A stretch of 64,000 bases of DNA from Verrucomicrobiia bacterium (GTDB lineage Bacteria; Verrucomicrobiota; Verrucomicrobiia; Limisphaerales; UBA1319): contig OY760937.1 in assembly GCA_963664225.1 (NCBI GenBank), forward strand, positions 576,001 to 640,000, read 5' to 3'. Below are positions 1 through 64,000 of the stretch, in pieces (the first letter of the stretch is position 1; every line of letters starts with the position of its first letter). The notes beneath the pieces were generated by a model that was not told the origin of the DNA, searched no databases, and was given only the letters and a program-made list of their open reading frames with translations. A program made the position numbers and the translations under genes.

Positions 1-788
1 AGCCGAGTGCGATTGCCGCCGTTTGCAGCCGGTCTTACCGCGATGCCCTGCAACGCATTGCCCGTTATAAGCAACTGACCTGCCCGGAAGAAATCCGGGT
101 GCATACCACCGGCGATGAAGCGTCTGTGGAATTCTTCTACCTCCAGGCCGAAGAAGTTCAACCCGACGTGTTGGTGGACTTGTGCCTGTCATGGATCTTG
201 TCCATCGGGCGGCGGGGCACCGATGGCCAGGTCACGCCTCTACGTCTGGAACTCACCCGTCCCGTTCAGCATCGCGAATTGTTGGAATCTCACTTCGGTT
301 GCCGGGTGCGGTTCAAGGACACGCACAACGCGCTTGTTTTTCGCAGCAGGGATCTCGACCGGCCATTTGTGACCCACAATGAAGAGTTGCTCAAGGCGAT
401 TGGCGCTCAGTTGGAAACTGAACTTCAAGCGCGTCATGCCAGTGCGGATGTGGGGGAACAGGTCAGGCACACGCTTAAGCGCTCCCTGGCGGGGAAACGC
501 CCAACTCTCCAGCATGTCGCACAAGAATTGCACCTCAGCGTGCGCACACTGCAGCGTCGGCTCACCGATGCCAACATCACGTTCCAACAACTGGTGGAGG
601 ACACGCGGCGCGAACTGGCGCGCCACTACCTTAAACACAGCACCGTTGAATTGAACGAGGCCGCCTTCTTGCTCGGCTACGAGGATGCCAACTCCTTCTT
701 TCGCGCCTTTCACGTTTGGGAAGGCACGTCACCGGGGGAGTGGCGCACGCGCAATCGCATGGGCGAGATCGCAATGTTGAGGAACTAA
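1..788 (+). CDS. AraC-family transcriptional regulator (5'-truncated by window edge)
   Basis: Frame is open from position 3. C-terminal double HTH (LHLSVRTLQRRL...LGYEDANSFFRAFHVWEGTSPGEWR). Confidence 0.9.
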   Translation, partial: PSAIAAVCSRSYRDALQRIARYKQLTCPEEIRVHTTGDEASVEFFYLQAEEVQPDVLVDLCLSWILSIGRRGTDGQVTPLRLELTRPVQHRELLESHFGCRVRFKDTHNALVFRSRDLDRPFVTHNEELLKAIGAQLETELQARHASADVGEQVRHTLKRSLAGKRPTLQHVAQELHLSVRTLQRRLTDANITFQQLVEDTRRELARHYLKHSTVELNEAAFLLGYEDANSFFRAFHVWEGTSPGEWRTRNRMGEIAMLRN

Positions 789-836
789 ATTCTCAAGTAA
801 GCCTGCCATAATAAAAGTAGTAAATGAGTTTAGAAA

Positions 837-1232
837 ATGGACATCAAAAGAAGTGGTTCACAACCTTCCGGCAGAGGACCAACCGAGTATTTTACCGGCA
901 CCGTGCGTGTCGATCCCCTGATTGAGGCAGACGCCCCGGCACGCATATTCGCCGCCAGCGTCACTTTTGAGCCCGGTGCGCGAACGGCATGGCACACGCA
1001 TCCACTGGGCCAGACCCTCATCGTGACAGCTGGCTGTGGCCGTGTGCAGCGCTGGGGCGGTCCGATCGAGGAAATTCGGCCGGGTGACGTCGTCTGGTTC
1101 CCGCCGGGTGAGAAACATTGGCACGGCGCCGCGCCGACCACGGCGATGACCCACATTTCCATTGTGGAGCATCTCGACGGCAAGTCCGCCGATTGGATGG
1201 AAAAGGTCACTGACGAACAGTATGGCAAGTGA
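837..1232 (+). CDS. Cupin domain protein
   Basis: [20 protein letters not shown] and PGEKHWHGA cupin motifs. Confidence 0.9.
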
Positions 1233-1285
1233 TTCGAAGCCTTATTGAACAACAAAAGCAACTAATATCTGAATTACTGCCGTGA

Positions 1286-2302
<1,017 letters not shown>

Positions 2303-2349
2303 GCGTCGACCCGTTCAGGGCTTGCAGCAACTTAACCCAAAACAGGATG

Positions 2350-4311
2350 TTACGGTGAGACGGTCCTGTAAAACCGGGAACTGCCGCCGGACGCCAGGGG
2401 AGCTGTAAAAGTCACGGTGTTTCCAGTTGCATTGGTTGTGCTGCCTGGAACCACTGACCAGGAAGGGTCCGTCAGAATTCCCGTGGACTCGACATGATAA
2501 GTGGACCCCGGCGTTGCAGCGTACGTAACAGTCATGATGGTTCCGCCGGGAATGAGGATATTCAGGATGCCTTGCGCCCGTGGCGCCACAACATTAAAGA
2601 CGAATCTGGCGGAGTCGTCCTTATACTCTGCCACCGTGCAATCGCTTGCGGTGAGGCTGCCGCCAGCATCGTAGCGAGCCCACATTCCATGCGCTCTGCT
2701 GGTTCCAAGGCCGTAATTTGTGATGGTCACATTGGACATGATCGCGTTGGAGAGCGCGCCCGCGCCATAGATGACGCTTAGTCCGTGCACAATGCTATTG
2801 GTTATACTCAGATCGTTTAGATTGAGACCTGAAAGGCCTCTGTTTTGGAGGCAGATTTGGAGGGCTCCATAAGAATCAGCCGACGTCCCGCCGGTGCGAT
2901 TGAGATCACAACGCCGGACAATGGTGGTGCCCGAAAAATTCGTCGAGACAGGAAACGTCGTGCTTAGAAGAACGCCGCACTGGTAGGGAATGTCCTGAAA
3001 CAGGCAATCTTCGATGCGGTTTCCATCACCGCCGTATATGGCGCCACCGTTGGCCAGAAATGGCATCTGCCCGGTGCAATGGGTGATGACGTTCAGGCCT
3101 GGGGCATGGATTGGGTTGGCGTAGGCCGCAGGCCAGATTGCAAAGCAATCGTCGCCCGTGCCCCGCGCCGCGCAGTTGGTCACGATGGTGCTCCGCATTC
3201 CGACACACAGGTTGATCCCGTCGGCAAGCGTGTTTCGAAACCGGCACCCATCCACCACCAGACCCAGTGAATTCTGTATCCACGCCGCCGCCTTGGTATG
3301 TTCCACCCAGACGCGTGAGATGCTTGAACCTGTGCCATATGAACCGCCCAGACCATCGTTGCCTTCGGTGTCGTTTCGGTAGTTCAAGAAACCCAAAATG
3401 GCGAAATCGGAGAGGTGGATGCTGCTTCCATTTCCGTTCAGGTTGATCCGCCGGGAAGGCGTGGTGTTATACAGGACATCGCTGCCAACGAGTTTGGTGT
3501 GCCACATGCCGGCACCCTGGAGCGTTGTGTGGGAAGGAAGATTGATGCTGCCGGTTATGAGATAGGTTCCTGCCGGCATCCAGACGGACTTCCCCTGAGC
3601 TTGGGCTGCGGCGACGCAATTCCGAAGCGCGGCGGTACAATCGGTGACTCCGTCGGCCACGGCCCCATAGTCAAGGATCGATAGTGAATTTGACGGAGCG
3701 ACGGGAGGGGCGGGTACATTTTCCAAATCCACCAAATCGATTTCGTAATAGGATGCCATGTCTGAAGAATCCTTCTGCAGCTTGATTATGTCTCCGGCGC
3801 TGATGGAAAGTCCATTGGTGCGGACTTCATCGAAAAAGTTCCTCGGTGACCCGGCGCTGGGATTGTTCGTGAATGGGTAGGCACCGTAGAGCCAGGAAAA
3901 CCGGGAGGTCACGGGTAAACGACCGGCCAGGATTCCGTTTATATAGAGGCCAAGCGTATAATCAGCTCCCAACCCGTTCGCAGTATCCGGCACGCTGTAT
4001 CGCACGACGATGGCGGTGGCATCGGACAGGGCGGTGAACTGCAAATATTGCCCGGTGCCGCCAAGCCGGACGCATTTTCGCCCTGAAGATTCCGTGGTGA
4101 CGAGAAAAGGGGCATAACTCGGCCCAAAGACCGTGCCACCATGAATGGTCATGCTCTCCGCTTCGTAGCTGGTCCAAGGCACAGAGGCGCCACGAATTGT
4201 CGCCAGGGGTGCCAGAGCGGTCTGGCCCAAACTGGCAGAGGTGAATGGGAGGAGGGCTGCCAGAACGGCCAAGCCGATGGTCGTTAACTGACCTGGCAGA
4301 TGTTTGATCAT
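2350..4311 (-). CDS. Secreted GH87-like (mycodextranase/alpha-1,3-glucanase-like) beta-helix glycoside hydrolase with C-terminal RFYR domain
   Basis: Signal-like N-terminus; GASVPWTSYEAE, DYGAVADG, GAGMWHT, RNTLADGINL and GTGDDCFAIW motifs. Start uncertain (ORF opens at 4371). Confidence 0.75.
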   Translation of the reverse strand: MIKHLPGQLTTIGLAVLAALLPFTSASLGQTALAPLATIRGASVPWTSYEAESMTIHGGTVFGPSYAPFLVTTESSGRKCVRLGGTGQYLQFTALSDATAIVVRYSVPDTANGLGADYTLGLYINGILAGRLPVTSRFSWLYGAYPFTNNPSAGSPRNFFDEVRTNGLSISAGDIIKLQKDSSDMASYYEIDLVDLENVPAPPVAPSNSLSILDYGAVADGVTDCTAALRNCVAAAQAQGKSVWMPAGTYLITGSINLPSHTTLQGAGMWHTKLVGSDVLYNTTPSRRINLNGNGSSIHLSDFAILGFLNYRNDTEGNDGLGGSYGTGSSISRVWVEHTKAAAWIQNSLGLVVDGCRFRNTLADGINLCVGMRSTIVTNCAARGTGDDCFAIWPAAYANPIHAPGLNVITHCTGQMPFLANGGAIYGGDGNRIEDCLFQDIPYQCGVLLSTTFPVSTNFSGTTIVRRCDLNRTGGTSADSYGALQICLQNRGLSGLNLNDLSITNSIVHGLSVIYGAGALSNAIMSNVTITNYGLGTSRAHGMWARYDAGGSLTASDCTVAEYKDDSARFVFNVVAPRAQGILNILIPGGTIMTVTYAATPGSTYHVESTGILTDPSWSVVPGSTTNATGNTVTFTAPLASGGSSRFYRTVSP

Positions 4312-4391
4312 CGGCTTGCTGATAGGCGTCGCATTAGCAGTCGTTTGGCGATATCGGGGCATTAAAGTCAATCAGGGCAGGGTGAATAACA

Positions 4392-4431
4392 CATCCGCCG
4401 AACCCGGAATACTTCGCAGGCTCGGCGGATG
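4392..4431. terminator. Intergenic stem-loop (terminator or mRNA-stabilising hairpin)
   Basis: catccgccga...tcggcggatg 10-bp inverted repeat between two minus-strand genes; weak U tail. Confidence 0.45.
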
Positions 4432-4470
4432 CACTCTTCGCGGACAATCGTCAATGTGGACGCCCCGTCA

Positions 4471-6819
4471 TTACTGAATCGACAACCTGTAGAAGCGTTG
4501 TTTTGACTCTGTTGGATCCGGCACGGTGATAGTGTTGCCAGTTCCACTGTTGGTGCTGAAGTTTAGCCAGGTGCTGTCCATCAAATTGGTTTTGTATTGG
4601 ACAGTGTAATCATGATTGATGACGGTCGGGAACCCCAGGTTTATGTTGCTGGAGGTGGACGTCGCAGAAATGGGCGAATAGACTGTGACTTCACAGACGC
4701 CCTGCGTGATTGGATTCGTGGCGGAGTTGGCGGGACCCCACACAGCGAACCCGTATTGGACGTAGCTTTTACCGGTGGTGGCAGTCGAGGGGACCGTCAG
4801 GATGAACGGTTTTCCCGCCTCCAGATTGGTGTCATAGCGATATTCGACACTCCAATCCTGGCTCACCTTAATCCAGGCTGTTGCCGTATATTTCGGGTCG
4901 AGGCTGTTGCTGGGGCAATAGCCTGCAAATACGAGCGTATCCCCCGCCAGGGAATTATTCACCACGTAGAAGTCCTGCTCCATAAAGGCAGCCGAAGTCC
5001 CGTCGGGATTGATGTAATTGGCATCCATGGAATTTGTAGCGCCGTCGAACACGTAGGTGTTGGGCTTCAAAGTGATCACGTCATTGTTCGTGTTCATGCT
5101 GGCACGCAACAATGAGGTTGGAGAGACACCGAAGCCAAAGCTGGCTTTGTCCTTGGTGCCTTCATCCCCACTTGAGGGGCGGGCGGTGAGGATATTCGTG
5201 CCGTTCCAAACGTTGATGTAGCCATTGAACGGATTGAAGGCCCGATCGAAATAGAGCCAGGCCGGGTTGTAAACAAAGACGGGAACGCTATTCGACGCAC
5301 TGAGGCCATCAGAACCCTGAACGGTCAGCCAATAGATTCCTTGCGCTGAACCCTGCACGTTATTCAAAGTAAGCGCATTGGTGGTGGCCCCCGAGATTCC
5401 AGGACCATTCGTCAGGATAACTCCGTTTTTGCTCCATTGATACGTCAAACCTTCACCGGTTGTCTTGGCCGCTAATGTGATATTGGCGCCAAGTTTCACT
5501 TGCGCAGGGCTGGGATTGATCGACACCACTGCAGTAACGGTGCTAATCAATTGGTTGCCAACCAGGACAGACCCCAAATTGCCCACATAGCTCGCCGCGG
5601 CGGGGTTGGTGCGTCCGGGAGCGCCCACCCATTCAAATCCATATTGGACGTGACTGCCATCGCCCCCGATATCCTTGGTGACAGAGAACACCTCGCCATT
5701 GGTCAGGGTGTTCAGATTCACGGTGGCCATGCCGTGATAACCCCAATTGCTGTCGAAGTCTTTAATGAAGGCGACGATCGTGCTGGCGTAAGGCTCGACC
5801 AGGGAATTTGTCAGCATCTGCCCGGAGAAGATCACTGTATCGCCATTGACGGCGATTGCCGCAGTGTCAACGTAATAAGTGCTGTCGGCTGTGAACCCGG
5901 GAACAGCATCGCTCAGGCCGGTGTCATCCTGCCATATTGAGGTATCCGTGTGGGCGAGTTTGTCCGCCCGGAGATCTGGCGCGCAGCGCACCACATCCTC
6001 TGGAGAGGTGGTTCCTTGAATATCGCCCGCCGCAACGTCGAGATAGCCCGTGGCGTATGGAACCGTCATGGAAGCGGTCTGGTAACCCACCCAGTGCTGA
6101 TTATGGTCAATCGAAACATTGACGGATTTCGATGCCGGAGTCGTGACAGTCCCGTTGGTGGCAATCATGGCAAATCCCAAATTCGTAACGGTGGTGGCAC
6201 GCTCCGGCGGCCCCGCCCATTCAAGGCCCCATTGGATGTGGTTGCCATCAGTGGCGACTGCACCCGAGCGAACGAGGAACGTCTGGCCGTTGGTCAGGGT
6301 GTTGAGATTCACAGAGGACATGCCTATGAATCCCCAACCGGCGTCATATTCCTTGATGAAGGCCAAAGCCGTTTCCATGTAAGGTGCTGCCAGGGTGTTG
6401 GTAACGAGCGTTCCCGAAAAAATGACGGTATCTCCGGCGGCGAACGAGGTGCTTTCACTGTAGAAATCGCTGATGATTTTGCCAATACCGGCGCTTGTTC
6501 CAGATTCATCCGCCCAGATAAGGGGATCCGTGGGGAATAGCTGGTCCGCCCTGATGGACGGCGCAATGGTCACATTGCCCGAGCCGTCGATGCTCGACTG
6601 ATTGAGAAAGGAAGTGTTCACTCCCAGCCAATCGGACTTATAGGCAGGCCATACAGTGTTAACCAGGCCGTTCGTATAGATGTTCTCGTAGCCGTTCCAC
6701 TGCAGGGACGGATCTGCGGTCACATTTTGAGTGGTTGCCTTGGCGTCAAGTGAACCTAGCAGGGCAGCCGAAGCCGCCAGACAGAGCGCTGACAGGTGCG
6801 TTATGAGATTGTTTTTCAT
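4471..6819 (-). CDS. Secreted protein with three copies of an uncharacterised ~190 aa domain, one Ig-like domain and a C-terminal RFYR domain
   Basis: Signal peptide; repeated GDTVIFSG/GDTVIFSG/GDTLVFAG blocks; Ig motif LTYQWSKNG...GIYWLTV; ends QRFYRLSIQ. Confidence 0.8.
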   Translation of the reverse strand: MKNNLITHLSALCLAASAALLGSLDAKATTQNVTADPSLQWNGYENIYTNGLVNTVWPAYKSDWLGVNTSFLNQSSIDGSGNVTIAPSIRADQLFPTDPLIWADESGTSAGIGKIISDFYSESTSFAAGDTVIFSGTLVTNTLAAPYMETALAFIKEYDAGWGFIGMSSVNLNTLTNGQTFLVRSGAVATDGNHIQWGLEWAGPPERATTVTNLGFAMIATNGTVTTPASKSVNVSIDHNQHWVGYQTASMTVPYATGYLDVAAGDIQGTTSPEDVVRCAPDLRADKLAHTDTSIWQDDTGLSDAVPGFTADSTYYVDTAAIAVNGDTVIFSGQMLTNSLVEPYASTIVAFIKDFDSNWGYHGMATVNLNTLTNGEVFSVTKDIGGDGSHVQYGFEWVGAPGRTNPAAASYVGNLGSVLVGNQLISTVTAVVSINPSPAQVKLGANITLAAKTTGEGLTYQWSKNGVILTNGPGISGATTNALTLNNVQGSAQGIYWLTVQGSDGLSASNSVPVFVYNPAWLYFDRAFNPFNGYINVWNGTNILTARPSSGDEGTKDKASFGFGVSPTSLLRASMNTNNDVITLKPNTYVFDGATNSMDANYINPDGTSAAFMEQDFYVVNNSLAGDTLVFAGYCPSNSLDPKYTATAWIKVSQDWSVEYRYDTNLEAGKPFILTVPSTATTGKSYVQYGFAVWGPANSATNPITQGVCEVTVYSPISATSTSSNINLGFPTVINHDYTVQYKTNLMDSTWLNFSTNSGTGNTITVPDPTESKQRFYRLSIQ

Positions 6820-6921
6820 AAAGTTCAGGCGGTCATTCAACATGATAGGGGTGATTCGAGGATTACAGTCTCATATTCCGTGGTTTAACTCAACTTAAAA
6901 ATGGCCTGGGTGACGTGGCGG

Positions 6922-9174
6922 CTATTTAAATGAACCCAACCGGGCAAGGTTTTGTCGTGCCCGGATGTTGCCGGGTTCAAGCCGGAGGACAGCTTCAAAT
7001 TCCCGTCTCGCCTCATCCCGATGGTTTTGCCTCAAAAGCCAGGCGCCATAGTCAAATCGCATTGCGACACCGACCGGATTCAGCCGCGCCGCTTCGCCCA
7101 ATTCTCTTCCTGCCGCGTCCACTTCGCCAGCCGCAGCCAGTTCAAGACCCAACTCATGATGCGAAAGACCGTCCTCTGGCTTCAACTGGATGGATGTGCG
7201 ATAGCTGGCCACAGCTTCAACGTGTCGGTTCATATGCGCCAGGACCTTGCCACGGCGCAGGAAAGTCTGCGCGTTCTGCGGATCCAGTTTGAGGGCAGTT
7301 TCATAACAGTCCAGTGCCTCTGGATATTTCTGCTGCATGGCCAGGGCGTTGCCCAGTTCGATCCACGCGTCGGCGCGGCCCGGACGTATGGCCAGGGCAA
7401 TTCGGAGCAAACCCTCGGCATCGGTGTAACGCTGGCTCGGGATGAGTAACCGGCCGGCCTGAAAGTAGCCGAGGGAATCCTGCGGCAGCAACTCCCGGAA
7501 TCGCTGCCATTCCGTTGTCGCTGACGAAACGTCGCCAACAAGTTCAAGGACCACTGCAAAATTCTCGTGAAGAAAATAATCCTCCTGCCTCTGCTCCAGC
7601 AGCTTTAAAAATTTCTTTCGTTCAACTGCAGCATTATCCGCATTCATATTCAACCGGGCCATACGCGCCTCCAGAGCCTTCAGGCGGCCCTCGTTATTGG
7701 CCTGGCTGCTGAGCGGAGGCAAATGCATCCGTTCGATGATAAAATGAATGGCCTGCGCGCGATTCCAGTCCGACAACCCCAACCTTTGCTCGCAGATTGT
7801 CTGAGAAACCCACGCGTTGGTATTGCGCGGGAGCAGCGGCTCGATTTGTTCCGCCCAGGCGCGTCCCAACAGATAACGCCCGTCAAAATCAAAATGAACA
7901 TGTTCAAAGAACACTTCCTGACCGCAAATACCGGATCCATTGGCGGCGGCAAGTGTGGCGGGCGCATCGCATAAAAACAAGCGCTCATCATTAACCTTCT
8001 CCCTTTCGGCCAGGATCGCCGCGTTGATCCGTGCGTCCGCACGGAAGGGTAAGGAGTCGTAGTCGCACGCGAGTTGGAAATGTTCCCGCGCTCCTGTCAG
8101 ATTGGTCTTTGTCAATAAACATTCGCCCCAACGAAATTGCAGGTTGGCCTGCTTGGCATCCAATCGGGCCGCCCGTTCGACCAATCCAATTGCATCGGTG
8201 AATTGTCCCCGGTCAGCGGCTTGCATTGCGTTTGTGTAAAACTGGTCAAACTGCGTGCGATCCGCCTGCGAAATTCCGCTCCCAGCCATTGAAGCAAAGG
8301 GCGGACAATCCTTGAGATTCACTGCTACGGTGTTGAGCAGTACTTTTGCGCCGGAATGAATTCCGGCATGCACGATGTCATCCAGGTTCTTTTCAAAATT
8401 GCGGTAAACAGTTTCCTTGAGGGGGCTGTCCGGGGCGATCCGGTTGCGCAAGAACATTCCCATTCCACCCCAGACGCTGGGTTGTTCTCCCTGGCTTCCA
8501 GATTTGCGCGCCACCTCCTTGAGCCACTGAACGGTACGCAGTCGCTGCATCGCCGTGACCAGACGCACATAAGGCCATGATGGCGCCTGCCTTCCGAAAA
8601 CCGACGCCGCTCCAAACGGACCCACCATTTCGTTGTTGCCCATGTAGATAATCCACAAATCGCCTTCATGCTCGGCACACTCACGTGCGATCGGGAGAAT
8701 GACATTCGAGTTGATGGCCGTGAAAGCCACATTGATCACCTCGAACTTCCCATTCGGATACTTCGCCTGCAGCATCATTTCAAGATAGCGGGATGGCGCA
8801 AAACTCGGAGCGGGATCCCCCATCGCGGCGGATTCGCCAAGGATAAAGATGCGGAACGTGCCGGGGGCCTTGCGAGCGGGAAAGCGGAGAGGTCCCGGAT
8901 TGCGCACGAGTGCCTTTGGGAAAAATCGGCGGCTAAAATCCTCGTTCTGGACAAAAAAATCCTCGTTGCCGATTTTGATGCGTTTGAAAAAGTGCGGGTC
9001 ATACCCATAACCCCAAAGTTGCAATGAAAACTCCAAAATGCCGAGTAGGAGAAAGGGCAGCAGGAGGGATGCGATACGGAAAATCCAAAGTCGGCGGGCA
9101 AGCGGCTTTGCTGAAGAGCGGCGGCCTGCCTGGGGCAAATTATTCTTTTTGTTCCCGGCACTCAACGGCCGCAA
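6922..9174 (-). CDS. Membrane-anchored SGNH/GDSL-like hydrolase with C-terminal TPR repeats
   Basis: N-terminal TM helix; FILGESAAMG, YMGNNE and EHVH blocks; TPR motifs (AWIELGNALA...ALKLDPQN). Start uncertain. Confidence 0.75.
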   Translation of the reverse strand: MRPLSAGNKKNNLPQAGRRSSAKPLARRLWIFRIASLLLPFLLLGILEFSLQLWGYGYDPHFFKRIKIGNEDFFVQNEDFSRRFFPKALVRNPGPLRFPARKAPGTFRIFILGESAAMGDPAPSFAPSRYLEMMLQAKYPNGKFEVINVAFTAINSNVILPIARECAEHEGDLWIIYMGNNEMVGPFGAASVFGRQAPSWPYVRLVTAMQRLRTVQWLKEVARKSGSQGEQPSVWGGMGMFLRNRIAPDSPLKETVYRNFEKNLDDIVHAGIHSGAKVLLNTVAVNLKDCPPFASMAGSGISQADRTQFDQFYTNAMQAADRGQFTDAIGLVERAARLDAKQANLQFRWGECLLTKTNLTGAREHFQLACDYDSLPFRADARINAAILAEREKVNDERLFLCDAPATLAAANGSGICGQEVFFEHVHFDFDGRYLLGRAWAEQIEPLLPRNTNAWVSQTICEQRLGLSDWNRAQAIHFIIERMHLPPLSSQANNEGRLKALEARMARLNMNADNAAVERKKFLKLLEQRQEDYFLHENFAVVLELVGDVSSATTEWQRFRELLPQDSLGYFQAGRLLIPSQRYTDAEGLLRIALAIRPGRADAWIELGNALAMQQKYPEALDCYETALKLDPQNAQTFLRRGKVLAHMNRHVEAVASYRTSIQLKPEDGLSHHELGLELAAAGEVDAAGRELGEAARLNPVGVAMRFDYGAWLLRQNHRDEARREFEAVLRLEPGNIRARQNLARLGSFK

Positions 9175-9323
9175 TTAAGGCATTGCCGCGAGGGGATTGC
9201 AAGAGGGGCCTGCAGGCCTGTTTGTTTTTCTTCCTGCAAACAGGCATCCAGATTTGTCAGTCGGCGCCGTGCATCAGTTGTGCCTGCGTCGTTATTCAGC
9301 AAGCAGGGTTGTTCGGATAAGGT

Positions 9324-10619
9324 TCACGCCAGATCGAACCATTCCTTTTGGAAAGTGATGGGGACCCCGCTGATAATGGCCTCGTTGGTTTTAATGGCCA
9401 CGACGGTAGCTTCATAACCTTCTACCACGCCTGCAGAGGGCGCCTTGGCGGTGTTGATGTTCGCAATGAATTCCTTCAATGCATAGAAAAGGGGAGTGTC
9501 GCTTTGGGCTGCGGCCTCGGAAGGGTCCTTTCCTTGAGCGAGTAATTTGGTGGAATTGGCCACCAGCGCGATGGCTGAATCCTTCCCGGGATTGAATTGC
9601 TCCTTGCGGGCGTGCACTTCCCATCCCATGAGCGGGGCATCGGATTCCTTGATGATCCAGGCCCTGCTCTCGCGGATCACGATTGCGCAGTCCGTGCCTG
9701 AATGCACCTCGTAACTGGCCTCGAAGGAATTGGCCAGCGTTGCGTCATAGATCAGGCGCGCGCCGCCTGGAAATTCCAGAACCGCTTGAACCGTGTCCGG
9801 AACATCCCGGCCATCGTTCCAGGCAATGAGCGATCCAAAACCGGTCACGGAGACCGGACGTTGCTTGGCGAACCACATCGCAGAATCCAAGTGGTGAATG
9901 CCAATTTCCCCAGCCAATCCAATGGAGGTCGCTTTTTGCAAATGCCAGTTGGCCAGTTTTTCCTGATCGGCATCGGGTGCGGTGCGGCGCCAGCTTTGGC
10001 GTTTATGAAACTGGGCTCGTGCACAGGCGTTTTTGCCCAGGATACCGGTTCGGACAAATTGCAGCACATGGCTGTGGATTGGATTGGTGCGCAGCAAAAG
10101 GCCGGACTGGAAGATTTGTTTGCCGGCTGCTTTGGCCGCTTTGGCGATGGTGGCGGCATCCTCGATGGTGGTGGCCAGCGGGGCCTCGCAATAGACATGC
10201 TTGCCCGCTTGCAGGGCGGCGACGGCGATCTCCCGGTGCAGATGGGTTGGAGTGGCAATGAACACGGCCTGGACCGCTTTATTTTCGAGGATCTTCTTGA
10301 ATTCAGCGCTTTTCTCTGCCTTGTCGGCGGTGTTGCCAGCGCGGTTCAAATTCCGTTCATAGGTGTCGCACAAGGCGAGGATGGGGGCGTTCGGCAGGCG
10401 GCTCAGGGTGCGCACAATATCCCGACCCCACGTGCCGCATCCGATCACCGCACAGTTCACGGGTGGCCCCGCTTTTTCATCGTCATCTTCCGCCGTGGTT
10501 TTGGCGGCTGTTTCCGCACGCAGTTCGACCGCGCCCATCATCATCATGAACGTGGCCATGGAACCGCCACGCAAAAATTCGCGACGATTCAATTCATTAA
10601 GGTTTTCTTTATCACTCAT
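9324..10619 (-). CDS. Tat-exported Gfo/Idh/MocA oxidoreductase (atypical CEAP motif)
   Basis: NRREFL Tat motif; VIGCGTWG; IATPTHLH; HVYCEAPLA. Confidence 0.88.
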   Translation of the reverse strand: MSDKENLNELNRREFLRGGSMATFMMMMGAVELRAETAAKTTAEDDDEKAGPPVNCAVIGCGTWGRDIVRTLSRLPNAPILALCDTYERNLNRAGNTADKAEKSAEFKKILENKAVQAVFIATPTHLHREIAVAALQAGKHVYCEAPLATTIEDAATIAKAAKAAGKQIFQSGLLLRTNPIHSHVLQFVRTGILGKNACARAQFHKRQSWRRTAPDADQEKLANWHLQKATSIGLAGEIGIHHLDSAMWFAKQRPVSVTGFGSLIAWNDGRDVPDTVQAVLEFPGGARLIYDATLANSFEASYEVHSGTDCAIVIRESRAWIIKESDAPLMGWEVHARKEQFNPGKDSAIALVANSTKLLAQGKDPSEAAAQSDTPLFYALKEFIANINTAKAPSAGVVEGYEATVVAIKTNEAIISGVPITFQKEWFDLA

Positions 10620-10682
10620 GGGTCAGAAATTGGATAAGGCTGGAGAATAACAAAAAAATGGCGGGCGGCAATGGCGCTTCGC

Positions 10683-10724
10683 AAAAAAACGGCGGAGAAG
10701 CCCATGGTCAATGGCTCCTCCGCC
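10683..10724 (-). terminator. Rho-independent terminator
   Basis: ggcggag...ctccgcc stem with a 7-U tail on the minus strand after the ThuA-DUF1080 gene. Confidence 0.65.
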
Positions 10725-10756
10725 ACATGTTCAAATCAAATGCCGTTTGAGTCTGA

Positions 10757-12106
10757 TCAATCCAAAGTCTTGATCCGCATCTTTCGGAATCCCACCATGC
10801 CGTGGTTTCCTTGAACGAAAATGGAACCCGGTTCATTGACCTTGTTGTCCAGTTCGCTGCCTGTGGCGCGGTCTACAACCACATTGTCGTGAATGGTCAC
10901 ACCGTTCAGAACCACGGTTACGCGGTTGCCTTTCATGGTGGCTTCGACGCAGTTCCATTCCCCCGGTTTCTTCGAGGCGAACTTGTCAGCAGCCTTGAAA
11001 TTGTAGATGGCGCCATCGCTGCTCACGGATGGTGTGCAATTCGGATAGTCGTCGAAAATCTGGATTTCATGACGGCCACGGAGGTAGAATCCGCTGTTGG
11101 CGCCCTTGGGAATCATGTATTCATAGCGCACAATGAAGTCCTTGTATTTGGCGTCGGTCACCAGATCGGTGCCGTGCTGTTTCTCAGGAATCACGTTGAC
11201 CAGCATTCCGTTCTGCGCGCTCCAGGAAGCGAGACCGTTGGCTTCGCGCAGCTTCCAGCCCGTCAAATCCACACCATTGAATAGGGGCTTGAAGCCGAGT
11301 TGCGCTTCATCCTCTGTCACCTTGTAGGCGGTGCTTTGTGGCGTGGCGTCACCCGGCAGGAGGCCCAGGCTCCACAGTATCCCGTTTAAGACATGTTCTT
11401 GATAGTAGGGCTTCTCCACCACATCAACCCGGTGTCCCAGGGAGGTATAGAAAACGCGGCCCTCGCCATACATTTTGCACCAGGCGATCGGATAATCTCC
11501 CGGAACCCCTGTGTTGGGCTGTTTGTCCTGCGTCAGGAGGCCATGCACCGTGTCGCGATGGAAATCCTTCACGTTATAGATTTCATCGAACACATAGAAG
11601 CAGGGACCCAAATTTCGCGTGGCGGGATGGAAGGGATCCTGGTTGTAAACTTTCACCTCGACCTGGGCGCCGTGACCCAGGAAGTGGGCCCCGATCATCT
11701 CCGTGTAAGCCGGGAATCCGGGAAAAGTATCCGTGGCCGCATGCAGGCCGACGAACGCCTTGCCGGATTTGATCCAGGCCAGAAATGCGTCGCGATCGGG
11801 CAGGGGAAGGTCGCCCGTGGTGTTGTTAAAAATCACGCCATCATAATTCTTCAAGGCATCGACGGTCATCTTCTCCGCCATATCCTTGTCATCGCGGACA
11901 TAATCCACGGTGAATTTGCCGCTCTTGGTCGCCAGTTCACCGAGCATCTTGTCGGCAGTGGGAATGACATCGTGGCGGAATCCTTTGGTCACGGACACGA
12001 TCAGGATTTTTTTCTGCGCCTGGGCAAAGACTGGAATGGTCAGCATGCTCGCGCAGGCCAGAATCAAAGCTGGCTTGAGCCAGGCCCTTCTCGATAATTT
12101 GTTCAT
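10757..12106 (-). CDS. ThuA-like domain fused to DUF1080 (3-keto-disaccharide hydrolase family) domain, exported
   Basis: GFRHD, FVGLHAATD and GRVFYTSLGH (ThuA); PLFNGVDLTGW, ANSGFYLRG, EIQIFD and QGNHG (DUF1080). Confidence 0.85.
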   Translation of the reverse strand: MNKLSRRAWLKPALILACASMLTIPVFAQAQKKILIVSVTKGFRHDVIPTADKMLGELATKSGKFTVDYVRDDKDMAEKMTVDALKNYDGVIFNNTTGDLPLPDRDAFLAWIKSGKAFVGLHAATDTFPGFPAYTEMIGAHFLGHGAQVEVKVYNQDPFHPATRNLGPCFYVFDEIYNVKDFHRDTVHGLLTQDKQPNTGVPGDYPIAWCKMYGEGRVFYTSLGHRVDVVEKPYYQEHVLNGILWSLGLLPGDATPQSTAYKVTEDEAQLGFKPLFNGVDLTGWKLREANGLASWSAQNGMLVNVIPEKQHGTDLVTDAKYKDFIVRYEYMIPKGANSGFYLRGRHEIQIFDDYPNCTPSVSSDGAIYNFKAADKFASKKPGEWNCVEATMKGNRVTVVLNGVTIHDNVVVDRATGSELDNKVNEPGSIFVQGNHGMVGFRKMRIKTLD

Positions 12107-12368
12107 AAACAGGTCTTTAAGGTTTTTGCATCTCTCTCGTCTAAATGCCAAATGTTCAGACTGATTGCGTTGGTGTTTCATTCAATTAACCTTTTCGATG
12201 GTTCCAAACAACTGGAAAAACGGTCCACTGAATCATCGGAAAATAATGCACCTGGAACAGGTCTCCGCTTCTCATCCAATTGCCAAATGACATTTTGAAC
12301 GATTCGGATATGATTTTTTAAAAGAATGCAATGGACCGTTTCGCCATGGTCAGGGTACACACAAATTT

Positions 12369-13343
12369 ATGACGGGTTTATTTCGAGTCTGGATGCTGCT
12401 TTTACTGGGATGGATGACCACCTATTGTCAGGCGGGGACTTCCATCGTGCGGACCAATTATCATGGTTGGACCGATGCCATTTTCTTAAGCAACGGCGTC
12501 GTTGAGGCTGTAGTCGTTCCGGCGATCAATCGTGTCATGCAATTCCGTTTCGTCGGAGAGGCTGAAGGGCCTTTCTGGGAAAATCGCCAGTTGGATGGCG
12601 TCCTGCCAGACCCGGAGGACAAATCCTGGCGGAATTTCGGGGGAGACAAAAGCTGGCCTGCGCCTCAGTCTGAATGGCCGCAAATCATGGACCGGGCCTG
12701 GCCGCCGCCCCGGGCGTTTGATCCCTCCTCCGCCACAGCCACCATTGATGGCAGCACCGTCGTTCTGGTTTCCTCAGTGGATCCATTCTTCAAGATTCGT
12801 GTCACCCGCCGCATCCGTCTGGAATCCCATAAACCGGTGATGCATATTGAGACGGAATTTGAACAAATGGAGCCATCCTCGCGAAAGACCGGTGTCTGGG
12901 TTGTAACCCAGTTGAAGCATCCGGTGCGCCTTTACCTGCCGATTCCAAAGAAATCCATTTTCCCCAAAGGGTATTGCCCCATGGTTGAACTGCCAGACGA
13001 TTTGCGGATAAAAAACGGTCTGATTTCGATGGTCCGTGGTTCCGCGAAGGCGAGCAAGATCGGCAATGACGCGGGCACGTTGCTTTGGATGGGGGACAGG
13101 ATGGCCCTGAGGATTGATTCGCCTCGCATTCGAAATGTGGAATATCCAGACAAGGGCTGCAGCGCGGAGATCTTCACCAGTCCGGATCCTGCATACATTG
13201 AGATGGAAATGCTGGGGCCATTAAGCACGATCGAAAAGGGCCGGAAAATCTCGCGCACATCGGTTTATACGCTCTATCGGCGGTCGCCAATGGAATCGGC
13301 ATCCGACCCGGACAAGGAAGCTCGGATCATGTTACGGCCATGA
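12369..13343 (+). CDS. Secreted DUF4380-like / aldose epimerase-fold protein
   Basis: Signal peptide; NFGGDKSWPAPQSEW; YIEMEMLGP. Confidence 0.65.
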   Translation: MTGLFRVWMLLLLGWMTTYCQAGTSIVRTNYHGWTDAIFLSNGVVEAVVVPAINRVMQFRFVGEAEGPFWENRQLDGVLPDPEDKSWRNFGGDKSWPAPQSEWPQIMDRAWPPPRAFDPSSATATIDGSTVVLVSSVDPFFKIRVTRRIRLESHKPVMHIETEFEQMEPSSRKTGVWVVTQLKHPVRLYLPIPKKSIFPKGYCPMVELPDDLRIKNGLISMVRGSAKASKIGNDAGTLLWMGDRMALRIDSPRIRNVEYPDKGCSAEIFTSPDPAYIEMEMLGPLSTIEKGRKISRTSVYTLYRRSPMESASDPDKEARIMLRP

Positions 13344-13412
13344 AGTTCAAAAGGTTATTGTTTTGGTCATCGTTTTGCTTCGGCCAATTTGTGGATTTTC
13401 ACGTATCCGGTT

Positions 13413-15176
13413 ATGCGATCAACTGCTGCGAATAAGGCATTGGAGGACCTGCGCGCCCGGTATGAGCGCCTGAGCGTTTTATACCAGGTCAGCAACGTGA
13501 TCCATTCGACATTGGATCCTGTGGAGGCGTTTAGTCTGCTGATCAAGGAGGCGGTGCGGATTACGCGCGGGAACAGCGGTTCACTCGTGCTCATTAATCC
13601 GACCACCGGTTTCCTGGAGATTCAAGCCTCGCATGGCCTGCCGCCCAAGGCGGAACTACTTAAGTTGCGCGTTGGCGAGGGTCTAACAGGATGGGTCGCG
13701 CGCGTGGGCAAATCCCTTATGGTGGATGATGTGCGCACTGACCGCCGCTACATCATGCTGATGGACAGTGCCCGTTCTGAACTGGTTGTTCCCTTGGAGG
13801 TGGATGGTGAGGTGCGGGGCGTGCTCAATGTGGATTCAAAGAAGGTCGGAGCCTTCACGATCGAAGATCAGCAGATGCTTGAGGACATCGCCGTGCAGGC
13901 TGCCCGCGTGATACGCAACACATGGCTCTATGAGCAATTGCGGCTCAAGGCCCAGCTTTTTGAGTCCCTGTCGAGTGTCAGTCGAATCATTAATTCAACG
14001 ATCAACCTCGACGAGGCGCTCACAGCCGTAACGCGCGAGGCCTGCGAATTGATGCGCGGCAAAATGTGTTCGCTGCTGCTCCTTGACGAGAGCCGCCAAT
14101 GGCTGGATCTGCGCGCCAGTTTCGGGGCGGGTCCCGCTTATCTCTCCAAGCCCCGGCTCAATGTCGAGGATAGCCTCCTGGGCGTGGTTGTTCGTCGAAA
14201 AAAACCGGTGCATGTGGAAAACGTGCAACTTTCCACCCGCTACCAGAATGTGAGCGTGGCGCGTCAGGACGGCCTCGTTTCCTTGCTCAGTGTGCCCCTG
14301 GTTTATAACAACAGCGCCACCGGCGTTCTCAGCATTTACCATGGGGACGTGCATAGTTTTTCGAATGAGGAAATCCGCATTTTGACCGCCCTGGCCGAGT
14401 TATCCGCCATTGCCATTGAAAAGGCCCGGCTTTACGAGCGGGTGGTGGATACTGAGGAACAATTGCGACAAAGCGAAAAGCTCTCCGCCCTGGGATTGCT
14501 CGCGGCCGAGGTGGCCCATGAAATTCGCAATCCGCTGACCGTTCTGAAAATGCTCTTTCATTCCTTGAATCTGGATTTTCCGGAGGGCGACCCGCGGGTG
14601 CGCGATGTCAAGGTGATCGGGGAAAAAATGGACCACCTGAATAAAATTGTGGAGCAGATCCTGGATTTCGCCCGATGCAACGAACCGATCCTGAGACCTG
14701 TGAACCTCAACCAATTGCTTGAGGATTTGTGCCTTCTGGTTCGGCATAAAATCGCCCAGCAAAAAACCGAGTTGGTGTGTCGCCTGGATCCCGAACTGCC
14801 TCGTGTGGCGGGCGATTCCACCCAATTGGAGCAGGCTTTCCTCAATTTGATCCTCAACGCCCTTGAGGCCATGCCCAGTGGCGGACGCCTGACTCTGACC
14901 ACGCGCCTACCCTCTGTGCAGGCTGACAAGTCTGAACAGCCCCACATCGAGATCGAGGTTCAGGATACGGGTTGCGGCATGACCGAGGAAATGTGCGGTC
15001 GGGTCTTTGAATCCCTGCTGAACACCTCCAAGGCCAAAGGCACAGGCCTGGGGCTTGTCATAGTGGCCAGGATCGTCGAATCCCATCATGGTCGGATCGA
15101 GGTTTCCTCCAGCCCGGGGAATGGAACACGCTTTATTCTGCAACTCCCAGTGGCGGAACTGTTTGAAACGATATAA
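13413..15176 (+). CDS. Cytoplasmic sensor histidine kinase with two GAF domains
   Basis: GEGLTGWVA GAF; H-box EVAHEIRNPL; NLILNA, DTGCG and GTGLGL boxes. Confidence 0.93.
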   Translation: MRSTAANKALEDLRARYERLSVLYQVSNVIHSTLDPVEAFSLLIKEAVRITRGNSGSLVLINPTTGFLEIQASHGLPPKAELLKLRVGEGLTGWVARVGKSLMVDDVRTDRRYIMLMDSARSELVVPLEVDGEVRGVLNVDSKKVGAFTIEDQQMLEDIAVQAARVIRNTWLYEQLRLKAQLFESLSSVSRIINSTINLDEALTAVTREACELMRGKMCSLLLLDESRQWLDLRASFGAGPAYLSKPRLNVEDSLLGVVVRRKKPVHVENVQLSTRYQNVSVARQDGLVSLLSVPLVYNNSATGVLSIYHGDVHSFSNEEIRILTALAELSAIAIEKARLYERVVDTEEQLRQSEKLSALGLLAAEVAHEIRNPLTVLKMLFHSLNLDFPEGDPRVRDVKVIGEKMDHLNKIVEQILDFARCNEPILRPVNLNQLLEDLCLLVRHKIAQQKTELVCRLDPELPRVAGDSTQLEQAFLNLILNALEAMPSGGRLTLTTRLPSVQADKSEQPHIEIEVQDTGCGMTEEMCGRVFESLLNTSKAKGTGLGLVIVARIVESHHGRIEVSSSPGNGTRFILQLPVAELFETI

Positions 15177-15315
15177 TCCCTACAGCCGACTCAGGTTGCA
15201 GCGCCAGGATTGCACTTTATAATGGGCGCGGATGACTGGCAGCCAATGTTAAAATTGCGAAACGAATAAGCCAATGGCCTTGTCATGATACCGATGATGC
15301 TGAATATTGGCGGCC

Positions 15316-16932
15316 ATGATTAGCAGACGCGCTTTTTTCACCCGATCAGCCGTGTTAACTGGCGGAGCGGTGGGTTTTCCATTTATTGGCCATGGGTCGG
15401 AGCCTTCTCCCTCATTCGGGCAAAAGCCGGCGCGCATTATTCACATGGTGGCCGACGGTATGAGCATGGGCACGCTGACCGGCGCGGATTATCTTTCGCA
15501 TCAGTTGCGCAACAAGGGACTCACCTGGGTGCGTCTTTGCCAGGAATCCACTTCGCGCCTCGGTTTGGTGAACACGCGTTCGCTCAATTCCATGGTGACG
15601 GATTCTGCCGCAGCCTCGTCGAGTTGGGGGTGCGGTTCACGCGTCAAAAATGGAGTGCTCAACTGTTTGCCGGATGGCAGGAAACTCAAGCCGCTCTGCG
15701 ATTTGTTTGCCGAGATGGGCTGGAAACGCGGTTTGGTGACCACCACGGAAATCACCCATGCCACGCCAGCAGGTTTTGCTGTGTCCGTTAAGAACAGGGA
15801 TACGACCGATGAAATTTCCGCTCAATATCTCGAAGGCAAAGTGGACGTTTTGCTGGGTGGGGGCCGGAAGTTTTTCAGTGCTGCAAATCGCACGGATAAG
15901 CGCGATCTGCGCGCGGAATTTTCACAGGCAGGCTACGAGGTGATGGATGCCGCGCCCGAGTTAATCAGAGCCTCTGTTGATCGGCGCTGGCTTGGGATCT
16001 TTGCAGATAGTCACCTCCCATTTACCATCGATCAGAAATCGGACTCCAAGCTTCAGGCCCGCGTTCCCGCTCTGGCGGTCATGACCCGCCGCGCCTTGGA
16101 TTGGCTCGAGCGCCACGACCATTTCCTGCTCCAGATTGAGGGCGGTCGCGTGGATCATGCCGCCCATAACTGCGATGCCCCGGCTGCGTTGCATGAGATG
16201 ATCGCATTTGACGAGGCCATCGATGTGGTGGTCGCCTTTCAAAAGCAACATCCCGACACTTTGGTCGTGATTACGACGGACCATGGAAATGGAAACTTGG
16301 GCGTTAATGGGAGTGGCAACGAGTATGAACAAAGTTCGCCCATGTTTAAGCGAATTGCCGGGGTCAAATGTTCATTCCCGGAAATCTTGCGCCGGTTGCG
16401 ACGAAAGCCCCTTCTATCCACAGTCGTTGCCGAGGATATCGTGAACAGTCAAGCATCGTCGATAACCAATGCGTTCAGCGCTGTCACCGCCACCAACAAG
16501 ATCGCGGTCGCGTCCGCTCAAAAGGCCAAAGACTACGTCCCGGACATCAAGGAGATTCAGGAAGTTCTTGCGGACACCACCGGTTACAAGGTTTCTGACC
16601 GCCGGGCGGGATGGTTTCAAAGCTACCTGGCAAAAAAAGGTGCAAGCGTTTATGAAGTAATGAATTCAGACGTCGTCCAGTTGGGTCAGTTGCTCGGAAA
16701 TCATATCGCAGTGGGCTGGACCGGGAATGTGCATACCGCTGATTACGTCACGCTCACCGCCTTGGGGCCGGGTTCCGAGCGTTTCGCCGGGTTCATCCAA
16801 AACGTCGATATTTTCCGCCATTACACCCAACTCGCCGGCATCGATTTTAAGAATCCTGAGAGTCCGCTGATCGCGGAAAGTGTCGGAAGTTCCAGGAGAA
16901 TTGAAAACCTGGACGAATACGCGTTGGTTTGA
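15316..16932 (+). CDS. Alkaline phosphatase (Tat signal)
   Basis: SRRAFF; VADGMS; VTDSAAA catalytic Ser; THATPA; EGGRVDHAAH; TTDHG. Confidence 0.92.
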   Translation: MISRRAFFTRSAVLTGGAVGFPFIGHGSEPSPSFGQKPARIIHMVADGMSMGTLTGADYLSHQLRNKGLTWVRLCQESTSRLGLVNTRSLNSMVTDSAAASSSWGCGSRVKNGVLNCLPDGRKLKPLCDLFAEMGWKRGLVTTTEITHATPAGFAVSVKNRDTTDEISAQYLEGKVDVLLGGGRKFFSAANRTDKRDLRAEFSQAGYEVMDAAPELIRASVDRRWLGIFADSHLPFTIDQKSDSKLQARVPALAVMTRRALDWLERHDHFLLQIEGGRVDHAAHNCDAPAALHEMIAFDEAIDVVVAFQKQHPDTLVVITTDHGNGNLGVNGSGNEYEQSSPMFKRIAGVKCSFPEILRRLRRKPLLSTVVAEDIVNSQASSITNAFSAVTATNKIAVASAQKAKDYVPDIKEIQEVLADTTGYKVSDRRAGWFQSYLAKKGASVYEVMNSDVVQLGQLLGNHIAVGWTGNVHTADYVTLTALGPGSERFAGFIQNVDIFRHYTQLAGIDFKNPESPLIAESVGSSRRIENLDEYALV

Positions 16933-16946
16933 TCCTGCCTGTGGAT

Positions 16947-17729
16947 TTACAGGTGCAGCGTGGTGTTCGCCGCATGCTGCTGGGATAACTCGAGTTTGAC
17001 GTGCAGCGCCCCTATTTGCTCCAGGCGTGTGGCGATCACCCGGCGGGCGATTTCAGGACGGTTGCAGTCTTCACTGAGATGGGCCAAAAACACATGCTTG
17101 AGCTCGGCGGACATGACCTGGGCCAGGGCGTCAGCGGCCGCTTCGTTTGAAAGATGCCCATGCCGGCTCATGATGCGTTGTTTAAGGCTCCAGGGACGCC
17201 GGATATCGTTTTGGAGTAATTCCGGATCATGGTTGGATTCCAAGAAAAGGACATTCGCGGAACGGATCCGATCCAAAGCCATTTTCGTGACATGCCCCAA
17301 ATCCGTTAAAAATCCGATATGCCCCGCCGTGGTACGCAGCAGGAAACCGGTGGGATCCTGGGCGTCATGGGGCACGCTGAAGCTATCCACAACCACATCG
17401 CCGATCTCGAAGCTTGCACCGGTCTCAAACAGTTTGAAGCTCAGAGCCGTTTTGGACTGGCTTTGAATGGCCTCTTGCGTGAACCGATTGCAGTAAATGG
17501 GTATCTTCAGTTTCGAACAAAGCACGGCCAGCGAGGAAATGTGGTCCGAATGCTCATGCGTAATCAAAATACCCGAAAGCGATTCCGGTGATTTGCCGAT
17601 GGCGGCCAGTCTTTGGTGGATTTGCCGGGAACTGAAGCCGGCATCAATTAATATGCGCGCCCCTCCTGTTTCCACATAGGTGCTATTGCCTTTGGAACCA
17701 CTGCCCAATATCGTAATCTGCACTGACAC
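16947..17729 (-). CDS. MBL-fold metallo-hydrolase, YycJ/WalJ-like
   Basis: LGSGSKGN; THEHSDH; VPHDA; LESNHD; GHLSN; AHLSEDCN. Confidence 0.9.
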   Translation of the reverse strand: MSVQITILGSGSKGNSTYVETGGARILIDAGFSSRQIHQRLAAIGKSPESLSGILITHEHSDHISSLAVLCSKLKIPIYCNRFTQEAIQSQSKTALSFKLFETGASFEIGDVVVDSFSVPHDAQDPTGFLLRTTAGHIGFLTDLGHVTKMALDRIRSANVLFLESNHDPELLQNDIRRPWSLKQRIMSRHGHLSNEAAADALAQVMSAELKHVFLAHLSEDCNRPEIARRVIATRLEQIGALHVKLELSQQHAANTTLHL

Positions 17730-17848
17730 GGCGGGCAACTTAAGGGGGGAGGCAGGCGCGGGCAACATTATTAAAAACAGGGAGGGGAGCCTGCATGCCG
17801 GAAAGTATTTTCCAGGGGATCGATTGCTCGAAGTTGAACGTTAAAAAC

Positions 17849-17864
17849 TTGGCATGCCAAATGC
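17849..17864 (+). promoter_or_regulatory. Candidate sigma-54 -24/-12 element upstream of rpoN
   Basis: TTGGCATGCCAAATGC: GG-N10-GC spacing, about 60 bp before the rpoN ATG. Confidence 0.55.
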
Positions 17865-17925
17865 GGAGCAATCTTAATGCCGGGTTTTTCTTGTTATTTT
17901 GGATCGGCGGTATAGGCTGTTGGCA

Positions 17926-19425
17926 ATGGCACAGGGTTTATACTTGTCACAGAAGATGATGCTGACGCAGGTGCTGGCGCCGCAGCTCCAGCAGTCACTC
18001 GTCCTGTTGCAGGCACCGACCTTGGAATTGAAAGCTCTGGTCGAACAGGAGCTCCAACAAAATCCTGTGCTGGAAGAGCTTGCCCCCTCCGAATCCGAAC
18101 AGGAATCGTCGGACTCTACTTCCGATGACGATTCGCAGCCGACAATTGATGCCGCCGAACCCCCTGCGGATGTTAATTTCGATCCTGCGACTGAAAAACC
18201 CTCGACCGATCCAGTGGACGATTTTCAGGCCGAATTCGATCGTTTGAATCAATTGGATCAGGAATGGCGGGACCATTTTAACCAGACGAACCTTCCTTCG
18301 AAGCAAAGGGAGGACGAAGAGGAAAAACGGCAGTTCATGTTCGATTCCCTGACCGTCAAGACATCCTTGCAGGAAGATCTCCTTGAGCAGGTCAGAACTT
18401 CGGAGCTATCCAAGGACAATCTTGCCATCGCGGAAATGATCATTGGGAATATCGACGACAATGGCTATTTGAAGGCCTCCGTCGATGAACTGGCGTTTTC
18501 GACGAATATCCCCTCGGATCAAGTCACCGACACGCTCAAGGTGATCCAAGCCTTCGATCCTGCGGGCGTGGGTGCACGGGACTTGAAGGAGTGTCTGCTT
18601 TTGCAATTGGAACGGACCCACAGGGAGCACACGCTGGAATACATCGTCGTTCGGGATCATTTGGAAGCTTTGGGACGTCGGCGCTTGCCGGAAATTGCCC
18701 GCGCACTGGATGCCGATGTCGTGGATGTCCAGGAGGCTGCCGAGCGGATTGCCCAATTGGAGCCGCATCCCGGGCGCTCCTTTCTTCCTGATAATGACCA
18801 ATACGTGGTGCCTGAGATTTTTGTGCGCAAAAACGGGGACGAATACGTGGTCACCACCAACAGCGATTACGTTCCACACCTGCGCATCAGCCACGCATAC
18901 AAGGATTTGATGGCCCAGGCCAATAGCTCATCGGAGGTCAGGGAATACATTCGAGACAAGATTCGCGCCGGCAAGTTCCTCATCAAAAGCCTCCACCAGA
19001 GGCAGCAAACGATCTTGAACATCGCGCAGCAGATTGTGTTGCGCCAGCGTGACTTTCTCGATAACGGGGTCGCGCATCTCAAACCCATGACCATGCTCCA
19101 GGTGGCCGAAGTCGTTGGAGTTCATGAAACCACGGTCAGCCGCGCCGTGGCAGGCAAGTATATTGAGACGCCTCAGGGCGTTTTTGAGATGAAATATTTC
19201 TTCACTTCTGGAATGCAAACAACCAGCGGTTCGGACATTTCAAACACCAGCATCAAAGACATGGTGGCTGAAATGGTGAAAAAGGAAGACACCTCTATTC
19301 CCCTGTCAGACGAGCAGATTGTAAAACTTTTGATGGAAAAAGGCATTAAAATCGCCCGTCGCACGGTCGCCAAATATCGGTCTGAGCTCAATATTCTCCC
19401 CTCCACATTAAGAAAAGTCTACTGA
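17926..19425 (+). CDS. rpoN: RNA polymerase sigma-54 factor
   Basis: Q/L-rich region I; HETTVSRAV HTH; RpoN box ARRTVAKYR. Confidence 0.98.
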   Translation: MAQGLYLSQKMMLTQVLAPQLQQSLVLLQAPTLELKALVEQELQQNPVLEELAPSESEQESSDSTSDDDSQPTIDAAEPPADVNFDPATEKPSTDPVDDFQAEFDRLNQLDQEWRDHFNQTNLPSKQREDEEEKRQFMFDSLTVKTSLQEDLLEQVRTSELSKDNLAIAEMIIGNIDDNGYLKASVDELAFSTNIPSDQVTDTLKVIQAFDPAGVGARDLKECLLLQLERTHREHTLEYIVVRDHLEALGRRRLPEIARALDADVVDVQEAAERIAQLEPHPGRSFLPDNDQYVVPEIFVRKNGDEYVVTTNSDYVPHLRISHAYKDLMAQANSSSEVREYIRDKIRAGKFLIKSLHQRQQTILNIAQQIVLRQRDFLDNGVAHLKPMTMLQVAEVVGVHETTVSRAVAGKYIETPQGVFEMKYFFTSGMQTTSGSDISNTSIKDMVAEMVKKEDTSIPLSDEQIVKLLMEKGIKIARRTVAKYRSELNILPSTLRKVY

Positions 19426-19491
19426 GGCGGTGAGGCTTCGATTATTCGGCGTGGGCTCCTAATCGCCTCCAGCCTCCTTGCTGAGGCCGGA

Positions 19492-19974
19492 TTATTTTTT
19501 TCGCTCAAGTTGGGCCAGTTGGTCCACCAACCGTTCCAGAAAGGGGTGTTGAGCCATCTTCAGTCGGCGCCGCGCACGATCCAGGGTGAAAAAACCGGCG
19601 CGATCGACCTCGGGAAACTGTGCTATTTTTCCTGACCCCGTGGGCCATTCCAGGTCAAATGGAAAACTTTGAATGGGCTGGCTTTCATCCCAGTCCCCCT
19701 CGAATCCCCAGGCATAAACCACCTTTCCGCTGCGCTGGCGCACGCTGCCCAACTCCAGATAGGGAGGCTTCGGTTCCAGGCCGACTTCCTCTTTGAATTC
19801 GCGCATTGCCGTTTCCAGCAAACTTTCACCCGGTTCCACTTCCCCCTTGGGAATGCTCCAGCAATCAACATCCGAATGGGCGAAATAGGGGCCGCCTGGA
19901 TGTGCAATGAAAACCTCCAGTTCCCGCTTGCCATGGCGGTACATCAATAGACCGGAGCTGGTTTTATGCCGCAT
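19492..19974 (-). CDS. NUDIX hydrolase
   Basis: WSIPKGEVEPGESLLETAMREFKEEVG Nudix box; FPEVDRA. Confidence 0.92.
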   Translation of the reverse strand: MRHKTSSGLLMYRHGKRELEVFIAHPGGPYFAHSDVDCWSIPKGEVEPGESLLETAMREFKEEVGLEPKPPYLELGSVRQRSGKVVYAWGFEGDWDESQPIQSFPFDLEWPTGSGKIAQFPEVDRAGFFTLDRARRRLKMAQHPFLERLVDQLAQLERKK

Positions 19975-20064
19975 GTTGGCAAGACTAGATCAGTGTTAAT
20001 ATAAAGACAATAGTGAACGTCAAAGATTATTATGAAAATCTGACAGCCTCCCTTAGCCAATAAG

Positions 20065-20101
20065 AAAAAAACCGCAAGGCGGGGTTTAACCCACCTTGCG
20101 G
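20065..20101 (-). terminator. Rho-independent terminator
   Basis: ccgcaagg...ccttgcgg stem followed by 7 U on the minus strand. Confidence 0.75.
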
Positions 20102-20143
20102 AGTATTCTCCACCGCAGGTGCGCGGAATTATATTACCACCGG

Positions 20144-21502
20144 CTAAATAAGCTTCCAGCCGTCCCGGTAAGTTCTGCGGACGAAGGCGTTGGCCTCGGG
20201 CAGGTTGGTGAACTTCATATTCTCGCCGTCCCAGCGCAGCTTGGTCAGCGTGAGTTCCTGGCGCAGGCTGGAGCGCAGGGCGATGTTGCCCAAAAGAACG
20301 ACCTCAGCCAGATGGCCGGCAAAGTCGAAGTTCGCTCCACCCGGGGCGCCGCCTTTGCAGGCTTCGATCCATTCCTTGTAATGGCCGATGGACCGCGGAA
20401 GAGTCTTGGGCGCGCCTTCATAATCCTTGAACTTCGCCACAGGGAACAGATGGTTGCCGAGGATCTTCCCCTTGTCGCCGATGAGCAGGCGGCCATTGGC
20501 GCCCATCTCCAGGTTTTCATCCAGGTCATCTGGGCGCTCAGGCCGCAGGCCGCCGTCGTACCAGGTCAGTTTACAGGGGGGCATGTCGCCTCGGGCAGGG
20601 AAGTTGTAGAACACCATGCTGCCGACGGGGTAAGTTTCCTCGTTAACACGGGTGGAGACGGCATGGACTGTGTCGGGATGCCCGAGTTTGAGCGCGCGAA
20701 AGACAGGGTCCATGGCATGGCACCCGATGTCTCCGAGCGCTCCCGTGCCGAAATCCCACCAACCGCGCCACACGAATGGAAGATAGGCGGGATTGAACGG
20801 ACGATAAGGGGCGGGGCCGAGCCATAGATCCCAGTTCAGTTCTTTGGGCACTGCGGGTTGTTCCTTGGGGCGGTCGACGCCCTGCGGCCAATAGACATTG
20901 AAGAGGCCGTTGGAGGGGCGGTCGGTCCAGATATGGACTTCGCGCACGGGGCCAATGGCCCCTGACCAGACCATTTCACAAAGACGCCGGGTTTCCTCGG
21001 ACGCCTGGCCCTGGTTCCCCATCTGGGTGGCCACTTTGTGTTCGCGTGCGGCCAGAGTCAGTTGCCGGGCTTCCCAGACGTCATGAGTGAGCGGTTTTTC
21101 GCAATAGACATGCTTGCCCAACTGGATCGCAGCCATCGACACGAAGGCATGCATATTGTCTGGCGTGGCGACCACCACCGCGTCGATGTCTTTTTGCTCA
21201 TCGAGCATTTTTCGATAGTCGATGTGTCTTTTGGCGTTGGGATATTTCTTGAAGACGTGATCGGCATGGTTCCAATCGACATCGCAAAGTGCGACGATGT
21301 TTTCGCTCTCCATGTTGCTCAGATCGGAGGCTCCCTGGCCACCGATTCCAATTCCAGCGATGTTGAGCTTGTTATTCGGTGAGGTCGCGCCGTTCAAGCC
21401 AAGTACATGGCCGGGAACGATCGTGAACGCGGTGGCTGCCACCGTCGCGCCGCGCAGGAAGTGCCGACGTGAGACAAGGTCAGGTTTGTTATCTTTTTTC
21501 AT
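20144..21502 (-). CDS. Tat-exported Gfo/Idh/MocA oxidoreductase
   Basis: SRRHFL; GIGIGGQG; HVYCEKPL; GDIGCHAMD. Confidence 0.93.
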   Translation of the reverse strand: MKKDNKPDLVSRRHFLRGATVAATAFTIVPGHVLGLNGATSPNNKLNIAGIGIGGQGASDLSNMESENIVALCDVDWNHADHVFKKYPNAKRHIDYRKMLDEQKDIDAVVVATPDNMHAFVSMAAIQLGKHVYCEKPLTHDVWEARQLTLAAREHKVATQMGNQGQASEETRRLCEMVWSGAIGPVREVHIWTDRPSNGLFNVYWPQGVDRPKEQPAVPKELNWDLWLGPAPYRPFNPAYLPFVWRGWWDFGTGALGDIGCHAMDPVFRALKLGHPDTVHAVSTRVNEETYPVGSMVFYNFPARGDMPPCKLTWYDGGLRPERPDDLDENLEMGANGRLLIGDKGKILGNHLFPVAKFKDYEGAPKTLPRSIGHYKEWIEACKGGAPGGANFDFAGHLAEVVLLGNIALRSSLRQELTLTKLRWDGENMKFTNLPEANAFVRRTYRDGWKLI

Positions 21503-21664
21503 TTGATTTTGGGGTTGCTGCGGACCGTCCGGAAGCTTTGCAGTGGCGCGTGCCGATACTGACAGTTCGGGTTGAAAACCAAAGACACCGCGCTCTTACA
21601 TGGGTTGTCCGCTGACTCATACATGGAATCTTAGTAAGGTATGGGGACCATGGATCGAAGCAAT

Positions 21665-21692
21665 AAAAAAAGGCCGGAAAATCCGGCCTTTT
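21665..21692. terminator. Rho-independent terminator (bidirectional form)
   Basis: aaaaaaa-ggccgga-aaa-tccggcc-tttt. Confidence 0.8.
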
Positions 21693-21721
21693 GCGTGACT
21701 TGAAAAAGGAATGAAAACGCT

Positions 21722-22645
21722 TTAGCTCAGCCGTTCGAAGCTTTTCTTGAGAATCTGCCAATCCTTGAGCCCTTTGTATTTCTCCTGCACAGTGGCATTG
21801 ATCTTCGCCTCAGAGGCGTTTTTTGTCGGGCGATTCACCTGGTAGAAAATTCCGAAATAACCCGGGAACGGCGCATCGGCCAGTTTGTATGCGGCCACTT
21901 CGTCGGTCACATCGTGATCGGCGGGAATGGTCTGGAACACACCGCCTTTGCGGGGGTTGGCGGAATCGAATGCGCCCGGGTAAAACTCCACGCACTCGCT
22001 CAGGCATTCAATAATGCTGAAACCGTCGTGCTGCATCGCGGCCTCCATGACCTGGAGCAAATGCGCCGGATTGGTGCTTGAGGTTCTGGCCACGAACGTG
22101 GCTCCGGCCGCAATAACCTGCTTGACCGGGTTGATCGGGCGATCCACCGAACCCCAGTTGTCGGTCTTGCTCTTGAAACCGAGCGGGGAGGTGGGGGAGG
22201 TTTGCTTCTTGGTCAAACCATAAACGTTATTGTCCATCACCACGAGTGTCATGCGGATGTTCTTCCGCGCGGCGTGCGTGATGTGGTTGCCGCCAATGGA
22301 GAAGATGTCGCCATCCCCGCCAAAGACGAACACATGCAGATCAGGACGGCTCAGGGAAATGCCCGTGGCCAGGGGCAGGGAACGGCCGTGAATGAAATGG
22401 ACTCCGTGCGCCTGCACGAAATAGGGGAAACGGCTTGAGCAGCCGATCCCGGAAACGGATACGAAATTCTCGTGCTCCAGCTTTTGCTTTTCGATCAGCT
22501 TGTAGTAAAGGGCGAGCACCGAGAAATCGCCGCAGCCAGGGCACCACGTGGGGTGGTCGCCGGCGAGCTCTTTCTTGGTCAGTGGTGCGCGCAAATCGGA
22601 ATCAGGCGCTGTTGCTTTGGGGGGATCAATAACCGGGGAACTCAT
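21722..22645 (-). CDS. korB: 2-oxoacid:ferredoxin oxidoreductase beta subunit
   Basis: TWCPGCGD; SGIGCSS; GGDGD TPP motif; NNVYGLT. Confidence 0.93.
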   Translation of the reverse strand: MSSPVIDPPKATAPDSDLRAPLTKKELAGDHPTWCPGCGDFSVLALYYKLIEKQKLEHENFVSVSGIGCSSRFPYFVQAHGVHFIHGRSLPLATGISLSRPDLHVFVFGGDGDIFSIGGNHITHAARKNIRMTLVVMDNNVYGLTKKQTSPTSPLGFKSKTDNWGSVDRPINPVKQVIAAGATFVARTSSTNPAHLLQVMEAAMQHDGFSIIECLSECVEFYPGAFDSANPRKGGVFQTIPADHDVTDEVAAYKLADAPFPGYFGIFYQVNRPTKNASEAKINATVQEKYKGLKDWQILKKSFERLS

Positions 22646-22674
22646 AAATCATCAGTCCTTTCAATGGGGTGAAA

Positions 22675-24492
22675 TTATTTGGCGGATAGTTCGGCCAATT
22701 TTGCGTGAACGCGGTTCAGGATTTCTTTGACCTTGAAGGTCAAACCTTCGGTTTTGTTGATGCCCACAATGCGCGAGTCGCAATAACGCGCGCGCAAAAT
22801 TCCGGCCAACTGACCGTATCCGTGCAGCCCTTCGTCGTTGAGTTCAACCACGAAGATGTGCTTAAAGCCCGCAAAAATCTCCTCGATGCCCTCCGGCTGC
22901 GGGAACAGGTAACGCATGTGCAGCGAGGAGATGGCTTCGCCAGTGGACCGGGCCAGATCCACAGCCTCCTGAATGGGACCCTGGGTGGAACCCCAGCCCA
23001 CGAGGAGAACGTTGCCCTCGGATGGCCCATGCACTTTCGGCTTGGGCAGCGTGCGGGCCAGAGCCTGTATTTTCTTCCGGCGCTTGGCCGACATGGCGGT
23101 GTGTTGTTTGGCCGAGGAGGAGGGATGGCCATATTCGTCGTGTTCCAACCCGCCCGCCACCGGATAACGGCCATCCAGGATGCGTGTGCCGGGAACGCAC
23201 CGCTTGGAAATACCGTCGGGCGCGCTCAAGTCGTAAGCCTTGTTGGTGGCCACAGGAGTCAAATCCGGGGAGATGTCCTTGCAGACCTTTTCAAAATCAG
23301 GCGCCGGGAAGGCCTCGATGCGAGTGCCGATGGCCTGGTCGGAGAGAACAAAAACGGGCACGTTGTATTTGCGGGCCAGATGCACCGCTTCGGCCGCAGT
23401 ATAAAAGGCGTCCTCGACGTTTGCCGGAGCCAGAACGATGCGCGGGGCGTCGCCATGGCTGCCGTAAACGGCAAGGTTCAAATCGGACTGTTCCACCTGG
23501 GTGGGCAAACCGGTTGAGGGGCCGCCCCGCTGAACGTTGATCACCACCAGCGGCACTTCAGCCATGACTCCCCAACCCAGCGCTTCCATTTTGAGCGAGA
23601 TGCCCGGACCGCTGGAGCCTGTCACGGCAACGCGTCCGGCGTAGCTTGCGCCTAAGGCCATGCAGATGGCCGAAATTTCATCTTCGCACTGGACGAACGT
23701 CCCGCCGTATTTGGGCAGTTCGTGCCGCAGTAATTCCATGACTTCAGACCATGGCGTGATCGGATAGGCCGCGCCGAAACGCACCCCTGCGGCCACCAGA
23801 CCATAGGCGATGGATTCGTTGCCGCTCATCACGACCTGGCCGCCGGTTTTTCGCTGACTTTCGAAAAACTCAAAGGTCTCAACCAGCTTTTCAATGGAAT
23901 AATTGTGCCCGGATCGGAATGCGGTAAGGGCGTTTTCCAGCACTGTTGGGTCCTTGCCTCCAAATCGCTGGCCGATCAAACCAGTCAATTTTTCCACGTT
24001 CAGGTCATACATTTTGGCGATGAGACCCAGGACGAAAATATTTTTGCCTTTTTCGCGTCCGGCGCCCCCAATGGCTTCGATTGTCAGCGAGGAGATGGGC
24101 ACGCTGACATGATGGTAATCCTTTTCAAGTTCCGGTTTGGGAGTGACATGGTCGGAATCGAAAAGAACTATCCCTCCCTTTTTCAGGGAATTCATGTGCT
24201 CGTCGTAGGAGTGCTGGTAAAAGGCCACCAGCAAGTCGGCTTCGTCACCCGCGCTTTCAACGGTGCCGGAACTCATGCGAACCTGGAAAATGGAGGGCCC
24301 TCCGGATATGGTCGAGGGGATGGTCATGAAGGTCATGACCTCTTGTTCACTGCGCCCGGCCAGTCGGGCCAGAAAACCGCCAATGGCTTGAATGCCATCT
24401 TGCGAATTCCCGGCAAGGCGAATAACGACCTCGGAGATCTTGGACGTTTGCCCGCCACCAGTGGGCGGTGTCATCGTTGTTGTTTCACTCAT
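22675..24492 (-). CDS. korA: 2-oxoacid:ferredoxin oxidoreductase alpha subunit
   Basis: AYPITP; QCEDEI; SSGPG; QRGGPSTGLPT; VGWGST. Confidence 0.93.
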   Translation of the reverse strand: MSETTTMTPPTGGGQTSKISEVVIRLAGNSQDGIQAIGGFLARLAGRSEQEVMTFMTIPSTISGGPSIFQVRMSSGTVESAGDEADLLVAFYQHSYDEHMNSLKKGGIVLFDSDHVTPKPELEKDYHHVSVPISSLTIEAIGGAGREKGKNIFVLGLIAKMYDLNVEKLTGLIGQRFGGKDPTVLENALTAFRSGHNYSIEKLVETFEFFESQRKTGGQVVMSGNESIAYGLVAAGVRFGAAYPITPWSEVMELLRHELPKYGGTFVQCEDEISAICMALGASYAGRVAVTGSSGPGISLKMEALGWGVMAEVPLVVINVQRGGPSTGLPTQVEQSDLNLAVYGSHGDAPRIVLAPANVEDAFYTAAEAVHLARKYNVPVFVLSDQAIGTRIEAFPAPDFEKVCKDISPDLTPVATNKAYDLSAPDGISKRCVPGTRILDGRYPVAGGLEHDEYGHPSSSAKQHTAMSAKRRKKIQALARTLPKPKVHGPSEGNVLLVGWGSTQGPIQEAVDLARSTGEAISSLHMRYLFPQPEGIEEIFAGFKHIFVVELNDEGLHGYGQLAGILRARYCDSRIVGINKTEGLTFKVKEILNRVHAKLAELSAK

Positions 24493-24712
24493 GTTATTAA
24501 GGGAATAAGGGCGTCTGCGCGACAGCGCTCAACTAGTTCTAATTATTGCTGTAATCAAATCTCATGCAAGCAAAGATTATTGCATACTACCATTGCCCCA
24601 TGGGCTGTCAAACGGGAATCGGACCATTTATCTTTCTGAACAGGTCCACATCCTGTTGCAAGTTAATCATTTGGGCCTTTTGAATCGCGATTGTAAATGC
24701 AGCGGCGGAGGC

Positions 24713-25798
24713 TCACTTCCAATAGAAGAAGAGCGTTTGGACATCTTTCGGGCTGTTGCGCCGGATCATGGCCACATAGGTCTTTTGGTAATTGCCGATG
24801 CGCGCCGTGACTTGCACTTCGTAAGTGGCGCTCATGACGGTGAAGTAGCGGCCGATTTGTTGGACGAGACCGCGATCCATCCCGGGTACGTTGATCAACT
24901 CACCCACATTTCGGAAAGGCGTATCGTCTTCGTTGCCTTCAACGCCATCGGGGCCAGCGCGCGTTTGCACGATGGCTTGGGCCGTATTCGAATCAATCGA
25001 AGGAATGAGTTGGAGCACTGCGGCAGAGGCGGTATTGATGTTGATCAGGCGGCCCGAAACGGGCGTGAATAAATCCTTGAGACCGACCTGGTAGTCGAGT
25101 GTTTCATCGCTGTGGAGGCGTTTGGATTGGACCCTGGAGGGAGGAGCGATGCTGGCCGTGGTGGCGTAATTCGTTCCCGCCGGACCCCAATACATTTCCG
25201 GTGTGATGTCTTTGATGAGCATGAGCTCGGTGAGATCGTCGATCGGGCCGTTTTTCGCGTAATAAGGAGTGGGCAAACCGAGGTAATAAGTGCTTTCCGC
25301 GCCGCTGACGCGTTTGGCGTCGTCCACATCCAGCCAATCGAGAATGGAGTCGATGATCGCGGGGGATTCGGCCGCATCCACCCCAATAAGGGTCATGGCT
25401 TGGCGCAGAATGACCTGATCGGCCACGTTAATATTAAAGAAACGTTCCTGATCGATGATTTTAACGGAAAAGGTTCCCGAACCCAATGGGACATTCTCCA
25501 ATTCGATATCTCCAAGAACTTCATTGGTGACTCCGATCCCCCCCGCCCATTTTTGGTTGAGGGAGTCATAGCGTTCATTGGGAACGCTCAATTGTTGGGC
25601 GACAACGTAGGAGGCCAATTCGACTCCCGAGCGGCCCAGCCACTCCAATTCATCTTCTGAATTGTGGTTTCTGGCCAGGCGCATTTCGACTTTCATCGAA
25701 TAGGCGAAGCCTCCGGCCAGGATGCCAAGGACAAACACCGCCACCATAACCATGAGGAGGGCGATGCCGCGGCAATCAGATTGCAATCGAATCTTCAT
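24713..25798 (-). CDS. gspK: Type II secretion pseudopilin GspK
   Basis: RGIALLMVM prepilin start; ILDWLD; KNGPIDDLTEL; ININTAS. Confidence 0.88.
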   Translation of the reverse strand: MKIRLQSDCRGIALLMVMVAVFVLGILAGGFAYSMKVEMRLARNHNSEDELEWLGRSGVELASYVVAQQLSVPNERYDSLNQKWAGGIGVTNEVLGDIELENVPLGSGTFSVKIIDQERFFNINVADQVILRQAMTLIGVDAAESPAIIDSILDWLDVDDAKRVSGAESTYYLGLPTPYYAKNGPIDDLTELMLIKDITPEMYWGPAGTNYATTASIAPPSRVQSKRLHSDETLDYQVGLKDLFTPVSGRLININTASAAVLQLIPSIDSNTAQAIVQTRAGPDGVEGNEDDTPFRNVGELINVPGMDRGLVQQIGRYFTVMSATYEVQVTARIGNYQKTYVAMIRRNSPKDVQTLFFYWK

Positions 25799-26622
25799 GG
25801 AATCCTCACCGGGCTCGAATTCGGTCCACCAACGCCTCTGTTAATATTGCCGGGACCACCCGGTCCGATATTGCCGGGACCACCACCCGGCCCGAACCGG
25901 TTTCTATTGGTGGCTCCCGCCCCCGCGCCTGCCGGCATCTGGTATTCCTTGGGAACAACAATGGCGGGCAGGGCGATGACCCGGGTTACAATGTCATCGG
26001 GACTTGAGCGGTTGTTATCAGTGTGCCCGGTGCCCAGGGATATCCGAACCAGTTTGGGTAATTGATTGGTGCTCAGCCACTCGGAATCCCAATCGTTCTT
26101 ATTGGTACTCCAGTATTCCACGGCGAACGTGGTTACATCGCGGGCCAGGACCACCGCGAAAGGCTTTTGATTATCGTTAACTTCGGCCAACAACGGAGTC
26201 TGATACATGACCAATTGGTTCTGGCGATCCTGGCTGCCTTCGACCGTAAAGGTGACGCGCCGGACGACTTGGTCGCCAAAGAGGCCGGCATCCGGGAAGG
26301 AAGCGGGCAGGCGGGCAACAAAGCTCAGGTACGAAAACTCATTCTGACTCTCGGCATTGAAGGAGTAGTAATATTGGTTGGCGCCGTAGTCCTGAATGCA
26401 CAACAGCGAATCGATCAACGCACGCATGGTGATGCGCGAGCGCTGCACCCGGACGGCGGCCTCCATGCCAACTTTGCTGCTGCGTATGATGGTGGACCAG
26501 CTCGAGTAGATGGCGGTCAGAACCGCCATGAATATGCTCAAGGCGATCATGATTTCCAGAATCGTGAAGGCGAGTCTTCCCTGACGAATTTGGGTTGACC
26601 GATGGACGCTTTGGCTCTTCAT
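25795..26622 (-). CDS. gspJ: Type II secretion minor pseudopilin GspJ-like
   Basis: AFTILEIMIAL; C-terminal LPKLVRISL; operon position. Confidence 0.75.
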   Translation of the reverse strand: MKSQSVHRSTQIRQGRLAFTILEIMIALSIFMAVLTAIYSSWSTIIRSSKVGMEAAVRVQRSRITMRALIDSLLCIQDYGANQYYYSFNAESQNEFSYLSFVARLPASFPDAGLFGDQVVRRVTFTVEGSQDRQNQLVMYQTPLLAEVNDNQKPFAVVLARDVTTFAVEYWSTNKNDWDSEWLSTNQLPKLVRISLGTGHTDNNRSSPDDIVTRVIALPAIVVPKEYQMPAGAGAGATNRNRFGPGGGPGNIGPGGPGNINRGVGGPNSSPVRIP

Positions 26623-27068
26623 TCCTGGCCTCCACCCATCCTTTGAAGTCCGCGTCCTCCTCCGGATCCAGCTTTCATGATCGAGCCGGGTCGGAACATC
26701 AGCAGGCTCATTTTGGTCACCCCGTTTTCACCGCCGCCATCACGAAAAACAGCGACGTCCACTTCGAACAGCCCGTTGGTGGAGACCAGATAAATGTCCC
26801 GCGTCCAGGAATATCCAGGATATGATTTTCCGAAATTCCCCGATGACGAGTATTCCTCGAGGCGATTGGTGAGCATTAAATCCTGAATCACCAGGGTGGG
26901 GTCCACGCCATGCGGCTGCAGCAACCGGGCGGCGCGCAGGTTCTGGTTGACCAGATCCAGGATGGCGAAAATGGCCAGGGCGAAAATGCCCATGGCGATC
27001 AGCACTTCCAACAGGGTGAAGGCGGCGGCACGAGCGGTCTTTCTGGGGTGTGCTTGGGTGGGGTTCAT
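26619..27068 (-). CDS. gspI: Type II secretion minor pseudopilin GspI-like
   Basis: AFTLLEVLIAM; size; operon position. Confidence 0.72.
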   Translation of the reverse strand: MNPTQAHPRKTARAAAFTLLEVLIAMGIFALAIFAILDLVNQNLRAARLLQPHGVDPTLVIQDLMLTNRLEEYSSSGNFGKSYPGYSWTRDIYLVSTNGLFEVDVAVFRDGGGENGVTKMSLLMFRPGSIMKAGSGGGRGLQRMGGGQE

Positions 27069-27664
27069 TTGATGACTTCCACGTCAGGCAATGAGGTGAT
27101 GATGTCCAGGGTGATCTTCCGGTATAACTGCTTTTCAGGCCACTGCAGAACAATGGTAAATTCGTCGCAGGTCCCGTTGGGGTAGAATCGAACCCGCGCT
27201 TCGTCCTCGTCCTTTTTTTCCAGAAAATTGACCGAAAGCATCTCGATGTTCAGCTCTTCAGGTATGCGTTTTGTAAGTGGGGATTTTGCGGATGCGGCGG
27301 GAGCCATGTCGGGTGGTGTGGTGGCAAATTCGGTGGCTGGATTCAATATTTGCGTCGGGACGGCGAGGCTGGAGATGCTGAAAGTCCGATCCTGAACATT
27401 AAAGCGCAATTCCGATGGAACCCCCTTGATGATCGCCTGTGCACGGGCTTCGCTGCAGACTTCCATCACGTCTGAGACGGCCTGGCGCATGGTGTCCTTG
27501 CTGAGCATGTTCAGGAAGGAGGGCAGACCGATGGTCATGATCATACCCATGATTCCAATGACAATCATGAGTTCAAGCAAGGTGAATGCGGATACCCCTT
27601 CGGCACGCAACCTGTCGGCGGCTGGAAGCCGTAACCGGGCTAAAACTTGGGGTGTGGTGCGCAT
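27065..27664 (-). CDS. gspH: Type II secretion minor pseudopilin GspH-like
   Basis: AFTLLELMIVI; ARAQAI; RFYPNG. Confidence 0.75.
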   Translation of the reverse strand: MRTTPQVLARLRLPAADRLRAEGVSAFTLLELMIVIGIMGMIMTIGLPSFLNMLSKDTMRQAVSDVMEVCSEARAQAIIKGVPSELRFNVQDRTFSISSLAVPTQILNPATEFATTPPDMAPAASAKSPLTKRIPEELNIEMLSVNFLEKKDEDEARVRFYPNGTCDEFTIVLQWPEKQLYRKITLDIITSLPDVEVIK

Positions 27665-27680
27665 GGGCGGAGGCTATGGA

Positions 27681-28961
27681 TCACCGCACAATATTGGAGG
27701 TAATCGCAAACATGGCGGACAGCACGCTAAAGAGCAGGAAACCGACGCCAACGGCCATGACAATGATCAGGGCGGGTTCGATGAGGTTGGTCATCAGGCG
27801 CAAGGCGGTGGTCAGTTCGTTCTCATAGGTCTCGGCCACGCTTTTCAGGGCGCCGGGAACATCGCCGGTGTCTTCGCCGATTTTCACCAGGTCGATCATG
27901 AGCTGCGGGAAGATTTTGCTGCGGGCCAGGGGTTGCGCAATGGTCTTGCCGTCGGTGACATCCTCGCGGGTCTTTGCGATGGCATCACGAATGATGCGAT
28001 TGCTCATGATTTGCTCGGTGATCTTCAGGGCGTTAAGGACGGGCACGCCATTGGACAAAAGGGTGGAAAGAGTCCGGGCAAACGTGGCGTAGAGGTAGAG
28101 TCGGATGACTTTCCCGAACACCGGCGCGTTCATCTTGAAACGGTCAATGGCGTATTGGCCTTCAGTGGTGGATTGATAGCGCTTGAATAGGATCGTACCG
28201 GCCATCAGGAGCAGGATCATCAGCCACCAATAGTTGCTGAACAAATGGCTGATGCTGATGAGCAATTGCGTGGCCGGGGGCAGGGGAACCTTGAATCCCT
28301 CAAAAATCGAGAGGAATTTTGGCAGCATAAACGACATGAAAAAGATCATGATCACCACACCAACGCATGCGACAATGGCGGGATAAATCAGTGACGAGCT
28401 GAATTTGCTCTGCACTTCAGCGAATCGTTCGTAATGGGAGGCCAGGCGGCGCAATACGTCCTCGAGGGCGCCGCTTTGCTCGCCCGCGCGCACCATGTTG
28501 ATGTACATCTCCGAAAAAATATGCGGCTGCTTGGCCATCGCATCGGACAGCCCGCGGCCTTCCGTGACATCCTGTTTCAACTGGCGACTTACCGAGGGCG
28601 GCACCCCTTTGGATTCCAGATGGGTCATGCTGGTCAACGCGACCGCCAGAGGCATGCCGGAATGGAGCAGATTGGCCAATTGGAGGGTGAACGTGGCCAA
28701 CTCCTGAAGCTTGGGTTTGCGTTTGCGCTGAAGGATATCCCGAATGGCGGGCGGCAGGACAGCCATAAACCGCCCGGCTTCGCCCGGTTTGGCAGCCCTC
28801 TTTAACGCACTCACAGCGCTGCCCTTTGCGGCATCCACAGCGATCGGGAATAGTCCCAACCGCTCGATTTGATTAAGCGCCGCCCCCCGGTCGGCAACGT
28901 CCAGCGTTCCGTTGACCATTTCCCCGTTGCGCCGACGCGCTTTGTAAGCAAATTGTGGCAT
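27681..28961 (-). CDS. gspF: Type II secretion / type IV pilus inner membrane platform protein
   Basis: MPQFAYKA; MVRAGEQSGAL; IYPAIV; GEDTG; LIEPALI. Confidence 0.9.
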   Translation of the reverse strand: MPQFAYKARRRNGEMVNGTLDVADRGAALNQIERLGLFPIAVDAAKGSAVSALKRAAKPGEAGRFMAVLPPAIRDILQRKRKPKLQELATFTLQLANLLHSGMPLAVALTSMTHLESKGVPPSVSRQLKQDVTEGRGLSDAMAKQPHIFSEMYINMVRAGEQSGALEDVLRRLASHYERFAEVQSKFSSSLIYPAIVACVGVVIMIFFMSFMLPKFLSIFEGFKVPLPPATQLLISISHLFSNYWWLMILLLMAGTILFKRYQSTTEGQYAIDRFKMNAPVFGKVIRLYLYATFARTLSTLLSNGVPVLNALKITEQIMSNRIIRDAIAKTREDVTDGKTIAQPLARSKIFPQLMIDLVKIGEDTGDVPGALKSVAETYENELTTALRLMTNLIEPALIIVMAVGVGFLLFSVLSAMFAITSNIVR

Positions 28962-29057
28962 ACCGCTATTTGTATTCAAAACCCGCTGACATGGAAAGTT
29001 GCTAAACGGCCTGCTGCAAATTTATCATTGAGCTCGCAGACGATGCTTTAAGGCACC

Positions 29058-29909
29058 TCACAGGGGGCGGATGGCTTCCATGGAGGGTTTGGGAATTTGC
29101 AGGCCTTCATTAACGCTGCCCCGGCGGTAACCCAGAAGATCGAGGGTAACGTGTTGATAGCCGATTTTCTTCAGGGACGCCGCAATTTTTTGGGCGAGAC
29201 CATCCGCCAGTAGTCGGCTCAATTCCGATGGGCCGATCTCAATGCGGGCCAATTGTCCCAGTTTGAGTTCGTGATGGCGGACGCGCACTTCATGAAAGCC
29301 GAGGTCGCGCAGCGTGTCTTCGGCCTGTTCGATCATGCTTAGTTTGGCGGGTGTGACCTCTTCTCCGTAAGGAATGCGGGAGCTTAGGCAGGCCATCTGG
29401 GGCTTGTCCGATGTTGGCAGGCCTAATTGCGCAGAGTAGGCGCGGATTTCGTCCTTGGTGATGCCGACCTCTTTCATGGGAGCGCGGACTTGAAATTCAG
29501 CGGCGGCCTGGGCGCCGGGACGGATGTCCCCAATGTCGCTGGCATTTTCTCCATAGAAAAGAACCGCCAGTTTTTTCTCTCGCGCGATCGGGGCCAGTTC
29601 CGCGAACAAATCATGTTTGCAAAAGTAACAACGATTCTGGGGATTGGCCAGATACTCGGGGTTCGTGAATTCCTTGGAATGAACGACTTGCACTTCAAAC
29701 TGAAATTTGGCGGCCAATTCCAGCGCCTCGGCGAGTTCACGACGGGGCAGACTGGGGCTGTCCGAAATCACAGCCAGGGACTTGTCGCCCAGTGTCTGAT
29801 GGGCGACATAAGCAAGGAACACGGAATCGACACCGCCGGAGTACGCCACCAGACACGAACCGTGCGAACGGATCAATTGGCGCAACTTTTCCAGTTTATT
29901 CTCTGACAT
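29058..29909 (-). CDS. larE: ATP-dependent sacrificial sulfur transferase LarE
   Basis: AYSGGVDS PP-loop; RCYFCK; ACLSSRIPYG; GYRRGS. Confidence 0.9.
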   Translation of the reverse strand: MSENKLEKLRQLIRSHGSCLVAYSGGVDSVFLAYVAHQTLGDKSLAVISDSPSLPRRELAEALELAAKFQFEVQVVHSKEFTNPEYLANPQNRCYFCKHDLFAELAPIAREKKLAVLFYGENASDIGDIRPGAQAAAEFQVRAPMKEVGITKDEIRAYSAQLGLPTSDKPQMACLSSRIPYGEEVTPAKLSMIEQAEDTLRDLGFHEVRVRHHELKLGQLARIEIGPSELSRLLADGLAQKIAASLKKIGYQHVTLDLLGYRRGSVNEGLQIPKPSMEAIRPL

Positions 29910-29969
29910 GCAGGCAATGTGCCATCGGCGCGACTGGATGTCGAGATGGAGCAACTTAAGAAATGGGCC

Positions 29970-30503
29970 TCAGGGAGCGGATTGCTCCGCTTTGCGGGCC
30001 AGTAACCACAAAATATCGCTTAAACGATTCAAGTAGATGAGGATATCCCGGTTTTCAAGCTGGCCAGCCTCCGCCAGAACGCAAACAGCACGTTCCGCCC
30101 TGCGGCACACCGTTCGTGCCAAATCCAGGGTGGCGGCCGCGATGTTGGCGCCAGGACGCACCCAGCCTTGGAAGGTTCCGGCTTCCTTCTCAAGATCATG
30201 CACACAACGGTCGAGTTTTTCAATCTGTCCGCCGCCGATCCGTCCGAATCCTCCATGAATGTACGCGGCCAGGTCGGTTTCCAGCGTGGCCAACTCCCCC
30301 ATCAGCGGGACAAGGTCTTTCTGGATCGACTCAATGACACCCTTCAAACCATCCCCGGTGCAAGACGCCCTCGCCAGGCCCAACACGCTGTTCAATTCAT
30401 CCACCACCCCGCATGCTTCGACGCGTGGGTGGCATTTCGAGACGCGGCGGTTGAACATGAGACTGGTCATTCCCGCGTCACCTGTTTTGGTGGCTATGCT
30501 CAT
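29970..30503 (-). CDS. Cob(I)alamin adenosyltransferase, PduO type
   Basis: TKTGDAG; GVVDELNS; RTVCRRAER; YLNRLSD. Confidence 0.92.
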   Translation of the reverse strand: MSIATKTGDAGMTSLMFNRRVSKCHPRVEACGVVDELNSVLGLARASCTGDGLKGVIESIQKDLVPLMGELATLETDLAAYIHGGFGRIGGGQIEKLDRCVHDLEKEAGTFQGWVRPGANIAAATLDLARTVCRRAERAVCVLAEAGQLENRDILIYLNRLSDILWLLARKAEQSAP

Positions 30504-30583
30504 CGGGGCAAGGGTGGATGGAGACGTTGACTCGGGCAAGGCCATTTGTTAAGGTTCGAATCGCTTTTTACGATACTCTTTTT

Positions 30584-30838
30584 ATGAATGCCAAGTTGAT
30601 TCTCAAAACGGTCTTTTTAATAGTGATTTTGTTGCTGTTGGTGTTGATGGGCATGAGCAATCGCACCAGCGTTTCGTTTGCGCTGCCTCCGATTCTCACC
30701 AAAGCCATCAGCCAGCCGGCTGCCATCATGTACTTTGCGTTTTTTGCGGTGGGCGTTCTCACGGGAACGATATTAACCGCTGGAATGGGTAAAGGCGGCG
30801 GCGGCAGCCGCAGCCAGTCCTCAAAGGGTGATCGCTAG
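30584..30838 (+). CDS. Small two-TM membrane protein, LapA-like
   Basis: Two hydrophobic segments flanking N-x-x-x-V-x-F pattern. Confidence 0.6.
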   Translation: MNAKLILKTVFLIVILLLLVLMGMSNRTSVSFALPPILTKAISQPAAIMYFAFFAVGVLTGTILTAGMGKGGGGSRSQSSKGDR

Positions 30839-30875
30839 ACGTCGTTCGGGGAGCATTAAAGGCAGCCACAGGCTC

Positions 30876-31718
30876 TCAGGTTTTTTTAGGGGAGGACAGG
30901 AAGACCGATTGAAGGTCGATCTTCCATGCCGGTTCGATTTCCGTGCCCAGAAACTTCGGCGCCAGGGCATTGAACCGATCCGTCTCGTCGGTTACAAAAG
31001 GCTGAATGCGTCCAGCCCGCTGCCGGTTCTGGCTTAACAAACCAAGGGATTCCAGCCGCGCCTCGAGGGATCGGGCGCAACTTTGCGCTGAATCCACCAG
31101 AGCGACATCCGGTCCCACAATTTCCCGCAGCGCGCGTTTTAGCAGGGGATAGTGCGTGCAGCCCAGCACCAGCGTATCGATGTGTTTTCGCAGCAATGGG
31201 GCCAGATATTCCTTGAGCACCGAATGGGTGACCGGATGCCGGACCCAGCCTTCTTCGACCAGCGGCACCAGCAGGGGACAGGCGCGCGCGAAGACCTGGG
31301 CCTCGCTGTTGCGAAAGAGAATGGCCCGTTCGTAGGCCTGGCTGCGGATCGTGGCTGCGGTGCCGATGATTCCGATGCGACCCGTGCGGGACTTTTCCAC
31401 AGCGGTTTCCACGCCCGGTTGGATCACCCCCAGAATTGGCATGTCAAAGCTATGTTCCAACGAAGGCAGGGCCCAGGCGGACACAGTGTTGCAAGCCACG
31501 ACAACGGCTTTGACCTGTTGCTGCTCCAGAAACTGGGTGATTTCAGTGGCAAATCGAACCACCGTAGTGGGCGATTTCGTCCCGTAAGGCACGCGGGCGG
31601 TGTCACCCAGATAAATCAATTCTTCGTGCGGCAGCAACCGGTGTATCTGTCGTACCACGGTCAAACCGCCAACGCCTGAGTCAAAAATACCGATGGGTAA
31701 TTCAGCTTTGGAATTCAT
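30876..31718 (-). CDS. murI: Glutamate racemase
   Basis: FDSGVGGL; VACNT; LGCTHYP. Confidence 0.97.
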   Translation of the reverse strand: MNSKAELPIGIFDSGVGGLTVVRQIHRLLPHEELIYLGDTARVPYGTKSPTTVVRFATEITQFLEQQQVKAVVVACNTVSAWALPSLEHSFDMPILGVIQPGVETAVEKSRTGRIGIIGTAATIRSQAYERAILFRNSEAQVFARACPLLVPLVEEGWVRHPVTHSVLKEYLAPLLRKHIDTLVLGCTHYPLLKRALREIVGPDVALVDSAQSCARSLEARLESLGLLSQNRQRAGRIQPFVTDETDRFNALAPKFLGTEIEPAWKIDLQSVFLSSPKKT

Positions 31719-31772
31719 CTCTTAAAACCATTCATATCCCCGGCAGCCTGCAATGGGAATCAACGATCGCGC

Positions 31773-32765
31773 TCACCGCTGCCGGGCGCTTTGGTAGGCC
31801 TGGACGCCTTCGAGTATGGCCTGGGCCTGTTTTTGACGGAATGCATCACTGCAGATTCTTCTGAGCTCGCCTGGGTCGGACATGAAGCCGGCTTCGATCA
31901 GAATCGCCGGAACGGTCGCAGTGCGGAGAACGGCCCAACGGGCGCGCCGCACGCCGCGGTCCTCCGCGGCGAGTTTCTTGATAAAGGATTTTTGCATGTA
32001 ATAAGCCAGCAGCACGTTGTCCGGATCATGCAGATTTCCGGGTAGGGCGGGGTGGCTGCCTTTATCGTCCTGTCCGTTGGTTGCAGGGGCCCCTGCGGGG
32101 GCCAGACAATAGGTTTCTATGCCCCGGGCTCCCGTGGAAGACGGCGCCGAATTAAAATGCAGGCTGATAAAAAGATCGGCTCTCGCGCGTTGTGCGATGG
32201 CTGGACGATCGTCCAATTCCACAAACCGATCCGAATCGCGAATGAGTTGGACATTGAAGCCCGCCCCGAGCAGTTTTTTGCGAACCTCTTTGGCCAGTTG
32301 CAGGGTCAGATATTTTTCCTTCTGGATGCCATCCAGATTGCCCGGGTCTTTGCCACCATGGCCGGGGTCCAGGGCGATGGTCTTGATCCGGCGGGGTTTT
32401 GCACCGCCGATTTTTTGGGTGAACAACAGCGGGGCCAGGGTGGTATTGATGTCCTGGCGCGCGACGAGCAGGCTGCCATTGCGCGCAATGGGCGAACGCG
32501 CCAGCCAAACCTCAATCCCGTTTATCTCCATGCGGCGTGAATCGACCTTCAATGCCAGAGTGCAAGATCGGGTGGTAATTACAAAATCATCTCCAGACTT
32601 CTGGGTCTTGGGATACACTGCGCGAATTCGCAACCATTCGGAGAGATTAACGTAGTCGGCGGCAAAGCCCGCAACGCTGGCCGCTGGGACGCGTGTGGCA
32701 CGGGCATCAACGCTGTTCCCGAAGGCCAGGAACAACAACGAACAAACAAGCCAGTGCCAACTCAT
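31773..32765 (-). CDS. N-acetylmuramoyl-L-alanine amidase (Amidase_3)
   Basis: LDPGHGGKDPG; FISLHFN; ILIEAGF; signal peptide. Confidence 0.92.
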   Translation of the reverse strand: MSWHWLVCSLLFLAFGNSVDARATRVPAASVAGFAADYVNLSEWLRIRAVYPKTQKSGDDFVITTRSCTLALKVDSRRMEINGIEVWLARSPIARNGSLLVARQDINTTLAPLLFTQKIGGAKPRRIKTIALDPGHGGKDPGNLDGIQKEKYLTLQLAKEVRKKLLGAGFNVQLIRDSDRFVELDDRPAIAQRARADLFISLHFNSAPSSTGARGIETYCLAPAGAPATNGQDDKGSHPALPGNLHDPDNVLLAYYMQKSFIKKLAAEDRGVRRARWAVLRTATVPAILIEAGFMSDPGELRRICSDAFRQKQAQAILEGVQAYQSARQR

Positions 32766-32954
32766 GCCGTTTATTTTGCCTCGGATATTCTGTCCACACA
32801 ACCTGAAATCCCCGACATTTGCGTACTTTATGGGTTGCATGCACCACTTAGGCGGACCTGCTCATGAAGATTGTGATTGCGCATAGCCGATTGCCGCTCC
32901 CAAAGGCATGAAGTGGAGACTTGTAATCAGGAGCCGGTTTCTTATTCTGGTTTT

Positions 32955-33650
32955 GTGGACCTGGCTGTTCCTTATAACACTTTGAGCGCAAAAATCGCTT
33001 CGGCGTGTCAGCGCTGCGGTCGTGATCCTTCCACGGTCACCCTGCTGGCGGTGAGCAAGAACCATCCGCCCGAGGCGGTCCGGTCCGCCGCGGATTTGGG
33101 GGTGGCGTTTTTTGGGGAAAACCGCATTCAGGAGGCGAAGATCAAGATAGGGCAATGCCCCTCCCGGTTACACTGGCATTTCATTGGCCATCTGCAATCC
33201 AACAAATGCCGCGATGCGGTCCATTTTTTCGAGATGATCCAAAGCGTCGATACTTTGGGCCTCGCAGAGGAAATCGACAAATGGGCCGATAAATCGGGCA
33301 AAACGATGCCTATCCTGCTCGAAGTCAACATCGCTGGCGAGGCTTCCAAATACGGTTATCGGCCCGAGGCGCTGCTGGCTGATTTGTTAAAAATCAACGC
33401 CCTGCGCAAAATCGAAATTCACGGTTTGATGACGGTGGCCCCGTGGTCGCCGGAACAGGAAAAGGCGCGGTTGATTTTTCGAGCGCTGCGTGAGTTGAAA
33501 ATCCGTTGCGAGGAACTCCTGGGCGCCCCTCTGCCTCATTTGAGCATGGGGATGAGCGGTGACTTTGAAGTGGCCATCGAAGAAGGGGCCACCATGGTGC
33601 GTGTGGGGACGGCGCTGTTCGGGGAACGTCCAAAGTTGCGCAAGGAATAG
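32955..33650 (+). CDS. yggS: YggS/PLPBP pyridoxal-phosphate homeostasis protein
   Basis: LAVSK; FGENRIQE; HFIGHLQSNK; LSMGMSGD; VRVGTALFG. GTG start estimated. Confidence 0.95.
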   Translation: MDLAVPYNTLSAKIASACQRCGRDPSTVTLLAVSKNHPPEAVRSAADLGVAFFGENRIQEAKIKIGQCPSRLHWHFIGHLQSNKCRDAVHFFEMIQSVDTLGLAEEIDKWADKSGKTMPILLEVNIAGEASKYGYRPEALLADLLKINALRKIEIHGLMTVAPWSPEQEKARLIFRALRELKIRCEELLGAPLPHLSMGMSGDFEVAIEEGATMVRVGTALFGERPKLRKE

Positions 33651-33669
33651 TCGGTTTCTAATCGATATT

Positions 33670-33972
33670 ATGGAATTAACGGTGGACCAGTTCGAAAAGG
33701 AGATTACCGAGGCATTGCTCAATTATGAGCGTTTTATCGTTTGCCTGGATAAGACACCCGAGCAATGCAGGGAATCACTGGTGTCCCTGACGCAGAAGGC
33801 GATCAAGGCCTATGTGAACCGCAATCCAAATCTGCGCCATGGCATTGCCCTCGATAAGCAGAACACCGTGATCATCAGCCAGTCGGACACCGAACGCCCG
33901 CTGTGCGGCATTTATTTCAATCTCCATTCGCCCTATCGCTTGCCTGCCTCTAACGCAAAGAAAGATCAATGA
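33670..33972 (+). CDS. Hypothetical protein
   Basis: 100-aa ORF immediately after yggS with typical codon usage. Confidence 0.65.
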   Translation: MELTVDQFEKEITEALLNYERFIVCLDKTPEQCRESLVSLTQKAIKAYVNRNPNLRHGIALDKQNTVIISQSDTERPLCGIYFNLHSPYRLPASNAKKDQ

Positions 33973-33993
33973 CCACCGTTCTTTTTTGGTCTC

Positions 33994-34521
33994 TTAATCC
34001 CGGCGGGTTTCGTCCCCAATTCTAATCTCCCCTGTGGTGATATCCGCCGCCACATAACCGGTTTGGGGCTGGCCGGAAATTTTCACCTCTCCCACGCGAA
34101 CCCCCTTGCGAAACACTGACAACCGCTGGCCCATGGGCGGCATTTGGCTCAGGGAATAATCGAGGATCACGAAGCGGGCCTCAGGATTAACGAAGGCCAC
34201 CTTTCCAGCCCACGGATCGGAAAGCGTGATGACCCGGTTATCATTGGTCACACTGAAACGGGTGTCACCGGAAGACGCATTAGACGTCAGATTGGTGGAA
34301 ATCGAAAGATTCGTGTTGGAATGCGCCGCAGGCGTCGTCCCGCTCATGCGTTTGGAATTGGATTTATCGGTGATGGTCTTTGGATGGAATTCCATGTCGT
34401 TTCTGCTGGCGCAACCATTGGCCAGTAAAAGCATGGAGACTACGAGCCATAGGATCAGGAAAGGCCATGAATTTCCGGAAAATCCCGTCCGCTCGATTTT
34501 GTTATGCGTTGGCAAATACAT
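33994..34521 (-). CDS. Hypothetical lipoprotein
   Basis: Hydrophobic stretch ending LLANGC lipobox; S/T/N-rich linker; small C-terminal beta domain. Confidence 0.6.
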   Translation of the reverse strand: MYLPTHNKIERTGFSGNSWPFLILWLVVSMLLLANGCASRNDMEFHPKTITDKSNSKRMSGTTPAAHSNTNLSISTNLTSNASSGDTRFSVTNDNRVITLSDPWAGKVAFVNPEARFVILDYSLSQMPPMGQRLSVFRKGVRVGEVKISGQPQTGYVAADITTGEIRIGDETRRD

Positions 34522-34617
34522 TCGTGTTTTCTGGTGGCCCCCCAGAGATTGTGTAATGCAATCGAGGTTAATGGGTAGCACCAATCGGATCAATTCCAAA
34601 GACCGCATGCGATGCCG

Positions 34618-34965
34618 TCACTCAGTGGCTTTTTTTTCACCCTCAGCCAGCGTGACTTTCCAAGATTCAATCTTCGCCTTGGCCCGGTAGTGCTCGGCTT
34701 TGGCTTTGTCCCCGGCCTTCATGTAGAACACGGAAAGGTTGGTGAAGACCATGGGATCCTCAGGCCGGATCAATTCGGCCTTGTGCCCCTCAGCGATGGC
34801 GTTGGGCCAATCACCCAACCGACTGTAGGTCATGCTCAGGGCAAGCCGGGCGTCGAACCATTCCGGTTCCGAAGCCAATACCGTCTGCAACTTCTGGATG
34901 GCTGCGGAATAATCACCCACCGTGAAATCCGCCATGGCGTCGTTATAATCGTCCTGGGCTGTCAT
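34618..34965 (-). CDS. Small TPR protein
   Basis: TPR-like helices (ARLALSMTYSRLG; VFTNLSVFYMKAG). Confidence 0.75.
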   Translation of the reverse strand: MTAQDDYNDAMADFTVGDYSAAIQKLQTVLASEPEWFDARLALSMTYSRLGDWPNAIAEGHKAELIRPEDPMVFTNLSVFYMKAGDKAKAEHYRAKAKIESWKVTLAEGEKKATE

Positions 34966-35016
34966 ATTATTTTGACTTTTTACGTTAGCGCATGGATGTA
35001 CTCCTGCGCAAGAGAC

Positions 35017-35817
35017 ATGATGGAACTGCCTTTTAAAATTATTTGCACGGATTTCGACGGTACCCTCCACGCACCGGGGAGCATGCCGGCGGTGCCCTAT
35101 GAATTACAGGAAATGATTGGGGATTTGCAGACCCGGGGCATGCGCTGGATTGTGAATACCGGGCGGGATTTGCCGGGACTGCTGGCGATCATGGAGGAGG
35201 CGGGCCTCTCGATCCGGCCCGATTACCTCGTGGTCGTGGAGCGGGAGATTCACACTTTTACAGACCGCAAATATGTTCCCTGGACGCAATGGAACGAGCA
35301 GTGCCATCTGGAACAGCAGCAATTGTTTAGCCGCATCCATCAGCGTTTGCCTGAATTGGTGAGTTGGATTCACCAGCGCTACCATGCGTATGTGTATCAG
35401 GACGATTATTCGCCATTTTGCCTGGCGGCGGCCACAAATGCCGATACGGATGCCATTTTGGCGCATCTGATCGGGCTGTTTCAGGATGAACCGGAGTTAA
35501 CGGTCGTGCGCAACGATGTTTACGCCCGATTCAGTCATATCGCTTACAACAAGGGAACCGCTCTGGCCGCGATTGCGCGTAAATTGGAGTTGGGCACGGA
35601 CGACGTGTTTGCCGCTGGAGACCATTATAACGACCTGGCGATGCTATCACGCAAATATGCGAAGTGGCTCGTGGCACCCGCCAACGCGATTGCGGAGGTC
35701 AAATCCGCCGTTTCCAGCCAGGAGGGCTACGTCAGCGAACAATCCTGCGGCCATGGTGTGGCCGATGGATTGCGGCATTTCTTGAATGGCCAGTGGAAGA
35801 ACCGGCAGGGGAACTAG
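35017..35817 (+). CDS. HAD-superfamily hydrolase (class IIB, Cof/SPP-like)
   Basis: TDFDGTL; NTGR; NKGTAL; AGDHYNDLAM. Confidence 0.9.
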   Translation: MMELPFKIICTDFDGTLHAPGSMPAVPYELQEMIGDLQTRGMRWIVNTGRDLPGLLAIMEEAGLSIRPDYLVVVEREIHTFTDRKYVPWTQWNEQCHLEQQQLFSRIHQRLPELVSWIHQRYHAYVYQDDYSPFCLAAATNADTDAILAHLIGLFQDEPELTVVRNDVYARFSHIAYNKGTALAAIARKLELGTDDVFAAGDHYNDLAMLSRKYAKWLVAPANAIAEVKSAVSSQEGYVSEQSCGHGVADGLRHFLNGQWKNRQGN

Positions 35818-35823
35818 CGATTT

Positions 35824-36306
35824 TCAGGGTTTTTCCAGCGAAAGCGCCACAATCCAGATCTCGTCGTTCTTCTTCTTGATATCCCCCGCGATGATGAGGT
35901 ATTCGCCCAAGGGCAAGGGGTGACGGATGGTTTGGACGAGCTTGCCTTCACCGTAGAGTTTGACCTCAAAATGGCAATCGCCAAGGTGTTTGACCTCGAT
36001 GACGCAGTTATGACTCAGACTGGTAATGTTGGAACCGAGCTTGGCCAGATTGAAGGACTGTTTGTCCATCTCGAAGAAGTTCTTCCACTTGAACAAGTTA
36101 AGCTTGTTGAGTTTTTCGAGAAGTTTGACATCGACGTCCTTGACCGATTTGTCATCGGCGGGCTTTTGCTGATCGGTGCACCAAATCAACTGGGCCTTCA
36201 TCTTTTGATTGGCGGGTTCGGTCTCGCCCAACGCGGTCGCGACACCACCCAGGCACAGGACAAAGAGCAGTCCCCCCAGCCAGATTTGTGTTCCGATGTT
36301 CCTCAT
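35824..36306 (-). CDS. Hypothetical secreted protein (third gene of ECF sigma operon)
   Basis: Signal peptide; co-oriented after the anti-sigma gene. Confidence 0.7.
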   Translation of the reverse strand: MRNIGTQIWLGGLLFVLCLGGVATALGETEPANQKMKAQLIWCTDQQKPADDKSVKDVDVKLLEKLNKLNLFKWKNFFEMDKQSFNLAKLGSNITSLSHNCVIEVKHLGDCHFEVKLYGEGKLVQTIRHPLPLGEYLIIAGDIKKKNDEIWIVALSLEKP

Positions 36307-36338
36307 TGATAGCCGTTATATTTCAAGCCCGCTTCAGA

Positions 36339-36800
36339 TTAGTCGTTTGTTCCAATCCAGACAACGGAAATTCCTTCATTGTCCGAACGAAATGTCATGA
36401 CGTTGGCATCCGGGATCTCCGTCTGAATCTCCATGCCATTCAGCGACACCATGGTGCTGGTCATCGGATGCTGCAGGGCGATCATCAGCGCGAAAAGTGC
36501 CATCGCGCTTGCCGGTACGAGCAATTTCCACCATCGGGAGAACCACGGCTGCGGTGTCCGAGCGCGGGCCGGAGGGACGGCGATCTGCCGTTGGATCTGG
36601 GACCAATAGAAGTCCGGCGCGCAGGGAAAGGGCGTAACGGGCTCATTCCCGTGAAGCAGGGTTTTGGTATTGGCCAATTCCTCATACAAGGCTTTGGCTT
36701 CCGGGTCTTTGGACAACCAGTCCTTGACCTCGCGCGACTCCCGTTCCGGCAATTCGCCATCCAGGTAGGCCTGCATCTTTATTAAATTTGGCTCGATCAT
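36339..36800 (-). CDS. Transmembrane anti-sigma factor
   Basis: QAYLDGEL N-terminal motif; single TM helix; start overlaps the sigma stop. Confidence 0.8.
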   Translation of the reverse strand: MIEPNLIKMQAYLDGELPERESREVKDWLSKDPEAKALYEELANTKTLLHGNEPVTPFPCAPDFYWSQIQRQIAVPPARARTPQPWFSRWWKLLVPASAMALFALMIALQHPMTSTMVSLNGMEIQTEIPDANVMTFRSDNEGISVVWIGTND

Positions 36801-37399
36801 AATGGTTCCTCTTTTCTGAGCCCTGCCAAAAGGGATGCCATGCGCCGCCGCGCGTAGAAAAGGCGCGACATCACGGTGCCGATGGAGCATCCCATTGTTT
36901 TGGCTATTTCTTTGTATTCCATTTCTTCAAATTCATGCAGCACCAGCACCGTGCGGTGCTCTTCAGAGAGCTGATCCAGCGCCCGATTGATCCGCATCCT
37001 TAACTCCTGCCGTTCCAACTTCTCCGTCGGATTGGGCGTAATCACGGGCAACTGCCTCTCCACGCCGCCGGTCTCCTCGTCCATCTGCTCGATGGAATCG
37101 GTCTTTTGCCGCTTTTGCTTTCGTAAATGATCCAGGCACAGGTTGATCACAATACGCGTTATCCACGTTACGAAGCTCGAGTCGCCCTGGAATTGGTTGA
37201 GCCGCTGCCAGGCTTTCACCCAGGCTTCCTGCGAAAGATCCACCGCTTCATCCTCATTGCGAAGCATGCTGAAGGCCCGCGCGAAGATCTTCTCGCGGTG
37301 GCGCTTCACCAGCTCTTCAAAGGCGTTCATATCGCCCTGATGAGCCGCCCGCACCAGTGATTCATCACTTGCGGATGAGTTTGTATTTTCCTTCGCCAT
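36797..37399 (-). CDS. ECF RNA polymerase sigma-70 factor
   Basis: AFEELV; DLSQEAW; SFVTWITRI; YKEIA...GTVMSRLFYAR. Confidence 0.95.
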   Translation of the reverse strand: MAKENTNSSASDESLVRAAHQGDMNAFEELVKRHREKIFARAFSMLRNEDEAVDLSQEAWVKAWQRLNQFQGDSSFVTWITRIVINLCLDHLRKQKRQKTDSIEQMDEETGGVERQLPVITPNPTEKLERQELRMRINRALDQLSEEHRTVLVLHEFEEMEYKEIAKTMGCSIGTVMSRLFYARRRMASLLAGLRKEEPL

Positions 37400-37438
37400 G
37401 ATTTTGACGGTGATCCCTTGTGCGCTATTCACCTGGGA

Positions 37439-38101
37439 TCATAGTTTTCCTTTGGTGCTGGGCACCTGGCCTGAAATCCGGGGATCCCTCTGTCGCGCCA
37501 TATCCACGGCTTTGGCGAAGGACTTAAAGACGGCTTCCACAATATGGTGCGGCTCATCGCCATAGAGCAATTCCATATGCAGATTGCAACGGGCTTCGTT
37601 GGCAAAAGCCTGAAAGAATTCACGCGCCAATCCAAAGCGGAACGCCGAGGACATGTCCTGGGAACGTTCCTTCTCGGTGACGTTCTTGTAGGCCCAGTGG
37701 CTCATCCCGCGCCAGACCAGGTGGGAGCGGCCGCTAAAGTCGATCACGCACCGGACCAGGGATTCATCCATCGGTACGTAAGCCTCTGCGCAGAAAGGGT
37801 TTTTGGGGTCGAACCCGAATCCATAGCGGCGGATGCCCCGTTTATCGCCAAGCGCCTCCGCCATGGCCTGGCCGAGGGCGATACCGCAATCTTCAACTGT
37901 ATGATGCGCATCGACTTCCAGATCGCCGTCGCACTGCAGGTTCAAATCCACGACCGCGTGCTTGGCAAAAAGGGTCAGCATGTGGTCAAAAAACGGGATT
38001 CCCGTCCGGATGCTGGCTTTTCCCTGGCCGTCCAGATTCAGTTTCACCGCTATGCGGGTCTCCTGGGTTTCGCGTTTGACTGCTGCCTGACGTGTTACCA
38101 T
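37439..38101 (-). CDS. hisB: Imidazoleglycerol-phosphate dehydratase
   Basis: FFDHML; DAHHTVED; PMDE; HHIVEAVFK; PSTKG. Confidence 0.97.
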   Translation of the reverse strand: MVTRQAAVKRETQETRIAVKLNLDGQGKASIRTGIPFFDHMLTLFAKHAVVDLNLQCDGDLEVDAHHTVEDCGIALGQAMAEALGDKRGIRRYGFGFDPKNPFCAEAYVPMDESLVRCVIDFSGRSHLVWRGMSHWAYKNVTEKERSQDMSSAFRFGLAREFFQAFANEARCNLHMELLYGDEPHHIVEAVFKSFAKAVDMARQRDPRISGQVPSTKGKL

Positions 38102-38217
38102 GTCATTATGTGTAACTTAAGCGCGCCCAAAATGGAATGCCAAATTGCAGAGGGTAACTGGCGCTGGACAGGTTTCGCTGGAATGCATGGTTTGATGGGG
38201 AGGTCGACCCCGGTCAG

Positions 38218-38328
38218 GACCGTTTCAAATGATCCACCCCGAATGGAGTGGATATTTGCGTTCAACCGGTTGACCACGGGTTGACTGCTGGTCAACCGGA
38301 TTGAACGGGGTTGATTTCTGAAACCGTC
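38218..38328. repeat. Small structured element: two adjacent hairpins bounded by 10-bp imperfect inverted repeats
   Basis: gaccgtttca / tgaaaccgtc ends; stems at 38226-38258 and 38259-38307. Confidence 0.45.
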
Positions 38329-38364
38329 TTTTAGGCAACTTGCCGACCCTGGCGAAGAATCATC

Positions 38365-38710
38365 AAGATGGATGGATAAGATGGGCAGGATTTTTAACCA
38401 CGGATATGACGGATGGCACGGATAGGGATAAGCAGGGGACATCCGCAGAGGGACGTAGATGGGATGGGGAGAACCGCTAATGGGGACATAATGAAAACAT
38501 ACATGGATGGACAGGATGACAGGATGGGGAGTGGATAAGGAGGGGAGAACCGCTAATTGGCACTGATCATCGCTAATACGGATGGGAATACAGGAACTTC
38601 AGCGCTTCGGTGTCAAGGAGCGAAAAAGATGTCATTGAGACGCAAAATGAAAACATACATTGATGGACAGGATGGGGGCTGGATAATTGATAAATTATAA
38701 TGGACAATGC
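38365..38710 (+). repeat. Cluster of short G-rich periodic motifs and local direct repeats
   Basis: ggggagaaccgctaat at 38466 and 38542; aatgaaaacatacat(g/t)gatggacaggatg at 38490 and 38646; aaccacggatatgacggatggcacggat near 38397. Confidence 0.7.
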
Positions 38711-38937
38711 GAGGAAAATGTGTCATTGAAACACATTGCCGCGCTGATGGTCCGGTCTTGAAATAGGTTGTCTCAATTGAGACAATAAAACGGCGACCGA
38801 AGGGTTGGAATAAGGTGCAGTGAGTCGTTTAAAATGGTCGTGTTCAGGGAGTTGGAAGAGGGCGAAATGTCCTTTGAGGCGATGCGGGCAGCGTGGTTTT
38901 CGCGGTCGGATTCTGGTTGAGTGGAGGGAAAGGAGAG

Positions 38938-38976
38938 CCTCACCCCGGCCCTCTCCATCTGGCGACGGAGAGGGAG
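38938..38976 (+). repeat. REP-like palindrome (CCTC.CCCC..CCCTCTCC-loop-GGAGAGGG family)
   Basis: ccctctcc...ggagaggg stem; relatives near 42795 and 54765. Confidence 0.65.
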
Positions 38977-39213
38977 GAGTATTGGACGGTTCTTGAACGA
39001 TCGGGTGGTTTGGGAAGTGGCCGCCGCGTGGGATTTGCGCACGGGGGAATGAACCGCGTTCGACGAAACGCGAATGCTGCGATGGGTGAAATTGTCAAGG
39101 AAAAGTGTAATATGATGGTTTGACCTGCCCGATTTTTCTTCGGAGGAATTTGGTCTTGCAGGTGAATGGAATAATTATATTGCAGATGTGGCAGAACGGT
39201 GTAAAAGCCATTA

Positions 39214-40773
39214 ATGAGGAAAAAGGAACGGAACATCATTGGAAACGTGTCGCGGTGGCTTGCCATCCCCATATTCCTTATTCTTTCAGGCCTGTTCACC
39301 GTGGGGAGGGCTGAAATATATGGCAATTTCACTTACTCCACAGACGGGGCATCCGTTACGATAACCAAATACACCGGTTCTGAAGCCAGCGTTACCATTC
39401 CAGATTTCATCAGAGGCACAACAGTCAGCAACATCAGCAATTCTGCGTTCAAAGAATGCACCAGCTTGACGAATGTAATAATCGGCACCTACGTAGCCAG
39501 CATTGGAGATTGGGCGTTCGCTGGCTGTACTGGCCTAAAGAAAGTCGTGATTCCCGATGGTGTCACCAGTATCGGGGAGCAGGCGTTCCATAACTGCACT
39601 GGTCTGACGAGTGTGACATTCGGCAAAAGCGTCGGCAACTTTGGGATCGGGGCCTTCTCAAGTTGCAATGGTCTGACGAACATAACGATCCCTGATAACG
39701 TCACAAACCTTGGATTTCAAGTATTCGCTGGATGTTCAAGTCTGAGGATTGTGGTAATCGGTAACGGCGTCACCAAGATTGGGGATGGCGCGTTCGCTGG
39801 CTGTCCTAGCCTAAAGAATGTCACGATCCCCAACAGTGTCACTAATATTGGGAATGGGACTTTCGCAAATTGCACCAGCCTACAGAATATCACAATTCCC
39901 AACAGTGTTGCCATCATTGGTCCAAGTGCATTCGAATTCTGTAGAAACCTCACGAATGCCACACTTCCCAGTAGCATCACAAGCATTGGGAGCTACGCGT
40001 TTCGCAGTTGCACGAGTCTGACTTCTGTCACACTCCCAAACAGCGTTACGAATATGGGGGACTGGACATTCTCCGGTTGTTCTAGCTTGCAGAACGTGGT
40101 AGTCGGCAATGGCATCACCAAGATTTGGGACTGGACGTTCGCTTATTGTTCGGCCCTGACGAGTGTCACATTTGGAAATAGCGTCACAATCATTGAAGGA
40201 TATGATGTTTTCTATGAGTGTTCAAAATTGAGAATGGTATATTTTGCAGGTGACATCCCAACGTTCTTTCCTGCCGGTCTGTTTTATTCCGCCAAAGATG
40301 TGACTGTGCGCTATCGCGCCGAAACCACAGGCTGGGGACCTACATTTGGCGGCCGTCCGACTGCCCTATGGATTCAACAGCCCCCTTATCAGGAATGGGC
40401 AACGTCGGTGGGTTTGCGCGATAAATTCCCTGCCGCAAGCGGAGATATGGATGATCCCGATCAGGACGGCCTGAATAACCTCCAGGAATGGCAGGCAGGC
40501 ACGGACCCAACCAATCCGAATTCGGCGCTGAAATATGAATTTAAACCACGCCTTGCCGACTTGGAGGATGGGGATAAAACGCCATTAAACCCGGGAGAAT
40601 TCGCCCTCTATTTGCAGACCATGCCGTATCGGCAATATGACATTCAGAGTGCCACCTCGATCGGCGGAACCTGGCAGACGGAAGTCACCGTTTCCACCAC
40701 TACCACCCAAAAACGGATTTTGGTCTATAAGGGCCTCGACAAGGTCTTATACCGCGCGGTCCTGGTGCCTTAA
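39214..40773 (+). CDS. BspA-type leucine-rich repeat surface protein with Ca-binding DxDxDG motif and C-terminal domain
   Basis: About 12 repeats of CxxLxxVxIPxxVTxIGxxAF; DPDQDGLNNLQEWQAGTDP; signal peptide. Confidence 0.92.
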   Translation: MRKKERNIIGNVSRWLAIPIFLILSGLFTVGRAEIYGNFTYSTDGASVTITKYTGSEASVTIPDFIRGTTVSNISNSAFKECTSLTNVIIGTYVASIGDWAFAGCTGLKKVVIPDGVTSIGEQAFHNCTGLTSVTFGKSVGNFGIGAFSSCNGLTNITIPDNVTNLGFQVFAGCSSLRIVVIGNGVTKIGDGAFAGCPSLKNVTIPNSVTNIGNGTFANCTSLQNITIPNSVAIIGPSAFEFCRNLTNATLPSSITSIGSYAFRSCTSLTSVTLPNSVTNMGDWTFSGCSSLQNVVVGNGITKIWDWTFAYCSALTSVTFGNSVTIIEGYDVFYECSKLRMVYFAGDIPTFFPAGLFYSAKDVTVRYRAETTGWGPTFGGRPTALWIQQPPYQEWATSVGLRDKFPAASGDMDDPDQDGLNNLQEWQAGTDPTNPNSALKYEFKPRLADLEDGDKTPLNPGEFALYLQTMPYRQYDIQSATSIGGTWQTEVTVSTTTTQKRILVYKGLDKVLYRAVLVP

Positions 40774-41098
40774 AGCCGGCATTTGTTCGATCCCAAATAT
40801 TAAGGGGTCCACCCATAGGTTGGTTCGGTTATGGACTCACACGAATGAAAAGGGTGGGCGAATGGGGCCTTGTATGGAGCCCTGAATCCTGATTGTTCCA
40901 ACCAAGTCAGACTAGTTTTTGAAATGACTCAGTCCTCTCACGATATGGTCGCACCGAGACACGGAGAACGCTGCAAAGGGGCGCGCCGGGAGTGAATCGG
41001 AATTATTAATGACGAAAACTCAGGATGGAGTCAGAACCTGCAAAGGCGTTATCAAACCACAAAAAAACCATAAAAGAACAAGTTCTTTTTAATTAATA

Positions 41099-41141
41099 TT
41101 GATGTAAACACAATATAACAATACACTTTATTAAAGTGTAT
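41099..41141 (+). promoter_or_regulatory. Candidate sigma-70 promoter with overlapping palindromic operator for the kinase gene
   Basis: TTGATG-N17-TACACT; perfect 9-bp inverted repeat atacacttt-att-aaagtgtat (41121-41141) covering the -10 box. Confidence 0.55.
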
Positions 41142-41191
41142 GCATGTTCGAGCGCTCAGAATCTGCAGTCAAAAAGTATTCAACAACAGAT

Positions 41192-42532
41192 ATGAAACAT
41201 TTCGAATTTGTTAATGAAATTGGAAGAGGTGGATTTGGCGTGGTTGAAAAAGTCCAAGATGATGCCGGTAGCTTGTATGCTCGAAAGTCATTTGAACCCG
41301 CTTCGTTTATCCCGATATCTGCACACGATGGACTACGCGATCGATTCAAGCGAGAAGTAAAAATACAGGCAGCGATTGGAGGTCGTGAAATTATGCCCGT
41401 GTTACATTCTCATTTGGAGCATGCAAAACCATGGTTCATTATGCCTCTCGCGGACAAAACCTATGATCAACAGATTGTGGAAGAGCGGGCATCCGGCAGC
41501 GTTGATATTGACGCGATTGCCGACATATTGAACGCATTAGAGTACCTCCACGATTTGGGTTACGTCCATCGTGATTTGAATCCTAAGAACATTCTCCTAC
41601 ATGATGCTCACTGGAAATTGTCTGATTTCGGAGCTGTGCTGCCACCATCTGGTCAAACCGTGACATTGACCGAAGGCACTGTAATATACACAGAGCAATA
41701 TTGTGCTCCTGAGCAAAGAAACTCATTTCACAAAGCAAAAGCATCTGCGGACGTTTATTCCTTTGGCTGCATCCTACACGATATATTTGGGAAGGGACCG
41801 AGAATTCCATATTCTAAACAAAGTGCAATCGGGCGTGTTGGATTGCTTATAGAAAAATGTACTGAAATTAAACCCGACCGTCGACCGAGCATCAAGGTCC
41901 TTCGTGGAATGCTTCTCGAAACGCTCGTTGAAATAGGCGGCCATTGCAAAGTAGTCGACGAGAAGTCAGAGCATTGGCTGCAAAAATTGAGTTTAATTGA
42001 CGAATGGAGAGACGAAGAATTTGATGACTTTGCGAGATTCTTTGGCCAACTCGATATCGAAGAGCGATTAGATGGACACGAAAATGAGTATATTTGTTCT
42101 TTATCGACACCATTTCTAACGCGATTACGGCCTGAGATGTTAGTAAAAATTATGCAACGCGATGATGGTGTTTCAAATGCAGTTATGGAGAAATACTGTG
42201 AATGGTCCCGCAAAGATGAATGCGCATTTCATTTTGCTGACACGGTATGCGGTTGCTTAACTGCAATTTTCGATGCAGGGGATGCAGAAACTAAAGCTCT
42301 TGCCCTTACTGCACTTATCTCACTGGGAAATTCACATAATCGTTGGTATGTGATGCGGAATATGCTTCGACGATGTTCCGCTGAAAATATCAGTGCTGAG
42401 CTCGCTAGACGTTTTTCGATTGAAATTAAAACGGAAGAATTACAGTCGGAATTTAGACGTTGTGTTATTGAAATAAATTGGGATGCTCAGCTGCTTCATC
42501 CTGAGTTAGCTAAACTCTGCACCTATGCCTGA
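41192..42532 (+). CDS. Soluble Hanks-type Ser/Thr protein kinase with unknown C-terminal helical domain (AT-rich)
   Basis: GRGGFGVV; ARK; HRDLNPKN; DFG; YCAPE; DVYSFG; no TM. Alternative start at 41144. Confidence 0.9.
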   Translation: MKHFEFVNEIGRGGFGVVEKVQDDAGSLYARKSFEPASFIPISAHDGLRDRFKREVKIQAAIGGREIMPVLHSHLEHAKPWFIMPLADKTYDQQIVEERASGSVDIDAIADILNALEYLHDLGYVHRDLNPKNILLHDAHWKLSDFGAVLPPSGQTVTLTEGTVIYTEQYCAPEQRNSFHKAKASADVYSFGCILHDIFGKGPRIPYSKQSAIGRVGLLIEKCTEIKPDRRPSIKVLRGMLLETLVEIGGHCKVVDEKSEHWLQKLSLIDEWRDEEFDDFARFFGQLDIEERLDGHENEYICSLSTPFLTRLRPEMLVKIMQRDDGVSNAVMEKYCEWSRKDECAFHFADTVCGCLTAIFDAGDAETKALALTALISLGNSHNRWYVMRNMLRRCSAENISAELARRFSIEIKTEELQSEFRRCVIEINWDAQLLHPELAKLCTYA

Positions 42533-42650
42533 TGGAACGAAAAGACAACATGGGGTGGTCGGGTGCGGGAAGATCCACTACACCTGATCACTGGGCTTGC
42601 TTCGATAAATCGGACACAGACGACGCATATAGGTTGATTGGATCTATTTT

Positions 42651-42970
42651 GGGTGCATGACAGAATTCTTCGGCAAGCGAAAAAGACCTTTAAAAGGGCA
42701 TGTGAGTATATACGAAACAAATATAGCAAGAGTTTCGGGAATGGCCGGGTGCCGATTGAGGGTCCGGCAAAAATCAGATCTGAAAGGACGACCGCCCTCA
42801 TCCCTTCCTTCTCCCCCAGGAGAAGGAGAAGTATTGCGAGCCCTGGGTTTATTGCACGGTTTGGAGGATACCACCGCGCCGGATTATATGCCCCACACCG
42901 CCGACTGGCGTTCTGGCTGGGTTCGTACGGTTTAGGCTTTTACCAGCTTCCTGAATTTTGTCCTGCACCC
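42651..42970. mobile_element. MITE-like element (320 bp) with 18-bp TIRs and a 9-bp target duplication
   Basis: gggtgcatgacagaattc ... gaattttgtcctgcaccc (16/18); flanks atctatttt / atctaattt (8/9); internal REP hairpin. Confidence 0.75.
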
Positions 42971-42972
42971 AT

Positions 42973-43137
42973 CTAATTTAAAGCAGGAGACATGTAATCG
43001 AGTTTGCTGTGTAAATGCTGTCGATTATAGAAGGTCTCGATGTAATCAAAGATTGCCTGTCGGGCCTGGGCTCGGGTCGCATAGGCCCGGCGATAAACCA
43101 GTTCGTGTTTGACCGTGCTCCAAAAGGATTCCACGGC
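42973..43137 (-). pseudogene. IS3 transposase OrfB C-terminal fragment
   Basis: About 54 codons of integrase core C-terminus; upstream portion replaced by the repeat array. Confidence 0.85.
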
Positions 43138-43149
43138 GCGCCGTTGGCG

Positions 43150-46100
43150 CTGGGAATGTAAAACCGGAACGAATGTTTTGCGACCCCTGCCGGGGTCGGG
43201 GTCGATTGCATGGGGTTTCCGGGGGTGTCGGTCGCAGACGACCTCAACCGCCCGGCTAATCGCTAGCATCCCTCCGGGATGGTGTTGGTAAACATGGTGC
43301 TCTTGGAATGGGCGCGATTGAGAGCATGGATGGGCAGGTTTGGGAAAGGGGATTTGATTCAACGCCTACAGCGTTGGGGTTTCCAGGGGCGATTACCCTG
43401 GGTAGGCCTCGGCGGCCAATCCGGGGCTGAGTGATTGCAACCCGTTCCGGGTTGCCGGTGAGGAGGTTCTGGCAGGAGAGGCCGTGGATAGGGATAATGG
43501 ATAATTGACAATTGAAGGAAGGGAAGTTGCGCAGGTCGCGGGATGGGATGGAGCGGGCTTCAGCCCTTGTTGTGGTTGTGGCAGATTACCTGGGCCGGTG
43601 GCCCAGGCTGGTATGAGGTCGCGCCGTTGGCGCTGGGGCTGGGTGTGATTGAGGTTGGGACGGTGTTGTTCACGGGGGGGGTGATTGTGCAGCAGTTGAG
43701 GAAAAACGCGGAGGGCGAAGGGCGGATGATGGCTCGGCAGGAGCCTCGCCCTACCGGGGGTGACTGGGATTTGTAAATCCGGAATGAATTTTCTGCGACC
43801 CCAGCCGGGGTCGGGTTCGATTGCGTGGGGGTTCCGGGGGTGTCGGTCGCGGACGACCTCAACCACCCGGCTAATCGCTTGCATCCCTCCGGGATGGCGA
43901 TGAGAAACATGGCGCTCTTGGAATGGGCGCGATTGAGAGCATGGATGGGCAGGTTTGGGAAAGGGGATTTGATTCAACGCCTACAGCGTTGGGGTTTCCA
44001 GGGGCGATTACCCCGGGTAGGCCTCGGCGGCCAACCCGGGGCTGAGTGATTGCAACCCGTTCCGGGTTGCCGGTCGGGATGTTATGGTAGGAGAGGCCGT
44101 GGATAGGGATAATGGATAATTGACAATTGAGGGAAGGGAAGTTTCGCAGGTCGCGGGATGGGATGGAGCGGGCTTTCAGCCCTTGTCGCGATTGTGGCGG
44201 ATTACCTGGGCCGGTGGCCCAGGCTGGTATGGGGTCGCGCCGTTGGCGCTGGGGCTGGGTGTGATTGAGGTTGGGACGGTGATGTTCACGGGGGGGGTGA
44301 TTGTGCAGCAGTTGAGGAAAAACGCGGAGGGCGAAGGGCGGATGATGGCTCGGCAGGAGCCTCGCCCTACCGGGGGTGACTGGGATTTGTAAATCCGGAA
44401 TGAATTTTCTGCGACCCCTGCCGGGGTCGGGGCCGATTGCGTGGGGTTTCCGGGGGTGTCGGTCGCGGACGACCTCAACCGCCCGGCTAATCGCTTGCAT
44501 CCCTCCGGGATGGCGTTGGTAAACATGGTGCTCTTGGAATGGGCGCGATTGATCATGGATGGGCAGGATGGGGAAAGGGGATTTGATTCAACGCCTACAG
44601 CGTTGGGGTTTCCAGGGGCGATTACCCCGGGTAGGCCTCGGCGGCCAACCCGGGGCTGAGTGATTGCAACCCGTTCCGGGTTGCCGGTCGGGATGTTATG
44701 GTAGGAGAAGCCGTGGATAGGGATAATGGATAATTGACAATTGAGGGAAGGGAAGTTTCGCATGTCGCGGGATGGGATGGAGCGGGCTTTAAGCCCTTGT
44801 CGCGATTGTGGCGGATTACCTGGGCCGGGGCCCAGGCTGGTATGGGGTCGCGCCGTTGGCGCTGGGGCTGGGTGTGATTGAGGTTGGGACGGTGTTGTTC
44901 ACGGGGGGGTGATTGTGCAGCAGTTGAGGAAAAACGCGGAGGGCGAAGGGCGGATGATGGCTCGGCAGGAGCCTCGCCCTACCGGGGGTGACTGGGATTT
45001 GTAAATCCGGAATGAATTTTCTGCGACCCCTGCCGGGGTCGGGGTCGATTGCGTGGGGTTTTCGGGGGTGTCGGTCGCGGACGACCTCAACCGCCCGGCT
45101 AATCGCTTGCATACCTTCGGGATGGCGTTGGTAAACATGGTGCTCTTGGAATGGGCGCGATTGAGAGCATGGATGGGCAGGTTTGGGAAAGGGGATTTGA
45201 TTCAACGCCTACAGCGTTGGGGTTTCCAGGGGCGATTACCCCGGGTAGGCCTCGGCGGCCAACCCGGGGCTGAGTGATTGCAACCCGTTCCGGGTTGCCG
45301 GTCGGGATGTTATGGTAGGAGAGGCCGTGGATAGGGATAATGGATAATTGACAATTGAGGGAAGGGAAGTTTCGCATGTCGCGGGATGGGATGGAGCGGG
45401 CTTTCAGCCCTTGTCGCGATTGTGGCGGATTACCTGGGCCGGTGGCCCAGGCTGGTATGGGGTCGCGCCGTTGGCGCTGGGGCTGGGTGTGATTGAGGTT
45501 GGGACGGTGTTGTTCACGGGGGGGGGTGATTGTGCAGCAGTTGAGGAAAAACGCGGAGGGCGAAGGGCGGATGATGGCTCGGCAGGAGCCTCGCCCTACC
45601 GGGGGTGACTGGGATTTGTAAATCCGGAATGAATTTTCTACGACCCCTGCCGGGGTCGGGGTCGATTGCATGGAGTTTCCGGGGGTATCGGTCGCGGACG
45701 ACCTCAACCGCCCGGCTAATCGCTTGCATCCCTCCGGGATGGCTTTGGTAAACATGGTGCTCTTGGAATGGGTGCGATTGATCATGGATGGGCAGGATGG
45801 GGAAAGGTGATTTGATTCAACGCCTACAGCGTTGGGGTTTCCAGGGGCGATTACCCCGGGTAGGCCTCGGCGGCCAACCCGGGGCTGAGTGATTGCAACC
45901 CGTTCCGGGTTGCCGGTCGGGATGTTATGGTAGGAGAAGCCGTGGATAGGGATAATGGATAATTGACAATTGAGGGAAGTGAAGTTTCGCAGGTCGCGGG
46001 ATGGGATGGAGCGGGCTTCAGCCCTTGTTGTGGTTGTGGCAGATTACCTGGGCCGGTGGCCCAGGCTGGTATGGGGTCGCGCCGTTGGCGCTGGGGCTGG

Positions 46101-46984
46101 GTGTGATTGAGGTTGGGACGGTGTTGTTCACGGGGGGGGTGATTGTGCAGCAGTTGAGGAAAAACGCGGAGGGCGAAGGGCGGATGATGGCTCGGCAGGA
46201 GCCTCGCCCTACCGGGGGTGACTGGGATTTGTAAATCCGGAATGAATTTTCTGCGACCCCTGCCGGGGTCGGGGCCGATTGCGTGGGGTTTCCGGGGGTG
46301 TCGGTCGCGGACGACCTCAACCGCCCGGCTAATCGCTTGCATCCCTCCGGGATGGCGATGAGAAACATGGCGCTCTTGGAATGGGCGCGATTGAGAGCAT
46401 GGATGGGCAGGTTTGGGAAAGGGGATTTGATTCAACGCCTACAGCGTTGGGGTTTCCAGGGGCGATTACCCCGGGTAGGCCTCGGCGGCCAACCCGGGGC
46501 TGAGTGATTGCAACCCGTTCCGGGTTGCCGGTCGGGATGTTATGGTAGGAGAGGCCGTGGATAGGGATAATGGATAATTGACAATTGAGGGAAGGGAAGT
46601 TTCGCAGGTCGCGGGATGGGATGGAGCGGGCTTCAGCCCTTGTCGCGATTGTGGCAGATTACCTGGGCCGGTGGCCCAGGCCGGTATGGGGTCGCGCCGT
46701 TGGCGCTGGGGCTGGGTGTGATTGAGGTTGGGACGGTGTTGTTCACGGGGGGGGTGATTGTGCAGCAGTTGAGGAAAAACGCGGAGGGCGAAGGGCGGAT
46801 GATGGCTCGGCAGGAGCCTCGCCCTACCGGGGGCGACTGGGATTTGTAAATCCGGAATGAATTTTCTGCGACCCCTGCCGGGGTCGGGGTCGATTGCGTG
46901 GGGTTTCCGGGGGTGTCGGTCGCGGACGACCTCAACCGCCCGGCTAATCGCTTGCATCCCTCCGGGATGGCGTTGGTAAACATG
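43150..46984. repeat. Non-coding tandem array, about 6.2 copies of a 612-617 bp hairpin-rich mosaic unit
   Basis: Unit starts at 43150, 43764, 44380, 44992, 45609, 46222 and 46837; near-identical copies with small indels that break reading frames. Confidence 0.97.
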
Positions 46985-47157
46985 CCTCCCCGATGGGGCA
47001 TGGAGGAAATGGATAATGGGGATTCGAATTTGCTCGATTTTGAGGAGGTGGATTTTTGGTGGCAGGGTGAACAATATGAAAGGCTCTGGCTTGATTGCGG
47101 CGGGGATTTATGAGAGGGATTGGGAAGGGCTGGGTTTGCGGTAAAATTGTTGAGGGA

Positions 47158-47592
47158 ATGATGAATCGATTTTTTTGGCAGCGTTGGTTGGTGACGACTT
47201 TGTCGGTGCTGGTGGCCAGTCATGTGGTGCCGGGGATTCGCTATGAATCGCTGGGGGGGCTCGTTCTGGCGGCACTGGCGCTGGGGGTGCTCAATGCGCT
47301 GGTGCGGCCTGTGATTGTTTTTTTTACGCTGCCGCTGGTGCTGTTCAGCCTGGGGTTTTTCCTGCTGGTGATTAATGCGGGGGTGCTTTACATGGTGGGC
47401 CAGATTGTTCCGGGGTTTCACGTGGTGGGATTCTGGCCGGCGTTCTGGGGAAGCCTGGTGATCAGTGTGGTGGGATTTTTTGCGAACCGGGTGATTGGAC
47501 CGCCGCAATTACCCAGGCAGGGATCAAATCCGGGAAGCGGACGGGCGAACGGGCCCGGCGGCAGTGGCAGTGGGCCGGTTATCGATGTTTAA
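47158..47592 (+). CDS. YvlD-like four-TM membrane protein (phage holin family 4)
   Basis: LGVLNALVRPV...TLPL...LGFFLLVINA...VPGFHV.GFWPAFWGSL. Confidence 0.85.
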   Translation: MMNRFFWQRWLVTTLSVLVASHVVPGIRYESLGGLVLAALALGVLNALVRPVIVFFTLPLVLFSLGFFLLVINAGVLYMVGQIVPGFHVVGFWPAFWGSLVISVVGFFANRVIGPPQLPRQGSNPGSGRANGPGGSGSGPVIDV

Positions 47593-47756
47593 CCCGAAAT
47601 CCGAAATAGGAACGGCCCGTCTGACGCAATCATTTGGCCATCCATGGTTTGAAATCGGCTGTGGAGTATTGATTTAATACACCCTCGCCGATTGCAAATC
47701 ATGGCTGCCTCAAAGCATTGCATCATCTTGACCCTTCGTATTTCGGATTTCGGGTT
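47591..47756. repeat. Perfect 18-bp inverted repeat pair spanning the ends of convergent genes
   Basis: aacccgaaatccgaaata (47591-47608) / tatttcggatttcgggtt (47739-47756). Confidence 0.75.
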
Positions 47757-48261
47757 TAACGCCTTCGAGGGCCAGGAGGCGTTTTTTCCAATCCAATCCG
47801 CCGCTGTATCCGCCGAGGGCGCCGTTAGCGGCTAATACACGGTGGCAGGGTATGAGCAGGGGGATGGGATTGGCCCCGCAGGCAGCCCCAACGGCGCGGG
47901 CCGCTTTGGGCTTTTCGAGGGCGGCGGCCATTTTTCCGTAGGAGCTGGCTTCGCCCAATGGGATTTGCTGCATTGCAGTCCAGACACGCTTTTGAAAGGG
48001 GGTTCCCAGGCTCAGGTCCAGCGGGGGGAGTGTCGTTATTTTTTGGCCGGTCACGGCTTTTTGGACTGCGGCGGTTGTCTGCTTGATCCACGAGGCGGGC
48101 ACTGTGCCGGGTTCCAGCGCCGGATTGGCCTGGTGGGAATTATCCCCGGGAAACAGGAGGCGCAGCAGACCGTGGGTGGAAAAAAGGGCGGTAAATTCGC
48201 CCAGCTCTGTGGCGATTGGAACCGCCAAAACGGCTGTTTTCGAAAGCGCGTTCGATTTCAT
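47710..48261 (-). CDS. ogt: Methylated-DNA-protein-cysteine methyltransferase
   Basis: GTPFQKRVW; SYG; ARAVGAACGANP; IPCHRV; GGYSGG. Confidence 0.93.
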   Translation of the reverse strand: MKSNALSKTAVLAVPIATELGEFTALFSTHGLLRLLFPGDNSHQANPALEPGTVPASWIKQTTAAVQKAVTGQKITTLPPLDLSLGTPFQKRVWTAMQQIPLGEASSYGKMAAALEKPKAARAVGAACGANPIPLLIPCHRVLAANGALGGYSGGLDWKKRLLALEGVKPEIRNTKGQDDAML

Positions 48262-48263
48262 GG

Positions 48264-48770
48264 CTAAAACTTTTTCAAAAGTAAGCCAAGAATGAACCAA
48301 AGCAAGAAGAGGAAGATGATGGCCAGGAGTATGACCCGTCGGCGGGCGATGCGTTTTTCGCGGCGGAGGGGTTGCAGGCCTTTGATGTTGCCCGCGGCCA
48401 GGAGGCTGAGCAGTTTGGGATTGGAGGGCGCGGGTGGTTTGATGATGGAGATGCAGCGGTCCCACAGGCCCACGAGATCGAATTTGCGCACGCCGGCTTC
48501 GTTGTAATGCAAGGGGCTGGATTCTTTTTCCTGGCCGTTGTGAATCCGGGTGTGATCCACTTCCTCGAAGATGGGTTCGCGATGGGCCTGGGAGGAGTCC
48601 AGGCGGCCCGCGCCGGGTTGGTGGGGAAGGGCGGTGGAACGGTAGTGGGGCTGGGGCGGTTCAGGGACCTTTTTGAGCTTTTGAATCTGGCTCTCCAGGG
48701 CGGCAATTTCCGCCTCGAGCTTTCGGGCCCGCTGCGATATGGGATCGCCTGGTTTTGAGAAAATCCCCAT
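48264..48770 (-). CDS. Hypothetical protein (N-terminal coiled coil, C-terminal TM)
   Basis: Tightly packed between neighbours; C-terminal hydrophobic helix. Confidence 0.65.
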   Translation of the reverse strand: MGIFSKPGDPISQRARKLEAEIAALESQIQKLKKVPEPPQPHYRSTALPHQPGAGRLDSSQAHREPIFEEVDHTRIHNGQEKESSPLHYNEAGVRKFDLVGLWDRCISIIKPPAPSNPKLLSLLAAGNIKGLQPLRREKRIARRRVILLAIIFLFLLWFILGLLLKKF

Positions 48771-48784
48771 GGCCCCTGGTAGAT

Positions 48785-49459
48785 TCAACGGAACAGCAAC
48801 ACCAGAATGACGATGATCACGGCCAAAGCCACCGGCCAGGTCAGGCCCAGGCCCAGAAGGCAGATGTCCCGGAAACCGCCGCCTTCGATGAGCTTGTGGA
48901 GGTTGAGGGCGGGCGCGGATTGTCTGACGGGGTCGCCGGCATGTTCGCCCTCCAGGAGGGGCCATTTGAGCCGTGCGGCGTTCCATTCCATGCGGGCGTT
49001 TTCGAGGGCGGTCAGCGCGCGGGTAAGCTCGGTGTTGTAATTCTCCGTGTTCCAGGTTTCCTGGTGAATGGCCAGCACCTTGTCGAGCGCCTCGCGAAAA
49101 CCGGCCAGCGTTTTGGCCATTTGTTCGGCATCGCGCCGGGCGGAAATTTCGGCTTCGCCGAGCAGGCCCAGACCCCGGGTGAGGTTCTGGAGGGTTTCTT
49201 CGCGGCCGTTCTGGAATTCAGCCTGGCGGCGACGGGCTTCCTCGAGGGCGGCGCGCTCGCGTTCGAGGGATTCCTGGGCGTGCTTCAGCTCGATGAGGCG
49301 CTGCTGGGTCTCGCTGACCTTGGCTTCCAGTTCCTCGCGGGAGGGTGGGCGGCCGGGCGTTCCTGCGGCGGAGCGAACGGGTGCGTTGGCGCCGGTCGAT
49401 TGCCGCCCCGTCACAAATTCACTGTCCACAAAGTCGCTATGGTCAAATTCTGAAGCCAT
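48785..49459 (-). CDS. Coiled-coil protein with C-terminal TM helix
   Basis: Heptad-rich E/R/L core; C-terminal hydrophobic segment. Confidence 0.75.
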   Translation of the reverse strand: MASEFDHSDFVDSEFVTGRQSTGANAPVRSAAGTPGRPPSREELEAKVSETQQRLIELKHAQESLERERAALEEARRRQAEFQNGREETLQNLTRGLGLLGEAEISARRDAEQMAKTLAGFREALDKVLAIHQETWNTENYNTELTRALTALENARMEWNAARLKWPLLEGEHAGDPVRQSAPALNLHKLIEGGGFRDICLLGLGLTWPVALAVIIVILVLLFR

Positions 49460-49657
49460 GGGTGGGAATTTAGTCTGTAGAATCCAGAGTGTAAAGAAAT
49501 CGATGGCACGCGGCAGGAGGAGGGGAGTGACAGGATTTTTAAGGACGGGGGGAAGGGAGCGACAGGATTAACGGGGTTAACAGGATGGATGGGAAGGGAT
49601 GGTTAGTCAGGATCAAAAGGATGCATGGATGGACTTATTGGATTTTTCAGTATTGCG

Positions 49658-49678
49658 GAAGAATTTTGTCGTGAACCC
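49658..49678. repeat. Solo MITE terminal inverted repeat
   Basis: gaagaattttgtcgtgaaccc, 19/21 to the reverse complement of the family TIR. Confidence 0.55.
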
Positions 49679-49725
49679 GATGGGGCAGGGGTGTTTTTAA
49701 CCGTCTCGACAGGGCGATAACCCCA

Positions 49726-49746
49726 CCGGCTAAAGCCGGGACTCCA
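49726..49746. repeat. REP-like palindrome
   Basis: ccggc-taaa-gccgg-gactcc. Confidence 0.5.
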
Positions 49747-50072
49747 AACCAAGAAGGTGGTTTGGCTATTGAGAGGAATGGGTATTGTTCATATGTAATA
49801 TTCTTATAATAAGTGAGTTATGCAGTGAATGTGTGGAATATGCACTTTTTCCGCAGGTCAGGGTTTAGCGAAAGATCATGGGCATGAATATGGGAGGTTG
49901 TTAAGGTTTTGATTAATATTCAATAAAATATACTTCCATCTTGACCCCATGGCCACGTTCCTCAATTCTGAGCACCGATTTGGAGAAACTGGCAAATGCC
50001 GAACGCGCCCGGCGATGGGCTTTGCGGTGGCTCTTAACACGTCAGAATTAAATTTCAAAAAGGAAACACGTT

Positions 50073-50885
50073 ATGTCCGAAACAGGTGGCAAATCCTCCG
50101 TTTTACCTGAGAAACTCGTCGTCACACTGCGCGCAGGCGGGGTGTTTTTCGCGCTGGCGAATGTGGTGTGTGTGGCGATCATCGCGTGGTCCTATGTGAC
50201 CGTGCGGTTGGAGCCGAAGACGCTGGCCGTGACGGGATCGGCCCGCAAAGCGATCGTTTCCGACCTCGTGACATGGTCGGGAACCCTGACGGCGCATGAC
50301 CCGGAGCTCGTCAAGGCGTATGACGTTTTGAAGGTGAACGCGGAGAAGGTGAAGGCATTCCTGATTGGCAGTGGGATTCCCGAATCCGACATCACTTTTT
50401 CAGCCATCACCACGGGCCGCCGTTACAAACAGGAGATCCTGCCGTCGCCCGCCGCAGTGGCCGGCGCGCCGGTGCCGCCGCCCACGGTCATTACGACTGA
50501 AAAAGTGGAGATGTACACGCTGACGCAGTCCATCTCCGTCAGTTCGAGCGACATGACCAAGGTGCCGGCCGTTTCCCGCTCGATCACCAGCCTGATCAAG
50601 GAGGGGGTGGAAATCGATTCCGAGGCTCCGCGCTATCTTTATACGAAGCTTTCCGAACTCAAAATCAACATGCTGGCCGAGGCCACCAAGGACGCCACGC
50701 TGCGCGCCGAGCAAATTGTCAATAATGCCAACGGCCATCTGGGCAAGTTGGTTGAGGCCCGCATGGGCGTGATGCAAATCAACCCGAAAGGCGTTACCGC
50801 CACCTCGGGGGAAGGCATCAGCGATACAAGTTCCTACGAAAAGGAGATCACCTCGATTGTGAGCGTTAAGTTTGAAGTGCGGTGA
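50073..50885 (+). CDS. SIMPL/DUF541 domain protein
   Basis: N-terminal TM; VTGSA; ATKDATLRAEQI; ARMGVMQI. Confidence 0.85.
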   Translation: MSETGGKSSVLPEKLVVTLRAGGVFFALANVVCVAIIAWSYVTVRLEPKTLAVTGSARKAIVSDLVTWSGTLTAHDPELVKAYDVLKVNAEKVKAFLIGSGIPESDITFSAITTGRRYKQEILPSPAAVAGAPVPPPTVITTEKVEMYTLTQSISVSSSDMTKVPAVSRSITSLIKEGVEIDSEAPRYLYTKLSELKINMLAEATKDATLRAEQIVNNANGHLGKLVEARMGVMQINPKGVTATSGEGISDTSSYEKEITSIVSVKFEVR

Positions 50886-50991
50886 AAAGTGGCAAAAAGG
50901 TGGTGCAACACGCGGCGCTGCGTGGGAAAGGTTATTAACGCGAATCGATTCTTAAGGAATTGTGCTCCCAAAAAAGCTGAAACAAATAACT

Positions 50992-51567
50992 ATGAACACA
51001 ATGCAATTTACCGGTCGTTGTCGGTTGATTTTGTTCTCCATCTTTTTGGCTGCTTTGGCAGGTCAATATGATCGCCGAGCATTTGCTGGAACCGAAACTA
51101 ATCTGATGGGAACAAACTGCCTCCGCATCGAACTTCGAAGTTTGGAATCAACGAATAAGGCGTGGCTTAGATGGAACATTGTTTTGAGTAATTCTGAGCC
51201 ACAGGCGGTGCTCGTGAGCACTGCTGCGGTCAGGTCGATGTTGTGTGCAACCACATTGGAGGACGGGAATGGGAATATTTGGCGGGTAAAGGCATCCAAT
51301 GGGACAAATGTTCAGTCCACTATGGGAAAGGATAATTATATGCTGATTCGACAATACAAAACATTCGAAACCTCAATTGACACAGATGGAATCGATGTAA
51401 AACTTGCCGGGTCAGGCGGTGCCAACGTCACACAAAAGACCTTTGCCGTAAGATATAGCATTGATGCTTTCGTAAAAACCTTCGACTTCACTTCTCGCCA
51501 GCCCAGCAACCGACGGTGCATCGGTAAAGGCGCAGTCGATCTGCCTGCCGCCAGTCGAAACAGATAA
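50992..51567 (+). CDS. Hypothetical secreted protein (lower GC)
   Basis: Signal-like N-terminus; no family recognised. Confidence 0.55.
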   Translation: MNTMQFTGRCRLILFSIFLAALAGQYDRRAFAGTETNLMGTNCLRIELRSLESTNKAWLRWNIVLSNSEPQAVLVSTAAVRSMLCATTLEDGNGNIWRVKASNGTNVQSTMGKDNYMLIRQYKTFETSIDTDGIDVKLAGSGGANVTQKTFAVRYSIDAFVKTFDFTSRQPSNRRCIGKGAVDLPAASRNR

Positions 51568-51634
51568 GCCAAAACAATGCGAGCATGTCGTCTTTACGTT
51601 TCTGAATTCTAGTCCTGAACCCTTACGAAATTGC

Positions 51635-52048
51635 ATGATCGCCACGCTATCTTTGTTTGGAATCGAGAAGGCTCCGCTGAATAGCGATGTCGTGCTGGTG
51701 GGTTTGCATTCCCTGATGGGGATCGGCAAAGCATATCTTTCGTTGGTTTCGTTGGTGAACTTGTGCGTTTTGAGATTGCTTTGCGCAATAGTGGCGAAGG
51801 AGCAAACTGAATTCCGAGAAGTCTTTTGCGTGTTTATTATCGCAATGCCAAGTGAGATGCTGATCAGCGAATTGACTTCCCGATTCATGGGTGTGTTTTC
51901 CATCGTTCCGATCTTTTTTGTTACGATGCTTCTCCTGATGCGATTTTGCGGGATTGTTTTGACGAAGGCAGCAGCCATAAGCGGCCTGTATTACGTTTAC
52001 CAGGCGATTTCAATTATTCTTGTGAGAATGGTGTGGTTAAAAGTGTGA
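51635..52048 (+). CDS. Hypothetical membrane protein (possibly partial)
   Basis: Hydrophobic ORF; start uncertain; competing minus-strand ORF. Confidence 0.35.
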   Translation: MIATLSLFGIEKAPLNSDVVLVGLHSLMGIGKAYLSLVSLVNLCVLRLLCAIVAKEQTEFREVFCVFIIAMPSEMLISELTSRFMGVFSIVPIFFVTMLLLMRFCGIVLTKAAAISGLYYVYQAISIILVRMVWLKV

Positions 52049-52074
52049 CAAACGTTCAGCGGGATTGCGGTTAA

Positions 52075-52323
52075 ATGGATGACGTTACCATCAAGAAGAC
52101 GATTGCGCTTCTCCGGCAGGCACAGGGTGACGAGCCAGCCATGCGGGATGTGCTTCTCAATTTTGTTCGAGAGAGCTTGAATGCCGGGATGACTCTGGAA
52201 CAAGCGATTTCGATGCTGGCACTGGGTCCAGACAGCGTCGCCTCACGCGCATTGTTCACCGAAGAAGAACACCAGCGAGTGATTCAAATCCTCCAGAACT
52301 GCAGTTTGGGCGAGTTGCTATAA
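52075..52323 (+). CDS. Hypothetical small helical protein
   Basis: 82-aa ORF filling the gap before ruvB. Confidence 0.55.
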   Translation: MDDVTIKKTIALLRQAQGDEPAMRDVLLNFVRESLNAGMTLEQAISMLALGPDSVASRALFTEEEHQRVIQILQNCSLGELL

Positions 52324-52376
52324 GGGCGCGGTTTAGCCTTGAGGGGCGGGGGGTGTTTTCATAGGGTTTGGCTCTT

Positions 52377-53396
52377 ATGGCCGAACGCACCGTAACCGAT
52401 ATCCTGACCAAGCCCGACGCCGTGTTGGAGATGACACTGCGGCCCTCGCTGATGAGCGAATTTGTGGGGCAGGCAAAGGTCAAGGAGCGCCTTGGAATTG
52501 CGGTGGAGGCGGCCAAGCAACGCGGCGAGTCGTTGGACCACATCCTGTTAAGCGGGCCTCCGGGTCTGGGGAAGACGACTTTGGCCAGCATCATTGCCAA
52601 GGCGATGGGGGCGAATTTGAAGAGCACCAGCGGTCCCACGATCGAAAAGGCGGGCGACCTGGCCGGTTTGTTGACGAATCTGGAAGAGGGGGATGTGCTC
52701 TTTATCGATGAAATTCATCGCCTGCAAAAAACCATCGAGGAATATCTTTATCCGGCGATGGAGGACTTCAAGCTGGACATCATCATCGACCAGGGGCCCA
52801 ACGCCCGCAGCGTGCGGCTGAATCTGCCGCGGTTCACGCTCATCGGGGCCACCACGCGCAGCGGACTGTTGACCGCGCCGCTGCTGACGCGGTTTCCGAT
52901 GCGCGAGCGCGTGGATTATTACGAGGCCGGGCAATTGCAGCAGATTGTGGTGCGGTCCGCGCGGTTGTTGAATATCGATATGGACCCGGCCGGGGCCTAT
53001 GAAATTGCCCGACGCAGCCGGGGGACGCCGCGCATTGCGAATAATCTATTGCGCCGGGTGCGGGATTACGCGCAGGTGCGCGGGGATGGCCGGGTGACGG
53101 TGGAGATTGCGGACCAGGCGCTGGCCATGCTGGAGATCGACCAGAATGGACTCGACGAGATGGACAAGCGGATTCTGGAGACGGTGATCGTTAAATTTGG
53201 CGGCGGGCCGGTGGGGGTTTCCTCACTGGCGGTGGCCGTGGGCGAAGAACCCGACACGATCGAGGAGGTTTATGAACCCTACCTGATCATGGAAGGGTAT
53301 TTGAACCGGACGCCGCAAGGCCGCGTGGCCACGGAATTGAGCTATGTGAAACTGGGGCGCAAACCGCCGATGGGCGCGCAGGGCCGGTTGATTTAG
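52377..53396 (+). CDS. ruvB: Holliday junction branch migration helicase RuvB
   Basis: [50 protein letters not shown]. Confidence 0.98.
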
Positions 53397-53408
53397 AACA
53401 TCTGATTC

Positions 53409-54740
53409 ATGAGCCTGAACCGCAGAAAATTCGTCGTGGGGATGGCGCTGCTGGGTGCAATGGGCGCCACTGGCGGGCGGGTGGCGCGCGCTTTGGCCGC
53501 GGATGCGCCGGAGATTGTTTCCACAGGGCCGGGGGCTTCCATTGGCGTGTTCGATCGCACAATGACCGACTACATGCGGGAACGCAAAACCCCGGGCGGG
53601 GCGTTGGCCGTGATCAAAGAAGGGCGTCTGGTGTATGCGCGGGGCTACGGTTGGGCGGATCGTGAAAAGGGCGAGGCCGCCACACCGGGAACGCTTTTTC
53701 GCCTGGCCAGTATTTCAAAACCGATCACGGCTCTGGGTATCTTCAAGCTGGTGGAGGAAGGGCGGTTGAGTTTGGACGATCTGGTTGTGGACCGGCTTTC
53801 GCTGGATCAGCGGCCCTTGAAGCACGGCACGAAGGACGCGCGATGGAAGAAGATCACCCTTCGGCATTTGCTGCAACATTCCGGGGGATGGAACCGGGAT
53901 CGATCGTTTGATCCGATGTTTCGGCCCGGGACCATTGCATCGGCGCAAGGCGTGAAAGCGCCCGCCGGGCCGTGGGCGATCATCGATTACATGCGCGGGG
54001 AGCCGTTGGATTTCGATCCGGGCCGCGAATATGTGTATTCCAATTTTGGCTACTGCCTGCTGGGGCGAGTGATTGAACGGGTCAGCGGGATGGAATATGG
54101 CGATTACATGCAGCGGCGCATTCTCGAGCCTTGCGGTGTGCATAACATGCGGCTGGGACGCACGCGATTTGCGGAACGCGCGCCCCATGAAACGCGGTAT
54201 TACACCGAGCCTGCGCGGTTGGTTTCCAGTGTGTTTGAAGGCGATGACCATAAAGAGCGGGAACGCGCGGCCGAACCTTACGGTGGGTTTTATCTGGAGG
54301 CGATGGACGCTCACGGGGGATGGCTGGCGTCGGCCGTGGACTTGGCGCGGTTATCGGTGAAGATCGAGGATGTGAGCCAATGCCCCATATTGAAGGCGGG
54401 GACGCTTTCCAAAATGTATGAGCGGCCCGCACCGCCCTTGGGAGTGAATGCGAAGGGAGAACCGGCGGATGCGTATTACTCCGGCGGTTGGATGGTCCGA
54501 CCCAACGGGACCGCCGGGAAACCCAACTACTGGCATTCGGGGAGCCTGCCGGGAACGTTTACTTTATGGGTCCGGCGCGGGGATGGGGTGAGCTGGGTGA
54601 CGCTGTTTAACCAGAGGTCGGAAGACGCGCATTTCCCGGACGGGACGATTGACGCGGCGATGCATCATGCGGCGGATGCCGTGCGCGAATGGCCTGACGT
54701 GGATTTTTTAGAGGAGGTGCATGACAAAATTCTTCGGTGA
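53409..54740 (+). CDS. Serine hydrolase, beta-lactamase class C/CubicO family (Tat signal)
   Basis: NRRKF; FRLASISK (SxxK); YSN; WHSGS. Confidence 0.9.
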   Translation: MSLNRRKFVVGMALLGAMGATGGRVARALAADAPEIVSTGPGASIGVFDRTMTDYMRERKTPGGALAVIKEGRLVYARGYGWADREKGEAATPGTLFRLASISKPITALGIFKLVEEGRLSLDDLVVDRLSLDQRPLKHGTKDARWKKITLRHLLQHSGGWNRDRSFDPMFRPGTIASAQGVKAPAGPWAIIDYMRGEPLDFDPGREYVYSNFGYCLLGRVIERVSGMEYGDYMQRRILEPCGVHNMRLGRTRFAERAPHETRYYTEPARLVSSVFEGDDHKERERAAEPYGGFYLEAMDAHGGWLASAVDLARLSVKIEDVSQCPILKAGTLSKMYERPAPPLGVNAKGEPADAYYSGGWMVRPNGTAGKPNYWHSGSLPGTFTLWVRRGDGVSWVTLFNQRSEDAHFPDGTIDAAMHHAADAVREWPDVDFLEEVHDKILR

Positions 54741-54917
54741 AAAAGGAAGGACTCTTAATGAATCCCCTCTCTCCGGCTCTCTCCCCGCTCGTGCCTCGCA
54801 GGGCGAGAGAGGAGAATGGCGCGACCGGTGCATTCAGTTTAGCGAGGAAATTCTCCCTATATACTTTTATGGCGTTTTAGGGCCTTTGGATTTCCTGAAG
54901 AATTTTGTCCTGCGCCC
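54715..54917. mobile_element. MITE-like element (~200 bp), same TIR family as 42651-42970
   Basis: aggtgcatgacaaaattcttc ... gaagaattttgtcctgcgccc (18/21); internal REP hairpin near 54765; overlaps the last codons of the serine hydrolase. Confidence 0.7.
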
Positions 54918-54981
54918 TGTGGATTTGTCTGGCAAAGAGTTATGATGCGGGGGAGAAGCGGCTTTAATTTAAGAATTTCAC

Positions 54982-55776
54982 ATGCGGCAATATCACGAAC
55001 TATTACGGCTGGTGCTTGAACAGGGGAAGTTCAAGCCAGACCGCACCGGCACGGGCACTTATTCGGTGTTCGGCGCACAGGCGCGATTTCCATTGGCGGA
55101 CGGATTTCCACTTCTCACGACCAAGAAACTGCATCTCAAGTCGATCATCCATGAGCTGCTGTGGTTCCTGTCCGGCAGCACCAACATCCAATACCTGCGC
55201 GATAATGGCGTGACGATCTGGGACGAATGGGCGGATGCCAATGGCGATCTGGGGCGGGTGTATGGGGCGCAGTGGCGGGATTGGCGCACGGCGGACGGGC
55301 GATCGATCGACCAGATCACGCAGGTCATCGGGCAGATCAAATCCAAGCCGGACAGCCGCAGACATATCGTGACGGCGTGGAATCCGGGCGAGGTGGAGGG
55401 GATGGCGCTGCCACCGTGCCACGCGCTGTTTCAGTTTTATGTGGCCGATGGCGAATTGAGCTGCCAGCTTTACCAGCGGAGCGCGGATTTGTTTTTGGGG
55501 GTGCCCTTTAACATAGCGTCCTACGCGCTGCTGACCCTGATGGTGGCGCAGGTGTGCGGATTGAAAGCGGGCACATTTGTTCACACCTTCGGCGATTTGC
55601 ATCTGTATAAAAACCACCTCGAACAGGCGCGGTTGCAATTAAGCCGGGACTTGCGTCCACTACCGACCATGACGATCAACCCGCTGGTGAAGGATATTTT
55701 TGGGTTTCAGTATTCGGATTTCACGTTGAGCGGTTACGATCCGCATCCATCGATCAAGGCGCCGATTGCGGTATGA
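54982..55776 (+). CDS. thyA: Thymidylate synthase
   Basis: [35 protein letters not shown]. Confidence 0.98.
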
Positions 55777-56240
55777 AATATTTTCAGGCGATAGCGGCCA
55801 TGGCGGAGAACCGGGTGATCGGGTGCGGGAATAAAATACCGTGGCATTTGCCGGAGGACTTTAAGTGGTTCAAGAAAATGACCACCGGCCAGGTGATTGT
55901 GATGGGGCGCAAAACCTTCGAATCCATCGGCAAGCCACTGCCCAATCGGGAGACGATCGTGCTGAGCCGACACGGCGCCGAAATCCCGGGCGTGCGAGTG
56001 GTAAGGTCGCTTTCGGAAGTCGCCATTGAAAATGAGACGCGCAAGGTGTTCATTTGTGGCGGCGCGGAGGTGTATGAGCTGGCGCTGCCGTTGTGCTCGG
56101 ATCTGTATCTGACACGCGTTAAACGCACCGTTGCGGGCGATGTGTTTTTTCCTGCGTTTGAGGATCGATTCGTTGAGGAAAGCCAGGTCGTGGACACGCC
56201 GGATTTTGAGATTATTCATTACGTGAACGAGGCGCTGTGA
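55773..56240 (+). CDS. folA: Dihydrofolate reductase
   Basis: VIG...[35 protein letters not shown]. Confidence 0.97.
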
Positions 56241-56243
56241 AAT

Positions 56244-56260
56244 TGGGCATGCAGGTTGCT
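56244..56260 (+). promoter_or_regulatory. Candidate sigma-54 -24/-12 element
   Basis: TGGGCATGCAGGTTGCT: GG-N10-GC with TTGC, about 85 bp before the MBL gene. Confidence 0.45.
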
Positions 56261-56342
56261 CTATGATGGGATCGCAAATCTGAGAAACAGAGCGAGAGTG
56301 CCTGGCAGGACGGTGGGGGTTGCGGCGGCGATTTGGATTTAA

Positions 56343-57146
56343 ATGGACAAGCTGGTTTTAAATTGTTTCGGGGTGGGGGATGGATGGCCGTGTGCGGATC
56401 GCGGGCATTCCTCGTATCTCTATAATCTGGCTGGGGCGTCCGTATTGATCGACTGTGGCGAACCCCTGAGCCACACTCTCAAGCTGACCGGTCTGAGCCC
56501 GGACACGATCGATCAGGTTTTTCTTTCGCATCTTCATTTTGACCACATTGGGGGCTTCTTCATGCTGCTGCAGGGACTGTGGCTGCAAAAGCGCCGCAAG
56601 GAACTTCTGGTTCACATGCCCAAGGATGGACTGCGACCCATACGGCAGTTGCTCGATGTCGCCTGCCTGTTCGATGCATTGCTTCCGTTTCCATTCTCCA
56701 TGAAGGGCCTGAAGCACGGCCAGACTGTGCCGGTTGGAAATCTAAGAGTGACCCCATTGGCCAACCGCCATCTGAATGGTTTGCGCAAATCGTATCAACA
56801 GGATCACCCGCAGCAATACGAGGCCTTCAGCTTCCTGCTCGAGGCCGGCGGCTGGCGGGTGGGGCATAGCGCCGATATTGGCGGGGTGGAAGACCTGGTC
56901 CCGCTGGTGGAGCGTCCGCTCGATCTGCTGGTGTGCGAACTGGCGCATGTGACTCCTGAGAATTTGTTCGGCTTCCTGAGCGACAAACCGATCAAACGCC
57001 TGATCTTAACGCATCTGAACGATCGTTTATGGAAGCAGCAGGGGAGGGTTGCGGAACTGGCGCGGCGGATGATGCCGGAGATCAATTTTTCCATCGCCCG
57101 TGACGGGGAGGAAATTGTGGTGGAGCACGCAATCCAGGGTGCATGA
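56343..57146 (+). CDS. MBL-fold hydrolase, RNase Z-like
   Basis: LIDCGE; SHLHFDHIGG; HSAD; CELAH; LTHL. Confidence 0.85.
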   Translation: MDKLVLNCFGVGDGWPCADRGHSSYLYNLAGASVLIDCGEPLSHTLKLTGLSPDTIDQVFLSHLHFDHIGGFFMLLQGLWLQKRRKELLVHMPKDGLRPIRQLLDVACLFDALLPFPFSMKGLKHGQTVPVGNLRVTPLANRHLNGLRKSYQQDHPQQYEAFSFLLEAGGWRVGHSADIGGVEDLVPLVERPLDLLVCELAHVTPENLFGFLSDKPIKRLILTHLNDRLWKQQGRVAELARRMMPEINFSIARDGEEIVVEHAIQGA

Positions 57147-57339
57147 CAAGAAAAAGTAATTAGCATGGATGGACAGGATGGACAGGATTGGAAATGGGAT
57201 GCGTGAGCGCGGGCGGGGAAGCCACAGATTGGCACAGATAAACACAGATTTGGGAGGGGCACGATTGGGGGAAGGGACTGTGCAAGGCCAATATTTCACA
57301 TTGTAAATTGGCGGCAAACGGTTATGACAACCCACCGGT

Positions 57340-57834
57340 TTGAATGCAGAGGCACAATTTGGATATGCGATCCGGCCGGCGACTGCGAAAGATGCGGCTG
57401 CGCTGGGATTGCTTTTTGCCGCACATCTTCAGGCGCTGGGAGCGACACCCGATGCTGAATTGGATGCGGATATGGCGAACTATATGGCCGTTTATCATGG
57501 AACGGCCAATGGATTTTTGGTGGCGGAAAGCGATGCGGAGGGCGTGGTGGGCATGGGTGGGGTGGCCGATGGAGTCATCCGCAGGTTGCATGTGTCAGAA
57601 AAGTGGCGTGGTCACGGAATCGCCCGCGCGCTCGTGATGCGATTGATCTCGCGGCATTGTTCGGTTTCCTCCCAACCTCTGACCGCCCTGGTGGGGGGGT
57701 GGAATGTCCCGGCCCGGCGGCTTTTCCTGTCATGCGGTTTTCAACCGACGGGTCCTTTTTCACAGCACCCGAAAATGTCCGGCTGCGAAATACTTTCCTT
57801 CGTGGGTTCCTGCCCACCGCTGCGGTGCGTTTGA
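57340..57834 (+). CDS. GNAT family acetyltransferase
   Basis: IRPAT; IRRLHVSEKWRGHGIARAL; N.PARRLF...GF. TTG start uncertain. Confidence 0.75.
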   Translation: MNAEAQFGYAIRPATAKDAAALGLLFAAHLQALGATPDAELDADMANYMAVYHGTANGFLVAESDAEGVVGMGGVADGVIRRLHVSEKWRGHGIARALVMRLISRHCSVSSQPLTALVGGWNVPARRLFLSCGFQPTGPFSQHPKMSGCEILSFVGSCPPLRCV

Positions 57835-57898
57835 GTCGGCGCGCCCGGTGTCTTTTCCCTAAAAATCATTTATTAAATCATTGTATAAATATTAATGT

Positions 57899-58291
57899 AT
57901 GTTAGTTATTCCTGCACATATTGGCAATAGTTCCCTGGAAGGTCTGGGGGTGTTCACGCGCGATGCCATTCGCGCCGGACAGGTGGTGTCCCAGTTCCGG
58001 CCGCCGTTGGATGTGATGGTGACGCGCGAATTTGTTGCGGCGCTGAGCGAGCCCGAGCGGGCTTATCTGCATCATTTCGCCTATTTGAGCATGTTCCTGC
58101 ATGTGTATATTCTGACGGGCGATCATGACCGGTATATGAACCACAGCGGAGAGCCCAATGTGGGCATCGCGGAGGATCGCACGACGGACAGTGTGGCGTT
58201 GCGGGACATCGCGGCGGGTGAGGAATTGACGTGCGATTATCGCACCTTCGACGCCGAGTGGCAGCGGAAGCTGCCTTTCCTATGCAGTTAA
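57899..58291 (+). CDS. SET-domain methyltransferase
   Basis: GLGVF; YMNHSGEPN; IAAGEELTCDY. Confidence 0.9.
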   Translation: MLVIPAHIGNSSLEGLGVFTRDAIRAGQVVSQFRPPLDVMVTREFVAALSEPERAYLHHFAYLSMFLHVYILTGDHDRYMNHSGEPNVGIAEDRTTDSVALRDIAAGEELTCDYRTFDAEWQRKLPFLCS

Positions 58292-58962
58292 ACACGGATC
58301 ACGAACAATTTTACGACGCGGTCTTCGACCGCCGCGGGCCGGTGTTTCATCGGATGGCGTACACGCGGGGCGGTCTGTCCAAGAAGGCGCAGTTCGCCTT
58401 GTTCGAATCCCTGCATCTGCCAACGCCGCCGCATGGAACGGTTTCCGAACTGGCGGCGCAGCTTCAGACGGGCATGGAAACGGGGGCGGTGTCCGCGGCA
58501 TTGCAGGCTCATTATCAATGCGTGGTGTATGGGGACGAGCTGGCGCATCGCGGTGAGGGGAAGGAATTGCTCACTTTGATCGAGGCATCGGGACGGGATC
58601 CGGGAGCTTTTGCCTCGATGTTCATCCCGCAGAACGGTCCGCCGGTGTCGTTCCGGCTGATACGGTTTGGGCGGTTGATTTTTTGGTTGCGGCAGCAGGG
58701 GGAGAAAGGCGGTTGGCGCTCAAACCAGCGGGATGAGGAGACGTTTTTGGGCCGGGAAATGGCGCAGGGGACCAATCCCATTCCGCGGGTTTTGTGGGCG
58801 ATTGATTTTATTCCGGGTCCGTCGGGACTGCTGGCGGTGGATTTCAACACCGCGCCTGAATTGGTCACATTGGGGGAGTGCGGGGCGCTGACAAGTGATG
58901 AGGCCCTGGCAGAACTGGTTTTCGCGGCGGAACAGGCGCCGGAGCAGATGAAGCAGTTTTGA
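58282..58962 (+). CDS. Hypothetical protein, divergent ATP-grasp (RimK-like) fold suspected
   Basis: HRGEGK; WRSN; WAIDF...LAVDFNTAP resembles the RimK FRSN and GVD...EVNxxP motifs. Confidence 0.5.
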   Translation: MQLNTDHEQFYDAVFDRRGPVFHRMAYTRGGLSKKAQFALFESLHLPTPPHGTVSELAAQLQTGMETGAVSAALQAHYQCVVYGDELAHRGEGKELLTLIEASGRDPGAFASMFIPQNGPPVSFRLIRFGRLIFWLRQQGEKGGWRSNQRDEETFLGREMAQGTNPIPRVLWAIDFIPGPSGLLAVDFNTAPELVTLGECGALTSDEALAELVFAAEQAPEQMKQF

Positions 58963-59035
58963 AACAGGGGGTTGCCGGGTTGCGCACAAAAACCCTTTCA
59001 GGAATGCGTCCTTTCTGTTTTATTCGTGCCCGCGA

Positions 59036-60337
59036 ATGAAAGTATTGGTCATAGGTTCAGGCGGGCGCGAGCATGCGCTGGTGTGGAAACTGGCGCAATC
59101 GCCGAGGGTGACCCAGATGTGGTGCGCCCCGGGGAATGCGGGCATCGGCCAGGAGAGGCTGGCGGCCAAGGCCGCCAATGGACGCATGGTGGAGTGTGTT
59201 CAGATCAGCGCCGAGGCGCTGCAGGAGTTGTTGCAGTTCGCGACCGACAACCGGGTCGATATGACCGTGGTGGGGCCGGATAATCCGCTGGGCCTTGGGA
59301 TTGTGGATTTGTTTCAAAAGCACGGGCTGAGGATTTGGGGGCCGAACCAGAAGGCGGCGCAATTCGAGGCGTCCAAGGTGTTTTCCCAGCAATTCATGCA
59401 GCGGCACGGGATTCCGACCGCGCGGGCGGGGATGTTCCGGGATGCGGCCGAGGCGTGGGCTTTTGTGGGCACACTGGGAGGCCGGTGCGCGGTCAAGGCC
59501 GACGGACTGGCGCTGGGCAAGGGGGTGCTGATGTGCACGAATCTGGCGGAGGCGCAGGCGGCTGTGGACGAGGTGCTGGTGAAGAAGACGTTTGGCGCCG
59601 CCGGGGATTCCGTGGTGATTCAGGAGTATCTGGAGGGGATGGAGGTTTCATTGCATGCGTTGTGCGATGGGAAGGTGGCGCGGCTTTTTCCCACATCCCA
59701 GGATCACAAAAGGGCGTTCGACGGCGATCTGGGTCCGAACACGGGCGGCATGGGGACTTATTCTCCGACGCCATTCGTCAGCGCGAAAGAGATGGCGCGG
59801 ATTGAGAAGGAGATCGTGGAGCGCTGGCTGGCGGGATGCCGGGCGGATGGGATCGATTATCGCGGGATTATTTATCCCGGAGTCATGCTGACGGCCGAAG
59901 GACCGAAGGTGCTGGAATTTAATGCGCGGTTTGGGGACCCGGAGACTCAGGTGTATCTTCCGCTGTTGAAGAACGATCTGGTGGACGTTTTTGAAGCCTG
60001 CATCGATGGGACGCTGGGTTCGATATCGCTCGAGTGGTCGAATCAGAGTTGCGTGTGCGTGGTGATGGCTTCGGGGGGGTATCCCGGGTCTTATTCCAAG
60101 GGCAAGGTTTTCGAGGGATTGGAGGCGGTGGCGCCCATGCCGGGCGTGAAAGTATTTCACGCGGGCACGGCTTGCAAGGATGGGCGCGTGGTGACCAGCG
60201 GGGGCCGGGTGCTCGGTGTGACGGCGTGGGGGCAAAGCCTTGAGGACGCGCGGGGTCTGGCATATCAGGCGGTCGAAAAAATACATTTTGAAGGCGCGCA
60301 GTACCGGCGCGATATTGGAGCGAAGGCACTTAAATAG
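59036..60337 (+). CDS. purD: Phosphoribosylamine-glycine ligase
   Basis: GSGGREHAL; KADGLALGKGV; QDHKR; GPNTGGMG; EFNARFGDPE. Confidence 0.98.
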   Translation: MKVLVIGSGGREHALVWKLAQSPRVTQMWCAPGNAGIGQERLAAKAANGRMVECVQISAEALQELLQFATDNRVDMTVVGPDNPLGLGIVDLFQKHGLRIWGPNQKAAQFEASKVFSQQFMQRHGIPTARAGMFRDAAEAWAFVGTLGGRCAVKADGLALGKGVLMCTNLAEAQAAVDEVLVKKTFGAAGDSVVIQEYLEGMEVSLHALCDGKVARLFPTSQDHKRAFDGDLGPNTGGMGTYSPTPFVSAKEMARIEKEIVERWLAGCRADGIDYRGIIYPGVMLTAEGPKVLEFNARFGDPETQVYLPLLKNDLVDVFEACIDGTLGSISLEWSNQSCVCVVMASGGYPGSYSKGKVFEGLEAVAPMPGVKVFHAGTACKDGRVVTSGGRVLGVTAWGQSLEDARGLAYQAVEKIHFEGAQYRRDIGAKALK

Positions 60338-60346
60338 CGGATCACT

Positions 60347-61432
60347 ATGGAAAAGCGATTGAGTCGGTTTTTTTGGATGGGATGCGTGTCCGCCCTCGTG
60401 GTTGCGACGGGTCCGCAAGCGCAGGGCGCGGAAACGAACCTCTGGCCGGAATTTCGCGAAGTGTATGATTTGCTGCGCACCCATCTGGTTGGGGTCAGCG
60501 AGGCGGAGTTGAACCAAAAGGCGGTGGAGGGATTGCTGCAGCAGTTCAAATCCAGGGTGCTCATGGAAGGGGAGGGAGCGGCCCCGGGGGCTCATGTGGC
60601 CGCGGGCGCGCTGGCGGCGACCAATGTTTTCGAGAATGCGTATGGGTATGTGCGTGTTGGCGCGGTGGAGATCGGGCTCAAGGAGGGAATGGCCCAAACA
60701 TTGAATACTTTCAGGCAAACCAACGCCATCAAAGGATTGGTGATCGACCTGCGGTTTGCGGATGGAATGAACTATGCGGAGGCGGGGGCCGTGGCAGATC
60801 TGTTCGCGAATGGGGACAAGGTGTTGCTGAGTTTTGGAAAATCCACGGTGCGTTCCACGGAGAAAAAAGAAGCTTTCGGATTGCCGCTGATGATATTGGT
60901 CAACGGGCAGACAACGGGCGCGGCGGAGGCGCTGGCGGGCGCGTTGCGGCAAGCCACGTCTTCCATGTTGCTCGGTGCGCCCACGGCAGGCCGGGCATTT
61001 GTGTATCAGGAATACGCCCTGAGCCAGGGATCGAAATTGCTGCTGGCGGATGCGCCGGTGGTCTTTAGCGATGGAACGTCGATTTCCACATCGGGTTTGA
61101 AGCCGGACCTGGCCGTGGCGGTGCGGCCTGAGGATGAGCAGGCGTATTTGAGCGATCCCTTCAAGATGACCGCCAGAACGCCGGTGGCCTTGTTATCCGC
61201 GGTTGAAACGAGTGCGAGCGGGAAGACCGGGGCGACGAATCGCGCGGCGCGTCATCGCATCAATGAGGCGGATTTGGTGCGGATGCAGAAGGAGGGGGGA
61301 GGATCGGATACGGATGAATTTGTGGTCGCCACCGGGCCTCTGCCTCAGAGTCGGCTGCTGGTTCAGGACCCGGTATTGGCTCGGGCTCTGGATCTGCTGA
61401 AGGGGCTGGAAGTGTTGCGGAAAACGAAGTAG
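60347..61432 (+). CDS. S41 (CtpA-like) peptidase homologue, catalytic residues altered
   Basis: Signal peptide; GYVR; LVIDLR; ILVNGQTTGAAEALAGAL; GLKPDL; DPVLARALDLL. Confidence 0.7.
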   Translation: MEKRLSRFFWMGCVSALVVATGPQAQGAETNLWPEFREVYDLLRTHLVGVSEAELNQKAVEGLLQQFKSRVLMEGEGAAPGAHVAAGALAATNVFENAYGYVRVGAVEIGLKEGMAQTLNTFRQTNAIKGLVIDLRFADGMNYAEAGAVADLFANGDKVLLSFGKSTVRSTEKKEAFGLPLMILVNGQTTGAAEALAGALRQATSSMLLGAPTAGRAFVYQEYALSQGSKLLLADAPVVFSDGTSISTSGLKPDLAVAVRPEDEQAYLSDPFKMTARTPVALLSAVETSASGKTGATNRAARHRINEADLVRMQKEGGGSDTDEFVVATGPLPQSRLLVQDPVLARALDLLKGLEVLRKTK

Positions 61433-61498
61433 GGAACCGATTTCATGGAGGGGCGGCAAGTATTGAGCCGACCCCTCAGGCAATCGTTTTGGGCGAAA

Positions 61499-61801
61499 TC
61501 AGAACGTGGGTCCGCGGTGGTTCTTATTCATCGTGATGCTGTCCTTGGGGCAAACCTCGATGCAATAGCCGCAGACGATGCATTGGTGCGGATGGAAGCT
61601 CCAGGTTTTGGTGGGCTTGCGGATGACGGTGATGGCATCGGTGGGGCATCGTTTTGCGCAAACGCCGCAGTAGGAGCAGTTCTCGGGGTTCATTTCGAGC
61701 ATGCCGCGGTTTCCGGCGAAAGGTTCGCGCGCCTCGAACGGATAGAGGCGGGTCACCGGCTTGTTCAACGAATTCCTCAGCAAATTTCTCAGCAGTTCCA
61801 T
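61499..61801 (-). CDS. echF: Ech hydrogenase 2[4Fe-4S] subunit
   Basis: CSYCGVCAKRCP and CIVCGYCIEVCP. Confidence 0.85.
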   Translation of the reverse strand: MELLRNLLRNSLNKPVTRLYPFEAREPFAGNRGMLEMNPENCSYCGVCAKRCPTDAITVIRKPTKTWSFHPHQCIVCGYCIEVCPKDSITMNKNHRGPTF

Positions 61802-61868
61802 AAAACGATCTCTGTAAAATCAATACCAATTCACTTGCGCCGACATCCCATGCCTGTGGCGCCAGGGA

Positions 61869-62948
61869 TTAACGTTCCGTGCAACTAATGCATGGATCGA
61901 TGGAAATCACGATCACGGGCACATCGGCCAATTGATAGCCCGGGAGCATGTGCAGCAGGGGCGGAATATTGGCAAACGTTGGGGTCCGGGCGCGGAAACG
62001 ATCCAGGTTCTTGGTTCCGTTGCCTTTGACAAAGAACATCAATTCGCCGCGGGGCTGTTCGATGCGGGCGGCGACCTCGCCGGTGGGGTTGCCTTTGACA
62101 GGGACGTTAAAAGGACCCTCGGGAAGCATTTTGATGGCTTTGTGGACCAGATCCGCGGATTGATCCAGCTCACGCAAGCGGATCATCATGCGGGCGTAGC
62201 AATCGCCGGCTGTTTCGATGATCGGTTCGAAGGCGAGATCCTTGTAAGCGGCATAGCCGGTCTGGCGCAGGTCCATGACCAGGCCGCTGGCTTTGGCCAC
62301 CGGACCGACAGCGCCCAGTTCCATGGCTTTCTCCGTGGAGAGAACGCCCACGCCGATCAAACGTTTTTTGACGGTGTAATCGTCGGCAAAGGCGGGACGC
62401 AGGTCCTTCAACTGTTGGAAAACGCGGTCCAGGGCCTTATGGACTTCACTGAGCATTTCCGCCGGGATGTCCTTGCGCACGCCGCCGATGCAGCAGGTGG
62501 TGAGCAGGATGCGGTTTCCGGCGGTCATTTCCATGACATCGATGATGTCCTCGCGGCAGCGCATGCACTGCATGAAGAGGTTTTCGAAGCCAAAGGAGTC
62601 CGCCAGCAGGCCCAAAAAGAGCAGGTGACTGTGCATCCGGTGGAGTTCCGCCCAGATGACACGCAGGAAACGGGCGCGATCCGGGATGGTGATATCCATG
62701 AGGGTTTCGATGCCCTGGCAGTAATTCATGGCGTGCATGAAACTGCAGATGCCGCAAATGCGCTCGACGATATAAACGTCCTGAATGAAATCCCTTTGTT
62801 CGGCGAGTTTTTCCAGACCGCGATGGACGTAGCCAATGGCCGGGAGGGCTTCAATGACCTTCTCATCTTCGAGGACCAGACGGAGCTGGATCGGCTCGGG
62901 GAAAACCGGATGTTGCGGGCCGAAGGGGATGACGGTGCGGCGGCTCAT
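61869..62948 (-). CDS. echE: Ech-type [NiFe] hydrogenase large subunit
   Basis: GPQHP; HRGLEK; ERICGICS; EQPRGE; terminal DPCISCTER. Confidence 0.92.
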   Translation of the reverse strand: MSRRTVIPFGPQHPVFPEPIQLRLVLEDEKVIEALPAIGYVHRGLEKLAEQRDFIQDVYIVERICGICSFMHAMNYCQGIETLMDITIPDRARFLRVIWAELHRMHSHLLFLGLLADSFGFENLFMQCMRCREDIIDVMEMTAGNRILLTTCCIGGVRKDIPAEMLSEVHKALDRVFQQLKDLRPAFADDYTVKKRLIGVGVLSTEKAMELGAVGPVAKASGLVMDLRQTGYAAYKDLAFEPIIETAGDCYARMMIRLRELDQSADLVHKAIKMLPEGPFNVPVKGNPTGEVAARIEQPRGELMFFVKGNGTKNLDRFRARTPTFANIPPLLHMLPGYQLADVPVIVISIDPCISCTER

Positions 62949-63367
62949 GCGGCACCTCCTTTCACGGCCGGGGCGGCGGCTGGCGCGGCAGCGGGAACAC
63001 GGGCGTCAATATCCATGCCGCAACGTTTGTTCATTGGGGCGCGGGGGGCGTCCTCGGTCAGGACGAGGCGTCCCTGAAAATCAATCGAGAGACCGGAAAT
63101 GGCGATGCCGAAATGGTCTTTAATTTCGTTTTCCACAATCATGGCTGCGGGGTAGAGGCTGCAAATGCTGGGGAGCGTGGCGCCTTCGGCCAGGTGCAGG
63201 CGGAAGTGCGACATTTGATATTTTTTGTCGAAATGATAAAGAATGTCGTGGCCATCGCCGGTATGAACGCAGGTCATGGTGACGAGGCGGCATCCCTGCT
63301 GGCGCATTTGGGCGGCCTGGCCCATGAGATTCTCCAAAGTGACTTCGGTGGCGGTGAGTGTGCTCAT
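62945..63367 (-). CDS. echD: Ech hydrogenase subunit D (NuoC-like)
   Basis: RLVTMTC; ILYHFD; PSI...ENEIKDHFGI. Confidence 0.85.
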   Translation of the reverse strand: MSTLTATEVTLENLMGQAAQMRQQGCRLVTMTCVHTGDGHDILYHFDKKYQMSHFRLHLAEGATLPSICSLYPAAMIVENEIKDHFGIAISGLSIDFQGRLVLTEDAPRAPMNKRCGMDIDARVPAAAPAAAPAVKGGAA

Positions 63368-63912
63368 GCGATTTTCTGGTTCAATGGGGCGGCAGGGACG
63401 GCATCCGCAGGGGCTGGGGCTGGTTTTGGGGCCTCCGGCGGTGCGGTAAAGGAGATGGTTTCCTGATGAGGAGTCGTTACGGCAATATTGCGGCGTTTTT
63501 CATCGAGCTTGCGGGCGGCTTGAAGGATGCCGTCAATCATGGCTTCAGGGCGGGCGGGGCAACCGGGCACAAAGACATCGACGGGGATGACCTTTTCGAT
63601 GCCGCCGAGGACGTTGTAGCATTCCTTGAAGATGCCGCCTGTGGCCGCGCAAACTCCCAGGGCGACGACGGCCTTTGGCTCGGGCATCTGGTCATAGACG
63701 TTTTTGAGGACGCGAGCATTACGGTGGTTGACCGAGCCGGTGACCAGCAGCACATCGGCATGCTTGGGATTGCCCACATGGACGATGCCGAAGCGTTCCA
63801 AATCGTAGAGCGGGGAGAGACAGGCGAGCATTTCAATGTCGCAACCGTTGCAGCTATTACAATTGAAATGCACCACCCAGGGTGACTTCTCAAACCTAAC
63901 CTGATTTTTCAT
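63364..63912 (-). CDS. echC: Ech hydrogenase small subunit (NuoB-like)
   Basis: KSPW; SCNGCDIE; PKHADVLLVTG; VPGCPARPE. Confidence 0.9.
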   Translation of the reverse strand: MKNQVRFEKSPWVVHFNCNSCNGCDIEMLACLSPLYDLERFGIVHVGNPKHADVLLVTGSVNHRNARVLKNVYDQMPEPKAVVALGVCAATGGIFKECYNVLGGIEKVIPVDVFVPGCPARPEAMIDGILQAARKLDEKRRNIAVTTPHQETISFTAPPEAPKPAPAPADAVPAAPLNQKIA

Positions 63913-63942
63913 GGGATCAAAAATAAGCGCCAAAAACAATTT

Positions 63943-64000
63943 TTAACGCCAATACAGCCAGACAATGTTCGTGAGAGCCAAGCCAAGAACCACCGTCCAC
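63943..64000 (-). CDS. echB: C-terminal end of probable Ech membrane subunit B (NuoH-like), truncated by window
   Basis: Reads WTVVLGLALTNIVWLYWR-stop directly upstream of echC. Confidence 0.55.
   Translation of the reverse strand, partial: WTVVLGLALTNIVWLYWR

Follow-up and report, generated by a model that had tools for sequence, protein, structure and literature searches.

A long tandem array in a Verrucomicrobiota subdivision 3 genome is probably an amplified BIME-like cluster of non-autonomous hairpin elements

What is a block of long, hairpin-rich repeats doing on a bacterial chromosome, and how did it arise? The question is raised by a tandem array in a 64,000-nucleotide stretch (hereafter the window, 576001-640000 of the contig) from a soil-type member of Verrucomicrobiota subdivision 3. 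An in-register repeat search gave six to seven copies spaced by 612-617 bp, and the array amounts to 6.24 units placed head to tail (Table 1). The six full units, aligned with MAFFT (the seventh copy is partial, 148 nt), were 94.5-98.5% identical in pairs. TRF, run genome-wide with a maximum period of 2000, placed the array at 619150-622984 of the contig (43150-46984 of the window) with a period of 615 × 6.2 and favoured a reading of 1229 × 3.1 (96%). Its score of 7221 was the highest in the genome among arrays of period at least 60; at a limit of 500 the array escaped, its period being longer. Repeat search, MAFFT and TRF thus bore out the original prediction of about 6.2 copies of a unit of ~615 bp (612-617).

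The longest ORFs of the array lay on the minus strand (129-291 aa) and spanned at most ~1.1 units, and the 291-aa ORF extended into the right flank. Pfam gave no match for any of the four array ORFs tested. The array had been described as non-coding, with its reading frames broken, and these ORF lengths and the Pfam result agree with that description. A repetitive protein gene, intact or decayed, was rejected on the same two grounds and because the unit lengths (612-617) are mostly not multiples of three. A CRISPR-like array was likewise rejected, since the whole 615-bp unit repeats without unique sequence between copies; unique spacers were absent, as had been claimed. No tRNA or tmRNA was found.

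Table 1. Features of the array and its flanks, in window coordinates.
Feature	Position	Strand	Remarks
Ser/Thr protein kinase gene, left flank, low-GC DNA	41144-42532	+	no DNA match in 40 relatives
320-bp MITE, terminal inverted repeats, 9-bp target duplication	42651-42970	+	inserted in IS3-remnant end
IS3-family transposase 3' remnant (rve_2/rve_3 C-terminus)	42971-43137	-	cut off where array region begins
D-element tail (third hairpin)	43138-43153	+	abuts first A module; from junction comparison
Tandem array	43150-46984	+	full-unit starts 43150, 43764, 44380, 44992, 45609, 46222; partial unit 46837-46984 (148 nt)
Element A (model R2), three-hairpin module, unit 1	43173-43286	+	R2 matches 110-124 bits
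Element A, other array copies	43788-43901, 44404-44517, 45016-45129, 45633-45746, 46246-46359, 46861-46974	+	R2; last copy closes array
Element B (model R1), three-hairpin module, unit 1	43346-43458	+	R1 matches 118-126 bits
Element B, other array copies	43961-44073, 44575-44687, 45189-45301, 45804-45916, 46419-46531	+	R1
Element D, unit 6	46613-46712 (unit positions 392-491)	+	same place in every full unit
Element C, unit 6	46796-46832 (unit positions 575-611)	+	~34 other genome copies
Small membrane protein gene, right flank	47095-47592	+	Pfam Phage_holin_4_2, 105.9 bits; conserved in relatives

The 615-bp unit was a mosaic of dispersed elements, designated A, B, D and C, and all eight hairpins listed in the original prediction were present and could be assigned to them. 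Element A held cgacccc/ggggtcg, ggtcg/cgacc and catccc/gggatg; B held caacgc/gcgttg and gcaaccc/gggttgc; D consisted of three hairpins (gggct/agccc, cctgggcc/ggcccagg and gcgcc/ggcgc); and C was a ggctc/gagcc hairpin within a longer imperfect stem. BLAST detected 30 copies of A (unit positions 29-133), 59 of B (~202-305) and 34 of C (575-611) outside the array. With covariance models for the ~113-nt modules, A (model R2) gave 37 genome matches of at least 67 bits, 7 of them in the array, and B (model R1) gave 72 of at least 84 bits, 6 of them in the array. Element D was also dispersed in the genome, and D-like copies occurred in the relatives G002 and G004. About 40% of the unit (134-197, 311-391 and 492-574) had few copies elsewhere. 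In the array, A and B together numbered 13 modules, all on the plus strand, with spacings of 173-190 bp and the 615-bp period; every module was thus in direct orientation, and the plus strand was the G-rich one (GC skew +0.23 to +0.37).

A and B shared a layout of a short hairpin, a long central hairpin with a GTAG/GTGG-tagged inner palindrome, and a second short hairpin; in the central stem of B, GTAG or GTGG was followed by a short palindrome. In the B stems of 32 diverse copies from this genome, 89.8% of cells paired, against 81.5% in shuffles, and two-sided changes were seen at 10 of 26 pairs, a level reached by none of 500 shuffles. Slid controls gave 30-52% pairing. Among 148 distinct copies from 80 other loci, in a model-fitted alignment, pairing was 92.6% and 18 of the 26 pairs were compensatory. 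Covariation analysis, proposed along with the original prediction, thus revealed compensatory stem changes in B. The stem structure of the modules is evidently under selection, as judged from the aligned copies. Across a module, the longest open frame had a median length of 131 aa; at random points the median was 474 aa. A frame of at least 200 aa covered 18 of 72 modules but 1740 of 2000 random points, indicating that the modules are extragenic. For one unit folded as single-stranded DNA, the folding energy had a z of -2.46 on the plus strand, where 1 of 20 shuffles did as well, and of -3.84 on the minus strand, where none of 20 did. Wobble pairs showed no asymmetry pointing to the strand of folding (G-T 42, A-C 42). 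No replication-strand bias of the B modules was seen (23 of 42 clusters), with origin and terminus only roughly placed by a cumulative skew that never falls.

Nine Y1_Tnp (Pfam) ORFs were found in the genome, none of them within the window. The claim that no mobilising enzyme is encoded there was therefore correct; such genes were located elsewhere in the genome, flanked by A or B. At Y5 (3264016-3264501) and its paralog Y6 (81% identity), A began at the stop codon and an inverted A variant lay just upstream. At Y7 (3202484-3202957), a direct B lay at the stop codon, and an inverted B upstream ended 1 nt before the limit of the open frame, 19 nt 5' of the ATG. One Y7 gene stood against 72 B modules, and the two paralogs Y5 and Y6 against 37 A modules. 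In the Y1 translations, an HUH (HVH) motif and a tyrosine within YIxxQ could be recognised. A and B are thus the predicted cognate flanking repeats of small RAYT-type Y1 HUH transposase genes elsewhere on the chromosome, and a role of the Y1 proteins on the modules is presumed from position and from knowledge of the family.

The NCBIfam model for REP-associated tyrosine transposases (NF047646, cut-off 80) was not reached: Y5 gave no match, Y3 scored 38 bits and a canonical IS200 TnpA 45 bits. Y5 passed the general IS200 model only (64 bits, cut-off 55). Two canonical IS200 TnpA genes were present in the genome, with other ends. Y4, a fourth RAYT-like gene with similar cctgggc hairpins in its flanks, was considered as a partner of element D and rejected, since by BLAST the unit matched only the Y5, Y6 and Y7 loci. 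No transposase was identified in the genome for D or C.

Eighty Y7-orthologous loci were taken from named public MAGs, and counts were made by hand from the locus table. In 74 of these 80 loci the plus-strand B had its start 8 nt ahead of the ORF end or within +26 nt of it, and in 69 the minus-strand B ended ~19 nt before the start. An A-type module lay at most ~100 nt from a Y5-type ORF in 25 of 30 loci (hand count). Four inverted B pairs with gaps of 463-628 bp were picked, and all four enclosed a Y1 ORF. Of 121 genomes sampled from the order, this one included, 75 carried B modules. Direct B runs with 333-380 bp spacing occurred in two other genera, and head-to-head module dimers with gaps of 0-3 nt were seen in relatives and once in this genome. 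The whole 615-bp unit was not found in 40 relatives or in a same-genus MAG, all of them fragmented MAGs prone to repeat loss, so the array may be strain-private. The unit was also absent from the conserved right flank in the relatives examined.

On its left side, the array adjoined other mobile DNA. The D-to-A junction at its edge recurred at genome position 4882.1 kb, with 84% identity over 164 nt. The sequence at 42984-43137 was a multi-copy IS piece, and 9-bp duplications were found at all seven copies of the MITE, four of them perfect.

The array began 23 nt before one A module and stopped 10 nt after another. Its units differed at 60 variable sites, 21 of which were private to unit 1. Six sites were shared by units 3 and 5, four by units 2 and 6 and four by units 1 and 5; partial unit 7 was nearest to unit 3 (99.3%). 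Five of the 45 long-period arrays in the genome held at least two modules (periods 204, 237, 296, 615 and 819), and the 237- and 296-bp arrays had ends 4-16 nt from a module 3' edge. The A-bounded array, the block sharing by non-adjacent units and the four other module arrays point to unequal homologous exchange among directly oriented modules, not a single burst.

Most probably, the array is a tandemly amplified BIME-like cluster of non-autonomous hairpin elements, whose modules spread in trans, whose units multiplied by unequal exchange and which has no dedicated function. Y1 enzymes would disperse the modules in trans, as hairpins of single-stranded DNA, and the modules would accumulate in permissive intergenic "junkyard" DNA, here beside the IS3 remnant and the MITE. 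Two direct long-form A copies 615 bp apart would then provide homology for unequal recombination or replication slippage, and exchange between them would duplicate all intervening DNA. The array would later have been expanded and partly homogenised by gene conversion and by more unequal exchange, shifted by one, two and four units. The original prediction of an amplified REP mosaic was right as to REP-type hairpin elements tied to RAYT-like HUH enzymes, but the modules are three-hairpin structures of ~113 nt and not simple REPs of 20-40 bp. Its suggestion of rolling-circle-like amplification is disfavoured by the block sharing between non-adjacent units, the divergent edge unit and the A-bounded array.

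A Y1/RAYT-like transposase might itself have built the array, by nicking a module and making tandem copies through rolling-circle-like synthesis or through repeated re-insertion of an excised 615-nt single-stranded circle adjacent to its own target site; the array would then record HUH activity rather than recombination by the host. A modules, the presumed enzyme sites, do bound the array, and direct tandem module runs of varied period recur in this genome and in other genera. IS200/IS605-type enzymes are described, in the available part of PMC6006769, as having circular single-stranded intermediates and as inserting next to a short target corresponding to their own end; such circles and target-adjacent insertion would fit. 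However, recombination between two direct modules predicts module-bounded arrays equally, and the block-shared variants and divergent edge unit are more easily reconciled with recurrent unequal exchange than with identical copies made in one burst. The short unitigs yielded no circle junction or joint. Building of the array by the enzyme is therefore considered unlikely. We would likewise give little credence to the idea that the ~113-nt module is a complete recognition-and-cleavage cassette of an uncharacterised Verrucomicrobial Y1 clade, the enzyme itself building the direct, module-bounded arrays (periods of 204-819 bp here, 333-380 bp in other genera) by putting excised single-stranded circles back beside its own site. 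If true, it would mean transposase-driven making of satellite-like DNA in bacteria, with modules of two enzyme lineages in one unit.

The array is most likely selfish or neutral DNA without a dedicated function. Should it influence supercoiling, protein binding or the transcription of the membrane-protein gene downstream, this would be a secondary effect. E. coli BIMEs are proposed platforms for gyrase, IHF-like and other nucleoid proteins. BIMEs are reported to bind several proteins in the part of PMC2817692 available. The hairpin block might correspondingly have been retained as a structured RNA (a unit-length RNA precursor or a long leader of the downstream membrane-protein gene) or as a platform for gyrase, IHF-like or nucleoid proteins. 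Its hairpins are structurally constrained, and it lies directly upstream of a conserved membrane-protein gene in the same orientation. The constraint, however, is accounted for by the transposase link and applies to modules everywhere, not to the array in particular. Rfam 15 gave no family at the gathering score; the best match, Acido-Lenti-1 (19.1 bits against 37), was confined to the 3' part of A in four units and absent from other A copies, and Rfam found nothing on other module loci. Promoter-like sites numbered 2 against 2.3 expected and terminator-like sites 1 against 6.4, that one outside the array. The absence of the unit from the conserved right flank of relatives and the lack of strand asymmetry in wobble pairs also speak against retention for a function, which we consider quite improbable.

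Read depth in run X1 was 16.3-18.4 in the flanks, 15.2 on a unit-1-specific piece with an expected multiplicity of 1.03, and 69.9 on the piece 44039-44432 with an expected multiplicity of 4.06. X1, which may be the source data of the assembly, fits the assembled copy number; the depths in runs X3, X4 and X5 disagree with it. Coverage, the earlier proposed check on the number of copies, was thus in agreement with the assembly in X1. An assembly artefact, in which mis-resolved repeats would hide a true locus with fewer or many more units, is very improbable: the unitigs were short, none spanned the array, joints in unitigs had sides under 30-59 letters, from other repeat copies, and the X3-X5 depths were off expectation, but the X1 depth ratios matched the assembled 31-mer multiplicities, the 60 variable sites formed a structured pattern unlike that of a collapsed or inflated repeat, and the genome is a single 5.78-Mb contig.

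The closest comparison is with the REPtron, the RAYT/TnpA-REP system of Enterobacteria, Pseudomonas and Stenotrophomonas. Both have GC-rich extragenic hairpin repeats in tens of copies and a low-copy small Y1 HUH gene flanked by inverted repeats, here Y5 and Y6 for A and Y7 for B. According to the text available of PMC3733652, REP repeats collect in mosaic clusters, the large ones being repeated in tandem along with the DNA that flanks them; mosaic clustering and tandem reiteration of clusters are common to both systems. IS elements lie within or beside REP clusters, as reported in the part of PMC1525189 available, and IS adjacency is likewise shared. The differences are that the repeat is a ~113-nt three-hairpin module instead of one palindrome of 20-40 bp, that the period is 615 bp (or 1230) instead of tens of bases, that the modules are direct instead of alternating, that A and B of two transposase lineages are interleaved with D and C in one unit, and that the enzymes fall below the NCBIfam REP-transposase model. 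A classical REP is a single 20-40 bp palindrome with a terminal GTAG/CGTC. In the ~113-nt B module, GTAG/GTGG lies inside the central stem. BIMEs consist of regularly spaced, alternating REPs with short linkers; the array differs in that 13 of 13 modules are on the plus strand.

REPINs, reportedly described by Bertels and Rainey in 2011, are said to consist of two inverted REPs forming one long hairpin. Like them, the modules are non-autonomous and derive from RAYT-gene flanks, and the head-to-head dimers found elsewhere in the genome and in relatives correspond to a transposase locus minus its gene. The array, however, is made of single direct modules, each folding alone into three hairpins. 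With IS200/IS605 elements the system shares a Y1 HUH transposase (Pfam Y1_Tnp) and hairpin ends presumably read as single-stranded DNA. It differs in that the modules at the genes are inverted, not co-oriented, and are not accompanied by near-identical gene copies: the genes are single-copy or old paralogs (81%), and the modules number 37-72 copies.

TIRtrons offer a further parallel. As described in the accessible portion of Di Nocera et al. 2013 (PMC3733652), their RAYT-like genes (TIRYT) are flanked by longer inverted repeats, which may overlap the 3' end of the gene. Some of these repeats are partly self-complementary, and they form moderately abundant families occurring as singles, dimers and clusters in Acidobacteria, Stenotrophomonas and others. 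A RAYT-like gene, inverted repeats longer than REPs, partial self-complementarity, a 3'-end overlap and moderately abundant repeat families are shared with the loci described here; no three-hairpin module or subdivision 3 example was found in the PMC3733652 text available. A literature search found no link of Pedosphaera or Limisphaera to REP or IS200. For Verrucomicrobia, only the REPs of Opitutus terrae, with GTGG variants, were found described, in the same available text (PMC3733652).

The present loci would widen a REP/RAYT picture drawn mainly from Proteobacteria so that it takes in Verrucomicrobiota subdivision 3 of soil and freshwater. In many genera, a conserved three-hairpin module holds a fixed position relative to the transposase ORF, overlapping the stop codon, and its inverted counterpart lies ~19 nt ahead of the start. 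This predicted substrate-enzyme pair would offer a clean system in which to study the reading of complex single-stranded DNA by Y1 enzymes. The reading further accounts for a type of long non-coding tandem array that is left blank by annotation and that breaks short-read assemblies, and it implies that the size and hairpin richness of an array need not mean a dedicated function. REP/BIME clusters are known from E. coli and Pseudomonas, and the array is an enlarged relative of these rather than a novel type of system.

The tandem array is genuine and occupies the position given in the original prediction. Repeat search recovered in-register copies at 612–617-bp spacing, and TRF (period limit 2000) returned the same limits, reading the array as 615 bp × 6.2 or, better, as 1229 bp × 3.1 with 96% matches. 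Its score (7221) was the highest among long-period arrays of the 5.78-Mb single-contig genome; at a period limit of 500 TRF did not detect the array, because of that limit. On alignment of the seven predicted units, the six full ones were 94.5–98.5% identical to each other and the seventh was a copy of 148 nt. The plus strand is G-rich, with a GC skew of +0.23 to +0.37 over the array. The longest ORFs (129–291 aa) are on the minus strand and reach at most about 1.1 units, the 291-aa one extending past the array into the right flank; none of the four array ORFs searched matched Pfam. Every hairpin listed in the prediction was present in the unit, and a single unit, as single-stranded DNA, folded better than its shuffles on either strand (z −2.46, matched by 1 of 20 shuffles; z −3.84, matched by 0 of 20).

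Copy number was checked by the depth of short unitigs from public sequencing runs, none of which spanned the array. In run X1, flank pieces had depths of 16.3–18.4, a piece private to unit 1 had 15.2 (its 31-mers occurring 1.03× in the assembly), and the piece at window 44039–44432 had 69.9 (31-mers averaging 4.06×), indicating that sequencing depth agrees with the assembled copy number in a run that may itself be the source data of the assembly. Depths in runs X3–X5 disagreed with the assembly, array pieces being far deeper than flanks and an IS piece likewise inflated. In the larger runs X4 and X5, unitigs of the array and of IS3 were 10–60× deeper than flank unitigs over window 42400–47700; the dominant population there may have more copies of these repeats or have them at other sites.

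A BLAST search of one unit against the genome, a check proposed with the prediction, resolved it into a mosaic of dispersed repeats, the hairpin elements A–D and the linkers between them (Table). When 101 distinct copies of A and B are aligned, the modules show one architecture, which D shares: a short hairpin at the 5′ side is followed by variable sequence, a long hairpin in the centre, a linker that is conserved (GCTAAT... in A and GCTGARTGATT in B) and a second short hairpin at the 3′ side. The B central stem has a conserved A-A mismatch within GGGTAG/GGGTGG followed by a small palindrome, and so holds a GTAG/GTGG-tagged inner hairpin.

Table. Positions of the array, its component elements and related features
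Feature	Position	Description	Basis
Array	genome 619150–622984 (window 43150–46984)		TRF, repeat search
Element A	unit 29–133	~30 copies outside array	BLAST
Element B	unit about 202–305	~59 copies outside array	BLAST
Element C	unit 575–611	~34 copies outside array	BLAST
Element D	unit 392–491	fewer copies outside array	BLAST
Linkers	unit 134–197, 311–391, 492–574	1–25 other copies	BLAST
Y5	genome 3264016–3264501	A module from stop codon; inverted A-variant ends few bases before start	
Y6		Y5 paralog (81% identity); A from stop codon; inverted A-variant ends few bases before start	
Y7	genome 3202484–3202957	direct B at stop codon; inverted B upstream	
Four further Y1-type genes	genome 193877–194359, 2207256–2207732, 3599096–3599563, 3015629–3016519	each amid own repeated hairpin elements	
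85-bp-period arrays (examples)	genome 3271747–3273279, 1989448–1990469, 2584338–2585016, 505635–506256		
Ser/Thr protein kinase gene	window 41144–42532	left of array	Pkinase, 100 bits
320-bp MITE	window 42651–42970	left of array	terminal inverted repeats
MITE inner motif (~43 nt)	window 42788–42830		

The window encodes no mobilising enzyme, as predicted; genome-wide, nine ORFs of the Pfam family Y1_Tnp lie elsewhere. Two are canonical IS200 TnpA genes bounded by ends of their own, and six encode proteins of 155–160 aa that carry an HVH motif and have a Tyr within a YIxxQ context, which we term RAYT-like by layout and not equivalog members, since these proteins did not reach the curated NCBIfam RAYT model. 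Only three of the nine loci, Y5, Y6 and Y7, matched the array unit. The inverted B of Y7 stops 1 nt short of the upstream limit of the open frame (19 nt upstream of the ATG), and at their 5′ edge dispersed A and B copies retain the final codons of the gene to which they correspond. Four further Y1-type genes each lie amid their own hairpin repeats, indicating several parallel transposase-repeat pairs in this genome; for two of these genes, the downstream flanks gave 31 and 38 BLAST matches.

The pairing of module and enzyme recurred in other genomes. The covariance model of B (R1) gave 72 matches of at least 84 bits in this genome and matched 75 of the 121 genomes of the order, this one included; a same-genus MAG had none. 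All four inverted B pairs picked, with gaps of 463–628 bp, enclosed a Y1 ORF, three clear by translation and the fourth by protein search. Scanning named public genomes with Y7 yielded 183 relatives, the best 80 of which were 65–77% identical; nearly all of the 80 carried the label Verrucomicrobia subdivision 3, Pedosphaera, Limisphaerales or Verrucomicrobiia, and a few had Planctomycetota or clearly mis-binned labels. By hand count, 74 of these 80 loci had a plus-strand B that started 8 nt short of the ORF end (or within +26 nt), and 69 had a minus-strand B that ended ~19 nt before the ORF start; one of the six loci without a downstream B is truncated by a contig end. For A, the covariance model R2 gave 37 matches of at least 67 bits in this genome, and an A-type module adjoined (within about 100 nt) 25 of 30 Y5-type ORFs (29 in other genomes and one in this genome), leaving five without. 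Inverted modules around a Y1 gene are the defining layout of REP-RAYT systems. Head-to-head B dimers with 0–3-nt gaps or small overlaps (loci L132, L097, L128 and others; genomes G039, G024, G053, G076 and G120) have the layout of the transposase locus minus the gene, equivalent to a REPIN, and are common in relatives and rare in this genome.

Covariation in B was measured on 32 diverse own-genome copies against a hand-drawn structure of 26 pairs. Pairing was found in 89.8% of cells (81.5% in shuffles), two-sided changes occurred at 10 of the 26 pairs, and the covariation score of 0.226 (0.090 in shuffles) was reached by none of 500 shuffles; sliding the partner by 1–3 columns lowered pairing to 30–52%. 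The B stems thus show compensatory changes beyond shuffles; covariation analysis was among the checks suggested with the prediction. Among 148 distinct copies from other genomes, in a model-fitted alignment that hence leans towards the model, 92.6% of cells paired and 18 of 26 pairs had two-sided changes. The hairpins are under structural constraint. Mismatches of G-T and A-C were equal in number (42 each), giving no indication of the folding strand or of RNA involvement, and Rfam returned no family at threshold. The modules lie outside genes: the longest open frame across a module had a median of 131 aa, versus 474 aa at random points, and a frame of at least 200 aa covered 18 of 72 modules versus 1740 of 2000 random points.

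The repeat starts 23 nt ahead of one A module and stops 10 nt past another, so that the array consists of n units and a further A. Unequal exchange or slippage between direct A copies at a distance of 615 bp gives such a product. Of 60 variable columns, 21 were private to edge unit 1; six sites were common to units 3 and 5, four to units 2 and 6, four to units 1 and 5, and two to units 1, 5 and 6. Partial unit 7 was nearest to unit 3 (99.3%), and TRF favoured a two-unit period. This block-wise sharing among non-adjacent units indicates several exchanges, offset by one, two and four units, and argues against a single burst of identical copies. Production of the tandem copies by the transposase itself seems quite improbable. 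Across the genome, 5 of 45 long-period arrays, this one included, contain at least two modules (periods 204, 237, 296, 615 and 819), and the 237- and 296-bp arrays likewise end within 4–16 nt of a module 3′ edge; two other genera have direct B runs at 333–380-bp spacing. Tandem arrays of a separate family, with an 85-bp period, occupy about nine loci (up to 18 copies, 90–97% matches), one of which adjoins a B module.

On the left of the array, the kinase gene lies in DNA of 40–44% GC (genome, 56%), had no DNA match among 40 relatives and was probably recently acquired. The MITE has six other genome copies (92–98% identity), with 9-bp target-site duplications at all seven copies, four of them perfect; its inner motif recurs in many relatives at 86–95%. 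The remaining 3′ part of an IS3-family transposase gene ends abruptly at a D-element tail, which is directly fused to the first A, and an equal D-to-A junction is found at genome 4882.1 kb. To the right is a conserved gene for a small membrane protein. The whole 615-bp unit turned up in none of the 40 relatives searched. The array thus lies among remains of mobile elements nested within one another, at a border of conserved synteny. The chromosome's cumulative GC skew never falls, rising over 0–1.25 Mb and 3.75–5.78 Mb and staying flat over 1.5–3.5 Mb; this genome-wide plus-strand G excess makes placement of origin and terminus uncertain.

The array is a genuine, unusually large yet explicable REP/BIME-type cluster, in keeping with the amplified REP mosaic proposed originally, given its dispersed elements and the inverted A or B modules flanking Y5, Y6 and Y7. 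Its interest lies chiefly in the module-enzyme pair that it exposed, more than in the array. Good descriptions exist of REPs, BIMEs, REPINs and RAYTs (PMC3733652, PMC5581495). REP families of one Verrucomicrobium, Opitutus terrae, GTGG-tagged ones included, are described as well, and Di Nocera et al. named the REP-RAYT layout a "TIRtron" if the repeat on the flanks exceeds a REP in length (PMC3733652). Unlike those systems, the one described here has a ~113-nt three-hairpin module whose position relative to the ORF is fixed across many genera, and its array combines strictly direct module orientation and a 615/1230-bp higher-order period with the interleaving of modules of two transposase lineages.
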